From the NCBI GenBank assembly GCA_041664245.1, contig JBAYLC010000005.1, positions 8,695 through 72,694 of the forward strand: a stretch of DNA of 64,000 nucleotides, in the 5' to 3' direction. The translations under genes and the position numbers were made by a program. The notes beneath the pieces are model-generated. The model had not been told where the DNA came from and searched no databases. It saw nothing but the letters and a program-made list of their open reading frames with translations. This document shows positions 1-64,000 of the stretch, piece by piece; position 1 is the stretch's first letter; every line of letters starts with the position of its first letter. This DNA comes from Minisyncoccota bacterium (GTDB lineage: Bacteria; Patescibacteriota; Minisyncoccia; UBA6257; 2-01-FULL-56-20).

Positions 1-192
1 GTTAAAACTGCCTACGCTATTTCCGCCGGCCGCGAACTGCGGGTTTTTGTTTTGCCGGAAAAAATCGACGACTTTAAAGCGCTAGAACTAGCCCGGGAAA
101 TTGCCAACCGGATCCAATCCGAGTTAAAATATCCCGGAGAGATTAAGGTTAATGTTATCCGAGAAATGCGCGCCGTCGAATACGCCAAATAA
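1..192 (+). CDS. rny: ribonuclease Y, C-terminal end (partial, runs off the left edge)
   Basis: In-frame from position 1 to TAA at 190-192. Tail ...[21 protein letters not shown] matches the conserved RNase Y C-terminus. Confidence 0.75.
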
Positions 193-202
193 AATATAAA
201 TC

Positions 203-1624
203 ATGTTCCAAAAAATTTCTAAATTTTTCTTGTACGCTTCGGTCTTTAGTATTGCCTTAGTCGCCACCTCAACTTTTTTTCCGTTTATAGGCGTTAAATA
301 TTATTTTTTTCGGGTAGTTATCGAACTCGCTTTGCTGTTTTATCTTCTCTACTGGGCTTTTGAAGCCAAAATCAACGAGGTAAAAAATCGGCTCCTAGAA
401 GTGTCTCGCCGACCGCTTTTCATTGCTGTTTCTATTTTCGTTCTCGCCTTTCTTCTGGCTTCAATTTTCGCCCTGAATTCTCACGCCGCTTTCTGGTCTA
501 ATTTTGAAAGAGGAGAAGGGGGATTTCAAATGATCCACTATTACCTTTTCTTTTTTCTCCTAATTATCCAACTCAAAGAATGGAAAGAATGGCGACTCTT
601 ATTTTGGTTGTCAGTAGGTGCCGCCTTCTTAATGGTTCTCTATGGATTCCTTGCTCAAGTAGGTGTTAATGGTTTAATCAGCCCATTGAGGGGAGATACT
701 AGCGGACTTAGCATCTCCGATAGAATTTTTAGTCCCCGTTTCCAGGGTTCCTTGGGCAATCCCGCCTATGTAGCGCCCTATTTACTCTTTACCTTATTTT
801 TTACATCTTATCTTTGGCTCGTAGATAGTAAAAAAACCAAATCCAGTCGTTTCTTAATTTACGGTGGGTTATCGCTTGTATTTCTGCTTTTTTTTATTTT
901 AAGCCAAACTCGCGGCGCGTTTCTTGGCTTAATCGGCGCTATTTTTGCTTTCTTTATCTGTTCTATTATCATCAGCTCCAAACGGCGAAAAATAAATTCC
1001 TACATTCTTCTTGGAATTATCTTAGTCGGCTCTATTTTTATTGTTTTTCGGCACAATCCTATTATTCAAAAACTTCCCGGAAGCCGATTATTGCAAATTG
1101 CTGACACGGGATATGAAACCGACTCTATACGAACTCGGCTTTGGACATGGGGATCCGCTTGGCGGGCATTTAAGGATCGTCCAATTTTTGGCTGGGGGCC
1201 GGAAAATTTCAGCGCCGCCTTCGATAAGCATTTTGATCCACGGCACTTTTCCCCTGAGAAAAATTCCGAAACTTGGTTTGACCGCGCTCATAGTATCGTT
1301 TTTGATTATTTATCAACCACTGGCCTGATCGGTTTTCTAGCGTATTTGTCTATATTTATAATTTTCTTCCGGAACCTTTTCCAAGGAAATAAATTTATTG
1401 AAAAAAATAATATTAACCCCCAGCAATTAGATGCAAATATGCCCCACTTCAAAAAAGCACCTTTATTGACAAGCTTAATGTTTGCAGTTATAATTGGCTA
1501 TCTCATTCAAGGCCTCGCCTTGTTCGATGTATTACCGATTTATCTTAATTTATTTATCGTTTTAGCTTTCGCTTCCTATATTTTTTCCTCAAATAAATTG
1601 AAAGCCAATGAACCCAACAACTAA
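203..1624 (+). CDS. O-antigen ligase/polymerase family (Wzy_C) polytopic membrane protein; candidate ligase, polymerase or PglL-like O-oligosaccharyltransferase
   Basis: About 10-12 hydrophobic helices. Wzy_C-type periplasmic loop (RTRLWTWGSAWRAF...GWGPENF...AHSIVFDYLSTTGLIGF) with the conserved His/Arg pattern of WaaL/PglL. Confidence 0.7.
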   Translation: MFQKISKFFLYASVFSIALVATSTFFPFIGVKYYFFRVVIELALLFYLLYWAFEAKINEVKNRLLEVSRRPLFIAVSIFVLAFLLASIFALNSHAAFWSNFERGEGGFQMIHYYLFFFLLIIQLKEWKEWRLLFWLSVGAAFLMVLYGFLAQVGVNGLISPLRGDTSGLSISDRIFSPRFQGSLGNPAYVAPYLLFTLFFTSYLWLVDSKKTKSSRFLIYGGLSLVFLLFFILSQTRGAFLGLIGAIFAFFICSIIISSKRRKINSYILLGIILVGSIFIVFRHNPIIQKLPGSRLLQIADTGYETDSIRTRLWTWGSAWRAFKDRPIFGWGPENFSAAFDKHFDPRHFSPEKNSETWFDRAHSIVFDYLSTTGLIGFLAYLSIFIIFFRNLFQGNKFIEKNNINPQQLDANMPHFKKAPLLTSLMFAVIIGYLIQGLALFDVLPIYLNLFIVLAFASYIFSSNKLKANEPNN

Positions 1625-2237
1625 AAAAATAATAGCGATTAGTATTAGTTGCGTCGTTATCTGGATGGCTTATTATGGTTCCTACTTACCATTCCAGAAA
1701 TCTCGTAATTTCATCGAGACAATGCGGAATCTGGGTGGTAGTAGTTCTCTATCTGATTTTAAATCTAGAATATCTGGCGTTCTTGATAGGCCTTCTCCAA
1801 TTGGCCAGGAGGAGCTTGTTCGCCAAACTGCCAATTTAATCGCCGGATTCTTCAATCAGCCATCCGCCACTCCTGACGTTATCGCTGATTTGATGGGGTA
1901 CCTTGAGAGCTACTATAAACCAATGATAGATCAAGGGAGTGGAATGAGTTTTGGTCAAGATCTTTATCTTTTGGGCTCGCTCAATGAATTGGCTTTCGTG
2001 AAAACTAATCAAAAAGCCTACTTTGACAAAGCCAAAAGCTATTATTCTCTTGCCCTAGTCGACGGTCCCAAACGGCCCCAAGCGCTTTATGGCATGTTCG
2101 ATATCTATCGTTTAGAAAAAAATGTTGCCGAAGTGAAAACCGTTTCCGATCAAATTCTTAGTCAGTGGCCCAATGATAGTAAGGTCAAAAATGCTCTAGC
2201 TGATTTTTTGAAGCAAATTACCCTAAAGAAAAAATAA
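1608..2237 (+). CDS. hypothetical N-terminally membrane-anchored protein
   Basis: ORF with one N-terminal TM helix. Start overlaps the upstream stop, suggesting translational coupling. No motif recognised. Confidence 0.4.
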
Positions 2238-2244
2238 AATTTTT

Positions 2245-3225
2245 ATGCTGAAGGCTCTAGTTACCGGTGTTACTGGACAAGACGGCTCGTATCTAGCCGA
2301 ATTATTGCTTAGTAAAGGTTACGAAGTCCACGGTGTTATCCGCCGCGCTTCAACCTTCAATACTGCCCGTATCGAGCATATCTATCAAGATCCCCACGAA
2401 GAAAAGCCCCATTTAATTCTTCATTACGGAGATCTTTCGGATGCCAACACGATCCGAAAGTTAATCTATAAAATTCAACCCGACGAAATTTATAATCTTG
2501 GCGCCCAATCCCACGTTCGTGTTTCTTTTGATATTCCTGAATACACTGCCAACATTACTGGTCTTGGCACACTCCGCATGCTTGAAGCTATTAAAGATTT
2601 CGAAGAACATATTGGGAAAAAGGTTAAATTTTACCAAGCTTCTAGCTCGGAAATGTTCGGTGCCACTCCACCGCCCCAAAATGAAGAAACTCCATTTTAT
2701 CCGCGAAGCCCATATGCAATTGCCAAAGTTTTTTCCTACAACACGGTAAGAAATTATCGGGAGGCATATGGCCTGTTTGCCACAAATGGAATTCTATTCA
2801 ATCACGAAAGTCCTCGGCGAGGCGAAACTTTTGTCACTAAAAAAATTACTCGCGGTTTAGCTAGTATAAAAAATGGATCAGCCAAAAAAATTTATCTTGG
2901 TAATCTAGAGGCGAAGCGCGATTGGGGTTACGCTCCTGAATATGTTGAGGCCATGTGGTTAATGATGCAACAGCCAAAACCAGATGACTATGTAATCGGC
3001 ACAGGCGAGAGTCATTCCGTTGAAGAATTTTTAAATGCCGCTTTTTCGTACTGCAACCTTAATTGGCGAGATTATGTAGAAATTGATCCTCGTTATTTTC
3101 GTCCCACAGAAGTTGATAATTTAATTGCCGATCCTAAAAAAGCCAAAGAAAAATTAGGTTGGGAAGCAAAGACTAAATTTAAAGATTTAGTCAAAATAAT
3201 GGTTGACGCTGATATAAAAATTTAA
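2245..3225 (+). CDS. gmd: GDP-mannose 4,6-dehydratase
   Basis: Signature [18 protein letters not shown], extended SDR fold, HYGDLSD and YAIAKV motifs. Confidence 0.95.
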
Positions 3226-3250
3226 CCCTCTGTAATTCAAGATCTAATAG

Positions 3251-3712
3251 ATGAAGCCGTATTCAAGAAAAATACCAACCAGCCTTTTCGAAAAAATTCA
3301 CAAATCTGTTCCGATAGTAACTGTGGATTTAGTTGTAACGAGTGGAAAAAATTTTCTCTTAGTTTTTCGTAAAAATAATCCAGAAGCCCAAACTTGGTAT
3401 TTTCCTGGGGGAAGGTTATTTAAAAACGAGCATTTATTAGATTCAGCAAGGAGAAAATTACGGGAAGAAACTGGATTGTCGGGCAAAAATTATAGAATAC
3501 TAGGAATTCACGAGCACTTTTATAATCCAAAAAAGAGTTATTTCAAGGGTTTTGGATCTCACGCTCTAGCTGTTATATTTAGAGTAGAAGTTAGTAAAAA
3601 AGAAAATATAAAATTAGATTCCCAAAGTCTCGATTTCAGATGGTTTAATAGTGTCGATAAAAATTTTAATCCGTATATTAAAAAATTTTTAAAAATAGCT
3701 AATCTTGGATAG
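3251..3712 (+). CDS. Nudix hydrolase (GDP-mannose mannosyl hydrolase-like, Gmm/WcaH-type)
   Basis: Nudix box GGRLFKNEHLLDSARRKLREETGL. Sits between gmd and fcl, as gmm does in colanic-acid and fucose loci. Confidence 0.7.
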   Translation: MKPYSRKIPTSLFEKIHKSVPIVTVDLVVTSGKNFLLVFRKNNPEAQTWYFPGGRLFKNEHLLDSARRKLREETGLSGKNYRILGIHEHFYNPKKSYFKGFGSHALAVIFRVEVSKKENIKLDSQSLDFRWFNSVDKNFNPYIKKFLKIANLG

Positions 3713-4691
3713 TCGAAATAAGGATTTTATTTTTAGTGATCTAATGGATAAAAATTCTAAAATTTACATAGCCGGGCACCGAGGCCTTGTTGGGTCGGCT
3801 ATTTTAAGGAAGCTTCAGGCCGGCAACTATTCAAACCTGGTCACTCGCGAACATCAAGAACTTGATCTGCTTGACGCAAGAATGACAGCAGATTTTTTTA
3901 AAAAAGAAAAACCAGAATACGTAATCGATGCTGCAGCAAAAGTAGGTGGTATTCACGCAAATAACACCTATCCCGCTGAATTTATTTACAACAACCTCTG
4001 TATCCAAAACAATATTATTCACAGCTCATATCTGGCGAATGTTAAACGTTTGCTTTTCATGGGGAGTGCCTGCATCTATCCGAAAATTTGTCCGCAACCA
4101 ATCAAAGAAGAATACCTATTGACTGGAGCGCTTGAACCGACAAATGAACCTTATGCAATTGCAAAAATCGCGGGGTATGAAATGTGTGATGCATATAATC
4201 GCCAATATGGGACCGATTATTTTTCGGTAATGCCCACCAATCTCTATGGTCCCAACGATCACTTTAACCTTGAGAACTCACACGTGATCCCAGCACTTAT
4301 GCGTAAATTCTATGAGGCAAAAACGAAAGGGAAAAATGAAGTGGTTCTTTGGGGGACTGGAAGTCCTACGCGTGACTTTATGCACTCCGACGATCTCGCC
4401 GATGCCTGTATCTTTCTCATGAATCAGCCATCGCTCTCTCATAGCCTCATTAACATCGGAACCGGCAAGGATATTTCGATTAGGGATCTTGCCGAAACCG
4501 TAAGTAAGGTGAGCGGATTTGAGGGAAAACTCACCTGGGATACCTCAAAGCCAGATGGAACGCCGCGAAGACGCGTTGACACCGAGCGGCTGAACGCTAT
4601 GGGATGGCATCACACCGTAATACTCGAAGACGGACTTAGTTCGACTTATCAGTGGTTTCTTGATAATGTCGCCAATAAAATCAAGGTATAA
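3705..4691 (+). CDS. fcl: GDP-L-fucose synthase (GDP-4-keto-6-deoxymannose 3,5-epimerase/4-reductase)
   Basis: IYIAGHRGLVGSAI N-terminus and YAIAKIAG catalytic motif. Typical Fcl/WcaG length. Confidence 0.9.
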   Translation: MDSRNKDFIFSDLMDKNSKIYIAGHRGLVGSAILRKLQAGNYSNLVTREHQELDLLDARMTADFFKKEKPEYVIDAAAKVGGIHANNTYPAEFIYNNLCIQNNIIHSSYLANVKRLLFMGSACIYPKICPQPIKEEYLLTGALEPTNEPYAIAKIAGYEMCDAYNRQYGTDYFSVMPTNLYGPNDHFNLENSHVIPALMRKFYEAKTKGKNEVVLWGTGSPTRDFMHSDDLADACIFLMNQPSLSHSLINIGTGKDISIRDLAETVSKVSGFEGKLTWDTSKPDGTPRRRVDTERLNAMGWHHTVILEDGLSSTYQWFLDNVANKIKV

Positions 4692-4737
4692 CGATAAAAA
4701 TCCTTGGGCGAGATAATAAAAAAGCAATAAAAATTTT

Positions 4738-5823
4738 ATGAATATTTCTGTAAAAGGAAAAAAAGTCGTAGTGTTTGATACTTTGGGGCCGCATTCCAAG
4801 CAGAATTTATGTTTTGATCCGAGCGTAGCAAAAGAGAAATGGTATCATCACTGTGCTTCTTATTTCTATGAAGAGTGCCAAAAAAAAGGTATTCAACTTA
4901 TTACCACCGATATTTATTTTGCCTTGTCAGAAAAACCAAAGGCTATCTGTATGCGAGAACGCATTGATGTGGACATGAGTACGTCACTCGCCCTACAAAA
5001 ATCCGGGGTGCGGCTTGCGGTTATTAGAAATTCTGAAAATCCGTTATATGCCTGCCGTTTTTTTTGGAACCTCGAAAGGCTTACGAGCTATTTTGATCAT
5101 TCAGTCGTGGTAAAAGGTGTAAAAGATTGGGTATCGCCTAAAAGCCATTTCCATCCGTGGTTTATCCCTCACGCATATTACAGCCAAATTCATGAAGTGC
5201 AATCAGACTTCCGCAAAAAAAAGTTTCTCGTTCTCATTCAACGGAATGCGAGGATACATTGGTTGCGCCGTTTATATGTGTCCGGGTTGAATTTTATAAA
5301 ACCTCTGCCAAATTTCGTAAACCAGGAAGGGTATCTTAATCGGCTAGAAGCCATAAAATATTTCTCTCAATATCCTGATTTTGATTTATATGGAATGTGG
5401 TGGGATAAACCAGTTCGCTATACACGCAAATATGACGAATCTATTCGAAAATCATATCGTGGGGCTGTTGAAGATAAATTCGCATTATTGAAGCAGTACA
5501 AGTTTTCTCTTATATTTGATAATGCTTATTTAGGGGGGATGGTACATGAGAAAATGACTGATTGTCTTTATGCCGGTTCCGTCCCGATTTATTGGGGGGC
5601 GCCAGACATTGCCGATATTTTCCCAGCTAATTGTTTTATTGATTTCAGGAAATTCGGTTGTGATTTTGCCCGCCTTAATGAATATCTACGCGCTATGGAC
5701 GAAAACACCTATAACGACTACATTAAAAATATCAATAAATTTATATCCTCGCCTGCAGCCTACAATCTAAGTCAAGAAAAATACACGGGCGATATGATAA
5801 AAATTTTTGAATCGTATTTTTAA
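4738..5823 (+). CDS. GT10 alpha-1,3-fucosyltransferase
   Basis: YKFSLIFDNAYLGGMVHEKMTDCLYAGSVPIYWGAP matches the FucT motifs YKFxLxFENS...YxTEK...PIYWG of Helicobacter FutA/B. Immediately downstream of the GDP-fucose genes. Confidence 0.8.
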   Translation: MNISVKGKKVVVFDTLGPHSKQNLCFDPSVAKEKWYHHCASYFYEECQKKGIQLITTDIYFALSEKPKAICMRERIDVDMSTSLALQKSGVRLAVIRNSENPLYACRFFWNLERLTSYFDHSVVVKGVKDWVSPKSHFHPWFIPHAYYSQIHEVQSDFRKKKFLVLIQRNARIHWLRRLYVSGLNFIKPLPNFVNQEGYLNRLEAIKYFSQYPDFDLYGMWWDKPVRYTRKYDESIRKSYRGAVEDKFALLKQYKFSLIFDNAYLGGMVHEKMTDCLYAGSVPIYWGAPDIADIFPANCFIDFRKFGCDFARLNEYLRAMDENTYNDYIKNINKFISSPAAYNLSQEKYTGDMIKIFESYF

Positions 5824-5829
5824 AGACAT

Positions 5830-6774
5830 ATGTCATCTAAAAAAATTCTTATAACCGGCGGGGCGGGCTATATTGGATCGATATTGGTTCCGGAGTTATT
5901 ACGAGCGGGGCACGAGGTAACCGTTATTGATAATTTTACCTATAACCAGTCCTCGCTTTTGGATGTTTGTAATTTTCAAACCCTTACCCTGATTCGCGGT
6001 GACGCTCGTGATGAAAAAATAATCTCCCAGCACATTAAAGAAAAGGATTTTATTATTCCGCTTGCTTGCGTTGTTGGTGCTCCTGCTTGTAATAGAGACC
6101 CAGTTGCCGCTCGCACCATTAATCTTGAAGCAGTAGAACTTATTCTAAAACTTCGCGAAAAATGTCAAAAAATTATTTTTCCCAATACCAATAGCGGCTA
6201 TGGTCGGATGGCCGAAGGTGTCGCATTTTGTGATGAAACAAGTACTCTCGATCCAATCTCGCTTTACGGCAAACTAAAAGTGCAAGCGGAAAAAGAACTG
6301 CTCGAAGCGGGAAACGCGATCACTTTACGACTCGCTACCGTCTTCGGGATTAGTCCTCGTATGCGCCTCGATCTTCTTGTGAATGATTTTGTTTATCGCG
6401 CCGTTAATGATGGGGCCGTTGTATTATTCGAGCCTCATTTCAAACGTAATTATATTCACATCAGAGATGTGGCGGGTGCCTTTATGCATGCGATGGAAAA
6501 TTTTGAAAAAATGAAAAACGAACCCTATAATGTCGGTCTTTCAGACGCTAACTTAAGTAAGATTGAACTTTGTGAGGAAATAAAAAAGCAAATTCCCAAC
6601 TTTGTTTTCATAGAATCAAAAATAGGAGAAGATCCTGATAAACGGAATTATATTGTAAGTAATACTAAAATTGAAAATATGGGTTTCAAGCCCCGAATAT
6701 CGCTTACCGAGGGAATTTCTGAGCTGATCAAGGGTTATCAAATTATTAAAAGAAATAACTTCTCTAATCTCTAG
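5830..6774 (+). CDS. NAD-dependent sugar epimerase/dehydratase (extended SDR)
   Basis: ILITGGAGYIGS Rossmann motif and extended-SDR length. Confidence 0.8.
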   Translation: MSSKKILITGGAGYIGSILVPELLRAGHEVTVIDNFTYNQSSLLDVCNFQTLTLIRGDARDEKIISQHIKEKDFIIPLACVVGAPACNRDPVAARTINLEAVELILKLREKCQKIIFPNTNSGYGRMAEGVAFCDETSTLDPISLYGKLKVQAEKELLEAGNAITLRLATVFGISPRMRLDLLVNDFVYRAVNDGAVVLFEPHFKRNYIHIRDVAGAFMHAMENFEKMKNEPYNVGLSDANLSKIELCEEIKKQIPNFVFIESKIGEDPDKRNYIVSNTKIENMGFKPRISLTEGISELIKGYQIIKRNNFSNL

Positions 6775-6786
6775 TTTCTATTTTCC

Positions 6787-6815
6787 TTGACAACAATAGC
6801 TCGGAGAATTATATT
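6787..6815 (+). promoter_or_regulatory. sigma70-type promoter (TTGACA-17 bp-TATATT) upstream of the radical SAM gene
   Basis: Read directly: TTGACA at 6787-6792, 17-nt spacer, TATATT at 6810-6815. GAAGGAG RBS before ATG 6881. Confidence 0.6.
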
Positions 6816-6880
6816 GCTCCTAGGTCTTTGATACCTTAAATTCGTCAATTCAAATAGTATCTCATAGAAGGAGTTGTAGA

Positions 6881-8392
6881 ATGAGTCGTTTAGACGCAGT
6901 TTTTGTTATCCCTGGCAACCTCACTCAGGTTTACCAAGTTTTTGCTAAAGAACACGCCATCGAACCGCCTATTTTCGCCCTCTGGATAGCGTCTCATCTA
7001 GAGAGCAAAGGGTATAGTTTCGAATTTATTGATGCCGTGCCGTCCAATCTTTTTCCAGAAGAAGTTGCTGCTGAAGTCGTTCATCTCAACCCAAGACTTG
7101 TTATTGTACCTGTCTATGGTTCTCAACCTTCTGCTTCAACTCAAAACATGCCAGCCGCGCGAAGAACGTGCCAAGCAATAAAAGATCTCAAGCCAGATCA
7201 AAAAATCCTCGTCACTGGCACCCATCCCGCGGCATTACCAGAGCGAACTCTTAGGGAAGAACCAGTGGATTTTGTTTGCGACGGTGAAGGTCCCACAACT
7301 CTTATCGAAATTCTCGAGGTCTTGAGAAATGGGGATGATGTTTCCAATGTGGGAAGTCTTTGGTACTGGGAAAGTGGGAAACCCAAATACACTCATCCGG
7401 CGCGGAATGTTACCGAACTTGAGTTTGATCCGGACATCTGGCGATTTCTTCCGATGAGTCGCTACATTGCCCACGATTGGCATACTGGTTATCGAGATTT
7501 TGCGTCTCGCAAGCCCTACGCTTCTATCCTAACTACGCTTGGTTGTCCTTTCCGATGTTCATTCTGCTGCATTCAAACTCCGTTTAGAGCGGGTGAGGCA
7601 GCTATAGGGCGTAATCCAAAATCGAACTCTTACCGTTTCTGGTCGCCGCAGGTCATCATCAAAACCATAGAAGTGCTCGTTAGAAAGTATGGTATGGAGC
7701 ATATCAAGATTCACGATGAGTTATTCGTCTTGAATCAAAGGCATGTGAGTGCCATTTGCGCTTTAATCAAAGAACGCTTCAACGATGATTTGAATATTTG
7801 GGCTTACTCTCGTGCCGACACAGCCCAGCCTAAGTCTTTAGACATCCTAAGGGCGGCCGGGATTCGTTGGCTAGCTGTTGGTATTGAGCGCGACGGTAAA
7901 AACAAATCTTTTTCTGGCGAGGATATACTCCGAGTTAGAGAAATGATTAAGGATGCTGGTATTAAATTAGCGGCGAACTACATTTTTGGACTGCCCGGTG
8001 ATACCAAGGATAGCATGCAGGCTACACTAGATATGGCTCTGGCAATAAATTCGCCATTCGCTAATTTCTATTGTGCTATGGCTTACCCCGGTTCCGAACT
8101 CTATGAGGAAGCCGTAAGAAGAAATTTACCATTGCCAGATAGTCCTGGTGGTCCCGGTTGGATTGGTTACTCTCAGCACGCCTACGAAGCCACGCCTCTT
8201 CCGACCGATTCTCTTTCCGCCGCAGACATTCTTCGTTTTAGGGATGAAGCCTGGAGGAGATACTACACCAACCCAAAGTTTCTTTCCATGCTTCAGGATT
8301 GGTATGGTGAAAACGGCGAAGAAGCAGAGAGAAACATAAAAAAAATGACCTCTCTATCTCCCCTCCGCCGAGCGCTTTTCGAAAAAACATGA
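6881..8392 (+). CDS. B12-binding-domain radical SAM enzyme
   Basis: N-terminal cobalamin-binding Rossmann-like domain. Cys cluster CPFRCSFCC (CxxxCxxC plus an extra C), then a TIM-barrel-length region. Class-B radical SAM architecture. Confidence 0.8.
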   Translation: MSRLDAVFVIPGNLTQVYQVFAKEHAIEPPIFALWIASHLESKGYSFEFIDAVPSNLFPEEVAAEVVHLNPRLVIVPVYGSQPSASTQNMPAARRTCQAIKDLKPDQKILVTGTHPAALPERTLREEPVDFVCDGEGPTTLIEILEVLRNGDDVSNVGSLWYWESGKPKYTHPARNVTELEFDPDIWRFLPMSRYIAHDWHTGYRDFASRKPYASILTTLGCPFRCSFCCIQTPFRAGEAAIGRNPKSNSYRFWSPQVIIKTIEVLVRKYGMEHIKIHDELFVLNQRHVSAICALIKERFNDDLNIWAYSRADTAQPKSLDILRAAGIRWLAVGIERDGKNKSFSGEDILRVREMIKDAGIKLAANYIFGLPGDTKDSMQATLDMALAINSPFANFYCAMAYPGSELYEEAVRRNLPLPDSPGGPGWIGYSQHAYEATPLPTDSLSAADILRFRDEAWRRYYTNPKFLSMLQDWYGENGEEAERNIKKMTSLSPLRRALFEKT

Positions 8393-8415
8393 TTGACGAC
8401 AGTTTAAGTTATTCT

Positions 8416-8955
8416 CTAACGAGGGCTTTTTTCGGAGTCCTCGTTTTTTATTTTATGAATTATTTTTGTAGTTGATATTTTTTCAAATTCAGGCGGGCAG
8501 TACCTATCAAGGATAACAAGTTCGACCCCTGTCTTTTGAGCTATTATTTTTCGATAAGGAATATCTCCTGCGTCCTCGTTGATCACGTAAATATCAGGCT
8601 TGAGTTTGTTCAAGGCCACTTCTATAGACCAAAGGACATGATTATCTCCCGGTATTATCTCATCCATAAAACAATAATCTACTGGCCTTAAGGAATCCAC
8701 CATCTTTAAACGAACATGCTGATTTAAAATAGGGCGGTGGTTACCTTTATTACTTCTAATTGCAGCATCACACCCCACCATAACCACTAGTATGTCTCCG
8801 CGCATTTTGCAATCTTCAAAAAAAAGCACATGCCCGGCATGAGTGACATCAAAACTACCAGAGCAAAAAACAATTTTTTGATCCCGGTGTCTGTTTCTTA
8901 TAATCGCTACATCTTCTAATTTCGTGACCGCCATTAGTGAAAGAATATAACACAA
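8416..8955 (-). CDS. cytidylyltransferase-like nucleotidyltransferase (TagD / HldC family)
   Basis: SGSFDVTHAGHVLFF (HxGH) and C-terminal ISTTKI motif. The only minus-strand gene in the first 17 kb. Confidence 0.7.
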   Translation of the reverse strand: MCYILSLMAVTKLEDVAIIRNRHRDQKIVFCSGSFDVTHAGHVLFFEDCKMRGDILVVMVGCDAAIRSNKGNHRPILNQHVRLKMVDSLRPVDYCFMDEIIPGDNHVLWSIEVALNKLKPDIYVINEDAGDIPYRKIIAQKTGVELVILDRYCPPEFEKISTTKIIHKIKNEDSEKSPR

Positions 8956-9189
8956 ATCAATCCATTTACAATACAGAGTGATTCAGTCGTTGTCCTCATC
9001 ACGCTCCTTTTTTGCCCAACGAATATCTTCGCACTATGGACGAGAACATCCGCAACGGGTATATTCGAGATATTGAGTTCATAATTTCCCCAATAGTATA
9101 TGCAATAAACTAGAATAGATAGGTGGGTGATATAATAATTATTTTGAATTATAAAAATTAAAGAAAATAATCTAAACAAGCTTAAAAGC

Positions 9190-9993
9190 ATGAATAAAGA
9201 ACTTAGAAATAGAGTGGCGTTAATCACGGGCTCAAGTCGCGGTATCGGCAAGGAGATCGCCGTAACACTCGCGAAAGCCGGTGCCGATGTTGTAATCTGC
9301 GGGTCAAGTAAGGTAAACGTAGAAAAAGCAGAAAAAGAACTAGGGTCGTCTGGGACAAAAACATACTCTTACGTACTTGATGCCACAAAAAGCGCGGAGG
9401 TCAAAAATCTGTTTTCAAATATAATTCAGAAAATCGGCCAGCTAGACATTCTCGTGAATAACGTCGGCGGTATAAAGGAGTCGGTAAAGTTTTTGGATGT
9501 TACGGATGAGCAGTGGCAAGCAGCATGGAATTTAAATTTCATGACGATGGTTAATTTCTCACGCGAGGCGATTCCCTGGCTAAAAAAATCCCTTTATGGA
9601 AGAATTATTAATATCTCAAGTGTTCCAGGGAAACAGCCGGGAATGTTTAATCCTCATTATGGCGCCCCGAAGGCTGCCATGAATTATCTAAATAAATACC
9701 TCGCCAACTCTCTTGCACCCGACGGAATTCTTGTTAATGCAATTTTGCCACACACAGTCTTGGGTGGATTATGGGACGAGCATGTGGCAGATAGAGCTAA
9801 AAAACTAAATGTTTCCGCCGAAGAGGCAGGAGAAATTATGAAAAAAGAGATTAAAGAAAGAATTCCATTAGGGAAAATGGCAATGCTGGAAGATGTTGCC
9901 GAATTGGTTGCTTTTTTAGCGTCCGACAAAGCAAAATTCATTACCGGCACAAGTATTGCCGTTGATGGCGGAACTATTAAATCAATTTTCTAA
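9190..9993 (+). CDS. SDR-family oxidoreductase (paralog of 17037-17846)
   Basis: ALITGSSRGIGKEIA and classical SDR length. Matching blocks with 17037-17846 (LITG..GIGK, NVGG, NISS..GKQPG.FNPHYGA, EDVAELVAFLASD.AKFITGT) indicate about 55-60% identity by eye; not computed. Confidence 0.85.
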   Translation: MNKELRNRVALITGSSRGIGKEIAVTLAKAGADVVICGSSKVNVEKAEKELGSSGTKTYSYVLDATKSAEVKNLFSNIIQKIGQLDILVNNVGGIKESVKFLDVTDEQWQAAWNLNFMTMVNFSREAIPWLKKSLYGRIINISSVPGKQPGMFNPHYGAPKAAMNYLNKYLANSLAPDGILVNAILPHTVLGGLWDEHVADRAKKLNVSAEEAGEIMKKEIKERIPLGKMAMLEDVAELVAFLASDKAKFITGTSIAVDGGTIKSIF

Positions 9994-10952
9994 TGAAATA
10001 CCGAAAATTAGGCGATACCGGTCTTATCGTTTCGGAAATTGGCTTTGGCGCTTGGGGAATTGGGGGGCTTTCGGCCGGTGCGACTTCATACGGCGAGACG
10101 AATGATGATGAATCTTGTAAGGCTCTCAAGCGCGCCTATGATTTAGGGGTAAATTTTTATGATACCTCAGATTTGTATGGCGCTGGGCACAGTGAGGAAT
10201 TGATTGGCGAAGCGCTAAAGGCAGTCCGTGACAAAGTTATTATTGCGACAAAAGTTGGTTTTCTTGAGCACCGAGGCCAGCAGGATTTTAAAAGAGATTA
10301 CATTAGAAAATCTCTCGTGGAGAGTTTAAAGCGACTAAAAACCGATTACGTCGATCTTTATCAATTGCACAGTCCTGATATAAAAGTTGTTGAAGAAAAT
10401 AATGAGATTTTAGAGACACTCCAAGATTTAAAAAAAGAGGGGAAAATAAGGGTTTTTGGAATTTCTGTTCGGCATCCGGATGATGCTCTTGTCGCAGTAA
10501 AAAAATTAAACATAAAATCCATCCAGGCAAATTTTAATATAATTGATCAGCGTATCATTGAAAACGGTCTTTTTGAACTTGCTAAGGATATGAGCGTTGG
10601 CATCATTGCAAGAACCCCGCTTAATTTTGGATTTTTAAGCGGAAAACTCAATAATACAACCTTTGGCCCCGGCGACCATCGATCGGCTTGGCCCAAGAGC
10701 CAACTTATAAAATGGGCAGAAGCTCCACGTTTGTTTTCTTTCCTATCCAAGGGGAAGCTGACCCCCGTACAGGTGGCGCTTAATTTCTGCCTTAGTTTTG
10801 AGGCGGTTTCCGTTGTTATTCCCGGGATGCTAACAGAAGCGGAGGTGGAAGAAAATGTTATTGTGAGCTCTGCGGAAAAATTTACAAGAGATGAGCTCAT
10901 GCGGGCTAGAAAAGTATATAATGAAAATGATTTTTTTGAGAGGAATAAATAA
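9993..10952 (+). CDS. aldo/keto reductase
   Basis: GFGAWGIGG and AKR fold-length. ATG overlaps the upstream stop. Confidence 0.85.
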   Translation: MKYRKLGDTGLIVSEIGFGAWGIGGLSAGATSYGETNDDESCKALKRAYDLGVNFYDTSDLYGAGHSEELIGEALKAVRDKVIIATKVGFLEHRGQQDFKRDYIRKSLVESLKRLKTDYVDLYQLHSPDIKVVEENNEILETLQDLKKEGKIRVFGISVRHPDDALVAVKKLNIKSIQANFNIIDQRIIENGLFELAKDMSVGIIARTPLNFGFLSGKLNNTTFGPGDHRSAWPKSQLIKWAEAPRLFSFLSKGKLTPVQVALNFCLSFEAVSVVIPGMLTEAEVEENVIVSSAEKFTRDELMRARKVYNENDFFERNK

Positions 10953-11149
10953 TTTTTCCGGAAATTTTTAAATTAATGAATACTCAAATGATTTCTAGAT
11001 TCTCCTCGTTTGTGGGTGATTTTTGTTAGGTGGAAGATTTTTAAGCAGAATAGTAATATTTAATATCTTTATTCGTTGCTGTTTGTTTTTTAAAAGAGTT
11101 TTACGAGGCATTGATTTGTTTGCTTCACCGCCAAGGTCTGTCTAATATT

Positions 11150-11179
11150 TTGACAACGCCAAAACCGAAGCGGTATACT
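11150..11179 (+). promoter_or_regulatory. sigma70-type promoter (TTGACA-18 bp-TATACT) upstream of the DegT-family gene
   Basis: Read directly in the 305-bp intergenic region. Confidence 0.5.
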
Positions 11180-11257
11180 CATTTTGTAATTTATAATCTA
11201 GCCCTCTTAAGTTATACTCAAAAAGTTTTTTCTTAAAATAAATATAAATACAGTGAA

Positions 11258-12436
11258 ATGTTAGAAAAAAAAATAAAATATTTTCTCGCCGAAGACACAA
11301 TTGATCATAAGGACATAGATGCGCTTATCGAGTGGCTTAAGACTTATCCGCGCCTTACAAAAGATAAACTTACTATTGAGTTCGAAGGAAAATGGAATAA
11401 TTGGTTGGGAAGGAAATATTCCGTATTTAATAATTCCGGTTCTTCTGCAAACTTACTCATGTATTATGCGCTTCTTCTGTCCGGAAGATTAAAAAATAAG
11501 AAAATCATCGTGCCTAGCGTAGGGTGGGTTACAACTATCGCTCCCGCAATCCAATTCGGATTTGAGCCGATTATGTGTGAGGCAGATAAAAAAACATTTG
11601 GACTCGACTTAGAGCATTTAGAAAAACTTTTAATTGAGCACCGGCCGAGTACGGTTATTTTTGTGCAAGTTTTAGGTGTCCCGAATAAAATGGAAGAACT
11701 ATTAGCGCTTAAAGAAAAATACGGATTCACATTGCTTGAAGATGCTTGTGCGGCAATGGGATCAACTTATCAGGGCAAAAACGTAGGCACATTCGGAGAC
11801 ATGGCAAGTTTCTCGTTCTACTTTGGCCATCAGATCTCAACAATCGAGGGTGGCATGGTCTCTACCGATGATAAAGAGCTAAACGATCTACTCTTAATGC
11901 TTCGGAGTCATGGTTGGGATAAGGATTTAGACAATGAGACAAGGGCTGGTTTGCGCTCAAAATACAACATAGATGATTTTCATTCCCCATTTGTTTTTTA
12001 CGAACCCGGATTTAATCTGCGATCAACTGATCTCAATGCCTTTCTAGGAATTCGCCAAGTGGACAAAATGGAGTGGTTAGTGAGGCGCAGAAATGAAAAC
12101 CACCTACTCTACAAAAAAATTCTTAGAGACAGATTTTATTTTCAGGAATATGATTCAGATTCCACAATTTGTAGTATCCATTTTGGTATGCTTGCAAAAG
12201 ATACCGAGGAGAGAAGGAAAATAGTAAGCGCCTTAGAGCAAGAAGGTGTAGAAACGCGTATTTTTTCGGCTGGTAATCTTGGACTCCATCCATTTTGGGC
12301 AAACCGGTATGGCGTGGCTTCTTTCCCGATGGCCGACCGCATCCACCACACCGGACTTTTTCTACCAAACAATCCTTCTCTAAAAATTGAAGATATAGAA
12401 TTTATATCGAAAACAGTTTTGCAAAGCGTTCCATAA
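11258..12436 (+). CDS. DegT/DnrJ/EryC1 family PLP/PMP enzyme; sugar 3-dehydratase type (ColD/E1-like) rather than aminotransferase
   Basis: DegT fold. At the position of the Schiff-base Lys (SF..K..GEGG) it has SFYFGHQISTIEGGMV. His replacing Lys is the hallmark of GDP-4-keto-6-deoxymannose 3-dehydratase ColD and CDP-hexulose 3-dehydrase E1. Confidence 0.65.
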   Translation: MLEKKIKYFLAEDTIDHKDIDALIEWLKTYPRLTKDKLTIEFEGKWNNWLGRKYSVFNNSGSSANLLMYYALLLSGRLKNKKIIVPSVGWVTTIAPAIQFGFEPIMCEADKKTFGLDLEHLEKLLIEHRPSTVIFVQVLGVPNKMEELLALKEKYGFTLLEDACAAMGSTYQGKNVGTFGDMASFSFYFGHQISTIEGGMVSTDDKELNDLLLMLRSHGWDKDLDNETRAGLRSKYNIDDFHSPFVFYEPGFNLRSTDLNAFLGIRQVDKMEWLVRRRNENHLLYKKILRDRFYFQEYDSDSTICSIHFGMLAKDTEERRKIVSALEQEGVETRIFSAGNLGLHPFWANRYGVASFPMADRIHHTGLFLPNNPSLKIEDIEFISKTVLQSVP

Positions 12437-12473
12437 AAGAAATTTTTAAAAAAGAGATTGAAATTTTTATCAC

Positions 12474-12506
12474 TAGCCACTCTAATCCTTTCTGTGGCTA
12501 TTTTAC
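12474..12506 (+). terminator. rho-independent terminator after the DegT-family gene
   Basis: TAGCCAC-13 nt loop-GTGGCTA followed by TTTTACT. Confidence 0.5.
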
Positions 12507-12683
12507 TGAAGATAAAAATCTCGTACTTATTTTTAAAAAATCATCACTTATCTTGCATTTTTTTCGGTCTTAGTGCAAAATATGTTTGTTAAGTTTTAAG
12601 TACGCCCGGGGTTTTGTGTGTTATCTATGGCTTTTAAGATCACATCATTATTCGTCGAACTGATTCTAAGGGAGTAGTTTTTC

Positions 12684-13292
12684 ATGACCAAACAAGAACT
12701 TATCGAGTTCGAAAACGAAATTGCCGACATCTACTGCGCCGGAAAAATTCTAGCGCCGATTCATTTATCTGATGGTAATGAAGATGTTCTAATAAATATA
12801 TTCAAAGACATTAAGGAAGACGACTGGGTATTTTCTACGTGGCGCAGCCACTATCACGCTTTGCTTCATGGTGTGCCGCGAGAAAAAGTAAAAAATGAAA
12901 TTATTAAAGGAAATAGTATCACATTAAGTTTTCCTGAGCATCGATTTTTTACGTCGGCAATCGTTGGGGGAATCGTGCCTATCGCCATGGGTGTCGCGCT
13001 TGGCCTCGAGATGAAAAAAGAAAAGCACCATGTTTGGTGTTTTGTAGGGGATATGACCGCCGAAACCGGCGGGTTTTATGAGTCCGTAAAATACGCCAAC
13101 AATCACAAATTACCCGTTACTTTTATAGTGGAAGATAATGAGGAGAGTGTGGGAACGCCTACGAGATCTGTTTGGGGATACGGGCCTAATCAAAAATCTG
13201 ATTACCTCCTGTACCCGCACGATAATATGATCTATTACCATTATAAAAAGAAGTATCCGCATGTCGGTGCGGGGAAGTGGGTTACCTTTTAG
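12684..13292 (+). CDS. thiamine-diphosphate enzyme, PP (diphosphate-binding) domain subunit; transketolase/E1-alpha-like
   Basis: GDMTAETGGFYESVKYANNHKLPVTFIVEDNEES fits the TK/E1 ThDP motif GD...E...A...L...DN..S. Confidence 0.7.
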   Translation: MTKQELIEFENEIADIYCAGKILAPIHLSDGNEDVLINIFKDIKEDDWVFSTWRSHYHALLHGVPREKVKNEIIKGNSITLSFPEHRFFTSAIVGGIVPIAMGVALGLEMKKEKHHVWCFVGDMTAETGGFYESVKYANNHKLPVTFIVEDNEESVGTPTRSVWGYGPNQKSDYLLYPHDNMIYYHYKKKYPHVGAGKWVTF

Positions 13293-13842
13293 TAATTACA
13301 CAGCTATGCGCTACTTAGAAGAAATTAAGCGGGCAATGGTGCTTCTTGCCGAGGATGATCGCACGGTATTTGTTGGGCAGAGCGTGGCTTATCCCGGAAA
13401 CGCAATTTTTAATTCTCTCAAAGATATTCCTACTACAAAGAAAATAGAGTTACCTGTTTTCGAGGAAACTCAAATGGGGTTATCGATAGGGCTTGCGCTT
13501 AATGGTTTTATCCCTGTTAGTATCTTTCCGCGTTTTAATTTTCTCCTTTTAGCTATGAACCAACTCGTAAATCACTTGGATAAAATTTCACATATTTCGC
13601 ATGGAGAATTACAACCAAAGGTTATTATCAAAGTAATGGTAGGGAGTGTCCACCCATTTGATCCCGGAATTCAACACAAAAGTAATTTTACTGAAGCTCT
13701 CCGTAAGCTTGTCGATTCCGTTATTGTCGAAGATCTTACGGAGCCAGAACTGATTTTCCCCGCCTACGAACGCGCACTCTCGCGGAACGATGGCAAGTCG
13801 ACTATTCTTGTCGAATACGGAGATTATTATAACGAAAAATAA
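13261..13842 (+). CDS. thiamine-diphosphate enzyme, Pyr (pyrimidine-binding) domain subunit; transketolase central-domain-like
   Basis: Overlaps the upstream gene by 32 nt (coupled). Length and FVGQSVAYPG...GLSIGLALNGFIPV resemble the TK/E1-beta Pyr domain. No transketolase C-terminal domain. Confidence 0.55.
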   Translation: MSVRGSGLPFSNYTAMRYLEEIKRAMVLLAEDDRTVFVGQSVAYPGNAIFNSLKDIPTTKKIELPVFEETQMGLSIGLALNGFIPVSIFPRFNFLLLAMNQLVNHLDKISHISHGELQPKVIIKVMVGSVHPFDPGIQHKSNFTEALRKLVDSVIVEDLTEPELIFPAYERALSRNDGKSTILVEYGDYYNEK

Positions 13843-13851
13843 ATTATTTTC

Positions 13852-14850
13852 ATGATTATTTCCCGAACACCTTTTCGTATATCCTTTTTCGGAGGGGGCA
13901 CCGATTATCCCGCTTGGTATAAGGAAAATGGTGGCGCCGTTCTTTCGGCATCGATCGATAAATATTGTTACCTTACGTGTCGGTATCTACCTCCATTTTT
14001 TGAGCATAAGACAAGAGTTGTTTGGTCTAAAATTGAAACGGTGGCGCAAACAGAAGAGATTCAACATCCGGCCATCCGGGAGACCATAAAATTTTTAGGA
14101 ATCCAAGATGGCTTACAAATCCATCATGACGCAGATCTTCCCGCACGCTCCGGGATTGGTTCGAGCTCATCCTTTACAGTAGGGCTTTTGAACTCTCTCT
14201 ATACTCTCCTAGGGAAAAGTCCTACCAAAACACAACTTGCGCTCGAAGCGATTCATGTAGAACAAGAACTCGTAAAAGAAAATGTGGGCTCCCAAGATCA
14301 GTCCGCCGCCGCGTTTGGGGGATTTAACAAGATTGAATTTGGTGGTCCTGATCATATTCGCGTGACGCCTATCGGCATATCACAGGCCGATCTCGACGCA
14401 TTACAGAGCCATCTAATGCTTTTTTTTACAGGATTTGCAAGAAATGCCTCAGAGATTGCGGCAGAGCAGATTCGGTTAACCTCGCAGAAAGCAAAAGAGC
14501 TCAAAATAATGTATAGCATGGTAAATACGGCAGAAGAATTACTCGAAAAGAGGGATTTCGACGGTTTTGGAAAACTTCTCCACGAAAATTGGAAGATCAA
14601 AAGGACGCTTTCGTCACAAATCAGCAATAATGCTATTGATGAAATTTATGAATTAGGTAAATCCGCTGGAGCTTTGGGTGGAAAGCTTTTAGGAGCCGGA
14701 GCGGGTGGATTTATACTTTTTTTTGTGAAGCCGGAACATCAGGAAAGGGTAAAAGCGGCGCTTAGTAAGTTGTTGTATGTGCCGATAAAATTTGAAAAAG
14801 AGGGAAGCCAAATTATCTTTAATAATGGCGCGAAAACTTATACTTCCTAA
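13852..14850 (+). CDS. GHMP kinase, D-glycero-alpha-D-manno-heptose 7-phosphate kinase (HddA)-like
   Basis: MIISRTPFRISFFGGGTDYP and PARSGIGSSSSF (GHMP ATP motif). Confidence 0.8.
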   Translation: MIISRTPFRISFFGGGTDYPAWYKENGGAVLSASIDKYCYLTCRYLPPFFEHKTRVVWSKIETVAQTEEIQHPAIRETIKFLGIQDGLQIHHDADLPARSGIGSSSSFTVGLLNSLYTLLGKSPTKTQLALEAIHVEQELVKENVGSQDQSAAAFGGFNKIEFGGPDHIRVTPIGISQADLDALQSHLMLFFTGFARNASEIAAEQIRLTSQKAKELKIMYSMVNTAEELLEKRDFDGFGKLLHENWKIKRTLSSQISNNAIDEIYELGKSAGALGGKLLGAGAGGFILFFVKPEHQERVKAALSKLLYVPIKFEKEGSQIIFNNGAKTYTS

Positions 14851-15568
14851 TAAAATTAAGTATAAAACCAAGGAATCCGCTAATCCTCCAGAGATTGACG
14901 TAGTAATTTTAGCCGGTGGATTGGGAAAACGGTTACGTCGTGCAATCTCCGGTAAGCCTAAGGTGCTCGCAGAGGTGGCTGGGCGGCCGTTTCTCGATAT
15001 ATTAATTAACCATTTATTAACTGCCGGTTTTTATCGGGTTATTTTAAGTATTGGATATTTAAAAGATCAGATCAAAGATCGCTACAAAGGGAAGGGAATT
15101 ATTTTTGCCGAGGAAGAAGATCCTTTGGGAACTGGCGGAGGAATAAAAAATGCCCAACAGTTTATAAAGAGTGAAAATTTTTTTGTTATGAATGGAGATT
15201 CTTGGATATCAGATGGAATAGACATGCGCGCAATTCACGATTTTCATAAAAATAAAAAAGCGTTAATCACTATGGTGCTCTCTCGGCCCAGAGAGGAGAA
15301 GGATTACGGCGCAGTATTCTTGGGTGAAGATAATCGGATCAGCCGTTTTAATGAAAAATCAAAAGAGGAGAATGGCCATTTCTTAAATGCCGGCATCTAT
15401 ATCATGAATAAAAAAGTTTTATCTAAAATGAAAACAACTCCCTTCTCCCTTGAGGTTGATTTTTTTCCAGGATTAATTGGCGGAGCTTTTTATGGCTTCC
15501 CTATAAACGGAGAAGTAATTGATATTGGAACACCCGAAAGATATAAAGCTGCCCAGCAGAAATTTTAA
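14825..15568 (+). CDS. sugar-1-phosphate nucleotidyltransferase (HddC-like guanylyltransferase)
   Basis: VVILAGGLGKRLR motif. Track ORF begins at 14792; the internal ATG at 14825 is a more likely start. Start remains uncertain. Confidence 0.75.
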   Translation: MARKLILPNKIKYKTKESANPPEIDVVILAGGLGKRLRRAISGKPKVLAEVAGRPFLDILINHLLTAGFYRVILSIGYLKDQIKDRYKGKGIIFAEEEDPLGTGGGIKNAQQFIKSENFFVMNGDSWISDGIDMRAIHDFHKNKKALITMVLSRPREEKDYGAVFLGEDNRISRFNEKSKEENGHFLNAGIYIMNKKVLSKMKTTPFSLEVDFFPGLIGGAFYGFPINGEVIDIGTPERYKAAQQKF

Positions 15569-15639
15569 AGCTAATCATGATACTCATCTTCTCCGTAAAA
15601 ATTGTTTTTATATAATAGTCAATAATCTAATCAAAGGGT

Positions 15640-16890
15640 GTGCGCCCCGTGATTCGAAAATCCACAAATAGTAATAGAATGAAAATAGCTATTATATGTT
15701 TTAACCTCTTTACCGCCGGTGGAGCGCGTCTTGTTTTTAATCTCGCGCAGTCGTTGGGCGCACAAGGCGAAAAAGTTATAATCTACACCCCAAAATTTGA
15801 AGGCACAGATTTTCCTGATCTAGCAGAGGGACTCGAAATAAAAGTAGTTGAAAAAGAAATTAATTTTTTTAAAAGTAATAAGCCAAGAAATATTTTTGAT
15901 TGGATATGGAAAAAAATAAAACATGAGAGAGAATTTATAAAAACCTCTCGTGCAATTGCGGAACTCATGGACGCTGATTTTGATGCAGTGAACGTGCATG
16001 ATAGCTCATACCGTGTGGGGTATTACTACAAAAGAAAAAATCCGAACGCTAAAATCATTTGGACCGTAAACGGAGAGCCATTTCAATACCTTTCCCGCAA
16101 AAAATTAATGCGCGACATTTTGGGATATTGCTATCAATTCTTAAAGCGCCTTACGAGTTATAAGTTTTTGAATGCAATTGATGGGGCCGTTGTTTTGGCC
16201 AATGGAGATAGAGAATGGTTTAAAGGATCCCCGATAAGGAATGTATCGGTAGTAAGGGCCGGTCTTGATTTCAAGAAGTTTTATGCCCCCGTTAAGGATT
16301 TTCAGGAAAAGGCCAGAAAAAAATACGTAAAACTTATGGCGCTGGGCGCATTAAATGTTTTTCGGCGTTATGAAGACGTCATCCAAGCCGTAAAATATTT
16401 ACGCGAGTGGAATTACGACGCCAGCTCAGTAATTTTTGCCGCCAACGTTTGGAATGAAAACAAATATCAAGCGGACCTCCTCGAACTTATTAGAGAAAAT
16501 AATCTTGAAAAATTTGTAGAGATGCGTTTTAGTGGCGTTTCTGAAAAAGAGCTTGCGGGACTCTACCAAGATTCCGATATTTTCATCCAGGCAGTCTATG
16601 TCCCTCCGCCGGGACATCACGGCTGGGGACTCGTGAATTTCGAAGCTATGGCTGCAGGGCTGCCAGTTATTTTATGCAGAGCCTCAACCGCAACTGAAGT
16701 CCTTATTGACGGCGTGAGCGCCTTCTTTGTTGATCCTCTCTCACCGCGACAAATTGCCGAGAAAGTAAAACTGTGCATTGATCACCCGGATATATATGCT
16801 AAAGTTGCCAAATCCGGTCAGGATGTTGCTCAGAGTATGACGTGGGAAAAATATTCCAAGGAAATATTAATACTTCTCAAAAAAGCGTAA
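15640..16890 (+). CDS. GT4 glycosyltransferase (paralog of 19849-21033)
   Basis: C-terminal EAMAAGLPVI GT4 motif. True start may be the internal MKIAIICF at about 15679. Confidence 0.8.
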   Translation: MRPVIRKSTNSNRMKIAIICFNLFTAGGARLVFNLAQSLGAQGEKVIIYTPKFEGTDFPDLAEGLEIKVVEKEINFFKSNKPRNIFDWIWKKIKHEREFIKTSRAIAELMDADFDAVNVHDSSYRVGYYYKRKNPNAKIIWTVNGEPFQYLSRKKLMRDILGYCYQFLKRLTSYKFLNAIDGAVVLANGDREWFKGSPIRNVSVVRAGLDFKKFYAPVKDFQEKARKKYVKLMALGALNVFRRYEDVIQAVKYLREWNYDASSVIFAANVWNENKYQADLLELIRENNLEKFVEMRFSGVSEKELAGLYQDSDIFIQAVYVPPPGHHGWGLVNFEAMAAGLPVILCRASTATEVLIDGVSAFFVDPLSPRQIAEKVKLCIDHPDIYAKVAKSGQDVAQSMTWEKYSKEILILLKKA

Positions 16891-17036
16891 CGTTATTATA
16901 TTATTTTTTTCCTCTTTAAAATTGTATCAATAAAACATAGAATGGAGCGCATGCGAAATTATTTAGTTTAATTTGAATTAGAATCAAAGAATATTGCGAA
17001 GTGGAATGTGGTTGATATACAATAGAAATAAAAAAG

Positions 17037-17846
17037 ATGAGATCAAAAGTAGAGTTAGAAAAACGGATTGCCCTTATCACGGGCGGAAGTAACGGAATAG
17101 GGAAGGCAATCGCTGTGGCACTCGCCCGCGAAGGCGCTGATATTATTTTATGCGCCCTAGACTCGAAATCTCTGAGGGAAGCACAGGTAGAAATCGAAAA
17201 ACTTGGCGTGAAAGTTTGGAGTATGGCTTTCGACGCAACCGATCCTACTCAAGTAAAAAAATTTTTCTCAGATATTATCGCGAAGATCGGCCAGCTCGAT
17301 ATTCTTGTAAATAACGTCGGCGGTGTTCGCGATCACGCCACATTTAAGGAATTGGATGATAAACAATGGATTGATTCCTGGAAGCTTAACTTTATGACAA
17401 TGGTATATTTTACGCGTGAGGCATTGCCTTTACTCGAGAAATCAGAGCACGCGCGAATTATTAATATTTCAAGTAGTGCTGGTAAGCAGCCTGGAGGATT
17501 TAACCCCCACTATGGAGCGGCAAAAACCGCCGTTAATTCCTTAAGTAAGTATTTGGCGAATCAGCTCGCTCCCCAAAAAATTTTAGTAAATACCATAACT
17601 CCAAGCACAGTGAATGGCGGTTTATGGCATCCCCATATAGAGGATAAAGCGCGGCGTTCCGGAGTTTCCATCGCAGAAGCAACTAGGTTAATGGAAGAAG
17701 AGGTGATTAAGAAAACCCCGCTTGGGCAAGTTGGCACACCAGAAGATGTTGCCGAACTCGTTGCGTTTCTTGCTTCTGATAGAGCTAAGTTTATAACGGG
17801 AACCTGCATCGCCGTTGATGGTGGGCTTATAAAGTCTATTTTCTAA
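17037..17846 (+). CDS. SDR-family oxidoreductase (paralog of 9190-9993)
   Basis: LITGGSNGIGKAIA. Collinear with the 9190 protein across the full length. Confidence 0.85.
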   Translation: MRSKVELEKRIALITGGSNGIGKAIAVALAREGADIILCALDSKSLREAQVEIEKLGVKVWSMAFDATDPTQVKKFFSDIIAKIGQLDILVNNVGGVRDHATFKELDDKQWIDSWKLNFMTMVYFTREALPLLEKSEHARIINISSSAGKQPGGFNPHYGAAKTAVNSLSKYLANQLAPQKILVNTITPSTVNGGLWHPHIEDKARRSGVSIAEATRLMEEEVIKKTPLGQVGTPEDVAELVAFLASDRAKFITGTCIAVDGGLIKSIF

Positions 17847-17867
17847 TCTGGGTAAGCCTGAATTCGG

Positions 17868-19145
17868 TTATTTACTTATAATTTTAACCTCTGGAAGTGG
17901 GATTATGAATTTTGATCTTAAACCTTTCTTTCGAAGCTTCTTAATGATTGTATCCGCAATATGCCAGGAGAAAAGCAATACGTAATCTGGCTGATCTATG
18001 AAAAGTTGTTTTTCGTCAATGATTGGTATGTGCGTACCCGGTGAGTGAAGGCCGAGCTTCAGTGAACTGGATTGTTCAGCGAGGTAGGGAATAAGCAAGG
18101 AATCAATATGGCAGTAATTAAGAATGGGACTCGAGCGGCCCGGGCTTCCAACGCCCGCAATAGTCTTTTCTTTTAGTTTTAGTTCGGAGAGAAATTTCAC
18201 TAATTTTAACCGCGAAGTTTCGATTCTCTTTTTAAAATTAATATAGGTCGGTTGCTTGTAGAGCCCGGCTTTTTCTTCCGCCTGAATAAGCGAGGCGATG
18301 TGAGGGGATTGAGAAAGATTTTTTCCTTTCGTGGCAAAAACCCGAATTGATCCTCCAGATGAGGAGATACGTTCAGCATCCGTGAGGGTGAAGCCGAATT
18401 TTTCGAAAAGAAGCGAAAGTGGCTTCAGTGAATAAAAACGAAGATGTTCATGATACATTGTGTCATATTGCACTTTTTGAATCGTGTCTAAAAGATATTG
18501 TGATTCGGATATAAACACTCCGCCTGGTTTAAGTAGGGTATAAACCCCTTCCACGAAAGAGCTGAGATTATTAATGTGGGCAAAAACGTTTGTTGCGATA
18601 ACAAGCGAGGCGGTGCCGTGTTTTTTCACGATCTGCTTAGCGATCTCCTTCGTAAAGAAATCATTTATAGTCGGTATCCCTTGTTTTATTGCTATTCGCG
18701 CTACGTCCGTTGGCTCGATTCCTAAAACCCGCATCCCCTTTTCCTTGAAAGGTTGGAGCGCAGTGCCGTCGTTTGATCCAATATCCACAATAAGTGATCC
18801 TTTCGGTAGTTTTAATCGTGCCACGGTTGCCTCCGCAAGCTCTTTAAAATTATCAACAAGCATTTGTGTGATCCCTGTTCGATATGGATATTTTTTATGG
18901 AAAACCACTTGTGGCGGCGGAATAAAATCTAATTGAACCAATCCGCACTTAACACACCGTACCACGTTAATCGGGTAGTGAATTTCCTCTTCTTTTATCT
19001 CTTTAGCATTGAGTAAAACATCGCAGGGTGGTTGATGGTCCAAATTTACAATATCGATTAGCTCTTTAGAGCCGCAAATCTGGCAGGTCGTTAACTTTCC
19101 CAATGGGTTTTTATTCATTTTTTTAATTTCCTTTATATTCCGCAA
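17868..19145 (-). CDS. NDP-hexose C-methyltransferase (TylCIII/Methyltransf_13-14 type) with N-terminal Zn ribbon
   Basis: CQICGSKEL...CDVLL...VVRCVKCGLVQLD zinc-binding N-terminus. Class I SAM fold (IVDIGSNDG). Confidence 0.75.
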   Translation of the reverse strand: MRNIKEIKKMNKNPLGKLTTCQICGSKELIDIVNLDHQPPCDVLLNAKEIKEEEIHYPINVVRCVKCGLVQLDFIPPPQVVFHKKYPYRTGITQMLVDNFKELAEATVARLKLPKGSLIVDIGSNDGTALQPFKEKGMRVLGIEPTDVARIAIKQGIPTINDFFTKEIAKQIVKKHGTASLVIATNVFAHINNLSSFVEGVYTLLKPGGVFISESQYLLDTIQKVQYDTMYHEHLRFYSLKPLSLLFEKFGFTLTDAERISSSGGSIRVFATKGKNLSQSPHIASLIQAEEKAGLYKQPTYINFKKRIETSRLKLVKFLSELKLKEKTIAGVGSPGRSSPILNYCHIDSLLIPYLAEQSSSLKLGLHSPGTHIPIIDEKQLFIDQPDYVLLFSWHIADTIIKKLRKKGLRSKFIIPLPEVKIISK

Positions 19146-19233
19146 TTATAAACAAAGCGAATCTCTTTTACAAATTTACACCGCGACTCAAGTGTTGTCT
19201 GAGGTTGATTTTAAATGTACAATAATACCCGCA

Positions 19234-19800
19234 ATGATTTCTATGGATAGTATTGAAAAAGCGTTTGAGCAGCACGGCGAAATAGTGCGAAAAACCGCGG
19301 AAAGCATGGCGGCTGATATAAAAAAAGGCGCCTCAATACTAGAGCAGGCGGTAAAAAACGGTCATTGTGTCTTTATGTGTGGTAATGGGGGTTCGGCGGC
19401 GGATGCCCAGCACTTTGCGGCGGAATTTGTTTGCAAATATAAAAACGACCGGCGCCCCTTCTCGGCGGTAGCTCTTACTGTAGATACTTCTGCGCTAACC
19501 GCGATTGGTAACGATTTTGGCTTTGAGAACGTTTTTAGCCGCCAAATCGAGGCACTCGGTAGGAAAGAAGATGTACTCATTGCAATCACAACAAGCGGAA
19601 TTTCAAAAAATATTTTAAATGCCATCGTTAAAGCAAGGAAGTTAGGACTAACCGTTATAGCGCTTACTGGCGCCCGCGGGAAAAATATGGACGCTGATCT
19701 TGTTATTGCGATACCATCCGAAGAAACTGCGCGCATTCAAGAAATGCATGAACTGATCTATCACTCATGGTGTGAATATATTGAGTCAAAAATTATTTGA
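19234..19800 (+). CDS. gmhA: sedoheptulose-7-phosphate isomerase (SIS domain)
   Basis: VFMCGNGGSAADAQHFAAEFV is the GmhA signature. Track ORF starts at 19192; internal ATG 19234 is more plausible. Confidence 0.85.
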   Translation: MISMDSIEKAFEQHGEIVRKTAESMAADIKKGASILEQAVKNGHCVFMCGNGGSAADAQHFAAEFVCKYKNDRRPFSAVALTVDTSALTAIGNDFGFENVFSRQIEALGRKEDVLIAITTSGISKNILNAIVKARKLGLTVIALTGARGKNMDADLVIAIPSEETARIQEMHELIYHSWCEYIESKII

Positions 19801-19848
19801 TATGCGGCGCGTTGAGAGGCGGGTTCAAACGAACCGTAATAATTTTCC

Positions 19849-21033
19849 ATGAAATTAGCATTTCTTCATCTTTATCTTGCGACTGCAAGCGGCGACCCAA
19901 GAATGATTTTGTCTATCGCCAAGGAGTTCAAATCGCAAGGGCACGAGGTAAAAGTATATTGCTCCGAATTTAATCCATTATTTTTAACAGATCTCCATAG
20001 GGATCTGAATATTAAAGTTGTTCCACCCCGCGCCTCTCTAAGATTAGCCCTAGGCGCGTCTAGTTTTCTTGGTAAGATCGCAGAACGTATTCGTCGCACT
20101 AAACTTTACACCGACGCGGCATATCGTATTGCGGATAAATTAGATAAAGATTTTGATTTCATTTTTTGCGAGAATGACTACACGTATAAAGCGGGAGCTC
20201 GATATAAAAAGTTTAATTCGCGTGCGAAGGTCGTTTGGATTATGAATAATCCTCCATTTTATCATTCCCCCAAGAATAACTTTCTCGTAAATATAATTAG
20301 TCAATGCGCTGCCGTGTATGAGGCGGTCGTCGCAAAAAAATTCGTAAAATGGATTGACTGGGTAGTAGTCTATGATAAAAAAAATAAAGCGGATGCGGAG
20401 ATATTAGGTTTTAAAACAAAACTCATTGGGAATCCCTTGGATTTTGATTATTTTTATGCTCCCGTAAAAAAACTTATTTCCGGTCAACCAATTAAAATTC
20501 TCGCTGTTGGAGCACTGAGTCCGCTTCGTAGATTTGAAGACGTGGTGGCAGTAACCGCGATGTTACGAAAACGGAATCTTGATGTGAGAGCAATAATAGT
20601 TTGTAAGGATTACTGGTCGGACAAAAAATACCGAGAGTCATTCACCTCGTTTATAGAAAACTCTGGAGTTAAAGAGTATATTGATATCCGATTTGATGGC
20701 GTGGAAGAGGAAGAAATTATGCAGATGCTCCGAGAATCCCAAGTAAGCGTGGTAACAAATATCGCGAAAGTGTGGATCGCGACCGCGTGCGAGGCAATGG
20801 CAGCGGGGCTACCTCTTATACTTACAAAAACAACCTCATTAGCCGATGTTCTATCCGATGGGGAAAACGCTCTCTTTGTTGATCCCCGGCACCCAGAGCA
20901 GATTGCCGAAAAAATGGAAATGTTAATTAAGAATTCAGAACTCTACGCAAATGTTGCTTTAGCTGGGCAGCGGTATGTGAGAGAAAATTTAAGTTTCCCT
21001 AAATTTGCACAAGAAATTATCAAATATCCATGA
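19849..21033 (+). CDS. GT4 glycosyltransferase (paralog of 15640-16890)
   Basis: EAMAAGLPLIL motif. C-terminal half alignable to the 15640 protein. Confidence 0.8.
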   Translation: MKLAFLHLYLATASGDPRMILSIAKEFKSQGHEVKVYCSEFNPLFLTDLHRDLNIKVVPPRASLRLALGASSFLGKIAERIRRTKLYTDAAYRIADKLDKDFDFIFCENDYTYKAGARYKKFNSRAKVVWIMNNPPFYHSPKNNFLVNIISQCAAVYEAVVAKKFVKWIDWVVVYDKKNKADAEILGFKTKLIGNPLDFDYFYAPVKKLISGQPIKILAVGALSPLRRFEDVVAVTAMLRKRNLDVRAIIVCKDYWSDKKYRESFTSFIENSGVKEYIDIRFDGVEEEEIMQMLRESQVSVVTNIAKVWIATACEAMAAGLPLILTKTTSLADVLSDGENALFVDPRHPEQIAEKMEMLIKNSELYANVALAGQRYVRENLSFPKFAQEIIKYP

Positions 21034-21806
21034 AAAAAATATTACGCCTTACGAAAGAATTTTTACGTGCCATTTTTCTGTATAGAAATTTTTGGACCTA
21101 TTATCTTGTGCGCGCGGGCTTATCACGGCACAAGAAAGTCGTGATAAAACTTCGGAACGGACTAATGTATTTAATCTTCACCGAAACAAGCCAAATTGTT
21201 ATCCTTAATGAAATTTGGAATTTTGGGATTTATGACGAGCTAGAAAGGTTCATTCATGATAATTCTATCGTTATCGACATTGGTGCGAACATTGGAGTTT
21301 TTTCTATTAAAGCCTCACGCCTTGCAAAAAACGTGAAGGTTTTAAGTTATGAACCATTCCCAAAAAATTTTGAAATTCTAAGAGAAAATACAAAACTCAA
21401 CGAACTAGAAGAAATTGTTTTTCCCAAAAAAGAGGCTGTGGCTGGCAGAAAGGGAGAGCTTGAGCTCTTTTTCAATCCCAATGATTCCGGGGATGTTTCA
21501 TCACGCCAGCAAAAACAAAAAAATCAATCCCAGTCCATTAAAGTTCCATCAATAACACTCGAAAATATTTTCCGAGAGAACGATATCGAAGTCTGTGATT
21601 TTTTGAAGATTGACTGTGAGGGTGCTGAAGAGGAAATACTGCTTAATACTCCAAGGGATTTATTTAGCCGGATAAAAAGCATCACGCTCGAGTGGCATTA
21701 TAGCCTCAATAAAATGACCACTGATGAGCTCGGGCAGTTTTTCAAAAATATGGATTATAAAATTAAATACAATCCTTCCACTCTTACTTTTTATGCTTGG
21801 CGTTAG
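21030..21806 (+). CDS. FkbM-family methyltransferase
   Basis: IDIGANIGVFS motif. Start overlaps the upstream stop. Confidence 0.75.
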   Translation: MKKILRLTKEFLRAIFLYRNFWTYYLVRAGLSRHKKVVIKLRNGLMYLIFTETSQIVILNEIWNFGIYDELERFIHDNSIVIDIGANIGVFSIKASRLAKNVKVLSYEPFPKNFEILRENTKLNELEEIVFPKKEAVAGRKGELELFFNPNDSGDVSSRQQKQKNQSQSIKVPSITLENIFRENDIEVCDFLKIDCEGAEEEILLNTPRDLFSRIKSITLEWHYSLNKMTTDELGQFFKNMDYKIKYNPSTLTFYAWR

Positions 21807-21871
21807 GCTAGATCTATTTCCGTTTTGGTTTATCCTTGCATTGCGCCCGTCATATTTGCATAATTCCAAAC

Positions 21872-22849
21872 ATGCATCCTAAGATTTCTGTTATTTGCAC
21901 AACATTTAATGTCTGGCCTCGCATGAAAGATACCCTTGAGAGTATTATTGCCCAAACTTACAAAGATTGGGAACTTCTTGTTATGGATGGAGGATCGAAG
22001 GATGGAACGGTTGCGATGGTTGAAAGCTACATTGCCAATGATCCTCGGATAAAAATTTACTCTGAGCCTGACGAAGGAGCGCTGCATGCTCTTGAAAAAG
22101 GCCTCACACGTGCAACTGGAGATTACCTTATTCTTGCATGTGGGCAGGATTATTTTAGTGATCCGAATTGGTTTTCTGCAGCTACGAAGGTTTTAGAGGA
22201 AGACAAGCAGGTTTCTTTAGTGTGGGCATTAGGACGCGGCATAACAGAGGAAGGAAAAGATGTTGGTACCAACGCTTCATATGCTCATTTTATCGACGGG
22301 CGCGGTGAATTGGAGGTTCTATGGATTTTTATAATAAAGTGCCTGGATATCGTGAAGAATCTGCTCTTTGCTGGTTGGGAAAAGAAAAAATTTACCCTGC
22401 GAAAAATTTTTTCCAAGGCGGCTCCGCTCCGAGTTCACTCGATCACCACTTCTGGATTTACAAAAGAAAAATTTCCCCAAAAAGAAGACTGGTTTTTTTA
22501 TTGGCTAAAAACAGGCTTAGTTTTTCCTGATCAATGCCTCGTAGTAAGTAAGAAGGTTTATATCGAATGCGCTCCCCGATACAATATAGGAAGCAAACGG
22601 TTAAATTCCTTTGGTGATTTCGTTTTTAATTTCAACACTAAAGGATATATGGCGTATTTCATACCCGCGTACGTGGGGTATGGTCTGCTTCATGCTAGTA
22701 GTTCTGGAAATAGAGCAGCAAGAGGCATCTATCTTGAAGCTGAAAAATACTTTAGTATGATCCAGGCTTTTAAAAAAAATAATCTCGGGAAAATGATTAC
22801 GTTTCGTGACCGGGACGGTAATTTTGTTTCGGAAAGAAAAGTCAACTAA
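21872..22849 (+). CDS. GT2 glycosyltransferase
   Basis: ISVICTTFN...DWELLVMDGGSKDGT GT-A N-terminus. Track ORF starts at 21836; ATG 21872 preferred. Confidence 0.8.
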   Translation: MHPKISVICTTFNVWPRMKDTLESIIAQTYKDWELLVMDGGSKDGTVAMVESYIANDPRIKIYSEPDEGALHALEKGLTRATGDYLILACGQDYFSDPNWFSAATKVLEEDKQVSLVWALGRGITEEGKDVGTNASYAHFIDGRGELEVLWIFIIKCLDIVKNLLFAGWEKKKFTLRKIFSKAAPLRVHSITTSGFTKEKFPQKEDWFFYWLKTGLVFPDQCLVVSKKVYIECAPRYNIGSKRLNSFGDFVFNFNTKGYMAYFIPAYVGYGLLHASSSGNRAARGIYLEAEKYFSMIQAFKKNNLGKMITFRDRDGNFVSERKVN

Positions 22850-22978
22850 GAGATTTTAAAATAGATTCCAGGGGTAGTGTATTTGTGAACTTAAACAATT
22901 TTCTGATTATATTTATGTATAAAGTAATAGTTTTATTGTATATTAATAAGAACAAAGGCGTTTCTTTATCTCAATAAA

Positions 22979-24025
22979 ATGAAAGTACTTTACGCCGGTA
23001 TGCAGAAAGAAAATTATGATTCTAAAAACAGGGATAGTTTTGAGTATATTAATTTTTTTCTTACGCTGAAAGCTATGCCCGGAGTTGAAGTTTTTGAGCA
23101 CCCATTCGACAGAATCCTTGAAGTAGGCAAAAAAAACTGGAATATAGAGCTATTTGAAATTATTAAAAAAGAAAAACCAGAGCTACTCTTTGTTTTTATG
23201 TATACCGACGAACTTGAGACAGCGATACTTGAAAAAATTAGAAATACAACCACCACTAAGAGTATTGCCTGGTTCGCGGATGACTATTGGCGTTTTTGGA
23301 ACTACTCTAAAAATTGGGCATCTCATTTTGATTGGGTAGTCACTACATATTCTCGAGCCGTCGAATGGTATCAAAAAAAAGGGTTAGGTAATATTCTTCT
23401 ATCTCAGTGGGCTTGTAATACTAACAACTATAAGTCCCTAAATCTCCAAAAGGGTATCGATGTTAGTTTTATTGGGCAATATAAATCTGGCCGAGCCAAA
23501 GTAATCAAGCAACTAAAAAAGGTCGGCATTTCTGTCGAAACTTATGGATTTGGTTGGCCCAACGGCAAGATTAGTCAGGAAAAAATGATAGAAATTTTTA
23601 GCCGCAGCAAAATCAACCTAAACATCAATGCTAGGCCAGGCCTTTTGCACCCTAAGGTAGTCAGCCGTATTTTTTTTAGAAAATCAATAAATAGAATTAA
23701 GGTGGATCTTCACTTAGTCGATAATCTAATGGCCTATTTCCATTTTCCGATCCATCATACTCACGCCCGGCCTTTTGAACTCGCTGGTTGTGGGTCCTTC
23801 GTTATTTCGGGATATTCCGAAGACATAGATAAATACTATCGTAACGGCGAGGAAATGGTTTTCTATAAATCACCTGATGACCTAGCTGAAAAAATCAAGT
23901 ATTATTTATCTCATTCCGAGGAAAGGGAAAAAATTGCTGTTGCTGGCTATAAACGAACGATTTGTGAACACACTTACCAAGCTAGATTTATGGAAATATT
24001 TAAAAAAATCGGGTTAAATTTATAA
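22979..24025 (+). CDS. CgeB-like / GT1-related glycosyltransferase
   Basis: C-terminal FELAGCGSFVIS...YKSPDDL block typical of the CgeB/DUF3880 glycosyltransferase-like family. Confidence 0.55.
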   Translation: MKVLYAGMQKENYDSKNRDSFEYINFFLTLKAMPGVEVFEHPFDRILEVGKKNWNIELFEIIKKEKPELLFVFMYTDELETAILEKIRNTTTTKSIAWFADDYWRFWNYSKNWASHFDWVVTTYSRAVEWYQKKGLGNILLSQWACNTNNYKSLNLQKGIDVSFIGQYKSGRAKVIKQLKKVGISVETYGFGWPNGKISQEKMIEIFSRSKINLNINARPGLLHPKVVSRIFFRKSINRIKVDLHLVDNLMAYFHFPIHHTHARPFELAGCGSFVISGYSEDIDKYYRNGEEMVFYKSPDDLAEKIKYYLSHSEEREKIAVAGYKRTICEHTYQARFMEIFKKIGLNL

Positions 24026-24027
24026 AC

Positions 24028-24735
24028 ATGGAAAATTCAAAACCCCTAAAACTTCATCTTGGTTGCCAAGAAAAATATCTCGATGGATATGTTAATATCG
24101 ATCTTCCGCCAGAAGCCCACACCGTAGAAAAAGTGCGGGTGGATGTCTACGCCGATGTGCGCACTCTTTCTTATGAAGCTGAATCAATAAGCGAAGTGCG
24201 TTCTGAACATCTTCTTGAGCATTTTTCGCGCCAGGAATCCCTTCTACTTCTCGCCCGCTGGCATAAATGGCTGAAGATGGACGGCCTACTCCACGTTGAA
24301 ACCCCCGACTTTGAAGAATCCGCTAAAAAATTTCTAAAAGGCTCGCTCGATGAAAAATTCATGCTCGCTCGCCACATCTTTGGTTCCCATGAGGCGGACT
24401 GGGCCTATCACAAAGATTTTTGGTCGGAAGAAAAATTCCGGTTTGTTCTCGGCGAATTGGGCTATGGTGATTTCCACTTTGATAAAATTTCCAATAATCT
24501 TGAATCAAAATTTCCTGTTTTAAAAGGAACGTTCATTACTAAACCCGAAAGCGTCTTTAAAAAACTTGGGCCTTTAGGATTTAATAATCTGCCCAATATT
24601 ATCTGCTACGCTAAAAAAGTTAAAAAAGAAATTGACTACCTCGCGGCGATAAAGTGCATTCTAGAAAAATCACTCGTGGGCAGAGAAGCCAAAATATTAG
24701 AAGTTTGGCTCCTCGATATAAAAGGGAAAATATAA
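24028..24735 (+). CDS. small class I SAM-dependent methyltransferase-like protein
   Basis: LHLGCQEKYLDGYVNIDL resembles SAM motif I. Coupled to the upstream gene. Confidence 0.45.
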   Translation: MENSKPLKLHLGCQEKYLDGYVNIDLPPEAHTVEKVRVDVYADVRTLSYEAESISEVRSEHLLEHFSRQESLLLLARWHKWLKMDGLLHVETPDFEESAKKFLKGSLDEKFMLARHIFGSHEADWAYHKDFWSEEKFRFVLGELGYGDFHFDKISNNLESKFPVLKGTFITKPESVFKKLGPLGFNNLPNIICYAKKVKKEIDYLAAIKCILEKSLVGREAKILEVWLLDIKGKI

Positions 24736-25608
24736 ATGAAGCCTCTAGTTTCTATCATTATCCCAGCCTATAACGCCGGCAGTTTCCTAGCTGAAACCAT
24801 TGAGAGCGTTATCGCTCAAACGTATTCGAATTGGGAATTAATTATTATTGATGACGGCTCAGTCGATGAAACCGCCAGCGTTGTAAGTGGGTATACAAAT
24901 AAAGATGAGAGAATTAAATATTTTTTTCAAACCAACCAAAAAATGGCTTCAGCTAGAAACGCTGGAATCAAAAGGGCCAGAGGAGAATACGTAGCTTTTT
25001 TAGACGCTGATAATCTTTTTCTTCCAGACAAATTATTTAAACATATTGATTTTATGGAAAGTCACCCAGAGTGCGATGTTTCTTACGGCAAGATCAACTA
25101 TTTTTATGGGAGTAATAAGGCGATTCTCTACAAAAATGAACAGCCAGAATTTTCCGGCGATATTTTTGAAAAAGTTTTACCTCAAAATTTCATTAATGTT
25201 TTGGCGGTGATGGTTAAAAAGGAATTATTTAATAAATTTGGCGCTTTCCAGGAAGGGTGGTATGCCTGCGACGAGCATTACGTTTGGATAAATCTTTCCT
25301 ATCACGGAGCCAAATTTTACCCCTTCCAAGAAGTTGTTGGTCTGTTGCGTCTTCACAATGCCAATGATTCCTATCGTGCGGACTATCTAATAAGGACCGC
25401 AGATCAATTTACTAAAATGCTCGATATCATTGAATCTTGGTTCAATCCAAAGGAGAAAATCAAATACAAAAAAACCATTTTATCCTTGAGAAGGCATTGG
25501 TATCGAATGAGGTTCTTAGGCCAATTGCTTATAACCCCCGCCTTATCGTGGATCCTGATGCCCCTTTTTCTCTATTATCGTAAAACTAAATATCAACTCA
25601 TAAAATAA
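24736..25608 (+). CDS. GT2 glycosyltransferase
   Basis: VSIIIPAYNA...ELIIIDDGSVDET...DADN GT-A signature. Confidence 0.85.
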   Translation: MKPLVSIIIPAYNAGSFLAETIESVIAQTYSNWELIIIDDGSVDETASVVSGYTNKDERIKYFFQTNQKMASARNAGIKRARGEYVAFLDADNLFLPDKLFKHIDFMESHPECDVSYGKINYFYGSNKAILYKNEQPEFSGDIFEKVLPQNFINVLAVMVKKELFNKFGAFQEGWYACDEHYVWINLSYHGAKFYPFQEVVGLLRLHNANDSYRADYLIRTADQFTKMLDIIESWFNPKEKIKYKKTILSLRRHWYRMRFLGQLLITPALSWILMPLFLYYRKTKYQLIK

Positions 25609-25655
25609 ATCGCACATAGACGGATCGAAATTTGTCGTGCTACTCTATTGTTGTT

Positions 25656-26570
25656 ATGGCTAAGGTACTAATTACTGGTGTGGCGGGTTTTATCGGTTCA
25701 AATCTTGCCGAAAAATTGCTCCAAAATGGCCACGAGGTCATCGGTGTTGATGACCTCTCTTACGGTATTCTTGAGCAGGTTCCCAAGGGAGTTGAATTTC
25801 ACAAGATTGATATTCGATCAGAAGATATTTTTTCCCTGTTCAAAGGAGTGCATACGGTATTTCATCTTGCGGCAAAAAACGATTTAATTGCGTGTCAGGA
25901 AAATCCAGTAGAGACTATCAGCGTGAATGTGCACGGCACAATAAATATTTTTGAAGCCTCGCGTCGCGCGGGAGTAAAAAAAGTTGTATTTGCCTCATCT
26001 TCAGCGCTTGAAGAAGGAGAAGCAAGACTCAAGGGATTCTATGCGATCAGTAAGACAGTATGTGAAAAAATTGCGGACGGCTATCACGTCGCATTCGGTT
26101 TGAATTACGTCTTGCTTAGATATTTTAATGTTTATGGCCCCAGGCAGGATTATCGTCGCGCGCATCCACCTGTGATGAGCGCACTTATAATTAAAGTGCT
26201 CAAAGGAGAGCAGCCAATTCTCTACGAGGGATACGAAGAAAATAAGCGGGATTTTATTTATGTGGACGATGCTAATGATTTCAATATTTTATGCATCGAA
26301 AATGAGAATATGAATAATAAATTTTTTCGGCTGGGCACGGGGAAATCCAGTTCAATTGAAGATGTCTGGAATGCAGTTAAGAAAGTTACTGGTTCCAATC
26401 TTGAACCCATCATTAAATCTCGCCTGCCTCTAGACACGCTTTCTGTAACGTTAGCCGACATAACCGAAGCCGGAAAAATCGGCTGGAAAGCTAAGACCTC
26501 GCTAGAGGATGGTCTCAAGGCTCAATTTGAATATTTAAAGAGCGAATTTATAAAAGGGAAAATTAAATAA
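25656..26570 (+). CDS. NAD-dependent epimerase/dehydratase (UDP-hexose 4-epimerase-like)
   Basis: VLITGVAGFIGSNL and YAISK catalytic motif. Track ORF starts at 25632; ATG 25656 preferred. Confidence 0.8.
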   Translation: MAKVLITGVAGFIGSNLAEKLLQNGHEVIGVDDLSYGILEQVPKGVEFHKIDIRSEDIFSLFKGVHTVFHLAAKNDLIACQENPVETISVNVHGTINIFEASRRAGVKKVVFASSSALEEGEARLKGFYAISKTVCEKIADGYHVAFGLNYVLLRYFNVYGPRQDYRRAHPPVMSALIIKVLKGEQPILYEGYEENKRDFIYVDDANDFNILCIENENMNNKFFRLGTGKSSSIEDVWNAVKKVTGSNLEPIIKSRLPLDTLSVTLADITEAGKIGWKAKTSLEDGLKAQFEYLKSEFIKGKIK

Positions 26571-26655
26571 CTTTTTTATTGTCATCTCGTCAAAAATTTA
26601 AATAATTTTTAATCCCTATGGACGAAAGGCTATTTTCTAGATAAAATAAAAAGAA

Positions 26656-27642
26656 ATGATTATAACACGCACTCCTTTCCGAGTTACTTTAGGTGGTGGC
26701 GGTACCGACCTCCCCTCCTACTATTCTAAATACGGTGGATTTATTTTCTCCGCCGGCCTTGATAAATATATGTTTGTGAGTGTTAACCGCCCCGTTGTTG
26801 ATGATCTGATTCGCCTTAAATATTCCAAGAGTGAAACCGTTGAGCGTCTTGATCAGCTTCAACACGAAATAGCTCGGGAAACGCTTCGGATGATGGGCAT
26901 TGAAAAAGGAATTGAGATTAATTCCATTGCCGACATCTCTGCTGGTACCGGTCTTGGTTCGTCCAGTTGCTACGCTGTCGGTCTTCTCCGCGCTCTCCAC
27001 ACTTTAAAGCGGGAATATGTTCCTCTCCAGCAAATTGCCGAAGAAGATTTCAAAGTCGAAGCCGAAATTCTCGGCCGGCCTATCGGCAAGCAAGATCCCT
27101 ACCTCGCCGCTTTCGGCGGGCTTACTATTCTGGAAATTGAAAAGGACGGGAAAGTTAAAATTCGTAAAGCTAATGTTTCTGACGAAACCATTGATGCCTT
27201 AAATCGCAATATGCTCTTGTTTTTCACCGGTACCACTCGTAGTGCTGATGATATTTTAGGGGAACAGTCCACCGGGGTTAAGGAAGAAAAAAAAGATGTT
27301 ATTGAAAGCATGCATTACATTAAAGAGCTTGGTTACGAAATTTTGGAAGCTGTTGAAAGCGGTAATGTTGATGAGGTTGGTCGTTTGTTCCATGCTCATT
27401 GGCAACACAAAAAAAAGATTTCCGCTAAAATGTCCAACGAGCATTTCGATAAAATTTACGAAGTCGCGCGAGAAAATGGCGCTTTGGGTGGAAAAATATC
27501 TGGCGCTGGCGGAGGCGGTTTCTTCACTTTCTACGCGGAAAAAAATCACGGTAAATTAAAAAAGGTAATGGCCGAAATGGGTCTTCGTGAAATGCGCTAT
27601 CATTTTGACCTCGAGGGATCTAAGGTGTTGGTTGATTTCTAA
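26656..27642 (+). CDS. GHMP kinase, HddA-like sugar kinase (second copy)
   Basis: MIITRTPFRVTLGGGGTD and GTGLGSSS. Confidence 0.8.
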   Translation: MIITRTPFRVTLGGGGTDLPSYYSKYGGFIFSAGLDKYMFVSVNRPVVDDLIRLKYSKSETVERLDQLQHEIARETLRMMGIEKGIEINSIADISAGTGLGSSSCYAVGLLRALHTLKREYVPLQQIAEEDFKVEAEILGRPIGKQDPYLAAFGGLTILEIEKDGKVKIRKANVSDETIDALNRNMLLFFTGTTRSADDILGEQSTGVKEEKKDVIESMHYIKELGYEILEAVESGNVDEVGRLFHAHWQHKKKISAKMSNEHFDKIYEVARENGALGGKISGAGGGGFFTFYAEKNHGKLKKVMAEMGLREMRYHFDLEGSKVLVDF

Positions 27643-27657
27643 TTAGTAAAGTTTTCT

Positions 27658-28965
27658 ATGTGGCCCTATAAAATCGCTGTTCTTGGCCTCTGGCATTTGG
27701 GTGAAATCTATTCCGCCGGCCTATCCGACTTAGGGCATCAAGTAGTTGGTTTGAGTGAAGACGAATCATTAATCAGTAATTTTCAAAAAAATATTCCACC
27801 TTTGCCGGAGCCGAATCTTGAAGAAACTCTTAAAAATAATCAAGCCGTTGGTCGCTTAACTTTTAGTGCTGATTTTTCAAAGATTGAAGGTTGCGATGTG
27901 CTTTGGGTTACTTTCGATACCCCAGTAAATAATCAAGATGAAGTTGATCTAACTCTGATTTGGTCAGCGCTGGGAAAATCGTTACCGCATCTGAAAAATC
28001 AATCCCTGATTATTATTTCAAGTCAGATTCCAGTTGGCACTTCAAACAAAATTTGTGAATTTATAAATCAAAAGCGGCCAGATTTAAATTTTGATTATAT
28101 TTATTCCCCGGAAAATCTTCGCCTTGGCGAGGCCCTAGAGTGTTTCAAAAATCCCGGCCGAATTGTTTTTGGTGCTTTTAGTTCCAAGGCATCAGAAAAA
28201 TTTAAAGATATTCTATCGGGCCTTAAAACTGAATTTATCGAAATGAGCCCGGTTTCAGCCGAGATGTCTAAGCACGCCATTAATGCTTTTCTTGCCACTT
28301 CCGTTAGTTTTATAAACGACCTCTCTGATCTTTCCGAAAAAGTTGGAGCCGATATTATCGATGTTTCTCGGGCTCTTAAATCAGAACCAAGAATCGGCCC
28401 CAAGGCTTTTCTCAGCGCCGGTATTGGTTTCGCCGGCGGCACACTTGGTCGGGATCTTCAAGCTTTAATTAAATCCGCCAAAGACCAAAATATTTCTCTG
28501 CCAGTCATTGAAAGTATCTACGAAAAAAATAAAAATCGCGCCGAAGCCATATTAAATATTCTTCAAAAAAATTTAGGGGATTTTAAAAATAAAAAAATTT
28601 CTATTCTTGGCCTGACTTATAAACCCGGGACAAGAACCCTTCGCCGTTCAAGATCTTTGGAAATAGCGCTAAAGTTAAAAAATCTAGGTGCCCGCCTTTC
28701 TCTCTGCGATCCGCAAGTTGATGAGAAGGAACTGGCCTCTTTTGGCGATTTCGATTTTTCTCGCGATCCCTATCAGGCCGTTGCCAACGCTGAGGCCGTG
28801 ATTGTCGCTACCCCTTGGCCGGAGTTCAGGGATTTAGATTTTCAAAAATTAAAAGAAGTGGCATCTTCTAATGCTATTATTTTTGACACCTCTAACTTTT
28901 TTTCAGAAAAAGAATCTATAATTAAAAAAGTCGGTTTTATCTATCTTGGCATTGGCCGCAAATAA
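27658..28965 (+). CDS. UDP-glucose/GDP-mannose dehydrogenase-family protein with degenerate active site (probable pseudo-dehydrogenase or altered chemistry)
   Basis: Fold-level match (KIAVLGL N-terminus, ILGLTYKPGTRTLRRS C-terminal UDP-binding motif). NAD motif reads GLWHLG instead of GxGxxG. Active-site block GFAGGTLGRD aligns to GYGGYCLPKD, so the catalytic Cys aligns to Thr. Confidence 0.7.
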   Translation: MWPYKIAVLGLWHLGEIYSAGLSDLGHQVVGLSEDESLISNFQKNIPPLPEPNLEETLKNNQAVGRLTFSADFSKIEGCDVLWVTFDTPVNNQDEVDLTLIWSALGKSLPHLKNQSLIIISSQIPVGTSNKICEFINQKRPDLNFDYIYSPENLRLGEALECFKNPGRIVFGAFSSKASEKFKDILSGLKTEFIEMSPVSAEMSKHAINAFLATSVSFINDLSDLSEKVGADIIDVSRALKSEPRIGPKAFLSAGIGFAGGTLGRDLQALIKSAKDQNISLPVIESIYEKNKNRAEAILNILQKNLGDFKNKKISILGLTYKPGTRTLRRSRSLEIALKLKNLGARLSLCDPQVDEKELASFGDFDFSRDPYQAVANAEAVIVATPWPEFRDLDFQKLKEVASSNAIIFDTSNFFSEKESIIKKVGFIYLGIGRK

Positions 28966-28969
28966 TTCA

Positions 28970-29800
28970 ATGGATTTAGAAAATAAAGTTGTTCTTATAA
29001 CCGGCGCTAGCCGGGGTATTGGCAAGGCAGTCGCCGCCGCCTTCTTAAAAGAAGGAGCAAAGGTTATGCTTGCCGCCCGCTCCGAAGAAGAATTAAAAAT
29101 CACTCAACAAGAGTTTAAGATTAATTATCCGTTCGTTGAGATCGCTGCTTTTGATGTCTCTAATTTTCTCGAATCAACAGAAGTTGTTAAAAAAACTGTT
29201 GCCGCCTTTGGAACCATCGATATTCTTGTAAATGCCGCGGGAATCTATGGTCCCATTGGTCCGTCTGAAGAAATAGATATAAATCTTTGGAGAAATACCT
29301 ATGAAGTAAATGTTTTTGGAACTTTCCAGATGATCCATCAAGTCGCCCCTATCATGATCAAAAATAAATCCGGCAAAATCATAAATTTTTCCGGCGGTGG
29401 CGATGGGCCCCTTGCCCGTTTCAGCGCTTACAATTCCTCTAAAGTTGCCATTGTCCGCCTTACCGAAACCTTAGCCGTGGAATTTAAAGATTATAATCTT
29501 GAAGTAAATTGTCTCGCCCCTGGGCCGGTCAATACTAAATTTTTAGATGAAGCTCTTGCCGCCGGTGAAGGGAAGGTAGGGCCGGATAGGTATGCTATTC
29601 TTCAAAAACAAAAAGCGGACGGCGGTGTTCCTCCAGAAAAAACTGCCGAGCTCTGCGTTTTTCTAGCTTCATCAAGATCAAATGGCCTAACGGGTAAATT
29701 TTTAAGCGTCGTCTGGGATAAATGGCAAGACTGGGGGCCGGAAGAAATTAAAAAAATTATGGCGACCGATGTCTATACTCTGCGCCGGGTAAAAATATGA
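28970..29800 (+). CDS. SDR-family oxidoreductase
   Basis: VVLITGASRGIGKAVA. Track ORF starts at 28946. Confidence 0.8.
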   Translation: MDLENKVVLITGASRGIGKAVAAAFLKEGAKVMLAARSEEELKITQQEFKINYPFVEIAAFDVSNFLESTEVVKKTVAAFGTIDILVNAAGIYGPIGPSEEIDINLWRNTYEVNVFGTFQMIHQVAPIMIKNKSGKIINFSGGGDGPLARFSAYNSSKVAIVRLTETLAVEFKDYNLEVNCLAPGPVNTKFLDEALAAGEGKVGPDRYAILQKQKADGGVPPEKTAELCVFLASSRSNGLTGKFLSVVWDKWQDWGPEEIKKIMATDVYTLRRVKI

Positions 29801-30804
29801 AAAAAATAAATATCGGCATCGTTGGTGCTGGCAATATCGGCAGTAAAAGAGCTGAGGTTCTCAAAAAATTTAAAAATTGCCACCTTGTTGCCGTAAGTGA
29901 AGTTGATCCAAAAAGAGCCAGTGAATTTGCCAAAACTTACCAATGTGAAATTGTTTCCAAGTGGAGGGACTTGATTAATCGGCCCGATCTTCACGTTGTT
30001 ATTGTTTCGGTTCCTAATGTATTTACTGCTCCCGTTGTTATTGCTGCTCTAAAATCAGGTAAGCATGTTCTCTCTGAGAAGCCTTTTGGAAAAAATTCAA
30101 AAGAATCTCTTGCTATCATTAAGGCTGCCCGCAAAAATAAGCGGCTGGTGAAAGTTGGTTTCAATCATCGTTTCCACGCTGCCATAGGAAAGGCCAAAGA
30201 AATTTTTTATCGGGGAGAAATCGGAAAAATAATGTTTATCCGGTCCCGATACGGTTACGGCGGTCGCTTAGGAATGCAAAACGAATGGCGTTTTAACAAA
30301 AAAATTTCCGGCGGCGGGGAGCTTCTCGATCAAGGGGTTCATATTATTGATCTCTGCCGCTATTTTGCTGGTGAGTTTAAAGAAGTCTTCGGCTCCGTCT
30401 CTTCAAAATTTTGGTCTCCCGGAGTGGACGACAACGCTTTTGCCATAATGAAAAATGAAAAAGTTACCGCTAGTTTTCACGTTAGTGCTACCCAATGGAA
30501 GAATCTTTTTTCTTTTGAAATTTACGGTGACAAAGGTTTTTTAGATATTGAAGGAAAGGGTGGCAGCTACGGCCGGGAAACCCTTATTTTTGGAAAAAGA
30601 AAAAAAGAGTTTGGAATTCCTATTTTAAAAAATTTCGAATTTTCGGAAGATATTAGTTGGGAAAAAGAATGGCAGAATTTTTTGGGCGCCCTAGAAAATA
30701 AAAATAAAATTAACGGCGACATGAATGATGGTTATTTTGCTAACTATATCGCCGAAGCGATTTATAAATCTTCTAAATTAAATAAAATAGTTAGAATCAG
30801 CTGA
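29797..30804 (+). CDS. Gfo/Idh/MocA-family NAD(P) oxidoreductase
   Basis: INIGIVGAGNIG, EKP, and the characteristic length. Confidence 0.85.
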   Translation: MKKINIGIVGAGNIGSKRAEVLKKFKNCHLVAVSEVDPKRASEFAKTYQCEIVSKWRDLINRPDLHVVIVSVPNVFTAPVVIAALKSGKHVLSEKPFGKNSKESLAIIKAARKNKRLVKVGFNHRFHAAIGKAKEIFYRGEIGKIMFIRSRYGYGGRLGMQNEWRFNKKISGGGELLDQGVHIIDLCRYFAGEFKEVFGSVSSKFWSPGVDDNAFAIMKNEKVTASFHVSATQWKNLFSFEIYGDKGFLDIEGKGGSYGRETLIFGKRKKEFGIPILKNFEFSEDISWEKEWQNFLGALENKNKINGDMNDGYFANYIAEAIYKSSKLNKIVRIS

Positions 30805-30853
30805 TTATCTTTGACACAAATTTTGGTTTGGTTTAAACTAGAACCAACTCAAT

Positions 30854-31582
30854 ATGCCTCAAAAAATCGAAGATTTGAAGATAAAGATTTTTGCTGATGG
30901 CGCCGAAAAAGAAGGAATGGTTGAGCTGGCCAAACAGCCCTTCATTAAGGGTTTTACCACTAACCCGACTTTAATGCGGAAGGCTGGTATTACTGATTAT
31001 GTAAGTTTTGCCAAAGATATTCTTTCGGTTATAAAAGACAAATCCGTTTCTTTTGAAGTTTTTTCTGATGAATTTAATGAGATGGAACGCCAAGCGCGTC
31101 TCATTGCCTCTTGGGCTCCTAATGTTTATGTGAAAATTCCGATTTCTAACACAAAAGGGGAGTCGTCTTTTGATTTGGTAAAAAAACTTGCTTCAAGCGG
31201 CGTGAAAGTGAACGTCACGGCTATTTTAACCGTTCCCCAAACTGAGCACATAGTTAAGGCGCTTTCGCCCAGTGTTCCCTCCATAATCTCGGTTTTCGCC
31301 GGCCGAATCGCTGACACCGGAGTTGATCCAATGCCAATTATGAAAGAAGCTAAACAGATCATGACTGCATTTCCAAACGCCGAGCTTCTTTGGGCGAGTA
31401 CCCGGGAACTATATAACATCTATCAAGCCGAAGTAGTTGGGGCCGACATTATCACCGTTACCCACGACATCTTGAAAAAATTAGGGAAAGTAGGTTATGA
31501 TCATCACGAATTGTCAGTTGAAACCGTCAAAATGTTTTATGATGACGGCCAAAAAGTAGGGTATACCCTCTACGAATCTTAA
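30854..31582 (+). CDS. transaldolase-family protein (fructose-6-phosphate aldolase / short transaldolase)
   Basis: KIFADGA...GFTTNPTL...KIPIS motifs of the short TalC/FSA group. Plausible sedoheptulose-7-P supplier for the adjacent heptose genes. Confidence 0.75.
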   Translation: MPQKIEDLKIKIFADGAEKEGMVELAKQPFIKGFTTNPTLMRKAGITDYVSFAKDILSVIKDKSVSFEVFSDEFNEMERQARLIASWAPNVYVKIPISNTKGESSFDLVKKLASSGVKVNVTAILTVPQTEHIVKALSPSVPSIISVFAGRIADTGVDPMPIMKEAKQIMTAFPNAELLWASTRELYNIYQAEVVGADIITVTHDILKKLGKVGYDHHELSVETVKMFYDDGQKVGYTLYES

Positions 31583-31587
31583 GAAAT

Positions 31588-32202
31588 ATGTACTCAGAAT
31601 ATATAAATAGCTATCTAAATGAGGTTAAAACGATCGTTGATAAAATTGATCGAAATTCGATTAATAAATTTATAGAAGTTTTGAAAGGGGTTCGGGATCA
31701 AAAGGGGCGCTTGTTCATTATTGGCATCGGCGGCGGTGCCGGTCACGCCAGTCACGCGGTGAACGACTTCCGCAAACTCACCAGTATTGAATCCTATACT
31801 CCCGTTGATAACGTTTCGGAAATGACCGCCAGAGCCAATGACGATGGCTGGCACACGATTTTTTCTAATTGGCTTGCGGGAAGCTCTTTAAATAATAAAG
31901 ATGCCGTTTTTGTTTTCTCTGTTGGCGGCGGAAATTCCGAGAAAAATATCAGCCCTAACATTGTTGAAGCTCTTAAATATGCCAAGCAAGTTGGCGCGAA
32001 AGTAGTTGGAATTGTCGGTCGGGACGGCGGTTACACCGCCCAAGTGGCCGATGCCTGCGTTATTGTTCCAGTTGTAAATTCTGAAAACGTCACTCCTCAC
32101 ACCGAAGCTTTTCAGGCTATCATCTGGCACCTCATTGTTTCTCATCCCGGTTTTAAAACCAAAGAAGGTAAATGGGAGTCCGTCCAAACTCGAATAAGTT
32201 AG
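31588..32202 (+). CDS. SIS-domain sugar-phosphate isomerase (divergent GmhA-like)
   Basis: FIIGIGGGAGHASHAVNDF parallels GmhA GNGGSAADAQHFAAE. Confidence 0.65.
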   Translation: MYSEYINSYLNEVKTIVDKIDRNSINKFIEVLKGVRDQKGRLFIIGIGGGAGHASHAVNDFRKLTSIESYTPVDNVSEMTARANDDGWHTIFSNWLAGSSLNNKDAVFVFSVGGGNSEKNISPNIVEALKYAKQVGAKVVGIVGRDGGYTAQVADACVIVPVVNSENVTPHTEAFQAIIWHLIVSHPGFKTKEGKWESVQTRIS

Positions 32203-32765
32203 CCAGAAGGAAAGCTGTTTTTCTCGACCGCGACGGAACTATAATCCATCACGTCGAGTTGATGCACCGGGTCGCTGATTTGAAATTTTTCCCGCAAACT
32301 GCGAGTGCAATCAAATCGCTAAATCGGCTCGGATTTTTAGTGGTGGTAATTACAAACCAGCCAGTTATCGCGCGCGGGATTATCACTCCCAAAGAAGTTG
32401 ATGCGATCCACGCCGTCTTAATAGAACGCCTGAATAAAAAAGGCGCTCGTATTGATGCCGTCTATTTTTGCCCCCATCATCCCAACGCCGACTTAAAAAA
32501 ATATCGCCTCAAATGCCGCTGTCGCAAACCAGCCCCCGGGCTTATCCTGAAAGCCCTTAAGGAATTCAATATTAATCCTAAAAAAAGTTTTATGATCGGC
32601 GATTCGGTGATTGATATTGTTGCCGGGCATAAAGCCAAACTCAAAACTATTCTTGTTAAAACCGGTCCCGGCCACGCCCGAGACAAAGAATTCGTTGATA
32701 TCAAACCGAATTTTACTTCCGAAAATTTACTCGCCGCCGTTAAGATCGTTGAAGATCATTCTTGA
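32172..32765 (+). CDS. gmhB: D,D-heptose 1,7-bisphosphate phosphatase (HAD-IIIA)
   Basis: AVFLDRDGTI, Zn site CPHHP...CRCRKP, GDS.ID. Confidence 0.8.
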   Translation: MGVRPNSNKLARRKAVFLDRDGTIIHHVELMHRVADLKFFPQTASAIKSLNRLGFLVVVITNQPVIARGIITPKEVDAIHAVLIERLNKKGARIDAVYFCPHHPNADLKKYRLKCRCRKPAPGLILKALKEFNINPKKSFMIGDSVIDIVAGHKAKLKTILVKTGPGHARDKEFVDIKPNFTSENLLAAVKIVEDHS

Positions 32766-32782
32766 TTTTCGTTTTATAAATC

Positions 32783-33535
32783 ATGAATTCTAATTCATCT
32801 AAAATAACTCAGGCCGTCATTCTCTGCGCCGGTCTTGGTACTCGCCTTCGGCCGTTAACCGATACCGTTCCCAAGCCGATGATTCCTCTTTTAGGTAAGC
32901 CGATGCTTGAGTGGAATATTGAGAATTTAAAAAGCCATGGTGTCGCCGAATTTTTTATTAATCTTCATCACCTTCCCGAGGTGGTCAAAAATTATTTCGG
33001 CGATGGTTCGCGTTTTGGGATAAAAATAAATTATAGTTACGAACCGGAAATCTTGGGCACTGCCGGCGGCCTCAAAAATTTCGAGAATTTGGTCGGAGAA
33101 AATTTCTTTTTGATTTATGGCGATATGTTAAGTTTAGTTGATTATTCCAAAATGGCCACTGCCTTTTTTTCGAAAAAAGATTCGATCGGTATGCAACGGA
33201 CCAAGAAAACCAGTGACTATGCGGATGCCGATGTGGCCGAACTGGACAGTGATATGAAATTTATAAAAATCCACCCTAAACCCCATCTCGAATCCTATCC
33301 CAACGCCCATCGCATGCGCGGCGTCTTTATATTCAGAAAAGAAATTTTTTCTCTAATTCCCGCCAAAACTTTTTACGAAATCGGGCGCCAGCTTCTTCCT
33401 GGCGTTGTGGCTAGGGGAAAAAATTTCTATGGTTATGAGTGTGAGGAATATTCCAAAGGAATTGATACAGTAGATAAATATAAAGAGGTGGAAAGTTATC
33501 TAAAAAATATTAATTTAAAAGAGTTTATAAAATAA
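32783..33535 (+). CDS. sugar-1-phosphate nucleotidyltransferase (HddC-like, second copy)
   Basis: AVILCAGLGTRLRPLT. Confidence 0.75.
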   Translation: MNSNSSKITQAVILCAGLGTRLRPLTDTVPKPMIPLLGKPMLEWNIENLKSHGVAEFFINLHHLPEVVKNYFGDGSRFGIKINYSYEPEILGTAGGLKNFENLVGENFFLIYGDMLSLVDYSKMATAFFSKKDSIGMQRTKKTSDYADADVAELDSDMKFIKIHPKPHLESYPNAHRMRGVFIFRKEIFSLIPAKTFYEIGRQLLPGVVARGKNFYGYECEEYSKGIDTVDKYKEVESYLKNINLKEFIK

Positions 33536-33584
33536 TAAAAAAGCCGTTGTACAAGCAACGGCTTTTGGTCTAGCTTCTATTCAG

Positions 33585-34331
33585 CTAACGGCCACGATTA
33601 TTGAGACTGTCTATAACCGCGAGAATATCTACTTCTAGCCAGCTACAAAATACTCGGTAAGCGCCAGTTTGGTAGAGGGGTATGATCGCGGAAGGACAAT
33701 CGTAAACTGTCATTCCGACTACTGGGGATTTAGCCGCAACCCCAGCGGCAAGACCACGAAGTGAATCTTCGATGACCACCTGTTCCGCCGGGTCAATTTC
33801 CATTCGCCTTGCCGTTTCCAAGAAAATATCCGGCTCGGGTTTGTGCCGTATCCTACTGCCTTCGTCAGCCAAGACGATTTGGTTTCCGTCAAAATACTCA
33901 TCGAATCCGATGGCTTTCCAGTAGATCCAGAACTCTTCTGACAGAGTCGACGATCCGATCGTTACCTTTAGTTCCGCTTCTCTCAACCTCTTCAAGGAAT
34001 TAAGAAATCCCGGTCTTGGTGCGATCTGTCGTTCTCCAGAAGCAATTTGCTGAACAAATTGTTTGAAATGCATGCTTGATCTGGTCAAAATTTGCTCGGC
34101 GTTCAACTGAGGGGTAATCCCTCTCCTTTTCATCAGATCAAAAATTTGTTCAGCGATGAGTTTTCCCGGACCGCCCGATAAATTTGGAATCAAATCGACC
34201 GCTTCTTGCACGGTTAACTCAATTCCAGCTTCCTTGGCCGCCATACGATGAGCAAGATGATGGCCGTCTTTTTCGAAATCAATGACTGGTCCCTCAAAAT
34301 CAACCGCCACTCCTCTAATCCTACGATTCAT
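33585..34331 (-). CDS. HAD-superfamily hydrolase (beta-phosphoglucomutase / phosphatase-like)
   Basis: VAVDFEGPVIDFE N-terminal DxD-type motif. IEDS near the C-terminus. Confidence 0.65.
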   Translation of the reverse strand: MNRRIRGVAVDFEGPVIDFEKDGHHLAHRMAAKEAGIELTVQEAVDLIPNLSGGPGKLIAEQIFDLMKRRGITPQLNAEQILTRSSMHFKQFVQQIASGERQIAPRPGFLNSLKRLREAELKVTIGSSTLSEEFWIYWKAIGFDEYFDGNQIVLADEGSRIRHKPEPDIFLETARRMEIDPAEQVVIEDSLRGLAAGVAAKSPVVGMTVYDCPSAIIPLYQTGAYRVFCSWLEVDILAVIDSLNNRGR

Positions 34332-34346
34332 ATTCCCTCTCTTTCG

Positions 34347-34784
34347 TTATGATTTCTGTTTTATTGTCAGTAATAGCACTGATGCCACACCCATCGAGTA
34401 ACCCAATCCTTGTCTCCAAGTAAAGGGTTCTTGTCCTGTGGTGATTTTAATGGTTGTCACCACTATAATCTGGGTGATGATAACGACGATATACATCGTC
34501 GCTAAACTCCCAACCGGATCGGCACTGTTTCTAGCCAGAGCGATCATTTTCTGAAAAAAAATCTGACCAACTCCGTTTATTAGCGCCGTGCCTATTCCTA
34601 AAGCCAGTAAGACTGAAATAGGAAAATTGAACTGGCGATAAAATGGCAGAAAAACTACAGTTGTTCCCAAAGAGAGAACAATTGCTGCCGTCTGCCAATT
34701 CAGACCCGTCCGAGACATTAGGAACGGCCACGTTGCGAAACACGCAGCCGCCGCCACCGGAAAAAGAAATGTCTTTAACTCCAA
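34347..34784 (-). CDS. small 4-TM membrane protein (DMT/SMR-like; possibly GtrA/ArnE-F-like lipid-linked sugar flippase subunit)
   Basis: 145 aa with four hydrophobic helices. Confidence 0.35.
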   Translation of the reverse strand: MELKTFLFPVAAAACFATWPFLMSRTGLNWQTAAIVLSLGTTVVFLPFYRQFNFPISVLLALGIGTALINGVGQIFFQKMIALARNSADPVGSLATMYIVVIITQIIVVTTIKITTGQEPFTWRQGLGYSMGVASVLLLTIKQKS

Positions 34785-34914
34785 CTCATCCTCTCTTTCT
34801 GTATTTGCGTTGTAAATAAAACTGGCTACATTGTAATAGATTATTCAAAATTTGTCAAAATAAAAAGGAGGATTCATTCCTGAATCCTCCCAACGTTTCT
34901 AAGTTCGACGATCT

Positions 34915-35844
34915 CTATCGGATTTTTTCTAGAATCTTCCAGAGTTTTTCCGCCTGCTGCGAATCTCTTGTGGCGATGAGCGCAGTGCGGCGAACATTAG
35001 TTTTTGTTCTCCTATACGAAATCTCGTCAAGATTTTCGAGGCGAATAATTCTCCTAGCTTGCCGATGAACCTCGTGGCGATAAAGAATTACTTTTCCGCC
35101 AAGCGCGTTAATAATCGCCATTCCGGGAGTTATGTCCCAGATCGCTTGGTGGTCTTGAATTACTCCATCGGCGATTCCGCAGGCAATCATCGCGAGGGCC
35201 ATCGATCCCGAATTAGCTGTAAGCAAGCGTCTGGTTTTAGTAGCGAGCTCGTTTTTGACCTGATTAAACAAGGGAAGTAAATCAAGATCGGCTCCCCAAT
35301 ACCAGACTCGTGTTTGATCTTGTTTCGGTTCTCGCTCGATTCCGCCGTCTTCCTCCAGCCACAAAACCCCTTTCCCAATTTCTCCAATCACCAGGGTGCC
35401 GCCTCTTATCTCCGGCATATAAACTACACCGGCTATAAGTTTGTCGTCTTCCCAAACCGCAATCGCTACTGACCAATCCGGCAAGCCGAGAGCTTGCATA
35501 GCGGTACCATCTATAGAATCCACATCAAAACGCAGGCCGTCAAAAGAAAAAACATAATTCGGATCATTTCTCCCCGTCGAGAGAAGAAGATTTGAGTATC
35601 TCTCTGTTTTTTCCTCTGCTAGAAACTTCGCTTCGGGATGGAGAGCGGAAAGAAGTAGAATTATCAACTCCTGAGCGGCAACGTCCGTAGGAGTAACTAT
35701 CGCCCTGAAGTTCTCCTTACTTCTTGTACTTCTCGTGTTCTTCGGAAGGGAGCCGCCTCTGATTATTTTTCCTACAATAAGCGCTACTTGAGCAGCACTC
35801 ACCACAGGAAATGAGAATCGTTGCAGACCAATAAGGGCTTTCAT
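34915..35844 (-). CDS. inositol-monophosphatase-family phosphatase
   Basis: FDVDSIDGT and WDITPG motifs of the IMPase/CysQ family. Confidence 0.75.
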   Translation of the reverse strand: MKALIGLQRFSFPVVSAAQVALIVGKIIRGGSLPKNTRSTRSKENFRAIVTPTDVAAQELIILLLSALHPEAKFLAEEKTERYSNLLLSTGRNDPNYVFSFDGLRFDVDSIDGTAMQALGLPDWSVAIAVWEDDKLIAGVVYMPEIRGGTLVIGEIGKGVLWLEEDGGIEREPKQDQTRVWYWGADLDLLPLFNQVKNELATKTRRLLTANSGSMALAMIACGIADGVIQDHQAIWDITPGMAIINALGGKVILYRHEVHRQARRIIRLENLDEISYRRTKTNVRRTALIATRDSQQAEKLWKILEKIR

Positions 35845-35845
35845 C

Positions 35846-36766
35846 TCATATCCCTTCGCCGCGCAAATGAGCGGCAGTAATCTCGTGCGGCCACGGGACC
35901 GTCATCGGCTGTTCTCCTAGAAGTCCAGAATCTTCTGTCGCGCCCCAGTTATTCAGAATTGGCACATAAAATCCATAAACAAGACTTCCAAGTTCGGTGA
36001 TTTTGAAGCTCATCTTGTATTCTGGCGGCAATCCTCCGGGATCGCTTCGAAAACGTTCGGCGTAGAGCCGAATTATTTTGAGAACAATGTTGGCGAATTG
36101 GACTCGTGACGCCTGCCCAATGTTTATCGTCTCTTTGGGAACAAAAAAACATTGGCCGGCTCGATATCCGCCTGCGAAAACTCGACAAGTCGAATCCTCG
36201 AAAATCAGTAACTCTGGTCGCTGCCCTTGTTCATCGAGCCACTTTCTGACATCGCCTCGGTTCATTTCGATTCCATAACCGAGACTTCCTGGTTTTGCCA
36301 ACTTAGCCGGAGCTGGTGGCTCCAAGATATGGAAATGTAGATGAGGAATGTTCTGTCCGGCAAGAGGACCGATATGAACGGTAAGTGATAGAAATCTCTT
36401 TACCTCTCCCGCAACCATATCCACAATTTTCGACGCCACCATTAAAACTTCCCCAAAAGATCCAGCCCCGCCCAACTCATACAAACGATTATTATCCCAA
36501 CATGAATTAGGAATAATTAAGTCGTGTATTGGATAGGGGGTAAATTGATTTTTCATCACCGCCCAGGTTCCGTTTGCCCCCGGGTAGAGAGTTTTTTCTT
36601 CTGCATTCCATTTCGTGCAAAACGGGCAACTCGCCGAATCGGCTACTGGTAGTCGCTGTTGCCAGGATCGCCTAAGCTTTATTTCCGTTCTGGTTCCTCC
36701 AAAGAAAATTCCTGGACCTCCGCCCGGAATTCCCTCAATCTTCATCGGGAAAACCGATTCAGTCAT
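35846..36766 (-). CDS. GalT-like HIT-family sugar-phosphate nucleotidyltransferase/phosphorylase
   Basis: Zn motif CPFCTKW and HIT motif NIPHLHFHILEP. Stop and start abut the IMPase gene. Confidence 0.6.
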   Translation of the reverse strand: MTESVFPMKIEGIPGGGPGIFFGGTRTEIKLRRSWQQRLPVADSASCPFCTKWNAEEKTLYPGANGTWAVMKNQFTPYPIHDLIIPNSCWDNNRLYELGGAGSFGEVLMVASKIVDMVAGEVKRFLSLTVHIGPLAGQNIPHLHFHILEPPAPAKLAKPGSLGYGIEMNRGDVRKWLDEQGQRPELLIFEDSTCRVFAGGYRAGQCFFVPKETINIGQASRVQFANIVLKIIRLYAERFRSDPGGLPPEYKMSFKITELGSLVYGFYVPILNNWGATEDSGLLGEQPMTVPWPHEITAAHLRGEGI

Positions 36767-36884
36767 GATTCCTCTCCTTCTTTCTAGATTTATTCAAATA
36801 TTCTCTGTTATCAAAATTCCGACTATATAATAATAGATAAACCAAAATTTGTCAAAAAGCTAAAAAATCTGTTATCTTTCATTA

Positions 36885-37736
36885 ATGGCTAATCCTAAAA
36901 TCAGCGTCCTAATCGCCACCTATAACCGTTCTAATTTAATCAGCCGCGCCATTCAAAGTGTCATTGATCAAAATTTCAAAAACTGGGAACTTCTCATCGC
37001 CGACGACGGCTCTACTGATGACACCGAAAAAATTGTCCGTAGCTTTGCGATTCAGGATGAGCGTGTCAAACATCTAAAAAGTGAGCACTTTGGCCGCATC
37101 GCCAAAATTTCCAATTTCGGCCTTCGCCACGCGAAAGGGGAATATATTGCCATCTTGGATGATGATGATCATTGGTGTGATCCCGAAAAATTGAACAAGC
37201 AAATAAAATTTTTAGACGAAAATCCTGATTATGCCGGTTGCGGCGGCGGCTTTATCGTTGTTGATGAAAATCAAAAAGTTAAGATGAAATTTTTCAAACC
37301 GGAAAAAGACGAAGAGATCAAAAAGAATTTTTTAATCGCTAACCCAATGGCCAACTCAACCACAATGTTTCGGTTGTCGGTCGCTAAAAAAGTTGAGCTC
37401 TATGATGAAGCCCTGCCTCAATTCGCCGACTGGGATTTTTGGCTGAAAATGGGAGTTGCGGGAAAGCTTTATAATTTCCCCGAATACTTTTCCTATTATC
37501 TGATGTGGGATAAAAGTATGTCATTCAGCAGGCAGAAAGAAGCTTCTTATTCGGCTCTTATAATTATTCCTCGCTACAAAAAAAAATATCCAAGCTATCT
37601 TAAGGCTAAAACTCTGGTATTAATTTATTATCTCTACACTCATTTACCAGAATTTATTAAAAAATTTTTGAACCCAATTTTATCTAATCTTAAAAAAATA
37701 ATCTTTTCTGGCCGATCTGCTCACCCCTTTGAATAA
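36885..37736 (+). CDS. GT2 glycosyltransferase
   Basis: ISVLIATYNR...ELLIADDGSTDDT...DDDD. Confidence 0.85.
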   Translation: MANPKISVLIATYNRSNLISRAIQSVIDQNFKNWELLIADDGSTDDTEKIVRSFAIQDERVKHLKSEHFGRIAKISNFGLRHAKGEYIAILDDDDHWCDPEKLNKQIKFLDENPDYAGCGGGFIVVDENQKVKMKFFKPEKDEEIKKNFLIANPMANSTTMFRLSVAKKVELYDEALPQFADWDFWLKMGVAGKLYNFPEYFSYYLMWDKSMSFSRQKEASYSALIIIPRYKKKYPSYLKAKTLVLIYYLYTHLPEFIKKFLNPILSNLKKIIFSGRSAHPFE

Positions 37737-37757
37737 AAATTGAAGGCTCAATCTTAT

Positions 37758-39245
37758 CTATATTTTAATTTTTAATATTGCGAGAGAATCTTTAAGTAAG
37801 GGTTCTTTAGTAAAATAAAGAACTCCGAAATACACAAAAATAGACGCCCCGATATTCATCAAAAGGTTAGTTTTTAAAATTAATAATACAAAAGTTACAA
37901 TCGCCATTACCAAAGTAGCTATTACTATATTTTTTAAAACCGGCACAACCCTGAAATAATTTATTCTCTTCATTTTATTCCAAAGATAAGCATTGCTCGC
38001 AGAGATAGCAATCAATGTCGCTATGGCCGATCCAGTAATTCCAAATCTAGGAATTAAGATTAAATCCAATAAAACATTTAAAAATCCTCCTATTATCGCA
38101 TTTATAATCAAACTCTTTTGATTGTTATAAGAAAATATTGCGCTACTTAAAATAACCGCCGGGAAATTGATCATCAAGGTGAGAATGAGAATTTGGAATG
38201 ATAGAGTGGCTCCAGAATATGCGCTGCCGAAAAGGAAACTTATAATATTTCCCCCAAGAATAACCCCCCCGATGGATATAGGAATTGCAACAAGCATGAC
38301 TGTCCCCAGTGTGTTTTCCATAACCCTGCGCATTTTTGTATTATCCTTTCCGGCTATTCTAGAAAAAAGAGGTAAGACGCTTACCGAAATAACGCTCGGA
38401 ATAATGTAAAAAATTTGAATTATCCTGTCTGCCGCTGAGTAAAGCCCCACATCTTTCGTGGTCAACAATCCTCCGATTAATAAAATGTCAGTATTTATCA
38501 TCAAAATTCCTAACACACCCGAGATAGCAAATGGCCACGCTGTAGATAAGATTGGCTTAACCAACTTAAAACAAAAATCTGAAAAAAGCTGGCGAAGTTT
38601 ATCTCTAAGAATAAAAGCTGTTGCCATCACGCCTAGTCCAGTGCCAAGCGCGTACGCGAATGCGAATGATTTTACGCTCGGCCTTAACGAAAGAAAAATG
38701 AAGCCAAAAACAACTATTGCAACATTTGTTAATAAAAATAAACCAGCTTCCTTTTCCATTTTTTCATAGGCTCTATTCAGGGCAAAGCCAAATTCCCGGA
38801 AGCTATCAAAAATTACTATAAAAACTACAATCGGCAATATTTCTTTTACTCCTTGAACACTAATAAAATGAGGGACGATAAATATTATTAAAAAAGCTCC
38901 AAGTATCAAAAATACAGTTTTTATAGTGAAAGAAGTAGAAAGTATACGTGATCTCTCGGCTGGGTCTTCGGTTTTTGTGGATTCTCTTATTAGAATAGAA
39001 TTAATTCCGAAATCAATAAAAATTGTGAAAAAAGCAGTTATTGTAACTGCGTAAGAAAAAATTCCCCACTTCTCCACTCCTAAAACCCTTGCGGCGTAGA
39101 TTATTATTATTGCCTTAATAAGTCTCCCGCCAACATTACTAACTGACAACCAAAAACTATTTTTTACTATGGTTTGCCGGGCGTTTTGATTTGTGAATAA
39201 AAATCCCTTTATTTTTTTTATCATTTGTTGTATAGTGACTTCCAA
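37758..39245 (-). CDS. Wzx-type oligosaccharide flippase (MOP superfamily)
   Basis: 495 aa with about 12-14 TM helices and the polysaccharide-biosynthesis-protein N-terminal pattern. Confidence 0.8.
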   Translation of the reverse strand: MEVTIQQMIKKIKGFLFTNQNARQTIVKNSFWLSVSNVGGRLIKAIIIIYAARVLGVEKWGIFSYAVTITAFFTIFIDFGINSILIRESTKTEDPAERSRILSTSFTIKTVFLILGAFLIIFIVPHFISVQGVKEILPIVVFIVIFDSFREFGFALNRAYEKMEKEAGLFLLTNVAIVVFGFIFLSLRPSVKSFAFAYALGTGLGVMATAFILRDKLRQLFSDFCFKLVKPILSTAWPFAISGVLGILMINTDILLIGGLLTTKDVGLYSAADRIIQIFYIIPSVISVSVLPLFSRIAGKDNTKMRRVMENTLGTVMLVAIPISIGGVILGGNIISFLFGSAYSGATLSFQILILTLMINFPAVILSSAIFSYNNQKSLIINAIIGGFLNVLLDLILIPRFGITGSAIATLIAISASNAYLWNKMKRINYFRVVPVLKNIVIATLVMAIVTFVLLILKTNLLMNIGASIFVYFGVLYFTKEPLLKDSLAILKIKI

Positions 39246-39947
39246 ATGAAAGCTGTCATTTTAGCCGGCGGGCTTGGAACTCGGCTCCGACCTATCACCT
39301 ACGAGATCCCAAAACCACTCCTTACGGTAAAAAAAGAGCCCATTCTAAATCATCTCATCAAGCTTTTCAAACGCCACCATATCTCCGAGGTCGGAGTTTT
39401 GGTTAGCCGTCAGCACGAAACCGACTTCGCTAGATGGCGAAAAACCTGGGCTAATGAACTTCCTTACGAGAAGATTAGCATATTTCATGAGGAGAAACCA
39501 AGCGGCACTTTTGGTTGGTTAAAGCACTTGCGCGACTGGTTGGGCGAAGAAAAGTTTATTCTCTCGAACGGAGACGAGCTTAAGGATTTTGATCTCACGG
39601 CACTTAAAAATTTCCACGAAACAAATAAACCGGTGGCTACTATCGCTCTTGTAAAAGTTCTAAATCCCAACGAATATGGCGTTCCGATTTTAGACGGACA
39701 CCATATTAAAGAATTTTTAGAAAAACCCGAAAATCCTCCTTCTAATTTTATTAACTCTGGTCTCTATATTCTTGAGCCGGAAATATTCGATTACGCTGAT
39801 TTGTCGAAAGAATTTCTCATGATTGAAAATGATGTTTTCCCAAATGTCGCCGTTGCTGGTAAGCTTCATGGTTATAAATTTGAAAACAGTCGCTGGTATG
39901 ATTGTGGTAACCTTGAGCGTTGGGAAAAAGCAATCAAGGAGTGGTAA
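39246..39947 (+). CDS. sugar-1-phosphate nucleotidyltransferase
   Basis: KAVILAGGLGTRLRPIT. Track ORF starts at 39225. Confidence 0.75.
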   Translation: MKAVILAGGLGTRLRPITYEIPKPLLTVKKEPILNHLIKLFKRHHISEVGVLVSRQHETDFARWRKTWANELPYEKISIFHEEKPSGTFGWLKHLRDWLGEEKFILSNGDELKDFDLTALKNFHETNKPVATIALVKVLNPNEYGVPILDGHHIKEFLEKPENPPSNFINSGLYILEPEIFDYADLSKEFLMIENDVFPNVAVAGKLHGYKFENSRWYDCGNLERWEKAIKEW

Positions 39948-39962
39948 TAATCCTTTATTTAA

Positions 39963-40967
39963 ATGAAAATTTTTATAACCGGCGCCAGTGGCTATATCGG
40001 TTCCCTCCTAATTAATTCCTGGCTTAGTAATCCCGAAATCGAAAAAATAATCGCTCTCGATGTTAAATCGCCGCGTTTTTTGTGGAACGAGAATAATCCC
40101 AAGATTCACTTTATTCAAAAAAATCTTGCCGACATAAACATAGAAGAAGAATTAAAATCTTTCGGCTCGGTCGACGTTGTCATCCACGCCGCTTATTTTA
40201 TCCGGACGCCTTATTTCAAAAAAGCCCTTATCTATCAACGGTATTCAAATTTTGACGGCGCCAAAAATATTTTTGAATTTTGTTTTAAAAATAACATAAA
40301 AAAATTAATTCATTTCGGCACCGTTGCTTCCTATGGTGCCCGTTTGGAAAATTCTCTAGATAAAAAATTCAGAGAATCTGACAGCCTTGAGGAGGAGGCG
40401 ATTGCTTATGGCTGTGACAAAAAAATTATTGAAGAAAATTTAAGCCAATTTTTTGAAGATCATAAACCTGCAACTGATGTTGTTGTTTTGCGTCTTGGTT
40501 CAGTTTCGGGTCCGTTTTTGATAAACACCGTAAAAAAAATTGGCCTGCTTAGTTTTTTTCGTGGGCTTTCACCGTTTATTCCAATAACCGGCGAACTCTC
40601 CGCTAGGCAATATATTCACGAAGACGATGTCGTCTCCGCTATTAATTTCTTGATTAGAAAAGGATCTTCCCAAAATGAAATTAATATTTACAATCTCGCC
40701 GCCGATTGTTATTTAACTTTCCGTGAAATTGCCTCCCGGCTTAAAAAGAAAACTATTAAAATTCCTTTTTCTTTGGCAAATCTAGTCTTTAGAATATTTT
40801 GGAATCTAAGTTGCGGTTTGGTGCCCACGCCGCCTAACGTAATCAATTCCTACACCTTTCCAATTATTGTTGATAATTCAAAACTAATTGCCGCTGGTTT
40901 TAAATATAAATTTAACTGCCAAGAATCTCTCCTCGGTTCGGCTGGAAAATTCGCCAACCCCCTCTAG
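39963..40967 (+). CDS. NAD-dependent epimerase/dehydratase
   Basis: IFITGASGYIGS. Confidence 0.75.
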   Translation: MKIFITGASGYIGSLLINSWLSNPEIEKIIALDVKSPRFLWNENNPKIHFIQKNLADINIEEELKSFGSVDVVIHAAYFIRTPYFKKALIYQRYSNFDGAKNIFEFCFKNNIKKLIHFGTVASYGARLENSLDKKFRESDSLEEEAIAYGCDKKIIEENLSQFFEDHKPATDVVVLRLGSVSGPFLINTVKKIGLLSFFRGLSPFIPITGELSARQYIHEDDVVSAINFLIRKGSSQNEINIYNLAADCYLTFREIASRLKKKTIKIPFSLANLVFRIFWNLSCGLVPTPPNVINSYTFPIIVDNSKLIAAGFKYKFNCQESLLGSAGKFANPL

Positions 40968-40996
40968 ATTCCAATCCCCAATCTCTATTAGCCAGT

Positions 40997-42331
40997 TTAT
41001 TTTCCCGCAAAAGTCAGAATAGTTTTCAGGGTTTTTAGAACTATCAATAAATCCAGAACGAACGATCGGTTTTTCACGTAATAAATATCATAAGCTAGTC
41101 TTTCTATTGCTTCGTCCACCGAGCTGCCATATTTGTCCTGCACTTGCGCCCAGCCGGTTAATCCTGGTGCGATCACGGTTCTAATTTGATAATGAGGTAT
41201 TTTTTCCTTTAATAATTTATAAAAATCAACGAAATCCGCTCTTGGCCCGACGAAAGATAATTCTCCTCTTAGTATATTTATCACCTGCGGCAATTCATCC
41301 GCCCGCACTTTCCGAAGAATTTTTCCGATTCTAAAAACTCTTCCGTCATTTTCTACAACTCCGAACTCGGTGCCAACTTTTTTAAATTCATCGCTTCCCA
41401 CGCTCATCGTTCTAAATTTAAAAAGGGTAAAAATTTCTTCTTTTCTGCCCACTCTCTTATTGAGAAAAAAAGCCGGCCCTTTTGAGCTCGCCTTTATAAG
41501 TAGGATAATAAGCGGCCAAATCCAAATCGTAATTATTAAAACGATAAATGCCAATATTGAATCCTCAATTCTCTTAGCTATAATGTACAATCCGTTCCGT
41601 GGCCTTATCTTATCCAAAAACCAACTTTCCTCAAGCTCATCGATGGAGACTTTTCCCATAATCGCTTCATAAAATTCAGAAAAAGATGAGATCTCAACCC
41701 CCCTTAAAAGCTGTTTATATATTCTCTCTGCCATATCGCGATCGCTCTTTAAACTTGCTGGAATAACTAAAACATCATATCCGCCGTTACCAATTAAACT
41801 TTTTATTACTTCCAAGTCTAAATCATGAACCCAATGTAAAACCTTATATCCAAGCTGCGGATTATCAGTAAGGCAACTCACTAATTCTTCCGCATCTCTG
41901 CCTTTTCCAATAATACAAACCCCCATAAGCGGACTTGATTGTAGATAATGTTTGCACAAAAATTCCCTGAAAGAAAAAATAAGCACCCCGAAAATAATAA
42001 TCAAAAGAACTAAAATGGTTTTTGGCGCAATATCGAAATAGGGGAGTAAATAAAAAAACAAAATCGCCAAAACTGAGAATAAAATTATTCCAGTTAAAAA
42101 AAGTTTTACTCGCTGCATTCGTCGTCGGAATTTTCTAAGGTCATACAGGCCCACTATATAAAAAACAATCAGACCGAATAGAAGCAGAAAACTAAAAGGC
42201 CAAAGATGAAGCTTAAAAAGTTGCCAATTGAAACTCTCTGTATTCCTTATCAGGAGGGATAGGAAAAGGGCAAAGTAAAAAGAAAGCACGTCGAATATAA
42301 AGAATGAAAGTTTTTTTGTAGTCGTTTTCAT
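40997..42331 (-). CDS. undecaprenyl-phosphate sugar phosphotransferase (WbaP/PssY-type initiating enzyme)
   Basis: N-terminal TM bundle. C-terminal Bac_transf block RPLIIL...KRVGRKEEIFTLFKFRTM...DELPQVINILRGELSFVGPR. Confidence 0.9.
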   Translation of the reverse strand: MKTTTKKLSFFIFDVLSFYFALFLSLLIRNTESFNWQLFKLHLWPFSFLLLFGLIVFYIVGLYDLRKFRRRMQRVKLFLTGIILFSVLAILFFYLLPYFDIAPKTILVLLIIIFGVLIFSFREFLCKHYLQSSPLMGVCIIGKGRDAEELVSCLTDNPQLGYKVLHWVHDLDLEVIKSLIGNGGYDVLVIPASLKSDRDMAERIYKQLLRGVEISSFSEFYEAIMGKVSIDELEESWFLDKIRPRNGLYIIAKRIEDSILAFIVLIITIWIWPLIILLIKASSKGPAFFLNKRVGRKEEIFTLFKFRTMSVGSDEFKKVGTEFGVVENDGRVFRIGKILRKVRADELPQVINILRGELSFVGPRADFVDFYKLLKEKIPHYQIRTVIAPGLTGWAQVQDKYGSSVDEAIERLAYDIYYVKNRSFVLDLLIVLKTLKTILTFAGK

Positions 42332-42462
42332 ATAGCTCTTGTTCTACTACTTTTAGAGGTCTTTTAGCAAGTCCCAGCCTTCTCTATGGACCCACTTAAT
42401 TATATTACTTTATTTCCCTATTTTCTTGACAGCCTCCTCAAGGAGGTGTTACAATCGAGACC

Positions 42463-43164
42463 ATGGATAACGAAAATAAAAATAATATGATGTTGCCGGT
42501 AAGCATCATCGTCGCTGCCATCTTGATTTCCGGCTCGATTTTTTTAGTCGTTGGAAATAAAAATTCCAATAATCCTGACGGGTTAGCTCAAGTTGGCGCC
42601 CAAGTTCCGGCCGATGTCAGTAAGGTCACCGACCAAGATGTTGTCTTAGGCGACACCAAGGCTCCGGTTTCTTTTATCGTTTATGCTGACTATCAATGTC
42701 CTTTTTGTGGAAAACTGTTTTCTGAAACAGAGCAGCCGATTATCGATACCTATGTAAAAACCGGCAAAGTTAAATTAGTCTATCGTAATTATTCGTTCCT
42801 CGGTCCTGAATCTTTTGCCGCCGCCGAAGCAGCTGAGGCTGCAAGAGAGCAAAGTAAATTTTGGGAATTCCACGATGCAATCTATCAAGCCGAAATTAAA
42901 GACGGCAAAGAAAACAACGGTAATCTTAACCGCGATTTATTCTTAAAAATTGCCGCCAACCTGAAATTAGATATTAAAGTTTTCACAGCCGCTATTGATA
43001 GCAAAAAATATGCTGACCTGATCAAAAAGCAAAGCGAAGCTGCCAATGCCGCCGGCATTAATTCCACTCCGGCCGTTTTTATTAATGACCAGAAAATTGA
43101 AGGGGCCTTACCTCTCGATCAGTTTAAAACAGTTATCGACGGAATTTTGGCTAAACAAAAATAA
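42463..43164 (+). CDS. DsbA-family thiol:disulfide oxidoreductase (membrane-anchored)
   Basis: N-terminal TM helix and CPFC active site (YADYQCPFCGKL). Confidence 0.8.
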   Translation: MDNENKNNMMLPVSIIVAAILISGSIFLVVGNKNSNNPDGLAQVGAQVPADVSKVTDQDVVLGDTKAPVSFIVYADYQCPFCGKLFSETEQPIIDTYVKTGKVKLVYRNYSFLGPESFAAAEAAEAAREQSKFWEFHDAIYQAEIKDGKENNGNLNRDLFLKIAANLKLDIKVFTAAIDSKKYADLIKKQSEAANAAGINSTPAVFINDQKIEGALPLDQFKTVIDGILAKQK

Positions 43165-43330
43165 TTTATATTGCGATTAAGTTAGCGTCGGCGCGACGAA
43201 TTCGTTTCGCCCGTTAATCAAAATCAAAAAAGGGCGAAAAACTCGCGTTTAATAAGTCTAACTATCAAGTTATTTTTCGGAATCAATTCGGAAAACACCT
43301 TATTTATCTCGGGTAAAAATAAATCAATTA

Positions 43331-43504
43331 ATGGATTATCAAAATAATCGGGAAGAGCGGAAGATGTTCAAGGGTGACTGGGCCTGTTCGAAATGTGGCG
43401 CTAAAATCACCGAACTTCCTTTCGAGCCGGATCCAAGCCGTTTGGGCCAGCTTCTCTGCCGCGACTGTCATCGTTCGATGCGGCAATCTTTCCGCCGTTA
43501 CTAA
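43331..43504 (+). CDS. 57-aa zinc-ribbon protein (CxxC...CxxC)
   Basis: Hand-translated: MDYQNNREERKMFKGDWACSKCGAKITELPFEPDPSRLGQLLCRDCHRSMRQSFRRY. Absent from the track because it is under 60 aa. Supersedes overlapping ORFs 43328-43510(-) and 43374-43598(+). Confidence 0.5.
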   Translation: MDYQNNREERKMFKGDWACSKCGAKITELPFEPDPSRLGQLLCRDCHRSMRQSFRRY

Positions 43505-43610
43505 TTTCATCTCGGAGGTGAAATTATTCCGCCTGCCCGTCCGAAATATTGCTCAGCAATATGAAGCGAGAATTGCATTCAGGGATTACGATAAATAATG
43601 CAACAAAAAA

Positions 43611-43650
43611 CTCCCACCCCGCTATTTAGCAGAGACGGGAGTTTTTTATT
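43611..43650. terminator. hairpin flanked by A- and T-tracts (bidirectional intrinsic terminator)
   Basis: AAAAAA-CTCCC...GGGAG-TTTTTTATTTT. Confidence 0.5.
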
Positions 43651-43685
43651 TTAAGAGTTTTCAAAAACCCAGCACGTTCGACAAT

Positions 43686-43725
43686 AAAAAAAACGGCCTC
43701 TCGCTTGCATAAAGCGAGAGGCCGT
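43686..43725 (-). terminator. strong intrinsic terminator for a minus-strand transcript
   Basis: Perfect 12-13-bp stem CGGCCTCTCGCTT/AGCGAGAGGCCG with a 6-nt loop. On the minus strand it is followed by TTTTTTTT. Confidence 0.7.
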
Positions 43726-43956
43726 CGGATTTAGTATCAACTAGTATCCCTCTAGCAGAGCGACAATCCCCGCGAGGAAAGCGTATTACATTATTTACAG
43801 TGATTAATCGCAAGATCACCGCTCCACCTCAAAGGACACGAGCTAAACCCATACTAACTCCAATTCGAATTTTCTAACCTCCTTCGCCAATTGTTCAAAT
43901 AACTAATCTCCGGTTGTTAAACCCCAATCTTTCATGGTTTTCCCAACCTCTAGACT
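43686..43956 (-). ncRNA. candidate about 270-nt small RNA (unclassified)
   Basis: Bounded by the consensus promoter and the strong terminator above. Longest internal ORFs are about 10 aa. Confidence 0.4.
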
Positions 43957-43962
43957 ACGACA

Positions 43963-43990
43963 ATTATAACAAACCCCCAAAAATTGTCAA
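43963..43990 (-). promoter_or_regulatory. consensus sigma70 promoter on the minus strand (TTGACA-16 bp-TATAAT)
   Basis: Minus-strand reading: TTGACAatttttgggggtttgtTATAAT. No ORF follows before the terminator at 43725. Confidence 0.6.
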
Positions 43991-44059
43991 TGCATTCGAA
44001 AATTTAATAAAATCAGCTCTTCCTCCAGTTTTTATTAAGTGCTAAAATGGCCATAACTT

Positions 44060-44278
44060 ATGCTCAAATATAAAATTCAAATTTTTGTCGGCCTTTGGCT
44101 GATTATCTCTCCATGGCTATTTGGCGTGGATCAAGTTTTTCTTCTCAAGTGGAGTAATATTGCCGTTGGTCTTTTTATCTCACTGTCTGGTCTCTGGGAA
44201 GTGTTTGGTGAAAAACCAATTACAACCGGAACCGAAAAAACCGAACCAAAAAATTACAAGTCGAACCCTAAACTTTAA
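44060..44278 (+). CDS. SPW-repeat small membrane protein
   Basis: Two TM helices. LIISPWLFG carries the SPW motif. Confidence 0.55.
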   Translation: MLKYKIQIFVGLWLIISPWLFGVDQVFLLKWSNIAVGLFISLSGLWEVFGEKPITTGTEKTEPKNYKSNPKL

Positions 44279-44296
44279 ACCCTATTAGTTAATTCA

Positions 44297-45214
44297 ATGT
44301 ATGATCTGATAATTATCGGCGGCGGCCCTGGCGGCGTTTCTGCCGGCATCTATGCTGCCCGAAAAAAAATCAAAGCTCTGCTTATCACCGAAACCTTCGG
44401 CGGCCAGTCTTTAGTTTCGGCCGACATCCAAAATTGGATCGGCACCAAATCAATTTCCGGTTTTGATTTAGCGAAGTCTTTAGAAGAACATCTCAAAGCC
44501 CAAGAGGGGATAGAAATACTTGAAGGCGACCTCGTCGATTCCATTTCAAAAAAAGACAGCGGGTTTGAAATAAAAACCAAAGCCGGGAAATCATTTGAAA
44601 CTAAATATATTCTAGTTGCCTCCGGGAGCCGCCGCCGAAAACTTGGCGTTCCCGGAGAAGCTGAACACGACGGAAAAGGCGTAGCTTATTGCTCAATCTG
44701 CGATGCCCCGCTTTTTAACGGCAAAGAGGTGGCCGTAATCGGCGGTGGCAACGCCGGCCTTGAAGCCGTAATTGATCTCTTTCCCTACGCTTCCAAGATT
44801 TATCTTTTAGAATTTAGCGATGCCTTGAAAGGTGATCCCGTTACCCAAGAAAAAATTAAATCTAATCCTAAGATAGAAATTATTTTTGGCGCCAAAACTT
44901 TAGAAATTATAGGCGACACAAATGTTTCCAGTCTTAAGTATCTCGACCAAAAAAATAACGAAGAAAAAACTTTAGCCGTTCAAGGAGTTTTCATTGAAGT
45001 GGGAATCGCTCCTAACTCTGAATTTATGAAAGGTTTGGTAAATATAAATAATTTTGACGAAATTACCGTTGATCCTAAAACTTATCAAACTTCTTCTCCG
45101 GGGATCTGGGCAGTAGGGGATGTCACTGATTCTCTATATAAGCAAAATAACATCTCCGTCGGTGAAGCCGTCACGGCAACTCTCAATATTTACGAAAAAA
45201 TAACCAAAAGCTAA
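44297..45214 (+). CDS. trxB: thioredoxin reductase-like FAD/NAD(P) oxidoreductase
   Basis: YDLIIIGGGPGGVSAGIYAARK, redox CSICDAPLF (CxxC), GGGNAG second Rossmann motif. Confidence 0.85.
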   Translation: MYDLIIIGGGPGGVSAGIYAARKKIKALLITETFGGQSLVSADIQNWIGTKSISGFDLAKSLEEHLKAQEGIEILEGDLVDSISKKDSGFEIKTKAGKSFETKYILVASGSRRRKLGVPGEAEHDGKGVAYCSICDAPLFNGKEVAVIGGGNAGLEAVIDLFPYASKIYLLEFSDALKGDPVTQEKIKSNPKIEIIFGAKTLEIIGDTNVSSLKYLDQKNNEEKTLAVQGVFIEVGIAPNSEFMKGLVNINNFDEITVDPKTYQTSSPGIWAVGDVTDSLYKQNNISVGEAVTATLNIYEKITKS

Positions 45215-45393
45215 TCTATTGACAAATTTGTATATTCACAATATAATCTAAACCTCAAAAATAGTGTGTTAAATACACGCTTTTTTTGTTTCCAGCAACT
45301 TTATAAGAATTAAATAGGAAGGGAAAAGTAGTAATTCAGATCTATAAAAAAGCAGCAATCGTTCACTAATCCACAGAAAGAGAGGAAAAAGAA

Positions 45394-46353
45394 ATGAGGA
45401 AAGCCCTGCTATTTTCAATTATCTGCCTTTTGGCGATGACAATTTTTGGTTGTTCTGAGAGCCCCGTGTCACCGCCGAAAGAAAATCAATCTGGAAGTCT
45501 TCAGAGAGCCGGCGTTCTAAAGAAGGCCAGCGTCTTGGTCCAGGCGAAGTTTATGTTGCCGATGGTGGAAAAAAACTCCATCACGACTACATTCGTTTCA
45601 CTCTCGGATGATAGAAGGATCACCTCTCATATTACTCCAACGATGTCTCCGTCTGGAAACTACTACACATTTGAAGTATACGTCAGTCTACCGGCTTCGT
45701 CGGCGGGAACTCTTTATCGTTTCAAAGCGATTCTCGGACAACCCAATGATAATGCTCCGGCCGATTCAGTTTGGCCGGACAGAAACGTAACAGGCTGTGT
45801 TTTCCTAAACGGCATGGAGCCGAGTTATGGAAACAAGAACGAATTGTACTTCAAGGTATATCCCAACGGGACCGTTCTTATTGATGTCCAGAACGATGTC
45901 AAAGAGCTAGGGGAGAATATTTACCCCAAGTCGTATCTTGGGGTCATGGTTAACAAAGAACCAGACGGTAAGATTCATCAAATCGAAATCTCGGTGTTTA
46001 GATTAATTCCTGGCCGCCGGGGTAGTTTAATCTTGCAGCCAGTTTTCATTCCCGCGGAGATATTCTCCGGGGCAATACCGCCACTCGGAACAACTTGTTC
46101 CGGACTGGTTTCGTTTATTGGTCCAGCGGATGCCTGGACAAGGACTATCATGCCGAACCCGACGGAAGACGTGTACCTGACCGTTAGAGTCAGGTACTAC
46201 TCCGAAAGTTACGGCACCCAGGTGGTCCAGGAAATTTCCAGGGCTTCATTCGTTTTCTTTAGAACACCGGGATACAGGTGTGATTATCCTGGTTGCGATT
46301 TCCCGGTCTTCAAGATACCAGCTGCCGGTGGATGTGGTAACGGCAAAGGCTAA
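45394..46353 (+). CDS. hypothetical lipoprotein
   Basis: Signal peptide with lipobox (MTIFGC). No recognisable domain. Confidence 0.5.
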   Translation: MRKALLFSIICLLAMTIFGCSESPVSPPKENQSGSLQRAGVLKKASVLVQAKFMLPMVEKNSITTTFVSLSDDRRITSHITPTMSPSGNYYTFEVYVSLPASSAGTLYRFKAILGQPNDNAPADSVWPDRNVTGCVFLNGMEPSYGNKNELYFKVYPNGTVLIDVQNDVKELGENIYPKSYLGVMVNKEPDGKIHQIEISVFRLIPGRRGSLILQPVFIPAEIFSGAIPPLGTTCSGLVSFIGPADAWTRTIMPNPTEDVYLTVRVRYYSESYGTQVVQEISRASFVFFRTPGYRCDYPGCDFPVFKIPAAGGCGNGKG

Positions 46354-46387
46354 TACCAACCTCCTTCCTATTCTCTATTTGGTTTGT

Positions 46388-46471
46388 AATCCGCATCTTT
46401 GCGGATGCAAACGCAAAAAACACTCTGGCCAAGAGTGTTAAGAGCGTTCCAATCCAGGGCGCTCTTTTTTT
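46388..46471 (+). terminator. three consecutive hairpins, the last followed by T7 (terminator of the lipoprotein gene)
   Basis: ATCCGCA/TGCGGAT; ACACTCT/AGAGTGT; AGAGCG-13 nt-CGCTCT-TTTTTTT. Confidence 0.55.
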
Positions 46472-46515
46472 AAAAATCAAAGAAGCGAATTTTTCTTTTT
46501 AGAGAAGCTATCGGA

Positions 46516-46560
46516 GGCGCGGCAAGCTAGGTTCTCGAGCTTGCGAGGGATTGCCGCGCC
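46516..46560. repeat. GC-rich nested inverted repeat (cruciform)
   Basis: GGCGCGGCAA...TTGCCGCGCC outer stem enclosing GCAAGCT-9 nt-AGCTTGC. Confidence 0.5.
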
Positions 46561-46631
46561 GAGATGCAGGGGGGTTCGAACCGCAGGAGTTCTAACAACC
46601 CCGGTTCTCTGAAAAGAAAAAGGAGCTTCCC

Positions 46632-46660
46632 TTGACAGTCTTTCTCGGTCCGATTACACT
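46632..46660 (+). promoter_or_regulatory. groESL sigma70 promoter (TTGACA-17 bp-TACACT)
   Basis: Read directly. Lies immediately upstream of CIRCE. Confidence 0.7.
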
Positions 46661-46661
46661 A

Positions 46662-46688
46662 TTAGCACTCTTGGGTCGAGAGTGCTAA
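46662..46688 (+). promoter_or_regulatory. CIRCE operator (HrcA-binding inverted repeat)
   Basis: TTAGCACTC-TTGGGTCGA-GAGTGCTAA is a perfect match to TTAGCACTC-N9-GAGTGCTAA. It lies 18 bp before the groES ATG. Confidence 0.9.
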
Positions 46689-46705
46689 TTTAAACCAAAA
46701 AATAA

Positions 46706-46996
46706 ATGAATTTTAAACCTTTATCCAATCATCTCTTTCTCGAACCAACAGAGGAAGAGAAAACCACTAAGTCGGGAATTGTTCTCCCGGACTCGGCGGA
46801 AAAAGAAAAACCTATTCGGGGCAAAGTTCTCGCCATCGGCCCCGGCAAGTTAAATGAAAAAGGCGAGCGAATCCAAATGTCGGTCAAGGTCGGCGACATT
46901 GTTCTCTTTAAAAAATACGGTCCCGACGAAATTGAAGTTGAGGGAAAGAAATATTTAGTCGGCGACGAGGATGATATCCTCGCAATCATTGAATAA
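46706..46996 (+). CDS. groES: co-chaperonin GroES
   Basis: 96 aa with the LKPL..RVLV-type pattern (FKPLSNHLFLEP...GIVLPDSA). Immediately precedes groEL. Confidence 0.95.
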   Translation: MNFKPLSNHLFLEPTEEEKTTKSGIVLPDSAEKEKPIRGKVLAIGPGKLNEKGERIQMSVKVGDIVLFKKYGPDEIEVEGKKYLVGDEDDILAIIE

Positions 46997-46998
46997 TC

Positions 46999-48660
46999 AT
47001 GGCAAAACAAATTTTATTTAACGAAGAAGCGCGCGCAGCGCTCAAAAAAGGAATCGACAAATTAGCTGATGCCGTTCGGATGACTCTTGGCCCTCGCGGC
47101 CGGGCAGTTGTTATCGAAAAAGGCTACGGCGCTCCGCAGGTTACTTTTGATGGCGTTACTGTCGCCAAAGAAATTGAATTTCAAGATAAATACGAAAATC
47201 TCGGCGCTGATTTTATTAAGCAAGCGGCCGATAAAACTAACGACAATGTTGGTGATGGCACTACCACTTCCGTCGTCTTGGCTCACGCCATGATCGATGA
47301 AGGTGAAAAATTAATCCGAGAAAAAGGATTCAACGTCATCCAGCTCGCCGAAGAATTAAAAAAAGAAAGCCTGGAAGTGGTTAAAGCTCTTGAAGCCCAG
47401 CGCGAACTGATCAACGACAATAAAAAAATCGAAGAAGTCGCCACTCTCTCGGCTAAAGATAAATCTATTGGCCAGCTCATCGCTAAAGTGATGGATAAAA
47501 TTGGCAAAGAAGGCGTTGTTACAATCGAAGATTCCAACACCATCGGCAACTCCGATGAATTTGTCGAAGGAATGCAGTTTGACCGCGGTTATATCTCGCC
47601 CTATATGATTACCAATCAAGAACGAATGGAGTCTGAACTCGAAGATCCGTATGTTCTTGTGACCGACAAAAAGATTTCTTCAATCAGTGAGCTTCTTCCA
47701 ATTTTGGAAAAAATCGTCCAAAGCGGCAAAAAAGAATTAGTTATTATCGCCGAAGAAGTTGATGGCGAAGCTCTTGCCACCTTAGTGGTCAACAAGCTTC
47801 GCGGTATCTTTAACGTCTTAGCAGTGAAGGCTCCAGGGTTTGGTGATCGTCGCAAAGAGATGCTTCAAGACATCGCGGTTGTAACTGGCGCGGAATTTAT
47901 CTCTGAAGATCTTGGTAAAAAAATCGAAGGAATCGAAATTTCCGACCTTGGCCACGCCCATCGTGTTTTATCTAATAAAGATAATACGACCATTGTCGGC
48001 GGCAAGGGTAATAAAAAAGATATTGAAGCTCGCGTTTCCCAAATCAAAGCCCAGATTCAAAAAACCGATTCCGATTTTGATAAAGAAAAACTTCAGGAAC
48101 GGTTAGGCAAGCTTTCGAGCGGCGTCGCCGTAATCAAAGTTGGCGCGCCCACTGAGTCGGCTCAAAAAGAATTAAAGCAACGTGTCGAAGACGCTGTGGC
48201 CGCCACCCGCGCTGCCATGGAAGAGGGAATTGTCCCCGGCGGTGGTATGGCTCTCTTTAATGTCATTCCGACCATCGAAGCGCTAAAAGGAAAGGATAAT
48301 AATATAATTGAAGCCACTCGTCAGATTCTAAAGCGCGCTCTCGAAGCGCCGATAACCGCGATTGTGGTGAATAGCGGCGAAGCGCCGAAGACGGTCATTG
48401 AAGAACTAAAAGAAAAGAAAACTAAGTCATCTAGTGTTTGGCTTGGCTTCAACGCGGTAGTAAATAAAATTGCCGACCTTAAAGAAGCAGGGATTATTGA
48501 TCCGCTTAAAGTCACCAAAACTGCCTTTCTAAATGCCATCTCGGTCGCCGCCAATTATTTGACTGTCGGCGCCGCTATTTCAGAGCTTCCCAAAAAAGAA
48601 GAGAAAGGAATGCCCGGAATGGGTGGTATGCCTGGTGGTATGGGGATGAGTGATTACTAA
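46999..48660 (+). CDS. groEL: chaperonin GroEL
   Basis: AKQILFNEEAR...GDGTTT...GGM-repeat C-terminus (MPGMGGMPGGMGM). Confidence 0.97.
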   Translation: MAKQILFNEEARAALKKGIDKLADAVRMTLGPRGRAVVIEKGYGAPQVTFDGVTVAKEIEFQDKYENLGADFIKQAADKTNDNVGDGTTTSVVLAHAMIDEGEKLIREKGFNVIQLAEELKKESLEVVKALEAQRELINDNKKIEEVATLSAKDKSIGQLIAKVMDKIGKEGVVTIEDSNTIGNSDEFVEGMQFDRGYISPYMITNQERMESELEDPYVLVTDKKISSISELLPILEKIVQSGKKELVIIAEEVDGEALATLVVNKLRGIFNVLAVKAPGFGDRRKEMLQDIAVVTGAEFISEDLGKKIEGIEISDLGHAHRVLSNKDNTTIVGGKGNKKDIEARVSQIKAQIQKTDSDFDKEKLQERLGKLSSGVAVIKVGAPTESAQKELKQRVEDAVAATRAAMEEGIVPGGGMALFNVIPTIEALKGKDNNIIEATRQILKRALEAPITAIVVNSGEAPKTVIEELKEKKTKSSSVWLGFNAVVNKIADLKEAGIIDPLKVTKTAFLNAISVAANYLTVGAAISELPKKEEKGMPGMGGMPGGMGMSDY

Positions 48661-48683
48661 TTCTCAATCTATAAATAAAAAAA

Positions 48684-48712
48684 GCCCCGCTCAAAAAAAG
48701 CGGGGTTTTGGT
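48684..48712. terminator. bidirectional intrinsic terminator between groEL and the rlpA-like gene
   Basis: AAAAA-GCCCCGC-loop-GCGGGG-TTTT. Confidence 0.7.
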
Positions 48713-48739
48713 TTCTTGGTTTCTGGAAACCTTGAACTC

Positions 48740-49195
48740 TTATCTTGGCCGATAGAGTTCACGATATTGTAGTATTGCCAATCCTTCCCATCCAAATCCT
48801 AACGCCTTAGCCGCGGCATAAGAAAGATCAATATCGCGTCCCTTCACATATGGTCCGCGATCAGTAACTTCCACCACAATTTCTTTGCCATTGCGCGGAT
48901 TCTGAAGTAATAACAGCGTTCCTAGGGGCAGGTAGCGGTGTGCCGCCGAAATTCTTGTCAGATCAAATCTCTGACCGTTTGCCATCAACTTGTTCTGAAA
49001 ATACAACCCATACCACGAAGCGCTAATCGGGCGCATCGAGTGATAATTTGAGGTTGGTGTTTGAGAGAAAGTTACTTCCCCGTCTTTAGGATTAGCTTGG
49101 TATTCTGCCAGAGCAGGCGTACTTCTTGAGCTGACGCAGAGCACCAGAAACCATAAACCAATCCAAAAAATAAGAAGAGAAAAAAATACTTTCAA
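48740..49195 (-). CDS. RlpA-like double-psi beta-barrel protein (septal lytic transglycosylase family)
   Basis: Signal/TM N-terminus. DPBB block YLPLGTLLLLQNPRNGKEIVVEVTDRGPYVKGRDIDLSYAAAKALG. Confidence 0.8.
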   Translation of the reverse strand: MKVFFSLLIFWIGLWFLVLCVSSRSTPALAEYQANPKDGEVTFSQTPTSNYHSMRPISASWYGLYFQNKLMANGQRFDLTRISAAHRYLPLGTLLLLQNPRNGKEIVVEVTDRGPYVKGRDIDLSYAAAKALGFGWEGLAILQYRELYRPR

Positions 49196-49313
49196 AATTC
49201 AACTCCTTCTTGTCGCGTTATAGCTTCAGCGAAAACGGACTTTTTTATCATAACTTTTTCGCCTCAGGCTGAAACGCAAACAGACACGTGACTGACATCA
49301 ATGAACTGCCAAT

Positions 49314-49342
49314 ATTCTATTAGATAAAATCAATTTTGTCAA
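49314..49342 (-). promoter_or_regulatory. sigma70 promoter of the rlpA-like gene (TTGACA-17 bp-TAGAAT, minus strand)
   Basis: Minus-strand reading: TTGACAaaattgattttatctaaTAGAAT. Implies a 5' UTR of about 115 nt. Confidence 0.55.
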
Positions 49343-49511
49343 CCCTAACACTAATTGGGGAATTGTTTAATTAGATTTCACTTCTGCTGCAACTTTCAAT
49401 TTTCAAACAGCTAAGTTATTTAAACCATTTTTTATTGATTTTCCCCGATTAGTGTGGGGGCCAATGGTTCTAATAATTAAGACGAATCAATCGGGAATTT
49501 GTTACAAACTT

Positions 49512-49745
49512 TTATAAAAAAAAGTGGCCCCTGCCTAATTCCCGCAAGGGGAGAGACAGAGGCCGGTTACGAATCGCGCCGTTTACTTCTTCGTGGAACC
49601 TTCCAGTATAGAAATAACGGAGTGAAGAATTTTGAGCAACATAATTGTCTCCTTTCGAGAAACTCATCATCTGTTGCCTTCATCTTTTTTTCGATTCCCC
49701 TCTGTTCCGGAGGGGAAACAATGCTTTCCACTCGGGAAAGTTGCT
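49512..49745 (-). ncRNA. candidate about 235-nt minus-strand small RNA (or small-peptide mRNA) with its own promoter and terminator
   Basis: Promoter TTGAAA-16 bp-TAATAT at 49752-49779 (minus). Terminator CCCCTTGCGGGAATTAGGCAGGGG + T8 ending near 49512. Internal hairpin CCCCTC-CGGAACA-GAGGGG. Contains a 19-codon ORF (49583-49642) with AAAGGAGA SD. Confidence 0.4.
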
Positions 49746-49823
49746 GATTAAATATTATCACAAGCCGCCACATTTTCAATAGAGAGTATTCCCTTTTTTT
49801 GATTTTTATATTATATTAGTCTT

Positions 49824-50390
49824 ATGAAAAAAGGTTCAACTAGCTTAATAATAATATTAATCGTGGTCGTCGTGGTCATCGTTGGAGGGTATCTTATCTT
49901 GAGTAAAAAATCAGTAGCGCCTGGAGATAATCAAAACCAATCATCCAGCACCGCCCCAGAAGTAAATAGTAATCAGCCCGTTACTAATGAAGAGTTGCCC
50001 ACCGCCTCCGATTTAAAAACTTACCGTAACGCCAAGTATGGATTTGAGTTTCAGTATCCGAAAAACTGGGACATCGGTTCGGATGTTGATTCTCCGGTGC
50101 AAGCCTCCATCGTATTTTTCGATTCTTCGAAAAATATGGTTTTCGCCGCTGCGGTTTTTCCTAAACTCGGCGCTTTTCAAGAAGTAAAAAAAGATTTTTC
50201 CTCAATAGTAGAAGAAAAATCAACAACCGTTTTAGGTATAAGTGCTACTAATATAACCGGAGTTAGTAAATTTAGTGGACAGACCGAAAATGACATCATT
50301 TTTGAAAAATCTGAAAAGACCTATGTCTTTGGTGGCCCCACTACACCGGCAACTCTTGATCAAATTATCAGCACTCTTAAATTTTTCTAA
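49824..50390 (+). CDS. hypothetical membrane-anchored extracytoplasmic protein
   Basis: N-terminal TM anchor (LIIILIVVVVVIVGGYLIL). No recognisable domain. Confidence 0.4.
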   Translation: MKKGSTSLIIILIVVVVVIVGGYLILSKKSVAPGDNQNQSSSTAPEVNSNQPVTNEELPTASDLKTYRNAKYGFEFQYPKNWDIGSDVDSPVQASIVFFDSSKNMVFAAAVFPKLGAFQEVKKDFSSIVEEKSTTVLGISATNITGVSKFSGQTENDIIFEKSEKTYVFGGPTTPATLDQIISTLKFF

Positions 50391-50396
50391 AAATAA

Positions 50397-50507
50397 ATGA
50401 GCAAGAAAAAAATAATTCTAATTACTATACTTATTTTAGTAATTATAGGGGTGGTTATAGCTTTTAGGGCTTTTTCTCTGCCTACACCTCCGACATTTCC
50501 TGACTAA
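50397..50507 (+). CDS. 36-aa single-TM peptide (possible remnant or duplicated N-terminal anchor)
   Basis: Hand-translated: MSKKKIILITILILVIIGVVIAFRAFSLPTPPTFPD. Similar composition to the N-terminal anchor of the upstream gene. Not in the track (under 60 aa). Confidence 0.3.
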   Translation: MSKKKIILITILILVIIGVVIAFRAFSLPTPPTFPD

Positions 50508-50525
50508 TAATTAATAAAAAAATTT

Positions 50526-51203
50526 ATGAAGAAAAAATCCAGCTCAATAAATATATTATTGCTAATTGTATTTTTTAGTTTTGCGCTCTTTTCTAATTCT
50601 ACTAAAGCCGAAAATCAGCCCTATCTAGTAGGACACGACATTAAAATTACCAAAGGATGGAATCTGCTTATCAGTACATCTGAATTCGATTCTTACAACC
50701 CGGGAAATATCATAAAAGAAGATTATATTAAAAATATTGATGTGCTAGTTCGTTATCTTTGGGTCAATCCCCTAGACAAGTACATTCGCGGCGATATTCC
50801 AGAAATTAAATCTATTTCAAAAAACGATCAAAACAAGATATTAGAACTAAAAAGCCAACTAGGTGAAGATGCTGAACTTTACGCCAGTAATGCTTCTTTT
50901 GTTTACTTTAAAAAATCAGGCACGTTTGTCGCGAGTCGATACAAAGGAGTAGTTATTCCATACAATCGGGTCAAATTGTTTAAAGGATGGAATTTAAAGT
51001 ATGTGGATGAATGGATGGTATCTGGAGAGGGGAAAACCATAGAAGATTTTAAAGGCAATTGTAATGTAGAAAAATTATATTTCTACGATAGCGAAAATAA
51101 AAAGTGGCAGTCTTATATGCAGGAGAAGTTTACAGACAACATGGTTTTCAGAGGATTTGCAATCAAGGTTGCTGATAATTGCGAGTTTAGTAACCCAAAA
51201 TAA
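50526..51203 (+). CDS. hypothetical secreted protein
   Basis: Signal peptide (LLLIVFFSFALFSNSTKA). No recognisable domain. Confidence 0.45.
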   Translation: MKKKSSSINILLLIVFFSFALFSNSTKAENQPYLVGHDIKITKGWNLLISTSEFDSYNPGNIIKEDYIKNIDVLVRYLWVNPLDKYIRGDIPEIKSISKNDQNKILELKSQLGEDAELYASNASFVYFKKSGTFVASRYKGVVIPYNRVKLFKGWNLKYVDEWMVSGEGKTIEDFKGNCNVEKLYFYDSENKKWQSYMQEKFTDNMVFRGFAIKVADNCEFSNPK

Positions 51204-51274
51204 ATTATCCTTTAGAAATTGACTTCCTGTTTTTTTGATTTTTCCGATTTCTGCCTTAAACTAAAGGCATTATT

Positions 51275-52957
51275 ATGAACCCCGAATTTGAAAAATATCA
51301 GCCCGACTTTAAGGGCGAGGAATGGACCGAACGCGACCTTTCTTATTTAGAACCTTTTGCTTCCAATCCCAAAGGCTTAATCTCGGTTTTATCCAATCTG
51401 CCGCCAGAGCTCGCCGGCGCTCTTTGTTCCCGCGCCAGCCGCGCTCAAAACTCTCTCCTCCGTGTTCTTCTAAAAGAATACATCTATCCGATTATCGACG
51501 GCGAAGATAAAGCTCTCGCCGATGAATTAAACAAAACCGTTGAATTTCTCAAAACCGGCGGCTTCAAAAATATTTTAAACAACCAGCGCGCCCAGGCTTT
51601 TTACGCCAAGTGGCTTTCCCAATACGGCGACGATTCCATCGCTCAAATGACGGGAACCCACGTTGTTTTCTGGGGTATCTCGCAGGTGGCAATGAAATTT
51701 TTAGAAGATCGCCGCATCGGGCTCGAGCCGATTGAAAAATCCACTCGCTACGTTAATTTCGGCGAGAAAATTAACGGCCGCTATCTTTATTACATTCCCC
51801 AACCCGATCTCGAAAAATTTGGTTTACTCCAAGAATACAAATCCACTCTTGATAATCTTTTTGAAACTTACGTGGCCATTCTCCCGCCTCTTCTCGAATG
51901 GTTAAAGAAAAATTACAACGATAAAGAATCCGTCCTCGAGAAAAAAGCTTTTGACACCCTTCGTGGCCTTTTGCCGATGGCGACTTTAGGCCAAGTCGCG
52001 TTTCGGGGAAATGCCCAAGCCTTTGAATATTTAATCAACCGCACCGCCAAAAATTCCCTTGGCGAACTTCGCTGGATAGCCAACACCCTCAAACAAGAAC
52101 TAGACAAAGAAATCCCTTCCCTCCTTTTGCGTTTCGATGATGGAAAAACCAAAGATTATCAAGACATTCTCGCTTCTCGCCAAAAAGAAGTTCGCGCCCA
52201 TTTAAAAAATTCTAAACTTGTAGAAGACGATGTTTTAGAAATCGGCGGAAAACCCGAAGTCCATCTCGTTGAATTTGATCCCGAAGCGGAAAATAAAATA
52301 ATCGCCGGAATAATTTTTCCCGAAACTCATCTTGGCTGGGAAAAGATTTTAAACAAAGTTAAATCGCTTTCGCCGGCCGAAAAAAATGAAGCGCTCAAAA
52401 AATACATTGGCAATCGCACCGCTCGCTGGCAAAAAGTCGGCCGCGCTTTTGAAAATTCTTATCTTCGTTTTGAAATAAAAATGAACATCGGCGCTTATCG
52501 TGATCTCCATCGCCATCGGATGATGACCCAAGACCGCCAATATTTTTCCGCCCATCACGGCTACGATCTGCCGTCCGAACTCGAAGAAGCCGACCTTTCT
52601 TCGAAATTCAAAGAGGCGCTCGAAAAAGCCAAAGAACTTTTTCTTAAACTGGAAAAATTTGACCATGAGGTTGCTCAATACGCCGTTCCGCTGGCCTACC
52701 GAATGCGATTTTATGAATGGCAAAACTTCCGCCAATTTTTTTGGGAGACCGAGCTTCGCACCATCTCGCAAGGGCATCCCGATTATAGATTTATTGAACA
52801 GGAAAAATATCGTCTAGTAAAAGAAAAGTTTCCAGCGCTAGCCGAGTTGGTCATGGTTGATTTGAATGATTACAAAATCGCCAGGCGGGGAACGGAGGAA
52901 AACATCCAAAAAAAAGAAGAGTCCCTAGTTGATAAGCTAAAAAATATTAAGAGGTAA
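51275..52957 (+). CDS. thyX: flavin-dependent thymidylate synthase, long form (ThyX-like)
   Basis: ThyX signature AYRDLHRHRMMTQDRQYFS (RHR...S/RQY). The 560-aa length recalls the long chlamydial-type ThyX. Confidence 0.55.
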   Translation: MNPEFEKYQPDFKGEEWTERDLSYLEPFASNPKGLISVLSNLPPELAGALCSRASRAQNSLLRVLLKEYIYPIIDGEDKALADELNKTVEFLKTGGFKNILNNQRAQAFYAKWLSQYGDDSIAQMTGTHVVFWGISQVAMKFLEDRRIGLEPIEKSTRYVNFGEKINGRYLYYIPQPDLEKFGLLQEYKSTLDNLFETYVAILPPLLEWLKKNYNDKESVLEKKAFDTLRGLLPMATLGQVAFRGNAQAFEYLINRTAKNSLGELRWIANTLKQELDKEIPSLLLRFDDGKTKDYQDILASRQKEVRAHLKNSKLVEDDVLEIGGKPEVHLVEFDPEAENKIIAGIIFPETHLGWEKILNKVKSLSPAEKNEALKKYIGNRTARWQKVGRAFENSYLRFEIKMNIGAYRDLHRHRMMTQDRQYFSAHHGYDLPSELEEADLSSKFKEALEKAKELFLKLEKFDHEVAQYAVPLAYRMRFYEWQNFRQFFWETELRTISQGHPDYRFIEQEKYRLVKEKFPALAELVMVDLNDYKIARRGTEENIQKKEESLVDKLKNIKR

Positions 52958-53073
52958 AATTACTGAAGCCTGCCCTTCCGAAGCCTTGGCGCAGGGGGGA
53001 AAAAATAAAAAGATAAGAAGCTAGAAAATAAAAACAAGGGGCATCTGAAATAGATGCCCTTGTGGCTTTAGTA

Positions 53074-53811
53074 TTACTCTCCCTTGGCCTCGATGAATTG
53101 CCCCTCATAAGAGTCAACAAAACGGACGCACCAATCTCGGATTTCCTTTTTCCAAATTTCTTTTCGGAAACCAGGTAAAGAGCGGGCCAGGTAGTCTAAC
53201 CGCCTTATCTGATGACGCAATGTTTGAACAAGAATTCTCACATTCCCGCGCTCCGTGTATTGTTCAAAAGCGTAGAGAAGATAATCCCAGATTTCTACTG
53301 CCCGAAAAACCAATGCCTCTACCCTTTCATTTCTAGCCAATTCTTTCATTATTTCCTTGGCATCATGCGGGAAGATCTTAGGAACATCCAACGCGAACTG
53401 TAATAAGAAGGCACGGTGGAAGAAGTAGAACTGATCAGGCGGTAGTTTCGAAAAAACTTTCAAAAACGCACTATATTCCTCCAGATCTCCCACCCCGCTC
53501 TTGTCAATAAAAACTGTGTCCCTCCCCATTTCACCCTCGCCAAAATCATGGATAATAAGCGCCGATAAGACTAAATTTCTATCGAAGATAGCATAAGGGC
53601 TTATTTGGGTCATCATCTGGATGCCCAATAGAGAAATAGAAAGAGAATGTTGACAAGAATTCTGTATTCTAACCCCACCATCTCCTTCAATATATTTGTC
53701 CCACCTGATTACGCTACTCAGTCTTGTTTGGATTGATAGCCATGATTCAGTAATCTGTTGAAACGGCGCCAAGGACAACGAAGTTGGCAACGCTTCAGTT
53801 CTTGAAGTCAT
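53074..53811 (-). CDS. HD-domain phosphohydrolase (YfbR-like 5'-deoxynucleotidase fold)
   Basis: ALIIHDFGEGEMGRD...GVGD resembles the YfbR HD..E...GD pattern. Confidence 0.5.
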   Translation of the reverse strand: MTSRTEALPTSLSLAPFQQITESWLSIQTRLSSVIRWDKYIEGDGGVRIQNSCQHSLSISLLGIQMMTQISPYAIFDRNLVLSALIIHDFGEGEMGRDTVFIDKSGVGDLEEYSAFLKVFSKLPPDQFYFFHRAFLLQFALDVPKIFPHDAKEIMKELARNERVEALVFRAVEIWDYLLYAFEQYTERGNVRILVQTLRHQIRRLDYLARSLPGFRKEIWKKEIRDWCVRFVDSYEGQFIEAKGE

Positions 53812-53963
53812 AGAAACTCCTCTCTGTAAGTTTTCAAGTTTAACTGTGGTTATTTATAGCACCTACTAAATTCCTGGCAAGGGCTGTTAAATTTTTGTAA
53901 AATAGGTTAAAATCCACTCATAAAAAGTCGCAGAAAACCCATTTATATTAAAAACCAAATAAA

Positions 53964-54524
53964 ATGACAACAATCATCATCGCTATTGTCGCTGTAATCG
54001 TCTTGTGGTTCATTTTCAGTTACAACGGCTTCGTGCGGTTGAATAACCGCGTCAAAGAAGCCTGGTCGGATATCGAAGTTCAGTTAAAACGTCGCTACGA
54101 CTTAATTCCCAATTTAGTCGCCACCGTTAAAGGTTACGCTTCTCACGAAAGCGGAGTTTTTGAAAAAGTCACCGAAGCTCGCACTCGCGCCATGGGCGCC
54201 GAAGCAAAAGGGGATATGAAAGATTTAGCCAAAGCCGAGAATATGCTCTCCGGCGCGCTCAAAACGCTTTTTGCCGTCTCCGAAAATTATCCCAATCTTC
54301 GCGCTTCGGAAAATTTCTCCCAGCTTCAGGTTGAACTCTCCGACACCGAAAATAAAATCCAAGCCGCCCGCCGCTTCTACAATGGCAATGTTCGTGACTT
54401 CAATACTAAAGTTGAAACTTTTCCATCCAATCTAATCGCCGGAATGTTTCATTTCACCGCCAAGGAATTTTTCGACATTGATGAATCCGGCCCGGAAGCT
54501 AAGCCGGTGGAGGTTAAATTTTAA
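53964..54524 (+). CDS. lemA: LemA-family protein
   Basis: N-terminal TM helix plus YNGFVRLNNRVKEAWSDIEVQLKRRYDLIPNLV, which is the LemA signature. Confidence 0.9.
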   Translation: MTTIIIAIVAVIVLWFIFSYNGFVRLNNRVKEAWSDIEVQLKRRYDLIPNLVATVKGYASHESGVFEKVTEARTRAMGAEAKGDMKDLAKAENMLSGALKTLFAVSENYPNLRASENFSQLQVELSDTENKIQAARRFYNGNVRDFNTKVETFPSNLIAGMFHFTAKEFFDIDESGPEAKPVEVKF

Positions 54525-54530
54525 AGTTAT

Positions 54531-54559
54531 AAATGTTGTAATTGTTGTAGGTGTTGTAA
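54531..54559 (+). repeat. three tandem 9-bp repeats (core TGTTGTA) forming the left arm of an inverted repeat pair
   Basis: aTGTTGTAa-tTGTTGTAg-gTGTTGTAa. AATTGTTGTAG (54540-54550) is the exact reverse complement of 54969-54979. Confidence 0.7.
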
Positions 54560-54937
54560 ATGCACGATTCTGGTTTCAAAAACTATCGTTTTGAGGATCT
54601 TGAAGTTTGGCAGCTTGGAATAAAAATAGTTGGCGAAGTTTATAATCTTGCAAAAAAATTTCCAAAGGAAGAATTATTTGCTCTATCTGATCAATTAAAA
54701 CGAGCGTCAACATCAATTGTTTTGAATATTGCCGAAGGATCTGGCCAGTCGACACATAAAAGTTTCGCTCTATATCTGAACCGCTCCAAGTCGTCGCTTT
54801 TAGAATCAGTCGCTTGTATCAAGATTGCTATTCAGCAAGGATTTGTTAACAAAAAAGAAACTGAAGATTTGGACAAATTATTTCGGGAAGAATATTTTAA
54901 GATTATTGCTTTAGAAAAATCGGTAAATAATAAATAA
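54560..54937 (+). CDS. four-helix-bundle protein of the 23S rRNA intervening-sequence type (TIGR02436-like)
   Basis: FEDLEVWQLGIKIVGEVYNLAKKFPKEELFALSDQLKRASTSIVLNIAEGSG is the family signature. Confidence 0.85.
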   Translation: MHDSGFKNYRFEDLEVWQLGIKIVGEVYNLAKKFPKEELFALSDQLKRASTSIVLNIAEGSGQSTHKSFALYLNRSKSSLLESVACIKIAIQQGFVNKKETEDLDKLFREEYFKIIALEKSVNNK

Positions 54938-54980
54938 ACATCTAGAACACTTATAACATTTAGAACATCTACAACAATTT
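54938..54980 (+). repeat. right arm: four bottom-strand TGTTNTA heptamers including CTACAACAATT
   Basis: TAGAACA, TATAACA, TAGAACA, TACAACA read on the top strand. Confidence 0.7.
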
Positions 54981-54987
54981 TAGCAAC

Positions 54988-55893
54988 ATGTCTACTCTCT
55001 ATACCTTCAAGTCCTCAAACATAAGAAAGACTTATCTCCTATTTTTTCTTTTCTTCATTGTCATCATCGGCCTCGGCTGGGTGTTTTCGCGCATCTACGG
55101 AAATTTTAATATCCTGATTTTTGCCGTTATTTTCTCGAGCTTTATGAGCATCATCAGCTACTGGTATTCTGACAAGATTGTTTTGAAAATGGCGAAAGCT
55201 GTTCCAGTTTCCGAATCTACCAATCAAGAGCTCTATCACCTCGTTGAAAACCTCGCCATCACCGCTGGCCTCCCCACTCCGAAAATTTATATTGTTCCCG
55301 AAATGGCGCCGAACGCTTTCGCCACCGGACGAGACCCCCGGCACGCTGTCGTTGCCGTAACCAATGGTCTGCTTCAAAAACTAAACAAAACCGAACTCGA
55401 AGGAGTTCTCGCTCATGAACTATCACACATTGGCAATCGCGATATATTAATCGGCACCGTCGCCGTTATTCTAGTCGGCTTCATTACAGTTCTAGCCGAC
55501 ATCTTTATCCGTTCCACGTTTTTTGGCGGCTTTCGCCGCAGCAACGACCGCGATAATCAAGCTGGTAATATTCTTTTCCTTGTCGGTATTGCCCTTTCGA
55601 TTCTCGCTCCGATTGCCGCTACCTTAATGCAGTTGGCCATTTCCCGCCGGCGCGAATTTTTAGCCGACACCTCCGGCGCGCTTTTAACCCGCTACCCCGA
55701 GGGGCTCGCCACCGCTCTTGAAAAAATTTCTAGTGATCAAACCCCAATGAGCGTGGCCAAAGACTCCACCGCTCATCTCTGGCTTTCTAATCCATTCAAA
55801 AACAATAAAAAGGTTTCCTTCATTTCTAAATTGTTTATGACCCACCCGCCGATAGAGGAAAGAGTAAAAGCTCTCCGAGGTTTAAAGATCTGA
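54988..55893 (+). CDS. htpX: M48-family zinc metalloprotease HtpX
   Basis: Two or more N-terminal TM helices. HELSHIGNRD (HExxH). ...EFLADTSGA. Confidence 0.9.
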   Translation: MSTLYTFKSSNIRKTYLLFFLFFIVIIGLGWVFSRIYGNFNILIFAVIFSSFMSIISYWYSDKIVLKMAKAVPVSESTNQELYHLVENLAITAGLPTPKIYIVPEMAPNAFATGRDPRHAVVAVTNGLLQKLNKTELEGVLAHELSHIGNRDILIGTVAVILVGFITVLADIFIRSTFFGGFRRSNDRDNQAGNILFLVGIALSILAPIAATLMQLAISRRREFLADTSGALLTRYPEGLATALEKISSDQTPMSVAKDSTAHLWLSNPFKNNKKVSFISKLFMTHPPIEERVKALRGLKI

Positions 55894-55906
55894 TATAATA
55901 TAAGTC

Positions 55907-56773
55907 ATGAAACTATTCACCAATTTTAAAAACAGCGTTTATTCGCCAAAGTTTTATTCCGAACTAAAAACCAAACCATTTTCATTTTCTTTTAAATATT
56001 ATTTTTCTCTTTCCCTTGTTCTCTCAATAATCCTCGCCTTTATTTTTTCTTACAATCTAATTCCCGTCGTCCACTCTTTTCTAGATAAATTTACCTCCGA
56101 AGCGGTTAGCTCCTTTCCTGCTGAATTGAAAATAGATATTAAAAACGGCCAAGCCACCTCCAATGTTGTTGAGCCGTATTTCATCAAAATCCCCAATTCT
56201 TTGAAAGCCGCTTCTTTAGGCGATAACAAGCCAGTCATCGAAAATCTTATCGTTATCGATACCAAAAACGATTTCACCGTTGATAAATTCAAAAGCTATA
56301 ACACCGCGACCTGGCTCACCAAAGACGCGATTATAATCGGCCCAAACGATGAGGATCTAAGAGTGACTAGTCTTCAAAGCGTTCCCGATATCACTATTGA
56401 TAAAAGTTTTGTTATCACTTTAGTCGACCGGTTAAAACCGCTTACGAATTGGCTAAGCCCAGTTTTGGTTTTTGGTTCTTTCATTATCGCTTTTCTACTA
56501 TTCCTCGTTAAGCTAATTTACGCCTTTTTGATGACGCTTTTTGTTATGGCTATTGGGAAAATAAAAAAAGTAAAATTAAATTATTGGGATTCCTATCGCA
56601 TTGTTCTTCACGCCATGAGCTTGAGTTTAATCTTCTACGTTCTTGGATTTATTTTCTTCCCTCGCGTTATATTTCTCTTTAGCATAATTCTTTTAGTAGT
56701 TGTCTGGTTAAATTTAAAACCCGAATCAATTTCCGAGCCTGCCGCCAACACAAAAATCGCCAAAAGTTATTAA
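55907..56773 (+). CDS. polytopic membrane protein (DUF1189-like)
   Basis: N-terminus MKLFTNFKNSVYSPKFYSELKTKPF followed by several TM helices. Confidence 0.45.
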   Translation: MKLFTNFKNSVYSPKFYSELKTKPFSFSFKYYFSLSLVLSIILAFIFSYNLIPVVHSFLDKFTSEAVSSFPAELKIDIKNGQATSNVVEPYFIKIPNSLKAASLGDNKPVIENLIVIDTKNDFTVDKFKSYNTATWLTKDAIIIGPNDEDLRVTSLQSVPDITIDKSFVITLVDRLKPLTNWLSPVLVFGSFIIAFLLFLVKLIYAFLMTLFVMAIGKIKKVKLNYWDSYRIVLHAMSLSLIFYVLGFIFFPRVIFLFSIILLVVVWLNLKPESISEPAANTKIAKSY

Positions 56774-57465
56774 TGAATCATCCGTTTGGAAAAGTTATTA
56801 TTGTCTCTCTGGGAGGCTCTATAGTTTGTCCTGACGGCGTAGATGTTCCGTTTCTAAAAAAATTTAAAAAACTAGTTGAAGCTCAAATAAAAAAAGGAAC
56901 CAAGTTTGTGCTAATTATTGGTGGAGGCCGCATAAGCCGCGATTATCAAAACGCCGCCGGTGCGGTCTCTAGTGTTGTTGATGAAGATAAAGATTGGATC
57001 GGTATCCACGCCACCCGCTTAAATGCCCATCTTCTCCGGACGATTTTTCGGAATATGTGCGATCCAACAATTATCGATAGCCGCGAAAAAGTTAAAAAAT
57101 TAAAGTATCCAATTACCATCGGCGCCGGCTGGCGTCCGGGCTGGTCTACCGATTTTGTCACCGTTGCCACTGCCGCTGATTTGAAAATAAAAGAAGTAAT
57201 TTTTGCCGGCAAGCCGGAGTATGTCTACAACAAAGACAACCAGAAATTTAAGGATGCTATGCCGTTTGAAAAAATGAGCTGGCCGGAGTACAAAAAATTG
57301 ATTCCGGCAAAATGGAGTCCGGGTTTTCATTCACCAGTTGATCCTGTTGCCGCCCGCCTCGCCGAAAAAGCCAAAATTACCGGTATCGTTATTGGCGGCC
57401 GCGATCTAAAAAACTTTTCCAATCTTATCACCGGCAAAAATTTCAAAGGAACTACTATTAGTTGA
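56773..57465 (+). CDS. amino-acid-kinase (AAK) family protein, UMP-kinase-like
   Basis: KVIIVSLGGSIV...LIIGGGRISRDYQ nucleotide-binding pattern. Confidence 0.55.
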   Translation: MNHPFGKVIIVSLGGSIVCPDGVDVPFLKKFKKLVEAQIKKGTKFVLIIGGGRISRDYQNAAGAVSSVVDEDKDWIGIHATRLNAHLLRTIFRNMCDPTIIDSREKVKKLKYPITIGAGWRPGWSTDFVTVATAADLKIKEVIFAGKPEYVYNKDNQKFKDAMPFEKMSWPEYKKLIPAKWSPGFHSPVDPVAARLAEKAKITGIVIGGRDLKNFSNLITGKNFKGTTIS

Positions 57466-57501
57466 TAATAGGAAAGTAATACGGTAATCTCTAAAACGAA
57501 A

Positions 57502-57588
57502 GGAGGGTTCGCATAGTGGTCTAGTGCGCAGTCCTGGAAAGACTGTGTGGGGAAACCCACCGAGAGTTCGAATCTCTCACCCTCCGCC
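57502..57588 (+). tRNA. tRNA-Ser (anticodon GGA)
   Basis: Manual fold. Acceptor GGAGGGT/ACCCTCC, D-arm CGCA...TGCG, anticodon stem CAGTC/GACTG with loop CTGGAAA, long variable arm TGGGGAAACCCACC, T-arm GAGAG-TTCGAAT-CTCTC, discriminator G. Confidence 0.85.
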
Positions 57589-57700
57589 TTGTACGGGACA
57601 AACCTCTCCCTGGTAATTTAGCCAGCCATCGCTTTAGCCCAAAAAATTTTCGTGGTAAAATTCCAATTATTAAGGAAAAACCTAGAATTTTAAAGATAGT

Positions 57701-58951
57701 ATGAGAAGAAATTTTAAGACATTTATAAATGAGTATTTTGTTTTCCCAAAAAACTTTGTTTTTACATTTTCTTTGTTAATATTTTTTTGGGCAATATTTG
57801 ATAGCATAATGTCGTACCTTACGCCGTTGCTGATAGAGGAGAACGGTTTTTCTAACAGTATGGTAGGGCTTATCATCGGCTCTTCTTCAATCACGGGTGC
57901 GCTTTTTGACTTTGCCATTTGTAGAATTTTTAAAAACACCGATTTTAGGCGGGTATTCCTGACCATGTTTGCGATCTGCTTAATCTATCCCTTGTTGCTC
58001 TGGCAATCAAAAACACTCTGGCTTTTTTTGTTAGCCATGGCGATCTGGGGCATATACTATGATCTGCATGGTTTTGGCATTTTTGATTTTATTGGGAGGC
58101 ATACAGAGAAAAAGGATCATTCGTCAAATTTTGGTATTATCCAAATATTTCAATCACTGGGAGTAATATTAGCACCGTTGATTGTTGGGTTTGTGATCGT
58201 TGACGCTATCGATTGGCGGGCCTTCTCGTTGGGTTGGATTTTTTTGATAGTAAGTTTTACTTTTTTTCTTACCCTTTTGATTTTTATGCGAAAACATCGG
58301 CCGACCGATGGTAATTTAGCTTATCCGCCCAGAAGAAAGAATTTTTTTACTGAACTTCATTTATGGAAAAAATTAGGGAAATTATTAACACCAGTTTTAC
58401 TTTTAACATTTTACTTGTTTTTTATAGATGCCTTTTTTTGGACATTAGCGCCGCTGTATGCTGAGGCCAGCAGTCTTGGAGAATTTGGCGGTTTATTTTT
58501 AACGGCCTACGCTTTGCCGGCTTTAATTGTTGGGTGGTTCGTGGGTAGCCTAACAAAGCGTTTCGGAAAAAAAAGAACGGCCTTCGTCGGATTACTGCTA
58601 GGTTCTTTAATTCTGTCGTCTTTTTCCTATCTGCCAAATCCTATTCTTTCAATCGTCATAGTTTTTGTAGCGTCATTATTTATAAGCATGTCTATGCCGG
58701 CAATAAACGCAGCTTACGCCGACTATATCTCTGAGGCGACACAGGTTGAGGGAGAAATTGAGGGTCTTGAAGATTTCGCCTTTAATATTGGGTATGTTTT
58801 GGGCCCGATTTCTGCCGGCGTGTTGGCTGACACTTTAGGAATGAAGGGCGCATTTAGTATTCTGGGATTATTGGGGGTGATATTAGCAGTTATTCTTTTA
58901 GTGGTAACTCCAAAAACCATAACAATAAAAACAAGGCCATCGGAATTGTAA
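57701..58951 (+). CDS. MFS transporter
   Basis: 12 predicted TM helices and two-fold repeat organisation. Confidence 0.8.
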   Translation: MRRNFKTFINEYFVFPKNFVFTFSLLIFFWAIFDSIMSYLTPLLIEENGFSNSMVGLIIGSSSITGALFDFAICRIFKNTDFRRVFLTMFAICLIYPLLLWQSKTLWLFLLAMAIWGIYYDLHGFGIFDFIGRHTEKKDHSSNFGIIQIFQSLGVILAPLIVGFVIVDAIDWRAFSLGWIFLIVSFTFFLTLLIFMRKHRPTDGNLAYPPRRKNFFTELHLWKKLGKLLTPVLLLTFYLFFIDAFFWTLAPLYAEASSLGEFGGLFLTAYALPALIVGWFVGSLTKRFGKKRTAFVGLLLGSLILSSFSYLPNPILSIVIVFVASLFISMSMPAINAAYADYISEATQVEGEIEGLEDFAFNIGYVLGPISAGVLADTLGMKGAFSILGLLGVILAVILLVVTPKTITIKTRPSEL

Positions 58952-59010
58952 TTGGATTTTTGAAGTGGTACGCCGCTAGAATAAATACAGTCTCCAACTA
59001 ATAAAGTAAA

Positions 59011-59571
59011 ATGCCCCGTTGCTCCTGGCCCCAAAACGATCCGTTGATGATTGAGTACCACGATCGCGAGTGGGGTGTACCTTTGCGTCACGACCAAAAA
59101 CTATTTGAGTTTATGGTTCTTGATGCTTTCCAGGCCGGCCTAAGCTGGCGGACCGTTTTGCATAAACGGGAAAATTTCCGCCGCGCTTTTAATAATTTTG
59201 ATGTCGCAAAAATCGCCCGCTATAACGACGCTAAGTTTAAAAAACTCCTCGCTGATGCGGGCATCATCCGCAATCGAGCGAAAATAAAAGCCACTATTCA
59301 AAACGCTATTGTCTTTCAAGGAATTCAAAAAGAGTTTGGCTCGTTTAATAAATACATCTGGGGCTTTGTCGGCAATAAGCCAATTATCAATAAATGGAGA
59401 GCAGAAAAACAAATTCCTACCCACTCAAAAGAATCCGACGCCATGAGCATCGACCTCAAAAACAGTGGATTCAAATTCGTCGGCTCAACTATTTGTTATG
59501 CTTTTATGCAAGCCGCCGGTCTTGTGAACGACCACCTCGTTAGCTGTTTCCGCTATAAAGAATTAAAATAA
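59011..59571 (+). CDS. tag: DNA-3-methyladenine glycosylase I
   Basis: CSWPQNDPLMIEYHDREWGVP...FQAGLSWRTVLHKRENFRRAF. Confidence 0.9.
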   Translation: MPRCSWPQNDPLMIEYHDREWGVPLRHDQKLFEFMVLDAFQAGLSWRTVLHKRENFRRAFNNFDVAKIARYNDAKFKKLLADAGIIRNRAKIKATIQNAIVFQGIQKEFGSFNKYIWGFVGNKPIINKWRAEKQIPTHSKESDAMSIDLKNSGFKFVGSTICYAFMQAAGLVNDHLVSCFRYKELK

Positions 59572-59581
59572 GAAAAATTTT

Positions 59582-60718
59582 ATGTCTCGCATTATCGCCC
59601 ACTTAGATATGGACGCTTTTTTCGCCGCGATTGAAGAGCGCGACCGCCCGCGTCTTAAAGGCTTGCCTATTGTCATTGGCGCCGACCCCAAAGGCGGCCA
59701 TGGGCGAGGCGTAGTTTCAACGGCTAACTACAAAGCTCGCGAATATGGCATTCGTTCTGCTATTCCCATTAACCGCGCCTGGGAGTTTTCTGAAATTGCG
59801 CGCCAAGCCGGAAAGCCGCCCGCTGTTTTTTTAGGCGGCGATTATCACCACTATATCGAAGTTTCGGAGGAGATTTTTGCTGTTATAAAAAAATTCCTAG
59901 AGGAGGCTTGCCCGCCTAAATTTTCCGGAGAAAATTTTGAGCGGGGTGGTCTTGATGAAATTTATCTAGATATCAGCTTTACCGAAAATTTTAATGACGC
60001 CGGCAAGTTAATGAAAAAAATAAAATCCGAGATAAAAGAAAAAATTAAACTTTCTTCTTCTGTTGGAATTGGCCCCAACAAGCTAATCGCCAAAATCGCT
60101 TCAGATTATAAAAAGCCGGATGGGCTTACTATTATTACCCCCAAGGATGTCCAAAAATTTCTCGACCCGCTTCCAATTCGCAAGATTCCAGGGCTAGGCC
60201 CTAAAACAGAAATTCAATTAGAAAAAATTGGAATCAAAACCATCGCCGACCTTCGTAAAATTTCCGAAGAAAAAATGAGTAAGGATTTCGGCAAATGGGG
60301 GAGCGCGCTTTTTAGCCACGCTCGGGGCGAAGACGACAGTCCCGTCTCCAACGAGCGGGAAGTGAAATCAATCGGCGAGCAAGAAACTTTTGAAAAAGAC
60401 ACTCGCGATTCCGGTTTTATCACCGAACGGCTAGAATCCCTTTCGGCCTATGTTTTTAAAAGATTCAAAGAAAGCGGTTTTAAAACTTTTCGTTCTGTTA
60501 CTATAACGGTTCGTTTTTCTAATTTCGAAACAAAAAATCGCAGCCACACTTTCTCCCTACCCTTCGAAGATTCAGCGAAGAATGGTGAGACCAATCAAGG
60601 TCAGGCAATGTTGAAATTTGAAGCCTTGAAACTTCTTTTGCCATTTCTCGACACGCGGGAAAATCCTAAACGGCATCTAATTCGCCTGATCGGCATCCGT
60701 ATCGAAAAATTTTCGTAA
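59582..60718 (+). CDS. dinB: DNA polymerase IV (Y-family)
   Basis: IAHLDMDAFFAAIEERDRP...SIDE.YLD. Confidence 0.9.
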   Translation: MSRIIAHLDMDAFFAAIEERDRPRLKGLPIVIGADPKGGHGRGVVSTANYKAREYGIRSAIPINRAWEFSEIARQAGKPPAVFLGGDYHHYIEVSEEIFAVIKKFLEEACPPKFSGENFERGGLDEIYLDISFTENFNDAGKLMKKIKSEIKEKIKLSSSVGIGPNKLIAKIASDYKKPDGLTIITPKDVQKFLDPLPIRKIPGLGPKTEIQLEKIGIKTIADLRKISEEKMSKDFGKWGSALFSHARGEDDSPVSNEREVKSIGEQETFEKDTRDSGFITERLESLSAYVFKRFKESGFKTFRSVTITVRFSNFETKNRSHTFSLPFEDSAKNGETNQGQAMLKFEALKLLLPFLDTRENPKRHLIRLIGIRIEKFS

Positions 60719-60748
60719 GGCACATGTTAATATGCTAAAATAATTAAC

Positions 60749-62329
60749 ATGGAAACAACAAATAGCTTTAATGATCCTATTGGTGCTGCGGTCGAACCAG
60801 CTAATCCCGTCCCACCTAGTCACTCGCATCTTTCAAAAAAATTAATTATTGCCTTTATAGCCGCCGGCGTCGTTATCGTTGGCGGCGCTGCTTTCGGTTT
60901 TACTTATTTTCAAAACGAAGACCCAAGCCAGGTTGTAAATAAAGCCGTTGCCAACTTGAGTAAAATTAAAAGCGAAGAATTTTCCATTGAGATTAAAAGT
61001 GAAATAAGCGATGGTTCATCAAAAACCGATAGTTTACCTCTGTCACTTTTGAGCAATAACAAAATTGTGGTTATTTTTTCCGCCCTTGGAGGTTTTGATA
61101 TTAACGACCAAGCCAATCCTAAGGTTTTTGCCAATCTAAAATTTGATGCGAAACAAGGAATAAAATATTCAGCCAACGTTGATTTAGACGGAAAATTTAT
61201 TGATAAAATCTTGTACTTAAAACCGAATAATCTTAACCTAGCGGATTTCTTTGGAGGCAGCGCTGCCACAAATCCCCTGGATCAATTTAAAGATAATTGG
61301 ATCAAAATTGACTTTAACAGCGCGAAGGAAAATATTTCTACCGAAGAAGAAAATTATCTTAAAAGCTATTTTGAAAAGTATCTTTCATCGAGCAAATTTA
61401 ACCAATTTGCTGATTCTCTCCAAAATTACCATCTTCTCATAGTCACTAAAAATTTCCCCAAAGAAAAAATGGAGGGAAATAATGTTAATCATTTTGCTTA
61501 TTCAATCAATAAAGATGAAGCAAAAAAGTGGTATCTGGATATGATGAATATCATGTCTGGTCAAACCGTTGGCGCAAGCCAATCCCAATATCTTACGAAA
61601 GCAGTGGACAAAACTTTTGATTCAATTGGAAATATTGATGGAGAAATTTGGATTGGTGATAAAGATTATTTTATCTATAAAATTTCCAGTGGCTATCAAA
61701 GCAATAGCACAAGTTCTTATACTCCATCCTATAATTTTTCTTCAACTATCTCTTATAAAAATCACAATAAGCCGATTAATGCTGATGTTCCAGCCCAATT
61801 TACCGATATTAAAGAAGTTATCACCGCCTTAATGGGGGATCAACTGGTTCAATCAAAAGACACAACTGTTTTCTCTGATCTTTCCACCCTTAACTCCGCT
61901 ATAGCTCTCTATCTCTCGGACGTTGCTAATCCGTATCTTTGCAAAGATAAAAATACTATTTACGCTACCTCTAAAATAACCGTTCCGCCGGGCTGGAAAT
62001 TGGGCTCCAATGCCGGCCGAGATAATGTTGACGGCACCGGTTGGATACCAGTCAATTTCACTTCAATTAGTACTGGTGCTCCAATTGCTCATCTTCCACT
62101 TCCACCAACAGATAAAAATTCAACCAGCACCGACAAAGAGGTCTACATCTTTGTCTGCGACCCGCAAATCCACACTTACGAGTTGAACGCCAAAATAAAA
62201 AGCGAGAAATTTGCTAGTAGTTCCGAAAAGGATGGTGGTGACGATCCTTACTCCTACGAAGTTGGCATTGCTCCCGGTTTAAAATTAATTCCCGGAAGCA
62301 TTTTGGATAAAATTAAAATTATTCCGTAA
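60749..62329 (+). CDS. hypothetical membrane-anchored extracytoplasmic protein, Ser/Thr/Asn-rich
   Basis: N-terminal anchor LIIAFIAAGVVIVGGAAFGF. Large extracellular region with S/T/N-rich stretches. Two Cys near the C-terminus. Confidence 0.4.
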   Translation: METTNSFNDPIGAAVEPANPVPPSHSHLSKKLIIAFIAAGVVIVGGAAFGFTYFQNEDPSQVVNKAVANLSKIKSEEFSIEIKSEISDGSSKTDSLPLSLLSNNKIVVIFSALGGFDINDQANPKVFANLKFDAKQGIKYSANVDLDGKFIDKILYLKPNNLNLADFFGGSAATNPLDQFKDNWIKIDFNSAKENISTEEENYLKSYFEKYLSSSKFNQFADSLQNYHLLIVTKNFPKEKMEGNNVNHFAYSINKDEAKKWYLDMMNIMSGQTVGASQSQYLTKAVDKTFDSIGNIDGEIWIGDKDYFIYKISSGYQSNSTSSYTPSYNFSSTISYKNHNKPINADVPAQFTDIKEVITALMGDQLVQSKDTTVFSDLSTLNSAIALYLSDVANPYLCKDKNTIYATSKITVPPGWKLGSNAGRDNVDGTGWIPVNFTSISTGAPIAHLPLPPTDKNSTSTDKEVYIFVCDPQIHTYELNAKIKSEKFASSSEKDGGDDPYSYEVGIAPGLKLIPGSILDKIKIIP

Positions 62330-62549
62330 CGTTGGGGATATCTTCCCTTGAAAGTTAAAATATAACGAACATAATGGAAACGTGGGAAGGGCGGAATAGG
62401 TAGTATATTTGCCAGAACGCATTGTGTTTTTTATAACGTAATTTTTTTGCGGTCTTTATCGGCCTCTCTTGACATCCAATTTTTAAAGGAAGAAAATACA
62501 ACTAAAGAAAAGGTCGGATTCAACATACTTTATTCTAGTATTTTTTATT

Positions 62550-62735
62550 ATGACCAAGAAAATCATTGTTTTCGCGATTGTTATTGTTGCTTTTGGGGTG
62601 ATGTTATTTGCGGGCTCTAATAAGGCGTTGGCATATAAGCACTCCCATCAATGTCGTATCGTAGGCAACATATTTGATCCGGGACCAGGGGAAGGTCAAG
62701 GACATGTTGTGTGTACAGATGTATACGCGTACTAA
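62550..62735 (+). CDS. 61-aa secreted/anchored small peptide with two Cys
   Basis: Hydrophobic N-terminus (IIVFAIVIVAFGVMLFAGS). Predicted mature part KHSHQCRIVGNIFDPGPGEGQGHVVCTDVYAY. Has its own terminator. Confidence 0.45.
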   Translation: MTKKIIVFAIVIVAFGVMLFAGSNKALAYKHSHQCRIVGNIFDPGPGEGQGHVVCTDVYAY

Positions 62736-62777
62736 GTTCCGGGTATTAAAGTAATAACACAGTTCTATAAAATAAAA

Positions 62778-62806
62778 AGCGCCCCCATGGGAGCGCTTTT
62801 TATTTT
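62778..62806. terminator. intrinsic terminator after the small-peptide gene
   Basis: AGCGCCCCC-ATG-GGAGCGCT followed by TTTTTATTTT, preceded by an A-tract. Confidence 0.7.
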
Positions 62807-62911
62807 ATAGAAGAGAACTCTTCTCTTCCTATTTGACTTTTTTTAATATAAATATATAATGTAGCCAGTTATTAACACTTGAAAATTTAACAAGAAAGGA
62901 AGGATAGAACA

Positions 62912-64000
62912 ATGGGAATCAGGCATCTTTTGGTGTTTCTGGCCGTAGCTCTGGTGGTAGTTATTCTTGTCTCTTCCTGTGCTTTTGTGAGTGTGGGAAG
63001 TCTTGAGTACGCCAAAAATCGGGCAGACGAAGCCACTTTTCTCAACAGTGTTTTCAAAAATTATGCTGTTGATGTTCCGGCTGATTCAATCGCGCAAGAT
63101 TCATTGCGAATGATGTTGCGAATAATTGAAATCATGGAAGGCAAAGACGACACCGTCTACTTCAGTAAATTACGGCGGATGAATCCGTTTACTGAGCCTC
63201 AAGTCGTTGACAGTCTCCTTCGGGTTTGGATATGTCGTCTTGATTTATTGTCAGGGCCGCAGACTCCGCAAAACGAAAAATGGGAAGAGCTCAAACGAAG
63301 AATTGTATTTTGTAATGAGCGCTACTATCCCCGTGAGAGTCATTTTGAATTTTGGGACGACATTCGGTCTCTGCTTGCAATTAAACTTGGCCCGCAGTTC
63401 AGTTCCTATGTTGTCACTAACATCTGTTGGGATCCCTATCAGGGGTATCTCACTCCCGAAAACACAAGGGGAAGATCGAAAAAAACTCCGACTTGTTTTA
63501 TCGACAATATGGAGTTTGATACTCCGGAAGGAGCGCAAAGGTTCGGCTGCGAGGGAGATATGTCGGATATGAGGGCTCACAACATAGTTCCGTATTCCGG
63601 TGATGTTTCCTCTATTGGTTCCGCAACTGATGTAGCGGCAATTGCCCAAAAGCAGATGATGAATCAAAAAGAGAAGATTATTGAATCCCCCGGTATTCTC
63701 GTGAATTTATTTCCTGATGTAGAAGAAGAGCTTGATATTCCAGCTTCTGTGACGATATTGCCGCAAGATACTGGATATCTTTGTCTTCTAGCCGGTGGTG
63801 TCGGGCAGGAAAAAGTAGAAGCGGATTCAAACAACCTCGCAAGTATTTCGTTCAAACGTCGGGCTCTGCGCGATCTTTCGATTCCTGAAGATCTACATCT
63901 TGATTTTGATAGTTCAACCGTGTTGTACAAAGCGAAACACATAAAGGGCTACTGTTATCCTTTTTCCTTCGTATATCCTTTGCCCGATTCAGGTAAGTAT
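62912..64000 (+). CDS. hypothetical lipoprotein, N-terminal 363 aa (partial, continues beyond the right edge)
   Basis: Hand-translated with no stop from ATG 62912 to the window end. SD AGGAAGGA. Signal peptide with lipobox LVSSC. Not in the supplied track. Supersedes 63207-63572(+), 63251-63667(-) and 63664-63942(-). Confidence 0.6.
   Translation, partial: MGIRHLLVFLAVALVVVILVSSCAFVSVGSLEYAKNRADEATFLNSVFKNYAVDVPADSIAQDSLRMMLRIIEIMEGKDDTVYFSKLRRMNPFTEPQVVDSLLRVWICRLDLLSGPQTPQNEKWEELKRRIVFCNERYYPRESHFEFWDDIRSLLAIKLGPQFSSYVVTNICWDPYQGYLTPENTRGRSKKTPTCFIDNMEFDTPEGAQRFGCEGDMSDMRAHNIVPYSGDVSSIGSATDVAAIAQKQMMNQKEKIIESPGILVNLFPDVEEELDIPASVTILPQDTGYLCLLAGGVGQEKVEADSNNLASISFKRRALRDLSIPEDLHLDFDSSTVLYKAKHIKGYCYPFSFVYPLPDSGKY

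Follow-up and report, generated by a model that had tools for sequence, protein, structure and literature searches.

Among the trans-encoded small RNAs that carry a sigma-70 promoter and a Rho-independent terminator of their own are E. coli OxyS, Bacillus SR1 and RoxS. OxyS is transcribed divergently from oxyR. Another group of non-coding RNAs, which includes SreA/SreB and Rli55 of Listeria and EutX of Enterococcus, is terminated by a riboswitch or an attenuator. To our knowledge, regulation in Parcubacteria/CPR bacteria is almost unknown. We know of no small RNA that has been characterised in the reduced-genome Parcubacteria, and a literature search on small or structured RNAs in CPR/Parcubacteria returned nothing relevant. 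Here, we describe a minus-strand transcription unit from an uncultured member of the Paceibacterota (Parcubacteria). It lies in a stretch of 64 kb that was analysed as a whole and that we call the window. With the trans-encoded small RNAs the unit shares a stand-alone intergenic position, a strong promoter, a GC-rich hairpin with U-tract at the 3' end, several hairpins, a non-coding nature and a narrow lineage range, and its divergent orientation to a redox-related gene recalls that of OxyS. Unlike OxyS, SR1 and RoxS, to which it has neither sequence nor model similarity, it would measure ~270 nt and is longer than most of these RNAs. In our judgement the chances are about even that the unit is an independent, lineage-specific non-coding RNA gene of ~265-272 nt.

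The features of the locus are given below in window coordinates. L084 denotes the one related locus in which the unit was found again.
42463-43164, plus strand: gene for a DsbA-like thioredoxin-fold protein
43365-43505, plus strand: gene for a treble-clef zinc-ribbon protein of 46-57 aa (Pfam zf_Tbcl_2, E 5e-7)
43530-44059: lineage-specific segment present in the window and L084 only; it includes the RNA gene, the two terminators and the new region with the divergent promoters
43608-43646, both strands: bidirectional terminator, A6-hairpin-T6
43684-43726, minus strand: intrinsic terminator of the RNA, 14-bp perfect GC-rich stem, 5-nt loop, U8
43727-43861, minus strand: predicted long hairpin with imperfect pairing, 135 nt; ~46 pairs, including 13 G.U
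43863-43900, minus strand: predicted stem-loop 2 with a purine-rich, Shine-Dalgarno-like loop GAAGGAG
43904-43957, minus strand: predicted stem-loop 1, outer stem UAGUCU/AGAUUA, inner stem GGUUG/CAACC
43963-43990, minus strand: sigma-70-type promoter of the RNA, 12/12 consensus, extended -10
43990-43985, minus strand: -35 hexamer TTGACA of this promoter
between TTGACA and TATAAT, minus strand: its 16-nt spacer, ending in TGT
43971-43970, minus strand: its extended -10 TG
43968-43963, minus strand: its -10 hexamer TATAAT
43984-44013, plus strand: candidate SPW-trxB promoter TTGTCA-18-TAAAAT, 10/12 consensus
from 44060, plus strand: gene for an SPW-repeat membrane protein
from 44297, plus strand: gene for a trxB-like reductase

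The earlier note on this DNA had drawn attention to a sigma-70 promoter on the minus strand that faces a GC-rich hairpin followed by T8. Both elements are confirmed. The promoter matches the consensus hexamers at all positions and has the TG of an extended -10 in addition, and the hairpin proved to have a stem of 14 bp. Three copies of TTGACA-N16-18-TATAAT are present in the window, where dinucleotide shuffles would lead one to expect 0.02. The terminator reads ACGGCCTCTCGCTT-TATGC-AAGCGAGAGGCCGT followed by T8 on the minus strand; another scan counted 15 pairs in its stem. It has the longest stem and is the strongest of the three hairpins in the window that combine a perfect stem of at least 10 bp with a T run, and ten shuffles of the window contained none. 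On the plus strand no T run follows the hairpin, and hence the terminator is unidirectional. Transcription is predicted to start at ~43956/43955, the end of the -10 hexamer lies 237 nt from the terminator hairpin on the same strand, and the predicted RNA runs from ~43956 to 43692-43684, which gives 265-272 nt. Promoter and terminator are each far above chance, on one strand and in the correct order, and a promoter and an intrinsic terminator of its own in an intergenic region are what marks a trans-encoded small RNA. The proposal of a discrete non-coding unit from promoter to terminator on the minus strand is therefore supported by the statistics of the two signals, and also by the lack of conserved reading frames described below.

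The other two perfect promoters of the window lie on the plus strand. One (TTGACA-17-TATAAT, 45219-45247) is followed after ~16 nt by a 7-bp hairpin with a T run (45263-45291), ~100 nt upstream of a 319-aa hypothetical gene at 45394; this arrangement may represent an attenuator or give rise to a very short transcript. The other (1466-1494) is probably an internal promoter, placed inside the 3' end of a 473-aa ORF (203-1624) and upstream of a gene at 1608.

The gene order around the unit is sugar transferase (minus strand), DsbA-like protein, zinc-ribbon protein, bidirectional terminator, RNA (minus strand), SPW protein, TrxB-like protein, a hypothetical protein, groES and groEL. Transcription of the RNA gene converges with that of the zinc-ribbon gene and diverges from that of SPW-trxB. 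The -35 element of the candidate SPW-trxB promoter, which is conserved in L084, overlaps the -35 element of the RNA promoter back to back. The bidirectional terminator lies 40 nt beyond the RNA terminator; on the plus strand it terminates the convergent zinc-ribbon gene, and on the minus strand it serves as a second stop behind that of the RNA. Rfam matches at this element were terminator-like noise only. No minus-strand ORF follows the RNA, since beyond the second terminator this strand is antisense to the zinc-ribbon gene and dsbA, and the next minus-strand gene ends at 42331. The absence of a downstream gene and the two consecutive terminators argue for a stand-alone RNA and not for a leader, and because of the two terminators the RNA is not expected to run antisense into the zinc-ribbon gene. 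In place of the zinc-ribbon gene itself, some gene callers annotate an antisense ORF of 60 aa. A look-up of the zinc-ribbon protein for further contigs returned the source contig only. The TrxB-like protein is identical in a contig of a JGI metagenome, and two further assemblies are identical across the locus; its relatives all come from Paceibacterota/Parcubacteria MAGs, for example Liptonbacteria, Colwellbacteria and Harrisonbacteria.

The RNA belongs to no known RNA family. At gathering thresholds, a scan of the whole window with Rfam 15 found a tRNA-Ser and left the RNA unit unmatched; none of the 6S, SRP, tmRNA, RNase P, riboswitch or T-box models matched it. In the sensitive mode, applied to the RNA region with its flank and to the L084 orthologue, there were only sub-threshold matches, nearly all of them on the terminator hairpins. 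The best leader models were PyrR with 21.5 bits (gathering 54) and the PyrG leader with 24.2 bits (gathering 65), both on the terminator hairpin only. ARAGORN reported no tmRNA and a single tRNA-Ser at 57502. The Infernal scan that the earlier note had proposed therefore yielded no known housekeeping RNA, and its statement that no SRP, tmRNA or RNase P signature is evident holds for Rfam at gathering thresholds, for the sensitive mode on both orthologues and for ARAGORN.

The RNA unit is not protein-coding. It had been stated that no ORF longer than about 10 codons lies between promoter and terminator. This is correct for ATG starts (MKDWGLTTGD and MGLARVL) and incorrect for GTG and TTG starts, from which frames of 52, 29 and 25 codons open. 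None of these three survives in L084 when all frames are compared; the 52-codon GTG frame is truncated there. The 10-codon ATG frame has lost its start in L084 (ATG to AAG) and gained a stop. A reading of the unit as a small ORF was rejected on this comparison, in which the 7-codon ORF MGLARVL is the sole frame kept, with one synonymous change. Six indel events of 1-2 nt each separate the two sequences within the RNA. Since the ORFs are not maintained between the two sequences and the indel lengths are not divisible by three, we regard the unit as non-coding. No Pfam match was obtained for its translated frames.

The fold of three hairpins and a terminator was predicted independently for the window and for L084. 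Stem-loop 1 is the best-conserved part of the RNA (91% identical to L084). In stem-loop 2 the GAAGGAG loop is identical in both, and two adjacent G.U pairs become A-U in L084. The long hairpin carries an invariant block of 22 nt, UUAGUAUGGGUUUAGCUCGUGU, at its 5' base; its apical region (43807-43776), which contains UUUCCUCGCGG, is AU-rich and weakly paired. For the whole RNA the folding z-scores are -5.5 (window) and -3.1 (L084). The terminator accounts for much of this; once it is removed, the values become -3.0 and -1.5, and they do not consistently beat those of the opposite strand. A consensus of the two sequences (RNAalifold) has 86 pairs, 19 of which changed on one side and are still paired, while none is broken and none has changed on both sides. 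In the covariation check suggested earlier, the one-sided changes thus keep the pairing, and the two orthologues provide no double-sided change. The count of 19 kept and none broken is biased by the way in which the consensus is chosen. As a fairer test the minimum free energy (MFE) fold of each sequence was taken as reference and the same substitutions were re-placed at random; 15 pairs were kept and 7 or 5 broken, with P ~0.064 in either direction. With two sequences and a P of about 0.06, the evidence for a selected RNA structure is no more than suggestive.

The dsbA-(zinc ribbon)-SPW-(glutaredoxin)-trxB cluster is widely syntenic in Parcubacteria, compact and on one strand. Four close lineages were compared with the flanking proteins as handles:
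L084 (TrxB 91%, SPW 96% identity): RNA unit present
L085, GCA_036171875.1 (TrxB 91% identity): RNA unit absent
L109 (SPW 81% identity): RNA unit absent
L088 (TrxB 72% identity): RNA unit absent
The unit is likewise absent from the syntenic slot of ~80 more distant relatives (GTDB loci). In L085 and L109 the slot measures ~110 nt and consists of the zinc-ribbon terminator and a compact SPW promoter of ~45 nt. Judged by these absences, the unit seems to have been inserted recently or to have replaced other sequence. On the most parsimonious course, the common ancestor of the window lineage and L084 would have gained a segment of ~0.4-0.5 kb (~43530-44059), which would have taken the place of the ancestral SPW promoter region. 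Both nhmmer and a covariance model of 290 positions built from the two orthologues (R1) matched only the window and L084 when run against the window and 83 related loci (1.3 Mb). Metagenome scans with a 20-mer from the invariant block, and with a pattern of the promoter and purine/pyrimidine-coded positions, gave no match; viral scans gave nothing or chance 16-mer matches without extended similarity, and blastn against phages and plasmids found no match to the unit. The orthologues thus number two, after syntenic contigs had been sought via 5.8 billion proteins in addition to the 80 GTDB loci and the metagenome and viral scans.

A miniature repeat or mobile element was considered for the segment and rejected. 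It is present in a single copy in the window and in none elsewhere in the related loci, its boundaries show no target duplication, and none of the searches of phages, plasmids, viruses and metagenomes matched it. The long hairpin is not a DNA palindrome, because 13 of its ~46 pairs are G.U. Other intergenic slots of the redox cluster also seem prone to small insertions in different lineages. A gene for a four-helix bundle resembling 23S-rRNA-intervening-sequence/bAvd proteins lies between groES and groEL in L084 (8612-8971) and just upstream of trxB in L007 (9610-9969). In a comparison with L004, L005, L007, L010, L012, L057, L064 and L076, most relatives proved to have a 78-aa glutaredoxin/NrdH-like gene between SPW and trxB. 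This gene is missing at 44278-44297 in the window, as it is in L084, L085 and L088, and tblastn found no copy anywhere in the 64-kb window.

Conservation between the window and L084 differs along the locus. The promoter differs by one substitution in its spacer, while its hexamers, TG and spacing are unchanged, and the RNA terminator keeps 13 of 14 stem pairs with one internal mismatch. The body of the RNA is 88% identical excluding gaps and 84% including them. For comparison, identity at four-fold degenerate sites is 77.5% when eight neighbouring genes are taken together (64-67% in dsbA and trxB), and the ordinary intergenic region 42300-42499 is 55-69% identical. The 5' half of the RNA is 90% identical and the 3' part 78%, so that the 3' part seems to evolve at a nearly neutral rate. 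For the 5' half, constraint is plausible, not proven. Since divergence across the locus is uneven (95-99% identity in the zinc-ribbon region, 90% at the four-fold sites of the SPW gene), the 90% of the 5' half could be local neutrality.

The zinc-ribbon block is a separate observation. Across 43200-43600, the gene together with its flanks, identity to L084 amounts to 95-99%, and in the upstream part L085 is nearly identical too. The neighbouring coding genes are 84-93% identical to those of L084, and their four-fold sites 64-90%. The conservation of the block reaches synonymous sites and non-coding flanks, which suggests an overlapping function at the RNA level or a recent recombination tract.

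Target searches covered the window and gave no pairing that stood out from shuffled controls. Duplexes of the full-length RNA were long-loop artefacts within the null range of the shuffles. With windows of 30 nt, the best duplex with any of the 61 translation-start regions of the 64-kb window scored -31.9, against a null best of -30.6. Among the neighbouring mRNAs only dsbA paired marginally better than shuffles, at a site within the least conserved segment of the RNA. An apparent inverted repeat between the 3' UTR of the zinc-ribbon gene and the apical region of the RNA was discarded, as at the RNA level it is a similarity in the same sense and not a complementarity.

Several other explanations of the unit have to be weighed. 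The recently inserted segment might serve as a bidirectional promoter that drives SPW-trxB, in which case the leftward transcript would be incidental and without function and the terminator would merely insulate the zinc-ribbon gene. The relatives that lack the segment, L085, L109 and L088 included, manage with a compact SPW promoter, which is in line with this idea, as are the back-to-back overlap of the two -35 elements, the near-neutral rate of the 3' part of the RNA, the borderline structure statistics and the lack of targets among the start regions and neighbouring mRNAs. However, it is the leftward promoter that is perfect (12/12 with TG), while the one facing SPW is weaker (10/12). In addition, all 14 promoter positions and the dedicated terminator were kept in both lineages over a background divergence of 12-22%, and the bidirectional terminator would already insulate the zinc-ribbon gene. 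We regard a functionless transcript as unlikely, though with a real chance of being correct, and as the foremost rival of the RNA-gene reading. A cis-regulatory leader is quite improbable. Such a device would sense a ligand or protein and control read-through antisense to the zinc-ribbon gene, or it would be the orphaned leader of a lost gene. A structured stretch of ~230 nt does precede the terminator, and the convergent gene downstream is unusually well conserved, synonymous sites and flanks included (95-99%). The unit resembles SreA/SreB, Rli55 and EutX in that an extended structured transcript stops at an intrinsic terminator and no ORF follows, but in contrast to these the RNA matches no aptamer family and no anti-terminator alternative was recognised. 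Riboswitch, T-box and PyrR models remained without a match (best 21-26 bits against gathering thresholds of 54-65, all on the terminator hairpin), and inspection by eye gave no convincing anti-terminator pairing. Moreover, read-through would have to pass two consecutive terminators, the spacer between them is not conserved and has a 16-nt deletion in L084, and no minus-strand ORF lies downstream.

The earlier note had also suggested a 6S-like RNA, and a 6S-like or Ms1-like RNA that binds RNA polymerase would fit a non-coding, highly structured transcript with a strong promoter and a long imperfect helix; with 6S RNA (RF00013) it shares the non-coding nature, the structure, the probable abundance and the helix. 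This suggestion found no support, and we rate its likelihood as close to negligible. The 6S models found no match in either the window or L084 even at E<=10 in sensitive mode. Neither the MFE fold nor the centroid or the consensus of the two sequences pairs the 5' end with the 3' end, so that the closing stem and the rod shape of 6S are lacking, and the weakly paired region is apical instead of forming a central bubble. The length of ~270 nt exceeds that of 6S RNA (about 185 nt, 160-200 nt), and the RNA is absent from the locus in sister lineages, with no copy in 1.3 Mb of related loci. It is also very improbable that the unit encodes a small protein or derives from a decayed gene, for instance from the 5' end, now inverted, of the gene for a CCA-adding enzyme. 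The gene for this enzyme does fill the dsbA-SPW slot in L016 (5086-6672), L018 (~5066-6553) and L026 (~7543-9069), and the 5' end of the RNA (frame VGKTMKDWGLTT) aligns weakly with GKTPKDWDLTT of the L016 gene (nhmmer E 0.04-0.09, tblastn E 0.33). A small protein could be seen in the conserved 7-codon MGLARVL. However, a profile of five related CCA N-termini scored 7.5 bits on the window and -0.8 on L084, and Pfam PolyA_pol had no match at E<=10; on these tests the remnant was rejected. The unit lacks a counterpart of VYENxFGTVG, the next CCA motif and a strongly conserved one; it runs in the opposite direction to cca in the relatives, and stop codons break the frame in both lineages. The resemblance to GKTPKDWDLTT is probably due to chance. 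A remnant of the glutaredoxin gene that relatives carry between SPW and trxB was rejected as well, as no trace of it was found in the window.

A novel regulatory small RNA is the best reading of the unit, and as a reading from sequence it is unproven. The consensus promoter with its extended -10 would fire leftwards from ~43956, and the predicted fold of the transcript has two short hairpins in the 5' part, followed by a long imperfect one. Release would take place at the dedicated strong intrinsic terminator, with the bidirectional terminator 40 nt beyond. The segment that holds the unit sits between the zinc-ribbon gene and SPW-trxB, within a conserved thiol-redox/chaperone cluster. We infer that such an RNA would be made abundantly and regulate in trans. 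Its action would most likely run through the better-conserved 5' half, that is stem-loop 1, the exposed GAAGGAG loop and the invariant 22-nt block, which may pair with pyrimidine-rich RNA sites or bind a protein. A link to redox genes is suggested by the promoter that stands back to back with that of the trxB operon, which is context and not evidence. It is doubtful, and we give it only a slim chance, that the unit represents a new class of structured RNA, recently acquired by a reduced-genome CPR bacterium and highly expressed, which is wired back to back with the trxB operon and controls the thiol-redox or chaperone genes or sequesters a protein. If this were true, it would represent the very recent birth of a small RNA by insertion in a group where riboregulation is essentially unexplored.

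On present evidence the unit is one more orphan small RNA and bears on no long-standing question. If it is expressed, it would be among the very few concrete candidates for a small RNA gene in Parcubacteria/CPR. Its presence in two lineages and absence from their nearest relatives date its origin narrowly, and the locus may therefore be useful for studying how new RNA genes originate and become wired beside existing operons.

Follow-up and report, generated by a model that had tools for sequence, protein, structure and literature searches.

The known bacterial systems closest to the locus described here fall among small RNAs (sRNAs), toxin mRNAs, and regulatory leaders. Dual-function sRNAs are exemplified by SR1/SR1P, SgrS/SgrT, and Spot 42/SpfP. 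The toxins of the type I Ibs/Sib systems are just 18 to 19 aa long. Attenuators that combine a leader peptide with a terminator include those of the trpL and ermCL types, and the ydaO c-di-AMP riboswitch is located 5' of cell-wall hydrolase genes; riboswitch control of rlpA-type genes by ydaO/c-di-AMP operates in other phyla. Patescibacteria (CPR) have very small genomes in which few known regulators are encoded, and a literature search found no work on sRNAs or RNA-based regulation in this group.

The current analysis deals with a strongly folded unit of ∼230 bases that has its own promoter and terminator and lies on the minus strand 5' of an rlpA-family gene. It was found in a 64,000-nt stretch of DNA, hereafter the window, from a Patescibacteria/Paceibacterota MAG, with identical contigs in JGI 3300037810 and ENA ERZ27249449. 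The preferred reading, put forward tentatively and at slightly less than an even chance, is that of an orphan, clade-specific, structured sRNA of ∼205 to 230 nt that is transcribed independently of its neighbors.

Genomic context and distribution

The gene order around the unit is GroES-GroEL (plus strand), rlpA (minus), the unit (minus), and p188-p36-p225-ThyX (plus). The next gene 3' of the unit, on the same strand, is the rlpA-family gene (48740-49195), assigned to the DPBB_1 family (PF03330) with an E value of 4.9e-19. Between this gene and the convergent GroEL gene, the GC-rich hairpin AAAGCCCCGC...GCGGGGTTTT (48681-48709), which carries T-runs on both strands, looks like a shared bidirectional terminator; it is the source of the only weak Rfam "leader" matches in the region.

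The closest GroEL sequences in GTDB are 81 to 83% identical and come from Liptonbacteria-like and other Patescibacteria MAGs. Only two further alleles of the unit were retrieved through homologs of the neighboring p225, rlpA, and ThyX genes, namely, the L087 type (NCBI GCA_036171875.1, with identical copies in three Logan assemblies) and L101 (Logan SRR22388063). In ThyX and GroEL DNA, their genomes share 88 to 90% identity with the window, and in all three alleles the unit occupies the same position, on the rlpA strand and 5' of that gene. L122 and L124, which come next in relatedness with ThyX 73 to 75% identical, keep the order GroEL-rlpA(−)-X(+)-ThyX with a spacer 5' of rlpA of just 111 to 133 nt that does not contain the unit; in L122, this spacer contains solely a homologous rlpA promoter, TTGACA-17-TAGAAT. 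Because synteny is retained around such a short spacer, the unit can be regarded as a young insertion or novelty restricted to one genus-level clade, a feature that the original prediction had missed. In L101, GroES and GroEL are separated by an inserted gene (L101 positions 1195 to 1554) for a 119-aa member of the 23S_rRNA_IVP family, a bAvd-like four-helix bundle; a second L101 copy (7974-8351) corresponds to the 125-aa ORF at 54560-54937 of the window.

Searches beyond these alleles were uniformly negative. The unit RNA was absent from 80 GroEL-anchored GTDB loci as judged by blastn, nhmmer, and a covariance model, and the covariance model R1, covering P2, P3, and the terminator (see below), detected no paralog within the window and no homolog among 86 loci. 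Sequence and covariance-model searches likewise found no second copy elsewhere in the window, blastn found no match to the unit in phage and plasmid collections, and ARAGORN recognized no tRNA or tmRNA at the unit. Rfam 15, applied to positions 48500 to 50500 at E ≤ 10, returned no relevant family and no riboswitch; the matches within 49500-49790 were snoRNA and CRISPR-repeat noise only, with 16.6 to 19.6 bits against thresholds of 39 to 50. At the gathering threshold, the whole window yielded one tRNA only. A scan of JGI metagenomes with GAAAGGAGACNNTTATGTTGC, the block that is invariant among the alleles, gave 15 matches, all in unrelated SD-ATG contexts, and also missed the contig of the window itself.

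Anatomy of the unit

A sigma-70-type promoter (49752-49779, minus strand) would start the transcript near 49745, the predicted transcription start site, and a strong intrinsic terminator would end it at 49516. The promoter combines the −35 element TTGAAA (49779-49774) and the −10 element TAATAT (49757-49752), with a 16-nt spacer and a TG upstream of the −10 element; a consensus scan offers TGtGATAAT as another possible parse. The promoter matches the consensus at 9 of 12 positions, and the same scan listed 9 promoter-like sites in the region versus 5.6 expected, so that taken alone this match is not beyond chance. Its sequence is identical in L101 and is retained at 28 of 34 positions in the L087 type.

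The predicted RNA would begin with a 5' hairpin domain that varies among the alleles (P1), followed by a long conserved hairpin that buries the SD-like sequence GAAAGGAG and an AUG (P2), a further hairpin (P3), and the terminator (P4). P1 (49694-49740) forms two hairpins in the window allele, CUUUCC-CGAGU-GGAAAG at 49740-49724 and UUUCCCCUC/GAGGGGAAU at 49718-49694, the latter with the core CCCCUC-CGGAACA-GAGGGG at 49715-49697. In the L087 type and L101 it is a single hairpin, the window allele carrying a 26-nt insertion. P2 (49624-49684) is the best-conserved element of the RNA according to RNAalifold and pair counts. It is built of a basal stem GCAACA/UGUUGC (49677-49672 with 49641-49636), an apical stem GUUUCU/GGAGAC, and an enclosing GAAG/CUUC pairing, and its folding energy is −13 to −15 kcal/mol across all alleles. 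The 8-nt SD sequence AAAGGAGA (49655-49648) is followed after 5 nt by an ATG at 49642, and in every allele RNAalifold places both the SD and the AUG (49642-49640) in base pairs within P2.

The ATG opens a mini-ORF of 19 codons (49583-49642, minus strand) that encodes MLLKILHSVISILEGSTKK and ends in a stop. Inside it lies P3 (49579-49620; CCGUUAUUUCU...AGAAGUAAACGG), whose loop is variable. The terminator (49516-49564) comprises a G+C-rich stem of 16 bp with the arms GGCCUCUGUCUCUCCCC...GGCAGGGGCC at 49564-49526 (−24.6 kcal/mol in the window and −23.7 to −25.1 kcal/mol among all alleles), followed by U8 at 49523-49516. The stem was taken from the RNA folds and had not been listed by a simple terminator scan.

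The original prediction, made from the letters of the window, had described the promoter TTGAAA-16-TAATAT, a strong hairpin (CCCCTC-CGGAACA-GAGGGG), the SD-N5-ATG arrangement, the 19-codon ORF, and the terminator, all of which are present on the minus strand. The terminator stem is longer than had been stated. The view of the locus as a self-contained unit running from promoter to terminator is supported. The promoter, the SD hairpin, and the terminator occur in all three alleles.

A second minus-strand unit of ∼270 nt is located at 43692-43990, with the promoter TTGACA-16-TATAAT (12/12, with TG) at 43990-43963, a 15-bp terminator at 43726-43692, and an MFE of −96 kcal/mol. It has no Rfam match and no homolog among the examined loci, and it is probably the "first" transcript implied by the original prediction.

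Fold stability and constraint

The 246-nt RNA of the window folds with −80.3 kcal/mol, a stability that none of 200 shuffled sequences reached (z = −3.9); for each of the other two alleles, z is −4.6. According to RNAalifold, the variable P1, P2, P3, and the terminator P4 are common to all three alleles. In the consensus of 53 pairs, 93.7% of the cells are paired, compared with 43 to 55% when the partners are slid. Three pairs, all in P2 (helices 2 to 4), are altered on both sides and still pair, 3 of the 9 pairs of P3 (helix 5) show one-sided changes that keep the pair, and the terminator (helix 6), with 95.8% of its cells paired, has six one-sided G-C/G-U/A-U changes. This covariation is not statistically convincing: shuffle controls reached the observed values in 21 to 107 of 500 cases (31/500 and 107/500 among them), with three alleles of which two are independent. 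The 26-nt insertion of the window allele provides each side of P1 with a new partner arm and turns one hairpin into two, so that structure is preserved in spite of the change. No conserved single-stranded seed of at least 7 nt was found in the three-allele comparison.

L101 is a mosaic that resembles the window from 49830 to ∼49690 and in the rlpA 5' untranslated region (UTR) (0 to 4% diverged) and the L087 type in the RNA body, ∼49690-49516 (0 to 12% diverged). Such a change of affinity over a few hundred bases shows homologous recombination between these Paceibacterota lineages. As L101 is a recombinant, the number of independent alleles compared is in effect two, with a handful of additional changes, which leaves the covariation statistically unconvincing. 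In the rlpA 5'UTR, a 45-nt segment (49236-49280) is shared by the window and L101 and absent from the L087 type.

Uncorrected divergence between the window and the L087 type amounts to 0.14 in P2, 0.18 in the promoter, 0.20 in the terminator, 0.24 in P1 (plus the 26-nt indel), and 0.31 in J2/3 together with P3, versus 0.50 in each of the junctions J1/2 and J3/4 and ∼0.46 at the synonymous sites of rlpA and thyX. The promoter, the SD hairpin, and the terminator are thus diverged 2- to 3-fold less than the neutral sites and are kept in 3/3 alleles. Drift in the junctions is thus as fast as at neutral sites, and slower change is seen in the promoter, the helices, and the terminator, which argues for constraint on the helices rather than on single-stranded sequence or codons. 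Both the flanking coding DNA and the spacer 3' of the terminator are better conserved than the RNA body taken as a whole. The original prediction had proposed to weigh conservation of the peptide against that of the RNA structure. In this comparison, the helices are held back and the peptide evolves nearly neutrally; covariation among three alleles is not decisive.

Coding potential

The mini-ORF could also be the purpose of the transcript. A small-ORF transcript or dual-function RNA, in which the 18- to 19-aa peptide or the act of translating it matters and opening of P2 gates initiation, is an unlikely alternative. The SD GAAAGGAG, its 5-nt spacing, and the ATG are invariant in all alleles as part of the block GAAAGGAGAC-NN-TTATGTTGC (SD plus TTATG). 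The 8-nt match of this SD to the canonical anti-SD tail is longer than the match found for any of the window's 62 long ORFs; because it stands in the most invariant block of the unit, translation could be of importance. All three alleles retain the SD, the start codon, and the open frame, with peptides of 19 codons in the window, 18 codons in the L087 type (MLRKILHNAISMEQGLTK), and 18 codons in L101 (MLRKILHNVISMEQGLTK), and 11 of 18 residues are identical.

Against a conserved peptide stand the 7 of 18 residues that differ (L3R, S8N, V9A, I12M, L13E, E14Q, and S16L), particularly L13E, S16L, and L3R, together with a stop that has moved by one codon. The pN/pS ratio in the mini-ORF frame is 0.92 for the L087 type and 0.84 for L101, figures based on small counts of 15 to 16 substitutions; the other two sense frames give 0.57 to 0.93, and rlpA, p188, and thyX give 0.07 to 0.26. 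One antisense frame has a ratio of ∼0.4 (22 substitutions) but is broken by frame-shifting indels. Pairing in the RNA explains why the N-terminal codons are conserved, since these overlap the P2 stem, and with 12 substitutions in 57 nt, chance survival of the mini-ORF is likely. Since the SD and the AUG are paired inside P2, the hairpin or gating of the translation start, or the two combined, may account for their invariance. Most likely, the promoter, the helices, and the terminator are under selection and no encoded peptide is.

Use of SD sequences appears to be weak in this genome: 27 of the 62 long ORFs in the window, with starts assigned mechanically, lack a match of at least 4 nt to the canonical anti-SD complement, and none has a match longer than 6 nt. 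No SD precedes p188 (49824), whose mRNA may be leaderless.

The 70-aa ORF at 49779-49567 (minus strand) is noncoding, as it had looked in the original prediction. It starts with a TTG (49779) that is the −35 hexamer itself, 5' of the predicted transcription start site, and therefore cannot be expressed from the promoter of the unit. It has 0 homologs among 1.84 billion representative proteins, and no ORF of the unit region has a match in Pfam. The indels among the alleles (26, 1, 2, 6, and 4 nt), which apart from the 6-nt one are not multiples of three, cannot be reconciled with conservation of a long ORF in either direction; those of 26, 1, and 2 nt fall inside the 70-aa ORF. Gene callers left 49195-49824 blank in the contigs from JGI 3300037810 and ENA ERZ27249449 (L001 and L002) and elsewhere predicted ORFs of 61 aa (L087, on the strand opposite to the unit), 57 aa (L102), or 81 aa (L101). 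This inconsistency in frame and strand is the behavior expected of noncoding DNA. Conservation of a longer protein-coding gene in relatives, the finding that would have spoken against the predicted small RNA, is not indicated, given the non-triplet indels and the near-neutral pN/pS ratios in the sense frames.

Recombination and the DNA upstream of rlpA

About equally improbable is a nonfunctional remnant, consisting of the promoter, ribosome-binding site, first codons, and terminator of a deleted gene or of foreign DNA, whether or not it is transcribed, with the similarity among the alleles maintained through recent recombination. The unit is young, being absent from the relatives with 73 to 75% ThyX identity, which have the short spacer instead. 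The region is demonstrably mosaic by recombination, a mobile element has landed beside the unit, and coding DNA is better conserved than the body of the RNA. However, within one stretch of 230 nt, neutral junctions (0.5) alternate with a promoter, helices, and a terminator at 0.14 to 0.31, a contrast that recombination alone does not explain. The 26-nt insertion in the window keeps the hairpin structure, and nothing resembling the unit was found in phage or plasmid DNA, among proteins, or elsewhere in the window.

The mobile element belongs to the best-conserved intergenic DNA of the locus, which lies 3' of the terminator (49515-49296, 3 to 9% diverged) and had also escaped the original prediction. 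Between the terminator and this element, spacer A (49462-49515, minus strand) is 4 to 9% diverged and contains the palindrome TTTGTAACAAA. The rlpA promoter TTGACA-17-TAGAAT (49314-49342, minus strand) matches the consensus at 11 of 12 positions and is 0 to 3% diverged; it is ancestral and is also present in L122, which lacks the unit. Together, spacer A and the rlpA promoter region (49462-49515 and 49308-49342) are 0 to 9% diverged, compared with ∼46% at synonymous sites. This may be due to constraint or to recent recombination, and the DNA in question is possibly upstream control DNA of rlpA.

The element itself, 118 nt long (49343-49460), is MITE-like. Its terminal inverted repeats, CCCCCACACTAAT and ATTAGTGT(TA|GG)GGG, span 13 to 21 bp (CCCCCACACTAAT and ATTAGTGTGGGGG), and it is flanked by the direct repeat TTGG/TTGA at 49461-49464 and 49339-49342, a 4-bp duplication of TTGA. 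It has inserted within the −35 hexamer of the rlpA promoter, where the duplication restores the sequence TTGACA. The same element is found in the L087 type (positions 4730 to 4847), whereas L101 has the empty site AACCATTGACAAAATTG (near 3959-3961). An independent copy that shares these termini but has a different interior, of 139 nt, is present in a Liptonbacteria MAG (L047, positions 543 to 681), where it is also flanked by TTGA and also lies inside a −35 element, that of TTGACC-17-TAGAGT. These two cases suggest a promoter-tolerated or promoter-targeting family of MITEs in Paceibacteria. A MITE family that lands in the TTGA of −35 elements and rebuilds the promoter bears on the survival of mobile DNA in streamlined genomes.

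A further alternative is a cis-acting leader or attenuator of rlpA, in which transcription would normally stop at the terminator and conditional read-through would add to rlpA expression. The unit is on the rlpA strand and always directly 5' of rlpA, its layout is that of a leader ORF with a terminator behind it, and rlpA-type genes of other phyla are riboswitch controlled (ydaO/c-di-AMP). However, the ancestral near-consensus rlpA promoter is located between the terminator and the gene, and the next relatives express rlpA from a spacer of 111 to 133 nt without the element. No anti-terminator pairing is common to the three alleles, the partner of the 5' arm of the terminator being different or absent from allele to allele, and loss of the terminator costs 17 to 20 kcal/mol. 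No riboswitch in Rfam matches even at E ≤ 10, and the putative aptamer part (P1, the junctions, and the P3 loop) is the most variable part of the RNA. An attenuator or riboswitch of rlpA is accordingly unlikely and a weaker candidate than a small-ORF transcript or a remnant.

The weakest alternative, a type I toxin-antitoxin system in which an antisense RNA represses the mRNA of a small membrane toxin with a sequestered SD, had been entertained in the original prediction and recalls Ibs toxins by its peptide of 18 to 19 aa and its SD and AUG buried in a hairpin, but it is highly improbable, as the peptide has no transmembrane-capable or hydrophobic stretch that would support an Ibs-type toxin (the longest runs free of R/K/D/E/Q/N/H are 6, 4, and 4 residues, and GRAVY is 0.68, −0.11, and 0.03, in the window, L087, and L101, respectively, so that the latter two are hydrophilic), evolves neutrally (pN/pS 0.84 to 0.92), and comes from a single-copy locus in which a consensus scan, itself a weak test, revealed no plus-strand promoter-like site for an antisense RNA at 49500-49780.

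A candidate structured sRNA

The preferred reading, an independently transcribed structured sRNA, agrees with the resemblance to sRNA loci noted in the original prediction, whose interpretation is thus supported in part, and fits best with the stable fold, the pattern of conservation, and the lack of a coding signature. The product is most likely a small noncoding RNA, neither a toxin nor a conserved mini-protein, that would act as RNA, either as a riboregulator or as a protein-binding RNA. From sequence comparison we infer its transcription, its function as RNA, and any target. One candidate protein-binding role, that of a CsrA/RsmA sponge, was rejected: the 6 to 7 GGA motifs, compared with 3.5 to 3.7 expected, do not constitute significant enrichment (P = 0.05 to 0.13).

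As for a target, the J2/3 segment UCAAAAUUC (49635-49627) is a perfect 9-nt complement, rich in A and U, of the rlpA start-codon region GAAUUUUGA (49200-49192). By a count of the longest complement, rlpA ranks second among 62 start regions; the complementarity is reduced to 6 nt in L087 and has a shifted register in L101. An RNAduplex comparison with all start regions was dominated by meaningless long duplexes and was dropped. This complementarity makes rlpA mRNA a weak lead as a possible target and is not evidence for one. A far-reaching version, in which the conserved SD/AUG hairpin works as a translation-gated switch, J2/3 pairs with the rlpA start, and a tiny uORF-like element feeds into peptidoglycan remodeling, would make this the first described riboregulator of CPR/Patescibacteria; it is speculation, if anything less probable than the attenuator discussed above.

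A structured RNA that is bounded by a promoter and a terminator and is under detectable constraint nevertheless offers a concrete candidate for testing in metatranscriptomes, and its restriction to one genus-level clade could make it a case of very recent birth of an sRNA. Its value is limited by this narrow distribution and by a comparative base of two to three alleles.

Comparison with known systems

Attenuators of the trpL/ermCL type and the ydaO riboswitch share with the unit the succession of a short ORF and an intrinsic terminator 5' of a gene, in this case one for an RlpA-like hydrolase. The unit differs from them in the strong independent promoter between the terminator and the gene and in lacking a conserved anti-terminator, a run of regulatory codons, and an Rfam match. 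The Ibs/Sib type I toxins are similar in the length of the ORF and in the sequestration of the translation start in the structure of the mRNA. In contrast to these, the peptide of the unit is not hydrophobic and shows neutral substitution, and the locus is present in one copy with no antisense partner in sight.

Orphan trans-acting sRNAs, including the dual-function SR1/SR1P, SgrS/SgrT, and Spot 42/SpfP, extend like the unit over ∼0.2 kb from promoter to terminator and contain several hairpins. The likeness includes an SD-preceded ORF of very few codons and a possible target gene that adjoins the RNA gene. Unlike these sRNAs, the unit has neither sequence or structure homology in Rfam nor a conserved single-stranded seed, its peptide is not under purifying selection, and its host belongs to the Patescibacteria/CPR.

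Follow-up and report, generated by a model that had tools for sequence, protein, structure and literature searches.

For 30 years, intervening sequences (IVSs) that carry an ORF inside the 23S rRNA gene have been described as selfish elements, with neither a mode of movement nor a role of the conserved protein established. In Coxiella burnetii, two to three tandem GACAGAT heptamers precede the S23p ORF of the IVS, whose ends form a 28-bp terminal stem. RNase III cuts this IVS at the first repeat, and the GC content of the IVS lies below that of the genome (PMC4990558). Genes of the family, annotated as 23S_rRNA_IVP (Pfam PF05635), have also been found wedged in cas operons, which was interpreted as a functional link (PMC3936711, PMC10910872). 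The family includes Avd-like proteins of diversity-generating retroelements (DGRs) as well. Outside the family, the RAYT genes of REPtrons are flanked by inverted REP sequences.

Here we describe a unit that is composed like an ORF-bearing rRNA IVS but sits between two protein-coding genes. It occupies positions 54522-54988 of the 64-kb stretch of DNA that we analysed (the window), where a four-helix-bundle (4HB) ORF and two inverted repeat arrays form a discrete cassette. On balance, we favour the reading that this is an IVS-type 4HB cassette within an operon, spread by recombination; its looping out at the RNA level and its processing by RNase III are steps that we infer.

A four-helix-bundle gene between lemA and htpX

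The initial annotation had recognised a 4HB ORF of the 23S rRNA IVS family between lemA and htpX, and profile searches bore this out. The upstream host gene (53964-54524, + strand) matches LemA (PF04011, E 2.9e-61), and the downstream host gene htpX (54988-55893, + strand) encodes an M48 peptidase (Peptidase_M48, PF01435, E 1.6e-32). Between them lies an ORF of 125 aa (54560-54937, + strand) that matches PF05635 with an E-value of 1.5e-28 and 99.5 bits (cutoff 33.8), and TIGR02436, 'four helix bundle protein', with 85.3 bits (cutoff 24). The motif RxxxSxxxNxxE, which is conserved in the family (PMC3936711), occurs once in a real ORF of the window, and its residues R48, S52, N56 and E59 are invariant in the homologue alignment.

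Among solved structures, that of Xcc0516 (PDB 2GSC) is closest in sequence (phmmer E 5e-12). An AF2 model of the monomer (pLDDT 90.8) has helices at residues 15-31, 41-61, 66-92 and 98-123. In Foldseek comparisons it matched 2GSC with a TM score of 0.89-0.95 and an rmsd of 0.9, and BT_0352 (2RLD, 'S23 ribosomal protein family') with a TM score of 0.77-0.89. The match to the DGR protein Avd (4DWL/8UB7) was more distant, with a TM score of about 0.75. The predicted protein thus resembles the free-standing S23p-family 4HB proteins Xcc0516 and BT_0352 in sequence, fold and motif, and shares a fold superfamily with Avd, a small nucleic-acid-associated helical-bundle oligomer. These matches place it in the PF05635/TIGR02436 family as an S23p/Avd-like protein.

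The three genes are co-directional across 53964-55893, and the cassette is seated exactly between the lemA stop codon and the htpX start codon, with spacers of 35 nt before the 4HB ORF and 50 nt after it. Promoter and terminator scans found nothing specific within the two spacers. Since neither contains a terminator-like site, lemA, the 4HB ORF and htpX are probably read as a single transcript. A promoter-like site upstream of lemA (53874-53903, + strand) is weakly indicated, as consensus matches were no more numerous than the shuffle expectation. A scan with Rfam found no rRNA in the 64-kb window, and at the cassette it detected neither rRNA nor any known RNA family in the window and 11 related loci. 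The window also contained no second cassette, no further array and no RNase III gene or signature. RNase III is encoded in related CPR contigs, at two genes' distance upstream of lemA.

Mirror-image repeat arrays and their predicted stem

The 4HB ORF is bracketed by two arrays with a 9-nt period. The left array (54522-54562, + strand) consists of the units GTTATAAAT, GTTGTAATT, GTTGTAGGT and GTTGTAAAT (TRF period 9, 4.7 copies), fills the entire spacer between lemA and the 4HB ORF and reaches into the 4HB ATG. Three tandem TGTTGTA units, which had been noted to the left of the ORF, begin at 54534, 54543 and 54552 with a degenerate GTTATAA unit in front of them. The right array (54937-54988, + strand) fills the spacer between the 4HB ORF and htpX and reaches into the htpX ATG. 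It comprises the four bottom-strand TGTTNTA heptamers of the initial annotation, read here as TAGAACA, TATAACA, TAGAACA and TACAACA at 54943-54976 with a 9-nt period, and a fifth, degenerate unit TAGCAACA. TRF delimits it to 54937-54976 (period 9, 4.4 copies).

The right units are the reverse complement of the left unit (TGTTGTA core against TANAACA). The 11-mers AATTGTTGTAG (54540-54550) and CTACAACAATT (54969-54979) are, as had been claimed, exact reverse complements, and the best inverted pair joins 54540-54562 with 54957-54979 (23 nt, 91%). All features listed in the initial annotation were thus confirmed at its coordinates. A two-unit pattern had eight matches in the 64-kb window against 0.29 expected, and six of the eight lie inside the two spacers. 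The end of lemA itself, with the codons AAA TTT TAA in the window and AAG TTC TAA in the majority of relatives, is similar to the array unit.

The flanks had been expected to pair as a stable stem, and RNAduplex and cofold predict one of 29 bp. Its 5' arm (54533-54562, + strand) includes the 4HB start codon (54560-54562), while the last pairs of its 3' arm (54957-54989, + strand) extend two bases into the htpX start codon (54988-54989). Pairing falls into blocks of 7, 16 and 6 bp, with 54533-54539, 54540-54555 and 54557-54562 on the 5' side and 54957-54962, 54964-54979 and 54983-54989 on the 3' side. The duplex of the two arms has a predicted energy of -35.2 kcal/mol, compared to -12.8 +/- 3.0 for shuffled arms, and the closing stem is retained in both the MFE fold and the centroid of the full 481-nt segment. 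With longer flanks, the duplex was more stable than every one of 100 shuffles in only 16 of 27 cassettes; z-scores for these long flanks are noisy because neighbouring coding sequence dilutes the signal.

Sense duplexes were more stable than antisense duplexes in only 9 of 23 cassettes (Wilcoxon p = 0.30), which gives no sign of RNA-level selection, and only 70 of the 806 pairs in the duplexes were G-U. Considering this lack of asymmetry, the complementarity of the arms could be kept at the DNA level. A plain stem, moreover, needs no tandem repeats, so pairing alone fails to explain the repeat structure.

Like ORF-bearing 23S rRNA IVSs of Leptospira and Coxiella, the cassette encodes a PF05635 protein and has a size of about 430-460 nt. 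With the Coxiella IVS it shares complementary termini that can form a stem of about 28-29 bp enclosing the ORF, tandem repeats of 7-9 nt and variable copy number directly upstream of the ORF, a low GC content relative to the host and signs of horizontal transfer followed by vertical maintenance (PMC4990558). The window cassette differs in that it lies between two protein-coding genes and not in helix 9, 25 or 45 of 23S rRNA. Its ORF, unlike that of Coxiella, which is decaying and probably not translated, is intact and evolves under purifying selection. Excision by RNase III has been shown for the Coxiella IVS and would by analogy apply here too. The cassette may be said to resemble an ORF-bearing 23S rRNA IVS in how it would work, but it lacks the defining rRNA location.

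The gene and its arrays at other junctions

A protein search returned 758 homologues, mainly from Patescibacteria (CPR). Most close homologues likewise occur in the order lemA-4HB-htpX, and window-type homologues at no fewer than five other junctions also have TGTTNTA arrays to their left and TANAACA arrays to their right. Junctions with arrays among the close homologues (60-72% identity) are lemA/htpX, murA-like/mreB (loci L007 and L011), htpX/pyrH-like (L012), serine hydrolase/hsp20 (L114) and dsbA-like/trxB-like (L115). The TGTTNTA/TANAACA arrays flank the window-type protein at every site found. Further copies of the ORF with its arrays, which the initial annotation suggested looking for, are thus present in relatives, and the relatives carry the repeats together with the ORF rather than the ORF without them. 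To judge from these sequences, the arrays belong to the gene rather than to the site.

4HB genes of other subfamilies, found in CPR, Anaerolineae, Cyanobacteria and Riemerella, have different units, which are nearly always complementary between left and right. In CPR these include TCCTAA/TTAGGA and GAATG/CATTC (L012a and L012b), TTGTCGA/TCGTCAA (L109) and a unit of about 25 nt (L026); an Anaerolineae cassette has ATCGCGN/GCGATNN. On annotated plasmids, we found GGGAACA/TGTTCCC and GGGTGTG/CCTACAC in Nostoc, AAGGGAA/TCCCTTT in Geminocystis, GGAGATA/TCTCCTA in a Picosynechococcus cassette between cas10 and cmr3, and AAGGTTT/AAACCTT in Riemerella. The repeat unit differs with the 4HB subfamily even between two cassettes of one operon, as in L012 and in L138, where htpX and a zinc-ribbon gene enclose a 4HB gene of a different subfamily. 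Matches of 5-mers between the two flanks were more often inverted than direct in 23 of 26 metagenomic or MAG cassettes. The exceptions on plasmids are Pseudanabaena and Oscillatoria, with direct arrays, and Calothrix, with no arrays. The 4HB gene lies on the strand of the upstream gene at all inspected junctions except those of Calothrix and Oscillatoria, both on plasmids and both without inverted arrays. Arms typically contain 3-6 units, each 7-9 nt long. With counts of 3 to 14 units, a match of arm length to a pentamer, with five units, is not supported.

All of the cassettes that we examined, roughly 45 distinct ones, lie between protein genes, and Rfam found no rRNA in the 11 related loci scanned. 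This makes the rRNA location look like a special case. The initial annotation had proposed, as one of two options, a mobile IVS-like element captured outside rRNA. Its first part agrees with a transferable unit of ORF and arrays at several junctions; capture from rRNA is unsupported, with no rRNA copy seen and the cassettes all lying between protein genes. A scan of viral contigs with the 4HB alignment found no relatives, so there is no sign of phage carriage.

The plasmid cassettes bring two further repeat settings into view. The short tandemly repeated repetitive (STRR) heptamer arrays of heterocystous cyanobacteria were reportedly described by Mazel and colleagues in 1990 as dispersed intergenic repeats, and the 4HB genes of Nostoc, Geminocystis and Picosynechococcus are flanked by tandem heptamers of this kind. 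In the literature that we searched, no paper connected STRR arrays with PF05635 genes. Among the cas operons, the cas10/4HB/cmr3 and cas6/4HB/cas4 examples carry the arrays, and insertion of a selfish cassette is therefore a simpler reading of these genes than a functional link.

Empty and occupied lemA-htpX junctions

We scanned metagenome contigs with an HtpX alignment and retrieved 80 relatives (45-64% identity), 65 of which had lemA upstream on the same strand. Normal adjacency of lemA and htpX, as initially assumed, holds for about half of them: 33 of the 65 junctions are empty (spacer of 60 nt or less), many with only 0-7 nt, for example TTCTAAATG. In such empty-site relatives the lemA stop codon abuts the htpX ATG, and none of the 33 short-spacer junctions has a window-type 4HB gene. 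At the remaining junctions we found unrelated genes, a 4HB gene of another subfamily together with arrays of its own (L109), or hairpins without an ORF. A different 4HB subfamily occupies the site of the window cassette in both L012 and L109.

ORF-less inverted-array hairpins were found in L048 (TACGAAT/ATTCGT, -59 kcal/mol, z -8.1), L085 (TCACTAAT/ATTAGTGA, z -4.2) and L101 (TAAAGTC/GACTTT, z -4.5), and in L006 an ORF-less hairpin lies directly 3' of the cassette. The spacer of L064, palindromic in appearance, folds no better than shuffles. A comparison of occupied with empty junctions revealed no evident target-site duplication.

This one type of junction is known in empty, occupied, ORF-less and doubly occupied versions.

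Age and base composition of the cassette

The order lemA-4HB-htpX is conserved across a wide CPR clade. In 13 such loci, the identity of the 4HB protein follows that of the flanking proteins (r=0.69), with means of 62.6% and 61.7%, respectively. This indicates that the cassette has long been resident at lemA-htpX in this clade and that, at this depth, movement is rare. The insertion is thus neither recent nor unusual here.

Over short distances the picture is different. Between the window and its nearest relative, L005, the segment 54513-54990 has 16 differences in 478 nt (3.3%) compared to 12.7% in lemA and 11.1% in htpX, so that the cassette is 3-4 times less diverged than the flanking genes. 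Third-position identity is 92% in the cassette and 71-74% in the flanks (Fisher p = 9e-7). The left array is 100% identical between the two, and the substitution density shifts at the arrays, which form the edges of the low-divergence segment. A second strain set, L119-L128, shows 0/372 differences in the ORF, 0/37 in the right spacer and at most 1/40 in the left spacer, while divergence reaches 16% in lemA and 9% in the first 200 nt of htpX. Both comparisons are between metagenome assemblies, and the L119-L128 contigs were chosen for an identical 4HB protein; that choice leaves the absence of synonymous changes in this set unexplained. In both strain comparisons, the cassette is much younger than its flanks.

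The cassette has a GC content of 32.2%, with 26-28% in the spacers, against 46.2% and 46.6% in the flanks, which puts it among the lowest 3% of windows of the same size. Its base composition is foreign to the region. Sporadic distribution, atypical GC content and signs of horizontal transfer, the marks of a 23S rRNA IVS element, are all found here. The 4HB gene differs from that of L005 by 11 synonymous and only 2 nonsynonymous codons, which shows that it is kept by selection.

Proposed mechanism and alternative explanations

In the explanation that we favour, the cassette consists of a PF05635 gene that lacks a promoter of its own and of two inverted tandem-repeat arrays that move along with it. 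Transcription of the host operon would run through the cassette, which would thus become part of the lemA-htpX mRNA. In the RNA, the arrays would pair as a stem of about 29 bp, which would loop out the 4HB ORF and bring the lemA stop beside the htpX start. RNase III would then cut the stem, by analogy with the Coxiella 23S rRNA IVS, and we propose that the stem, as an RNase III substrate, would make the insertion tolerable to the host operon. Finally, the arrays would serve as short homology arms, through which the cassette could be swapped between strains or enter sites that already bear an array by recombination. Such a role of the arrays would account for the hairpins that lack an ORF and for the abrupt limits of the segment with low divergence. 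As the array unit varies with the 4HB subfamily, we also consider it likely that the 4HB oligomer binds its own arrays. The sequence comparisons above show that gene and arrays move between sites and strains with no recombinase of their own nearby.

Known mobile units with terminal repeats do not fit the cassette. A TIR transposon or MITE was rejected because the neighbouring genes include no transposase, no further array occurs in the 64 kb and no target-site duplication is evident. An integron gene cassette was rejected on account of the repeats on both sides, the single insertions in ordinary operons and the lack of an adjacent integrase in the CPR loci. REPtrons and non-autonomous TIR elements do resemble the cassette, in that a gene is bracketed by inverted short repeats that covary with the gene family and ORF-less repeat hairpins occur elsewhere. 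They differ in that the cassette has neither a transposase nor a RAYT fold, no target-site duplication was seen, and its repeats are not dispersed in the 64-kb window; a REPtron was rejected on the same grounds of fold and repeat distribution.

Alternatively, each array could offer the 4HB oligomer several binding sites, either on DNA or on single-stranded RNA, which would make the cassette a self-recognising unit for autoregulation, protection or end synapsis. The complementarity of the arms would then be a by-product of the same sites lying in opposite orientation, as in the subterminal sites of Tn7, Mu and En/Spm. That the repeat unit varies with the 4HB subfamily, even within one operon, argues for this. 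Arms of typically 3-6 units of 7-9 nt are also consistent with it, as are the pentameric state of the solved relatives (2GSC), the RNA-binding RNP of which Avd is a part (8UB7) and the lack of a sense/antisense asymmetry. Direct arrays, as found in some cassettes, are not predicted by the stem model. Against binding sites speak the only mildly basic nature of the 4HB protein (pI 8.6), ORF-less array hairpins that persist with no adjoining 4HB gene and the variable copy number of the arrays, from 3 to 14. As a rival explanation, we consider this reading unlikely. It is compatible with the stem model, to which it would be a serious complement, and both could hold.

A further possibility is that the cassette is a host-domesticated regulatory module with no current mobility. 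Its AU-rich stem, which covers both start codons, would couple or gate the translation of htpX, a heat-shock protease gene, to that of lemA, and the 4HB gene would be an ordinary accessory gene of a stress operon. This would fit the conservation and co-divergence of lemA-4HB-htpX in many CPR lineages and the purifying selection on the 4HB gene. Hairpins in other spacers of the lemA-htpX junction would fit it as well, and several other sites adjoin the chaperone or redox genes hsp20, trxB and groES/EL. Yet half of the relatives have no spacer at all, and the unit also occurs at murA-like/mreB junctions, within sets of cas genes and, on plasmids, between genes for transfer or partition. The low divergence of the cassette relative to its flanks in two strain sets, its foreign GC content and the different 4HB subfamily at the lemA-htpX site in L012 and L109 likewise point away from a domesticated module, which we regard as improbable.

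DGRs are common in CPR, and some close homologues of the 4HB protein also match PF22296 (bAvd). Along with the Avd-like members of PF05635 and the fold match to 4DWL/8UB7, this could suggest an Avd gene of a DGR, or a DGR fragment. No reverse-transcriptase family was found in the genes called over 6 kb to each side, so the locus is not a DGR. There are also no long repeats of the TR/VR type around the ORF, it is flanked by lemA and htpX in about 25 loci, and in both sequence and fold its product is far more similar to 2GSC and 2RLD than to the Avd chains, with which it shares 9-14% identity. We hold a DGR origin to be very improbable. Finally, chance low-complexity sequence, which slippage easily yields as short tandem repeats in short AT-rich spacers, is effectively refuted by the excess of pattern matches and their concentration in two spacers, by the predominance of inverted over direct flank matches and by the recurrence of the arrangement, with different units, in dozens of independent loci from four phyla.

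Implications

The window locus and its relatives show that elements of this type do not depend on a location in rRNA; the unit consists of the gene and its two mirror-image arrays and is found mainly between ordinary genes. We tentatively extend this to a wider proposal, which we hold to be quite possible but short of probable. PF05635 genes with inverted arrays would form a widespread, unrecognised class of mobile cassettes that lack a recombinase, with members in CPR, Chloroflexi, Cyanobacteria, Bacteroidota and Coxiella. These would wedge themselves between cistrons or into rRNA helices, be made harmless by RNA loop-out and spread by recombination between arrays, with the 4HB oligomer recognising its own array. 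In the full-text literature, which we covered in part, we found no account of PF05635 genes with flanking arrays outside rRNA, and an earlier description is possible.

If this wider proposal is true, the classical rRNA IVS, some of the cyanobacterial STRR arrays and the 23S_rRNA_IVP genes of cas operons would be facets of one element. Two puzzles would thereby gain a simpler reading, namely the recurrence of 23S_rRNA_IVP genes in cas operons and the nature of some cyanobacterial heptamer arrays. The mode of movement and the role of the protein can be tested in many genomes, through variants of a junction and through strain pairs in which the cassette is younger than its surroundings. For annotation, this small gene, common in CPR, is probably an insertion and not a member of the host operon.

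Possible origin of the flanking arrays

We compared the end of lemA with the short tandem arrays that flank the four-helix-bundle (4HB) gene and together with it form the cassette. The 3' end of lemA reads AAA TTT TAA in the window (54513-54524) and AAG TTC TAA in most relatives, and the GTTCTAA contained in the latter is identical to the array unit TGTTCTAA. The first array unit often directly adjoins the lemA stop codon, which suggests that arrays of the window type were seeded at the lemA 3' junction. At L114, where the cassette lies between a serine hydrolase gene and hsp20, GTTGTAA is the 3' end of the upstream gene.

Variation at the lemA-htpX junction

At three related loci the lemA-htpX spacer is a hairpin of inverted tandem arrays that contains no ORF (L048 1519-1658, L085 780-960 and L101 2202-2279), and at L006 such a hairpin is placed after a cassette (5376-5482). 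These hairpins, whose fold z-scores range between -4.2 and -8.1, could represent either landing pads or remnants. At L046 (208-374), the lemA-htpX spacer contains an intergenic repeat element of another kind, namely a GTCATTCTGAGCGAAGCGAAGAATC-type palindromic repeat.

The 4HB gene itself is disrupted at L016 and L023. In L016 (3125-4423), an insert of 830 nt lies between the left array and the 4HB gene; it contains a hairpin resembling a terminator, as well as an ORF of 207 aa that has a Shine-Dalgarno sequence of its own. The 4HB gene of L016 is probably a pseudogene because it starts with GTG and has a TGA in frame.

An identical cassette is common to the contigs of a second strain set (L119-L128), among which haplotypes of lemA and htpX occur in shuffled combinations: between L119 and L120, for example, there are 89 nucleotide differences in lemA but only 2 in htpX 1-200. 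Such shuffling points either to recombination at the cassette or to assembly chimeras formed there.

Upstream of lemA, the window contains a weak HD-domain ORF (53074-53811, minus strand), in place of which its nearest relative, L005, has a different 182-aa ORF (3729-4277, plus strand). On sequence comparison, this region is a second variable spot adjoining the operon. The sole Rfam match within the window is an 85-nt tRNA gene (57502-57586, plus strand).

Multiple cassettes and cas operons

Two loci have htpX flanked on both sides by cassettes of differing 4HB subfamilies within one operon, each cassette with its own repeat unit: TCCTAA versus GAATG in L012 (2606-3064 and 3971-4487), and TGTTCTAA versus TAGACC/TAAAC in L138 (2202-2632 and 3539-3991).

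In Nostoc and Geminocystis plasmids (L129, L130 and L131), the arrays flanking 4HB genes are tandem heptamers, which we take to resemble the classical short tandemly repeated repetitive (STRR) sequences of heterocystous cyanobacteria; we found no paper linking STRR repeats to the arrays flanking cyanobacterial 4HB genes. 4HB cassettes also interrupt cas operons, between cas10 and cmr3 in Picosynechococcus (L132) and between cas6 and cas4 on a Pseudanabaena plasmid (L134), where roughly 14 copies of AAAAGCT and 10 of AAAAGCC flank the 4HB gene in direct orientation. The published 'CRISPR association' of 23S_rRNA_IVP could stem from cas-operon insertions, or from arrays, of this sort.
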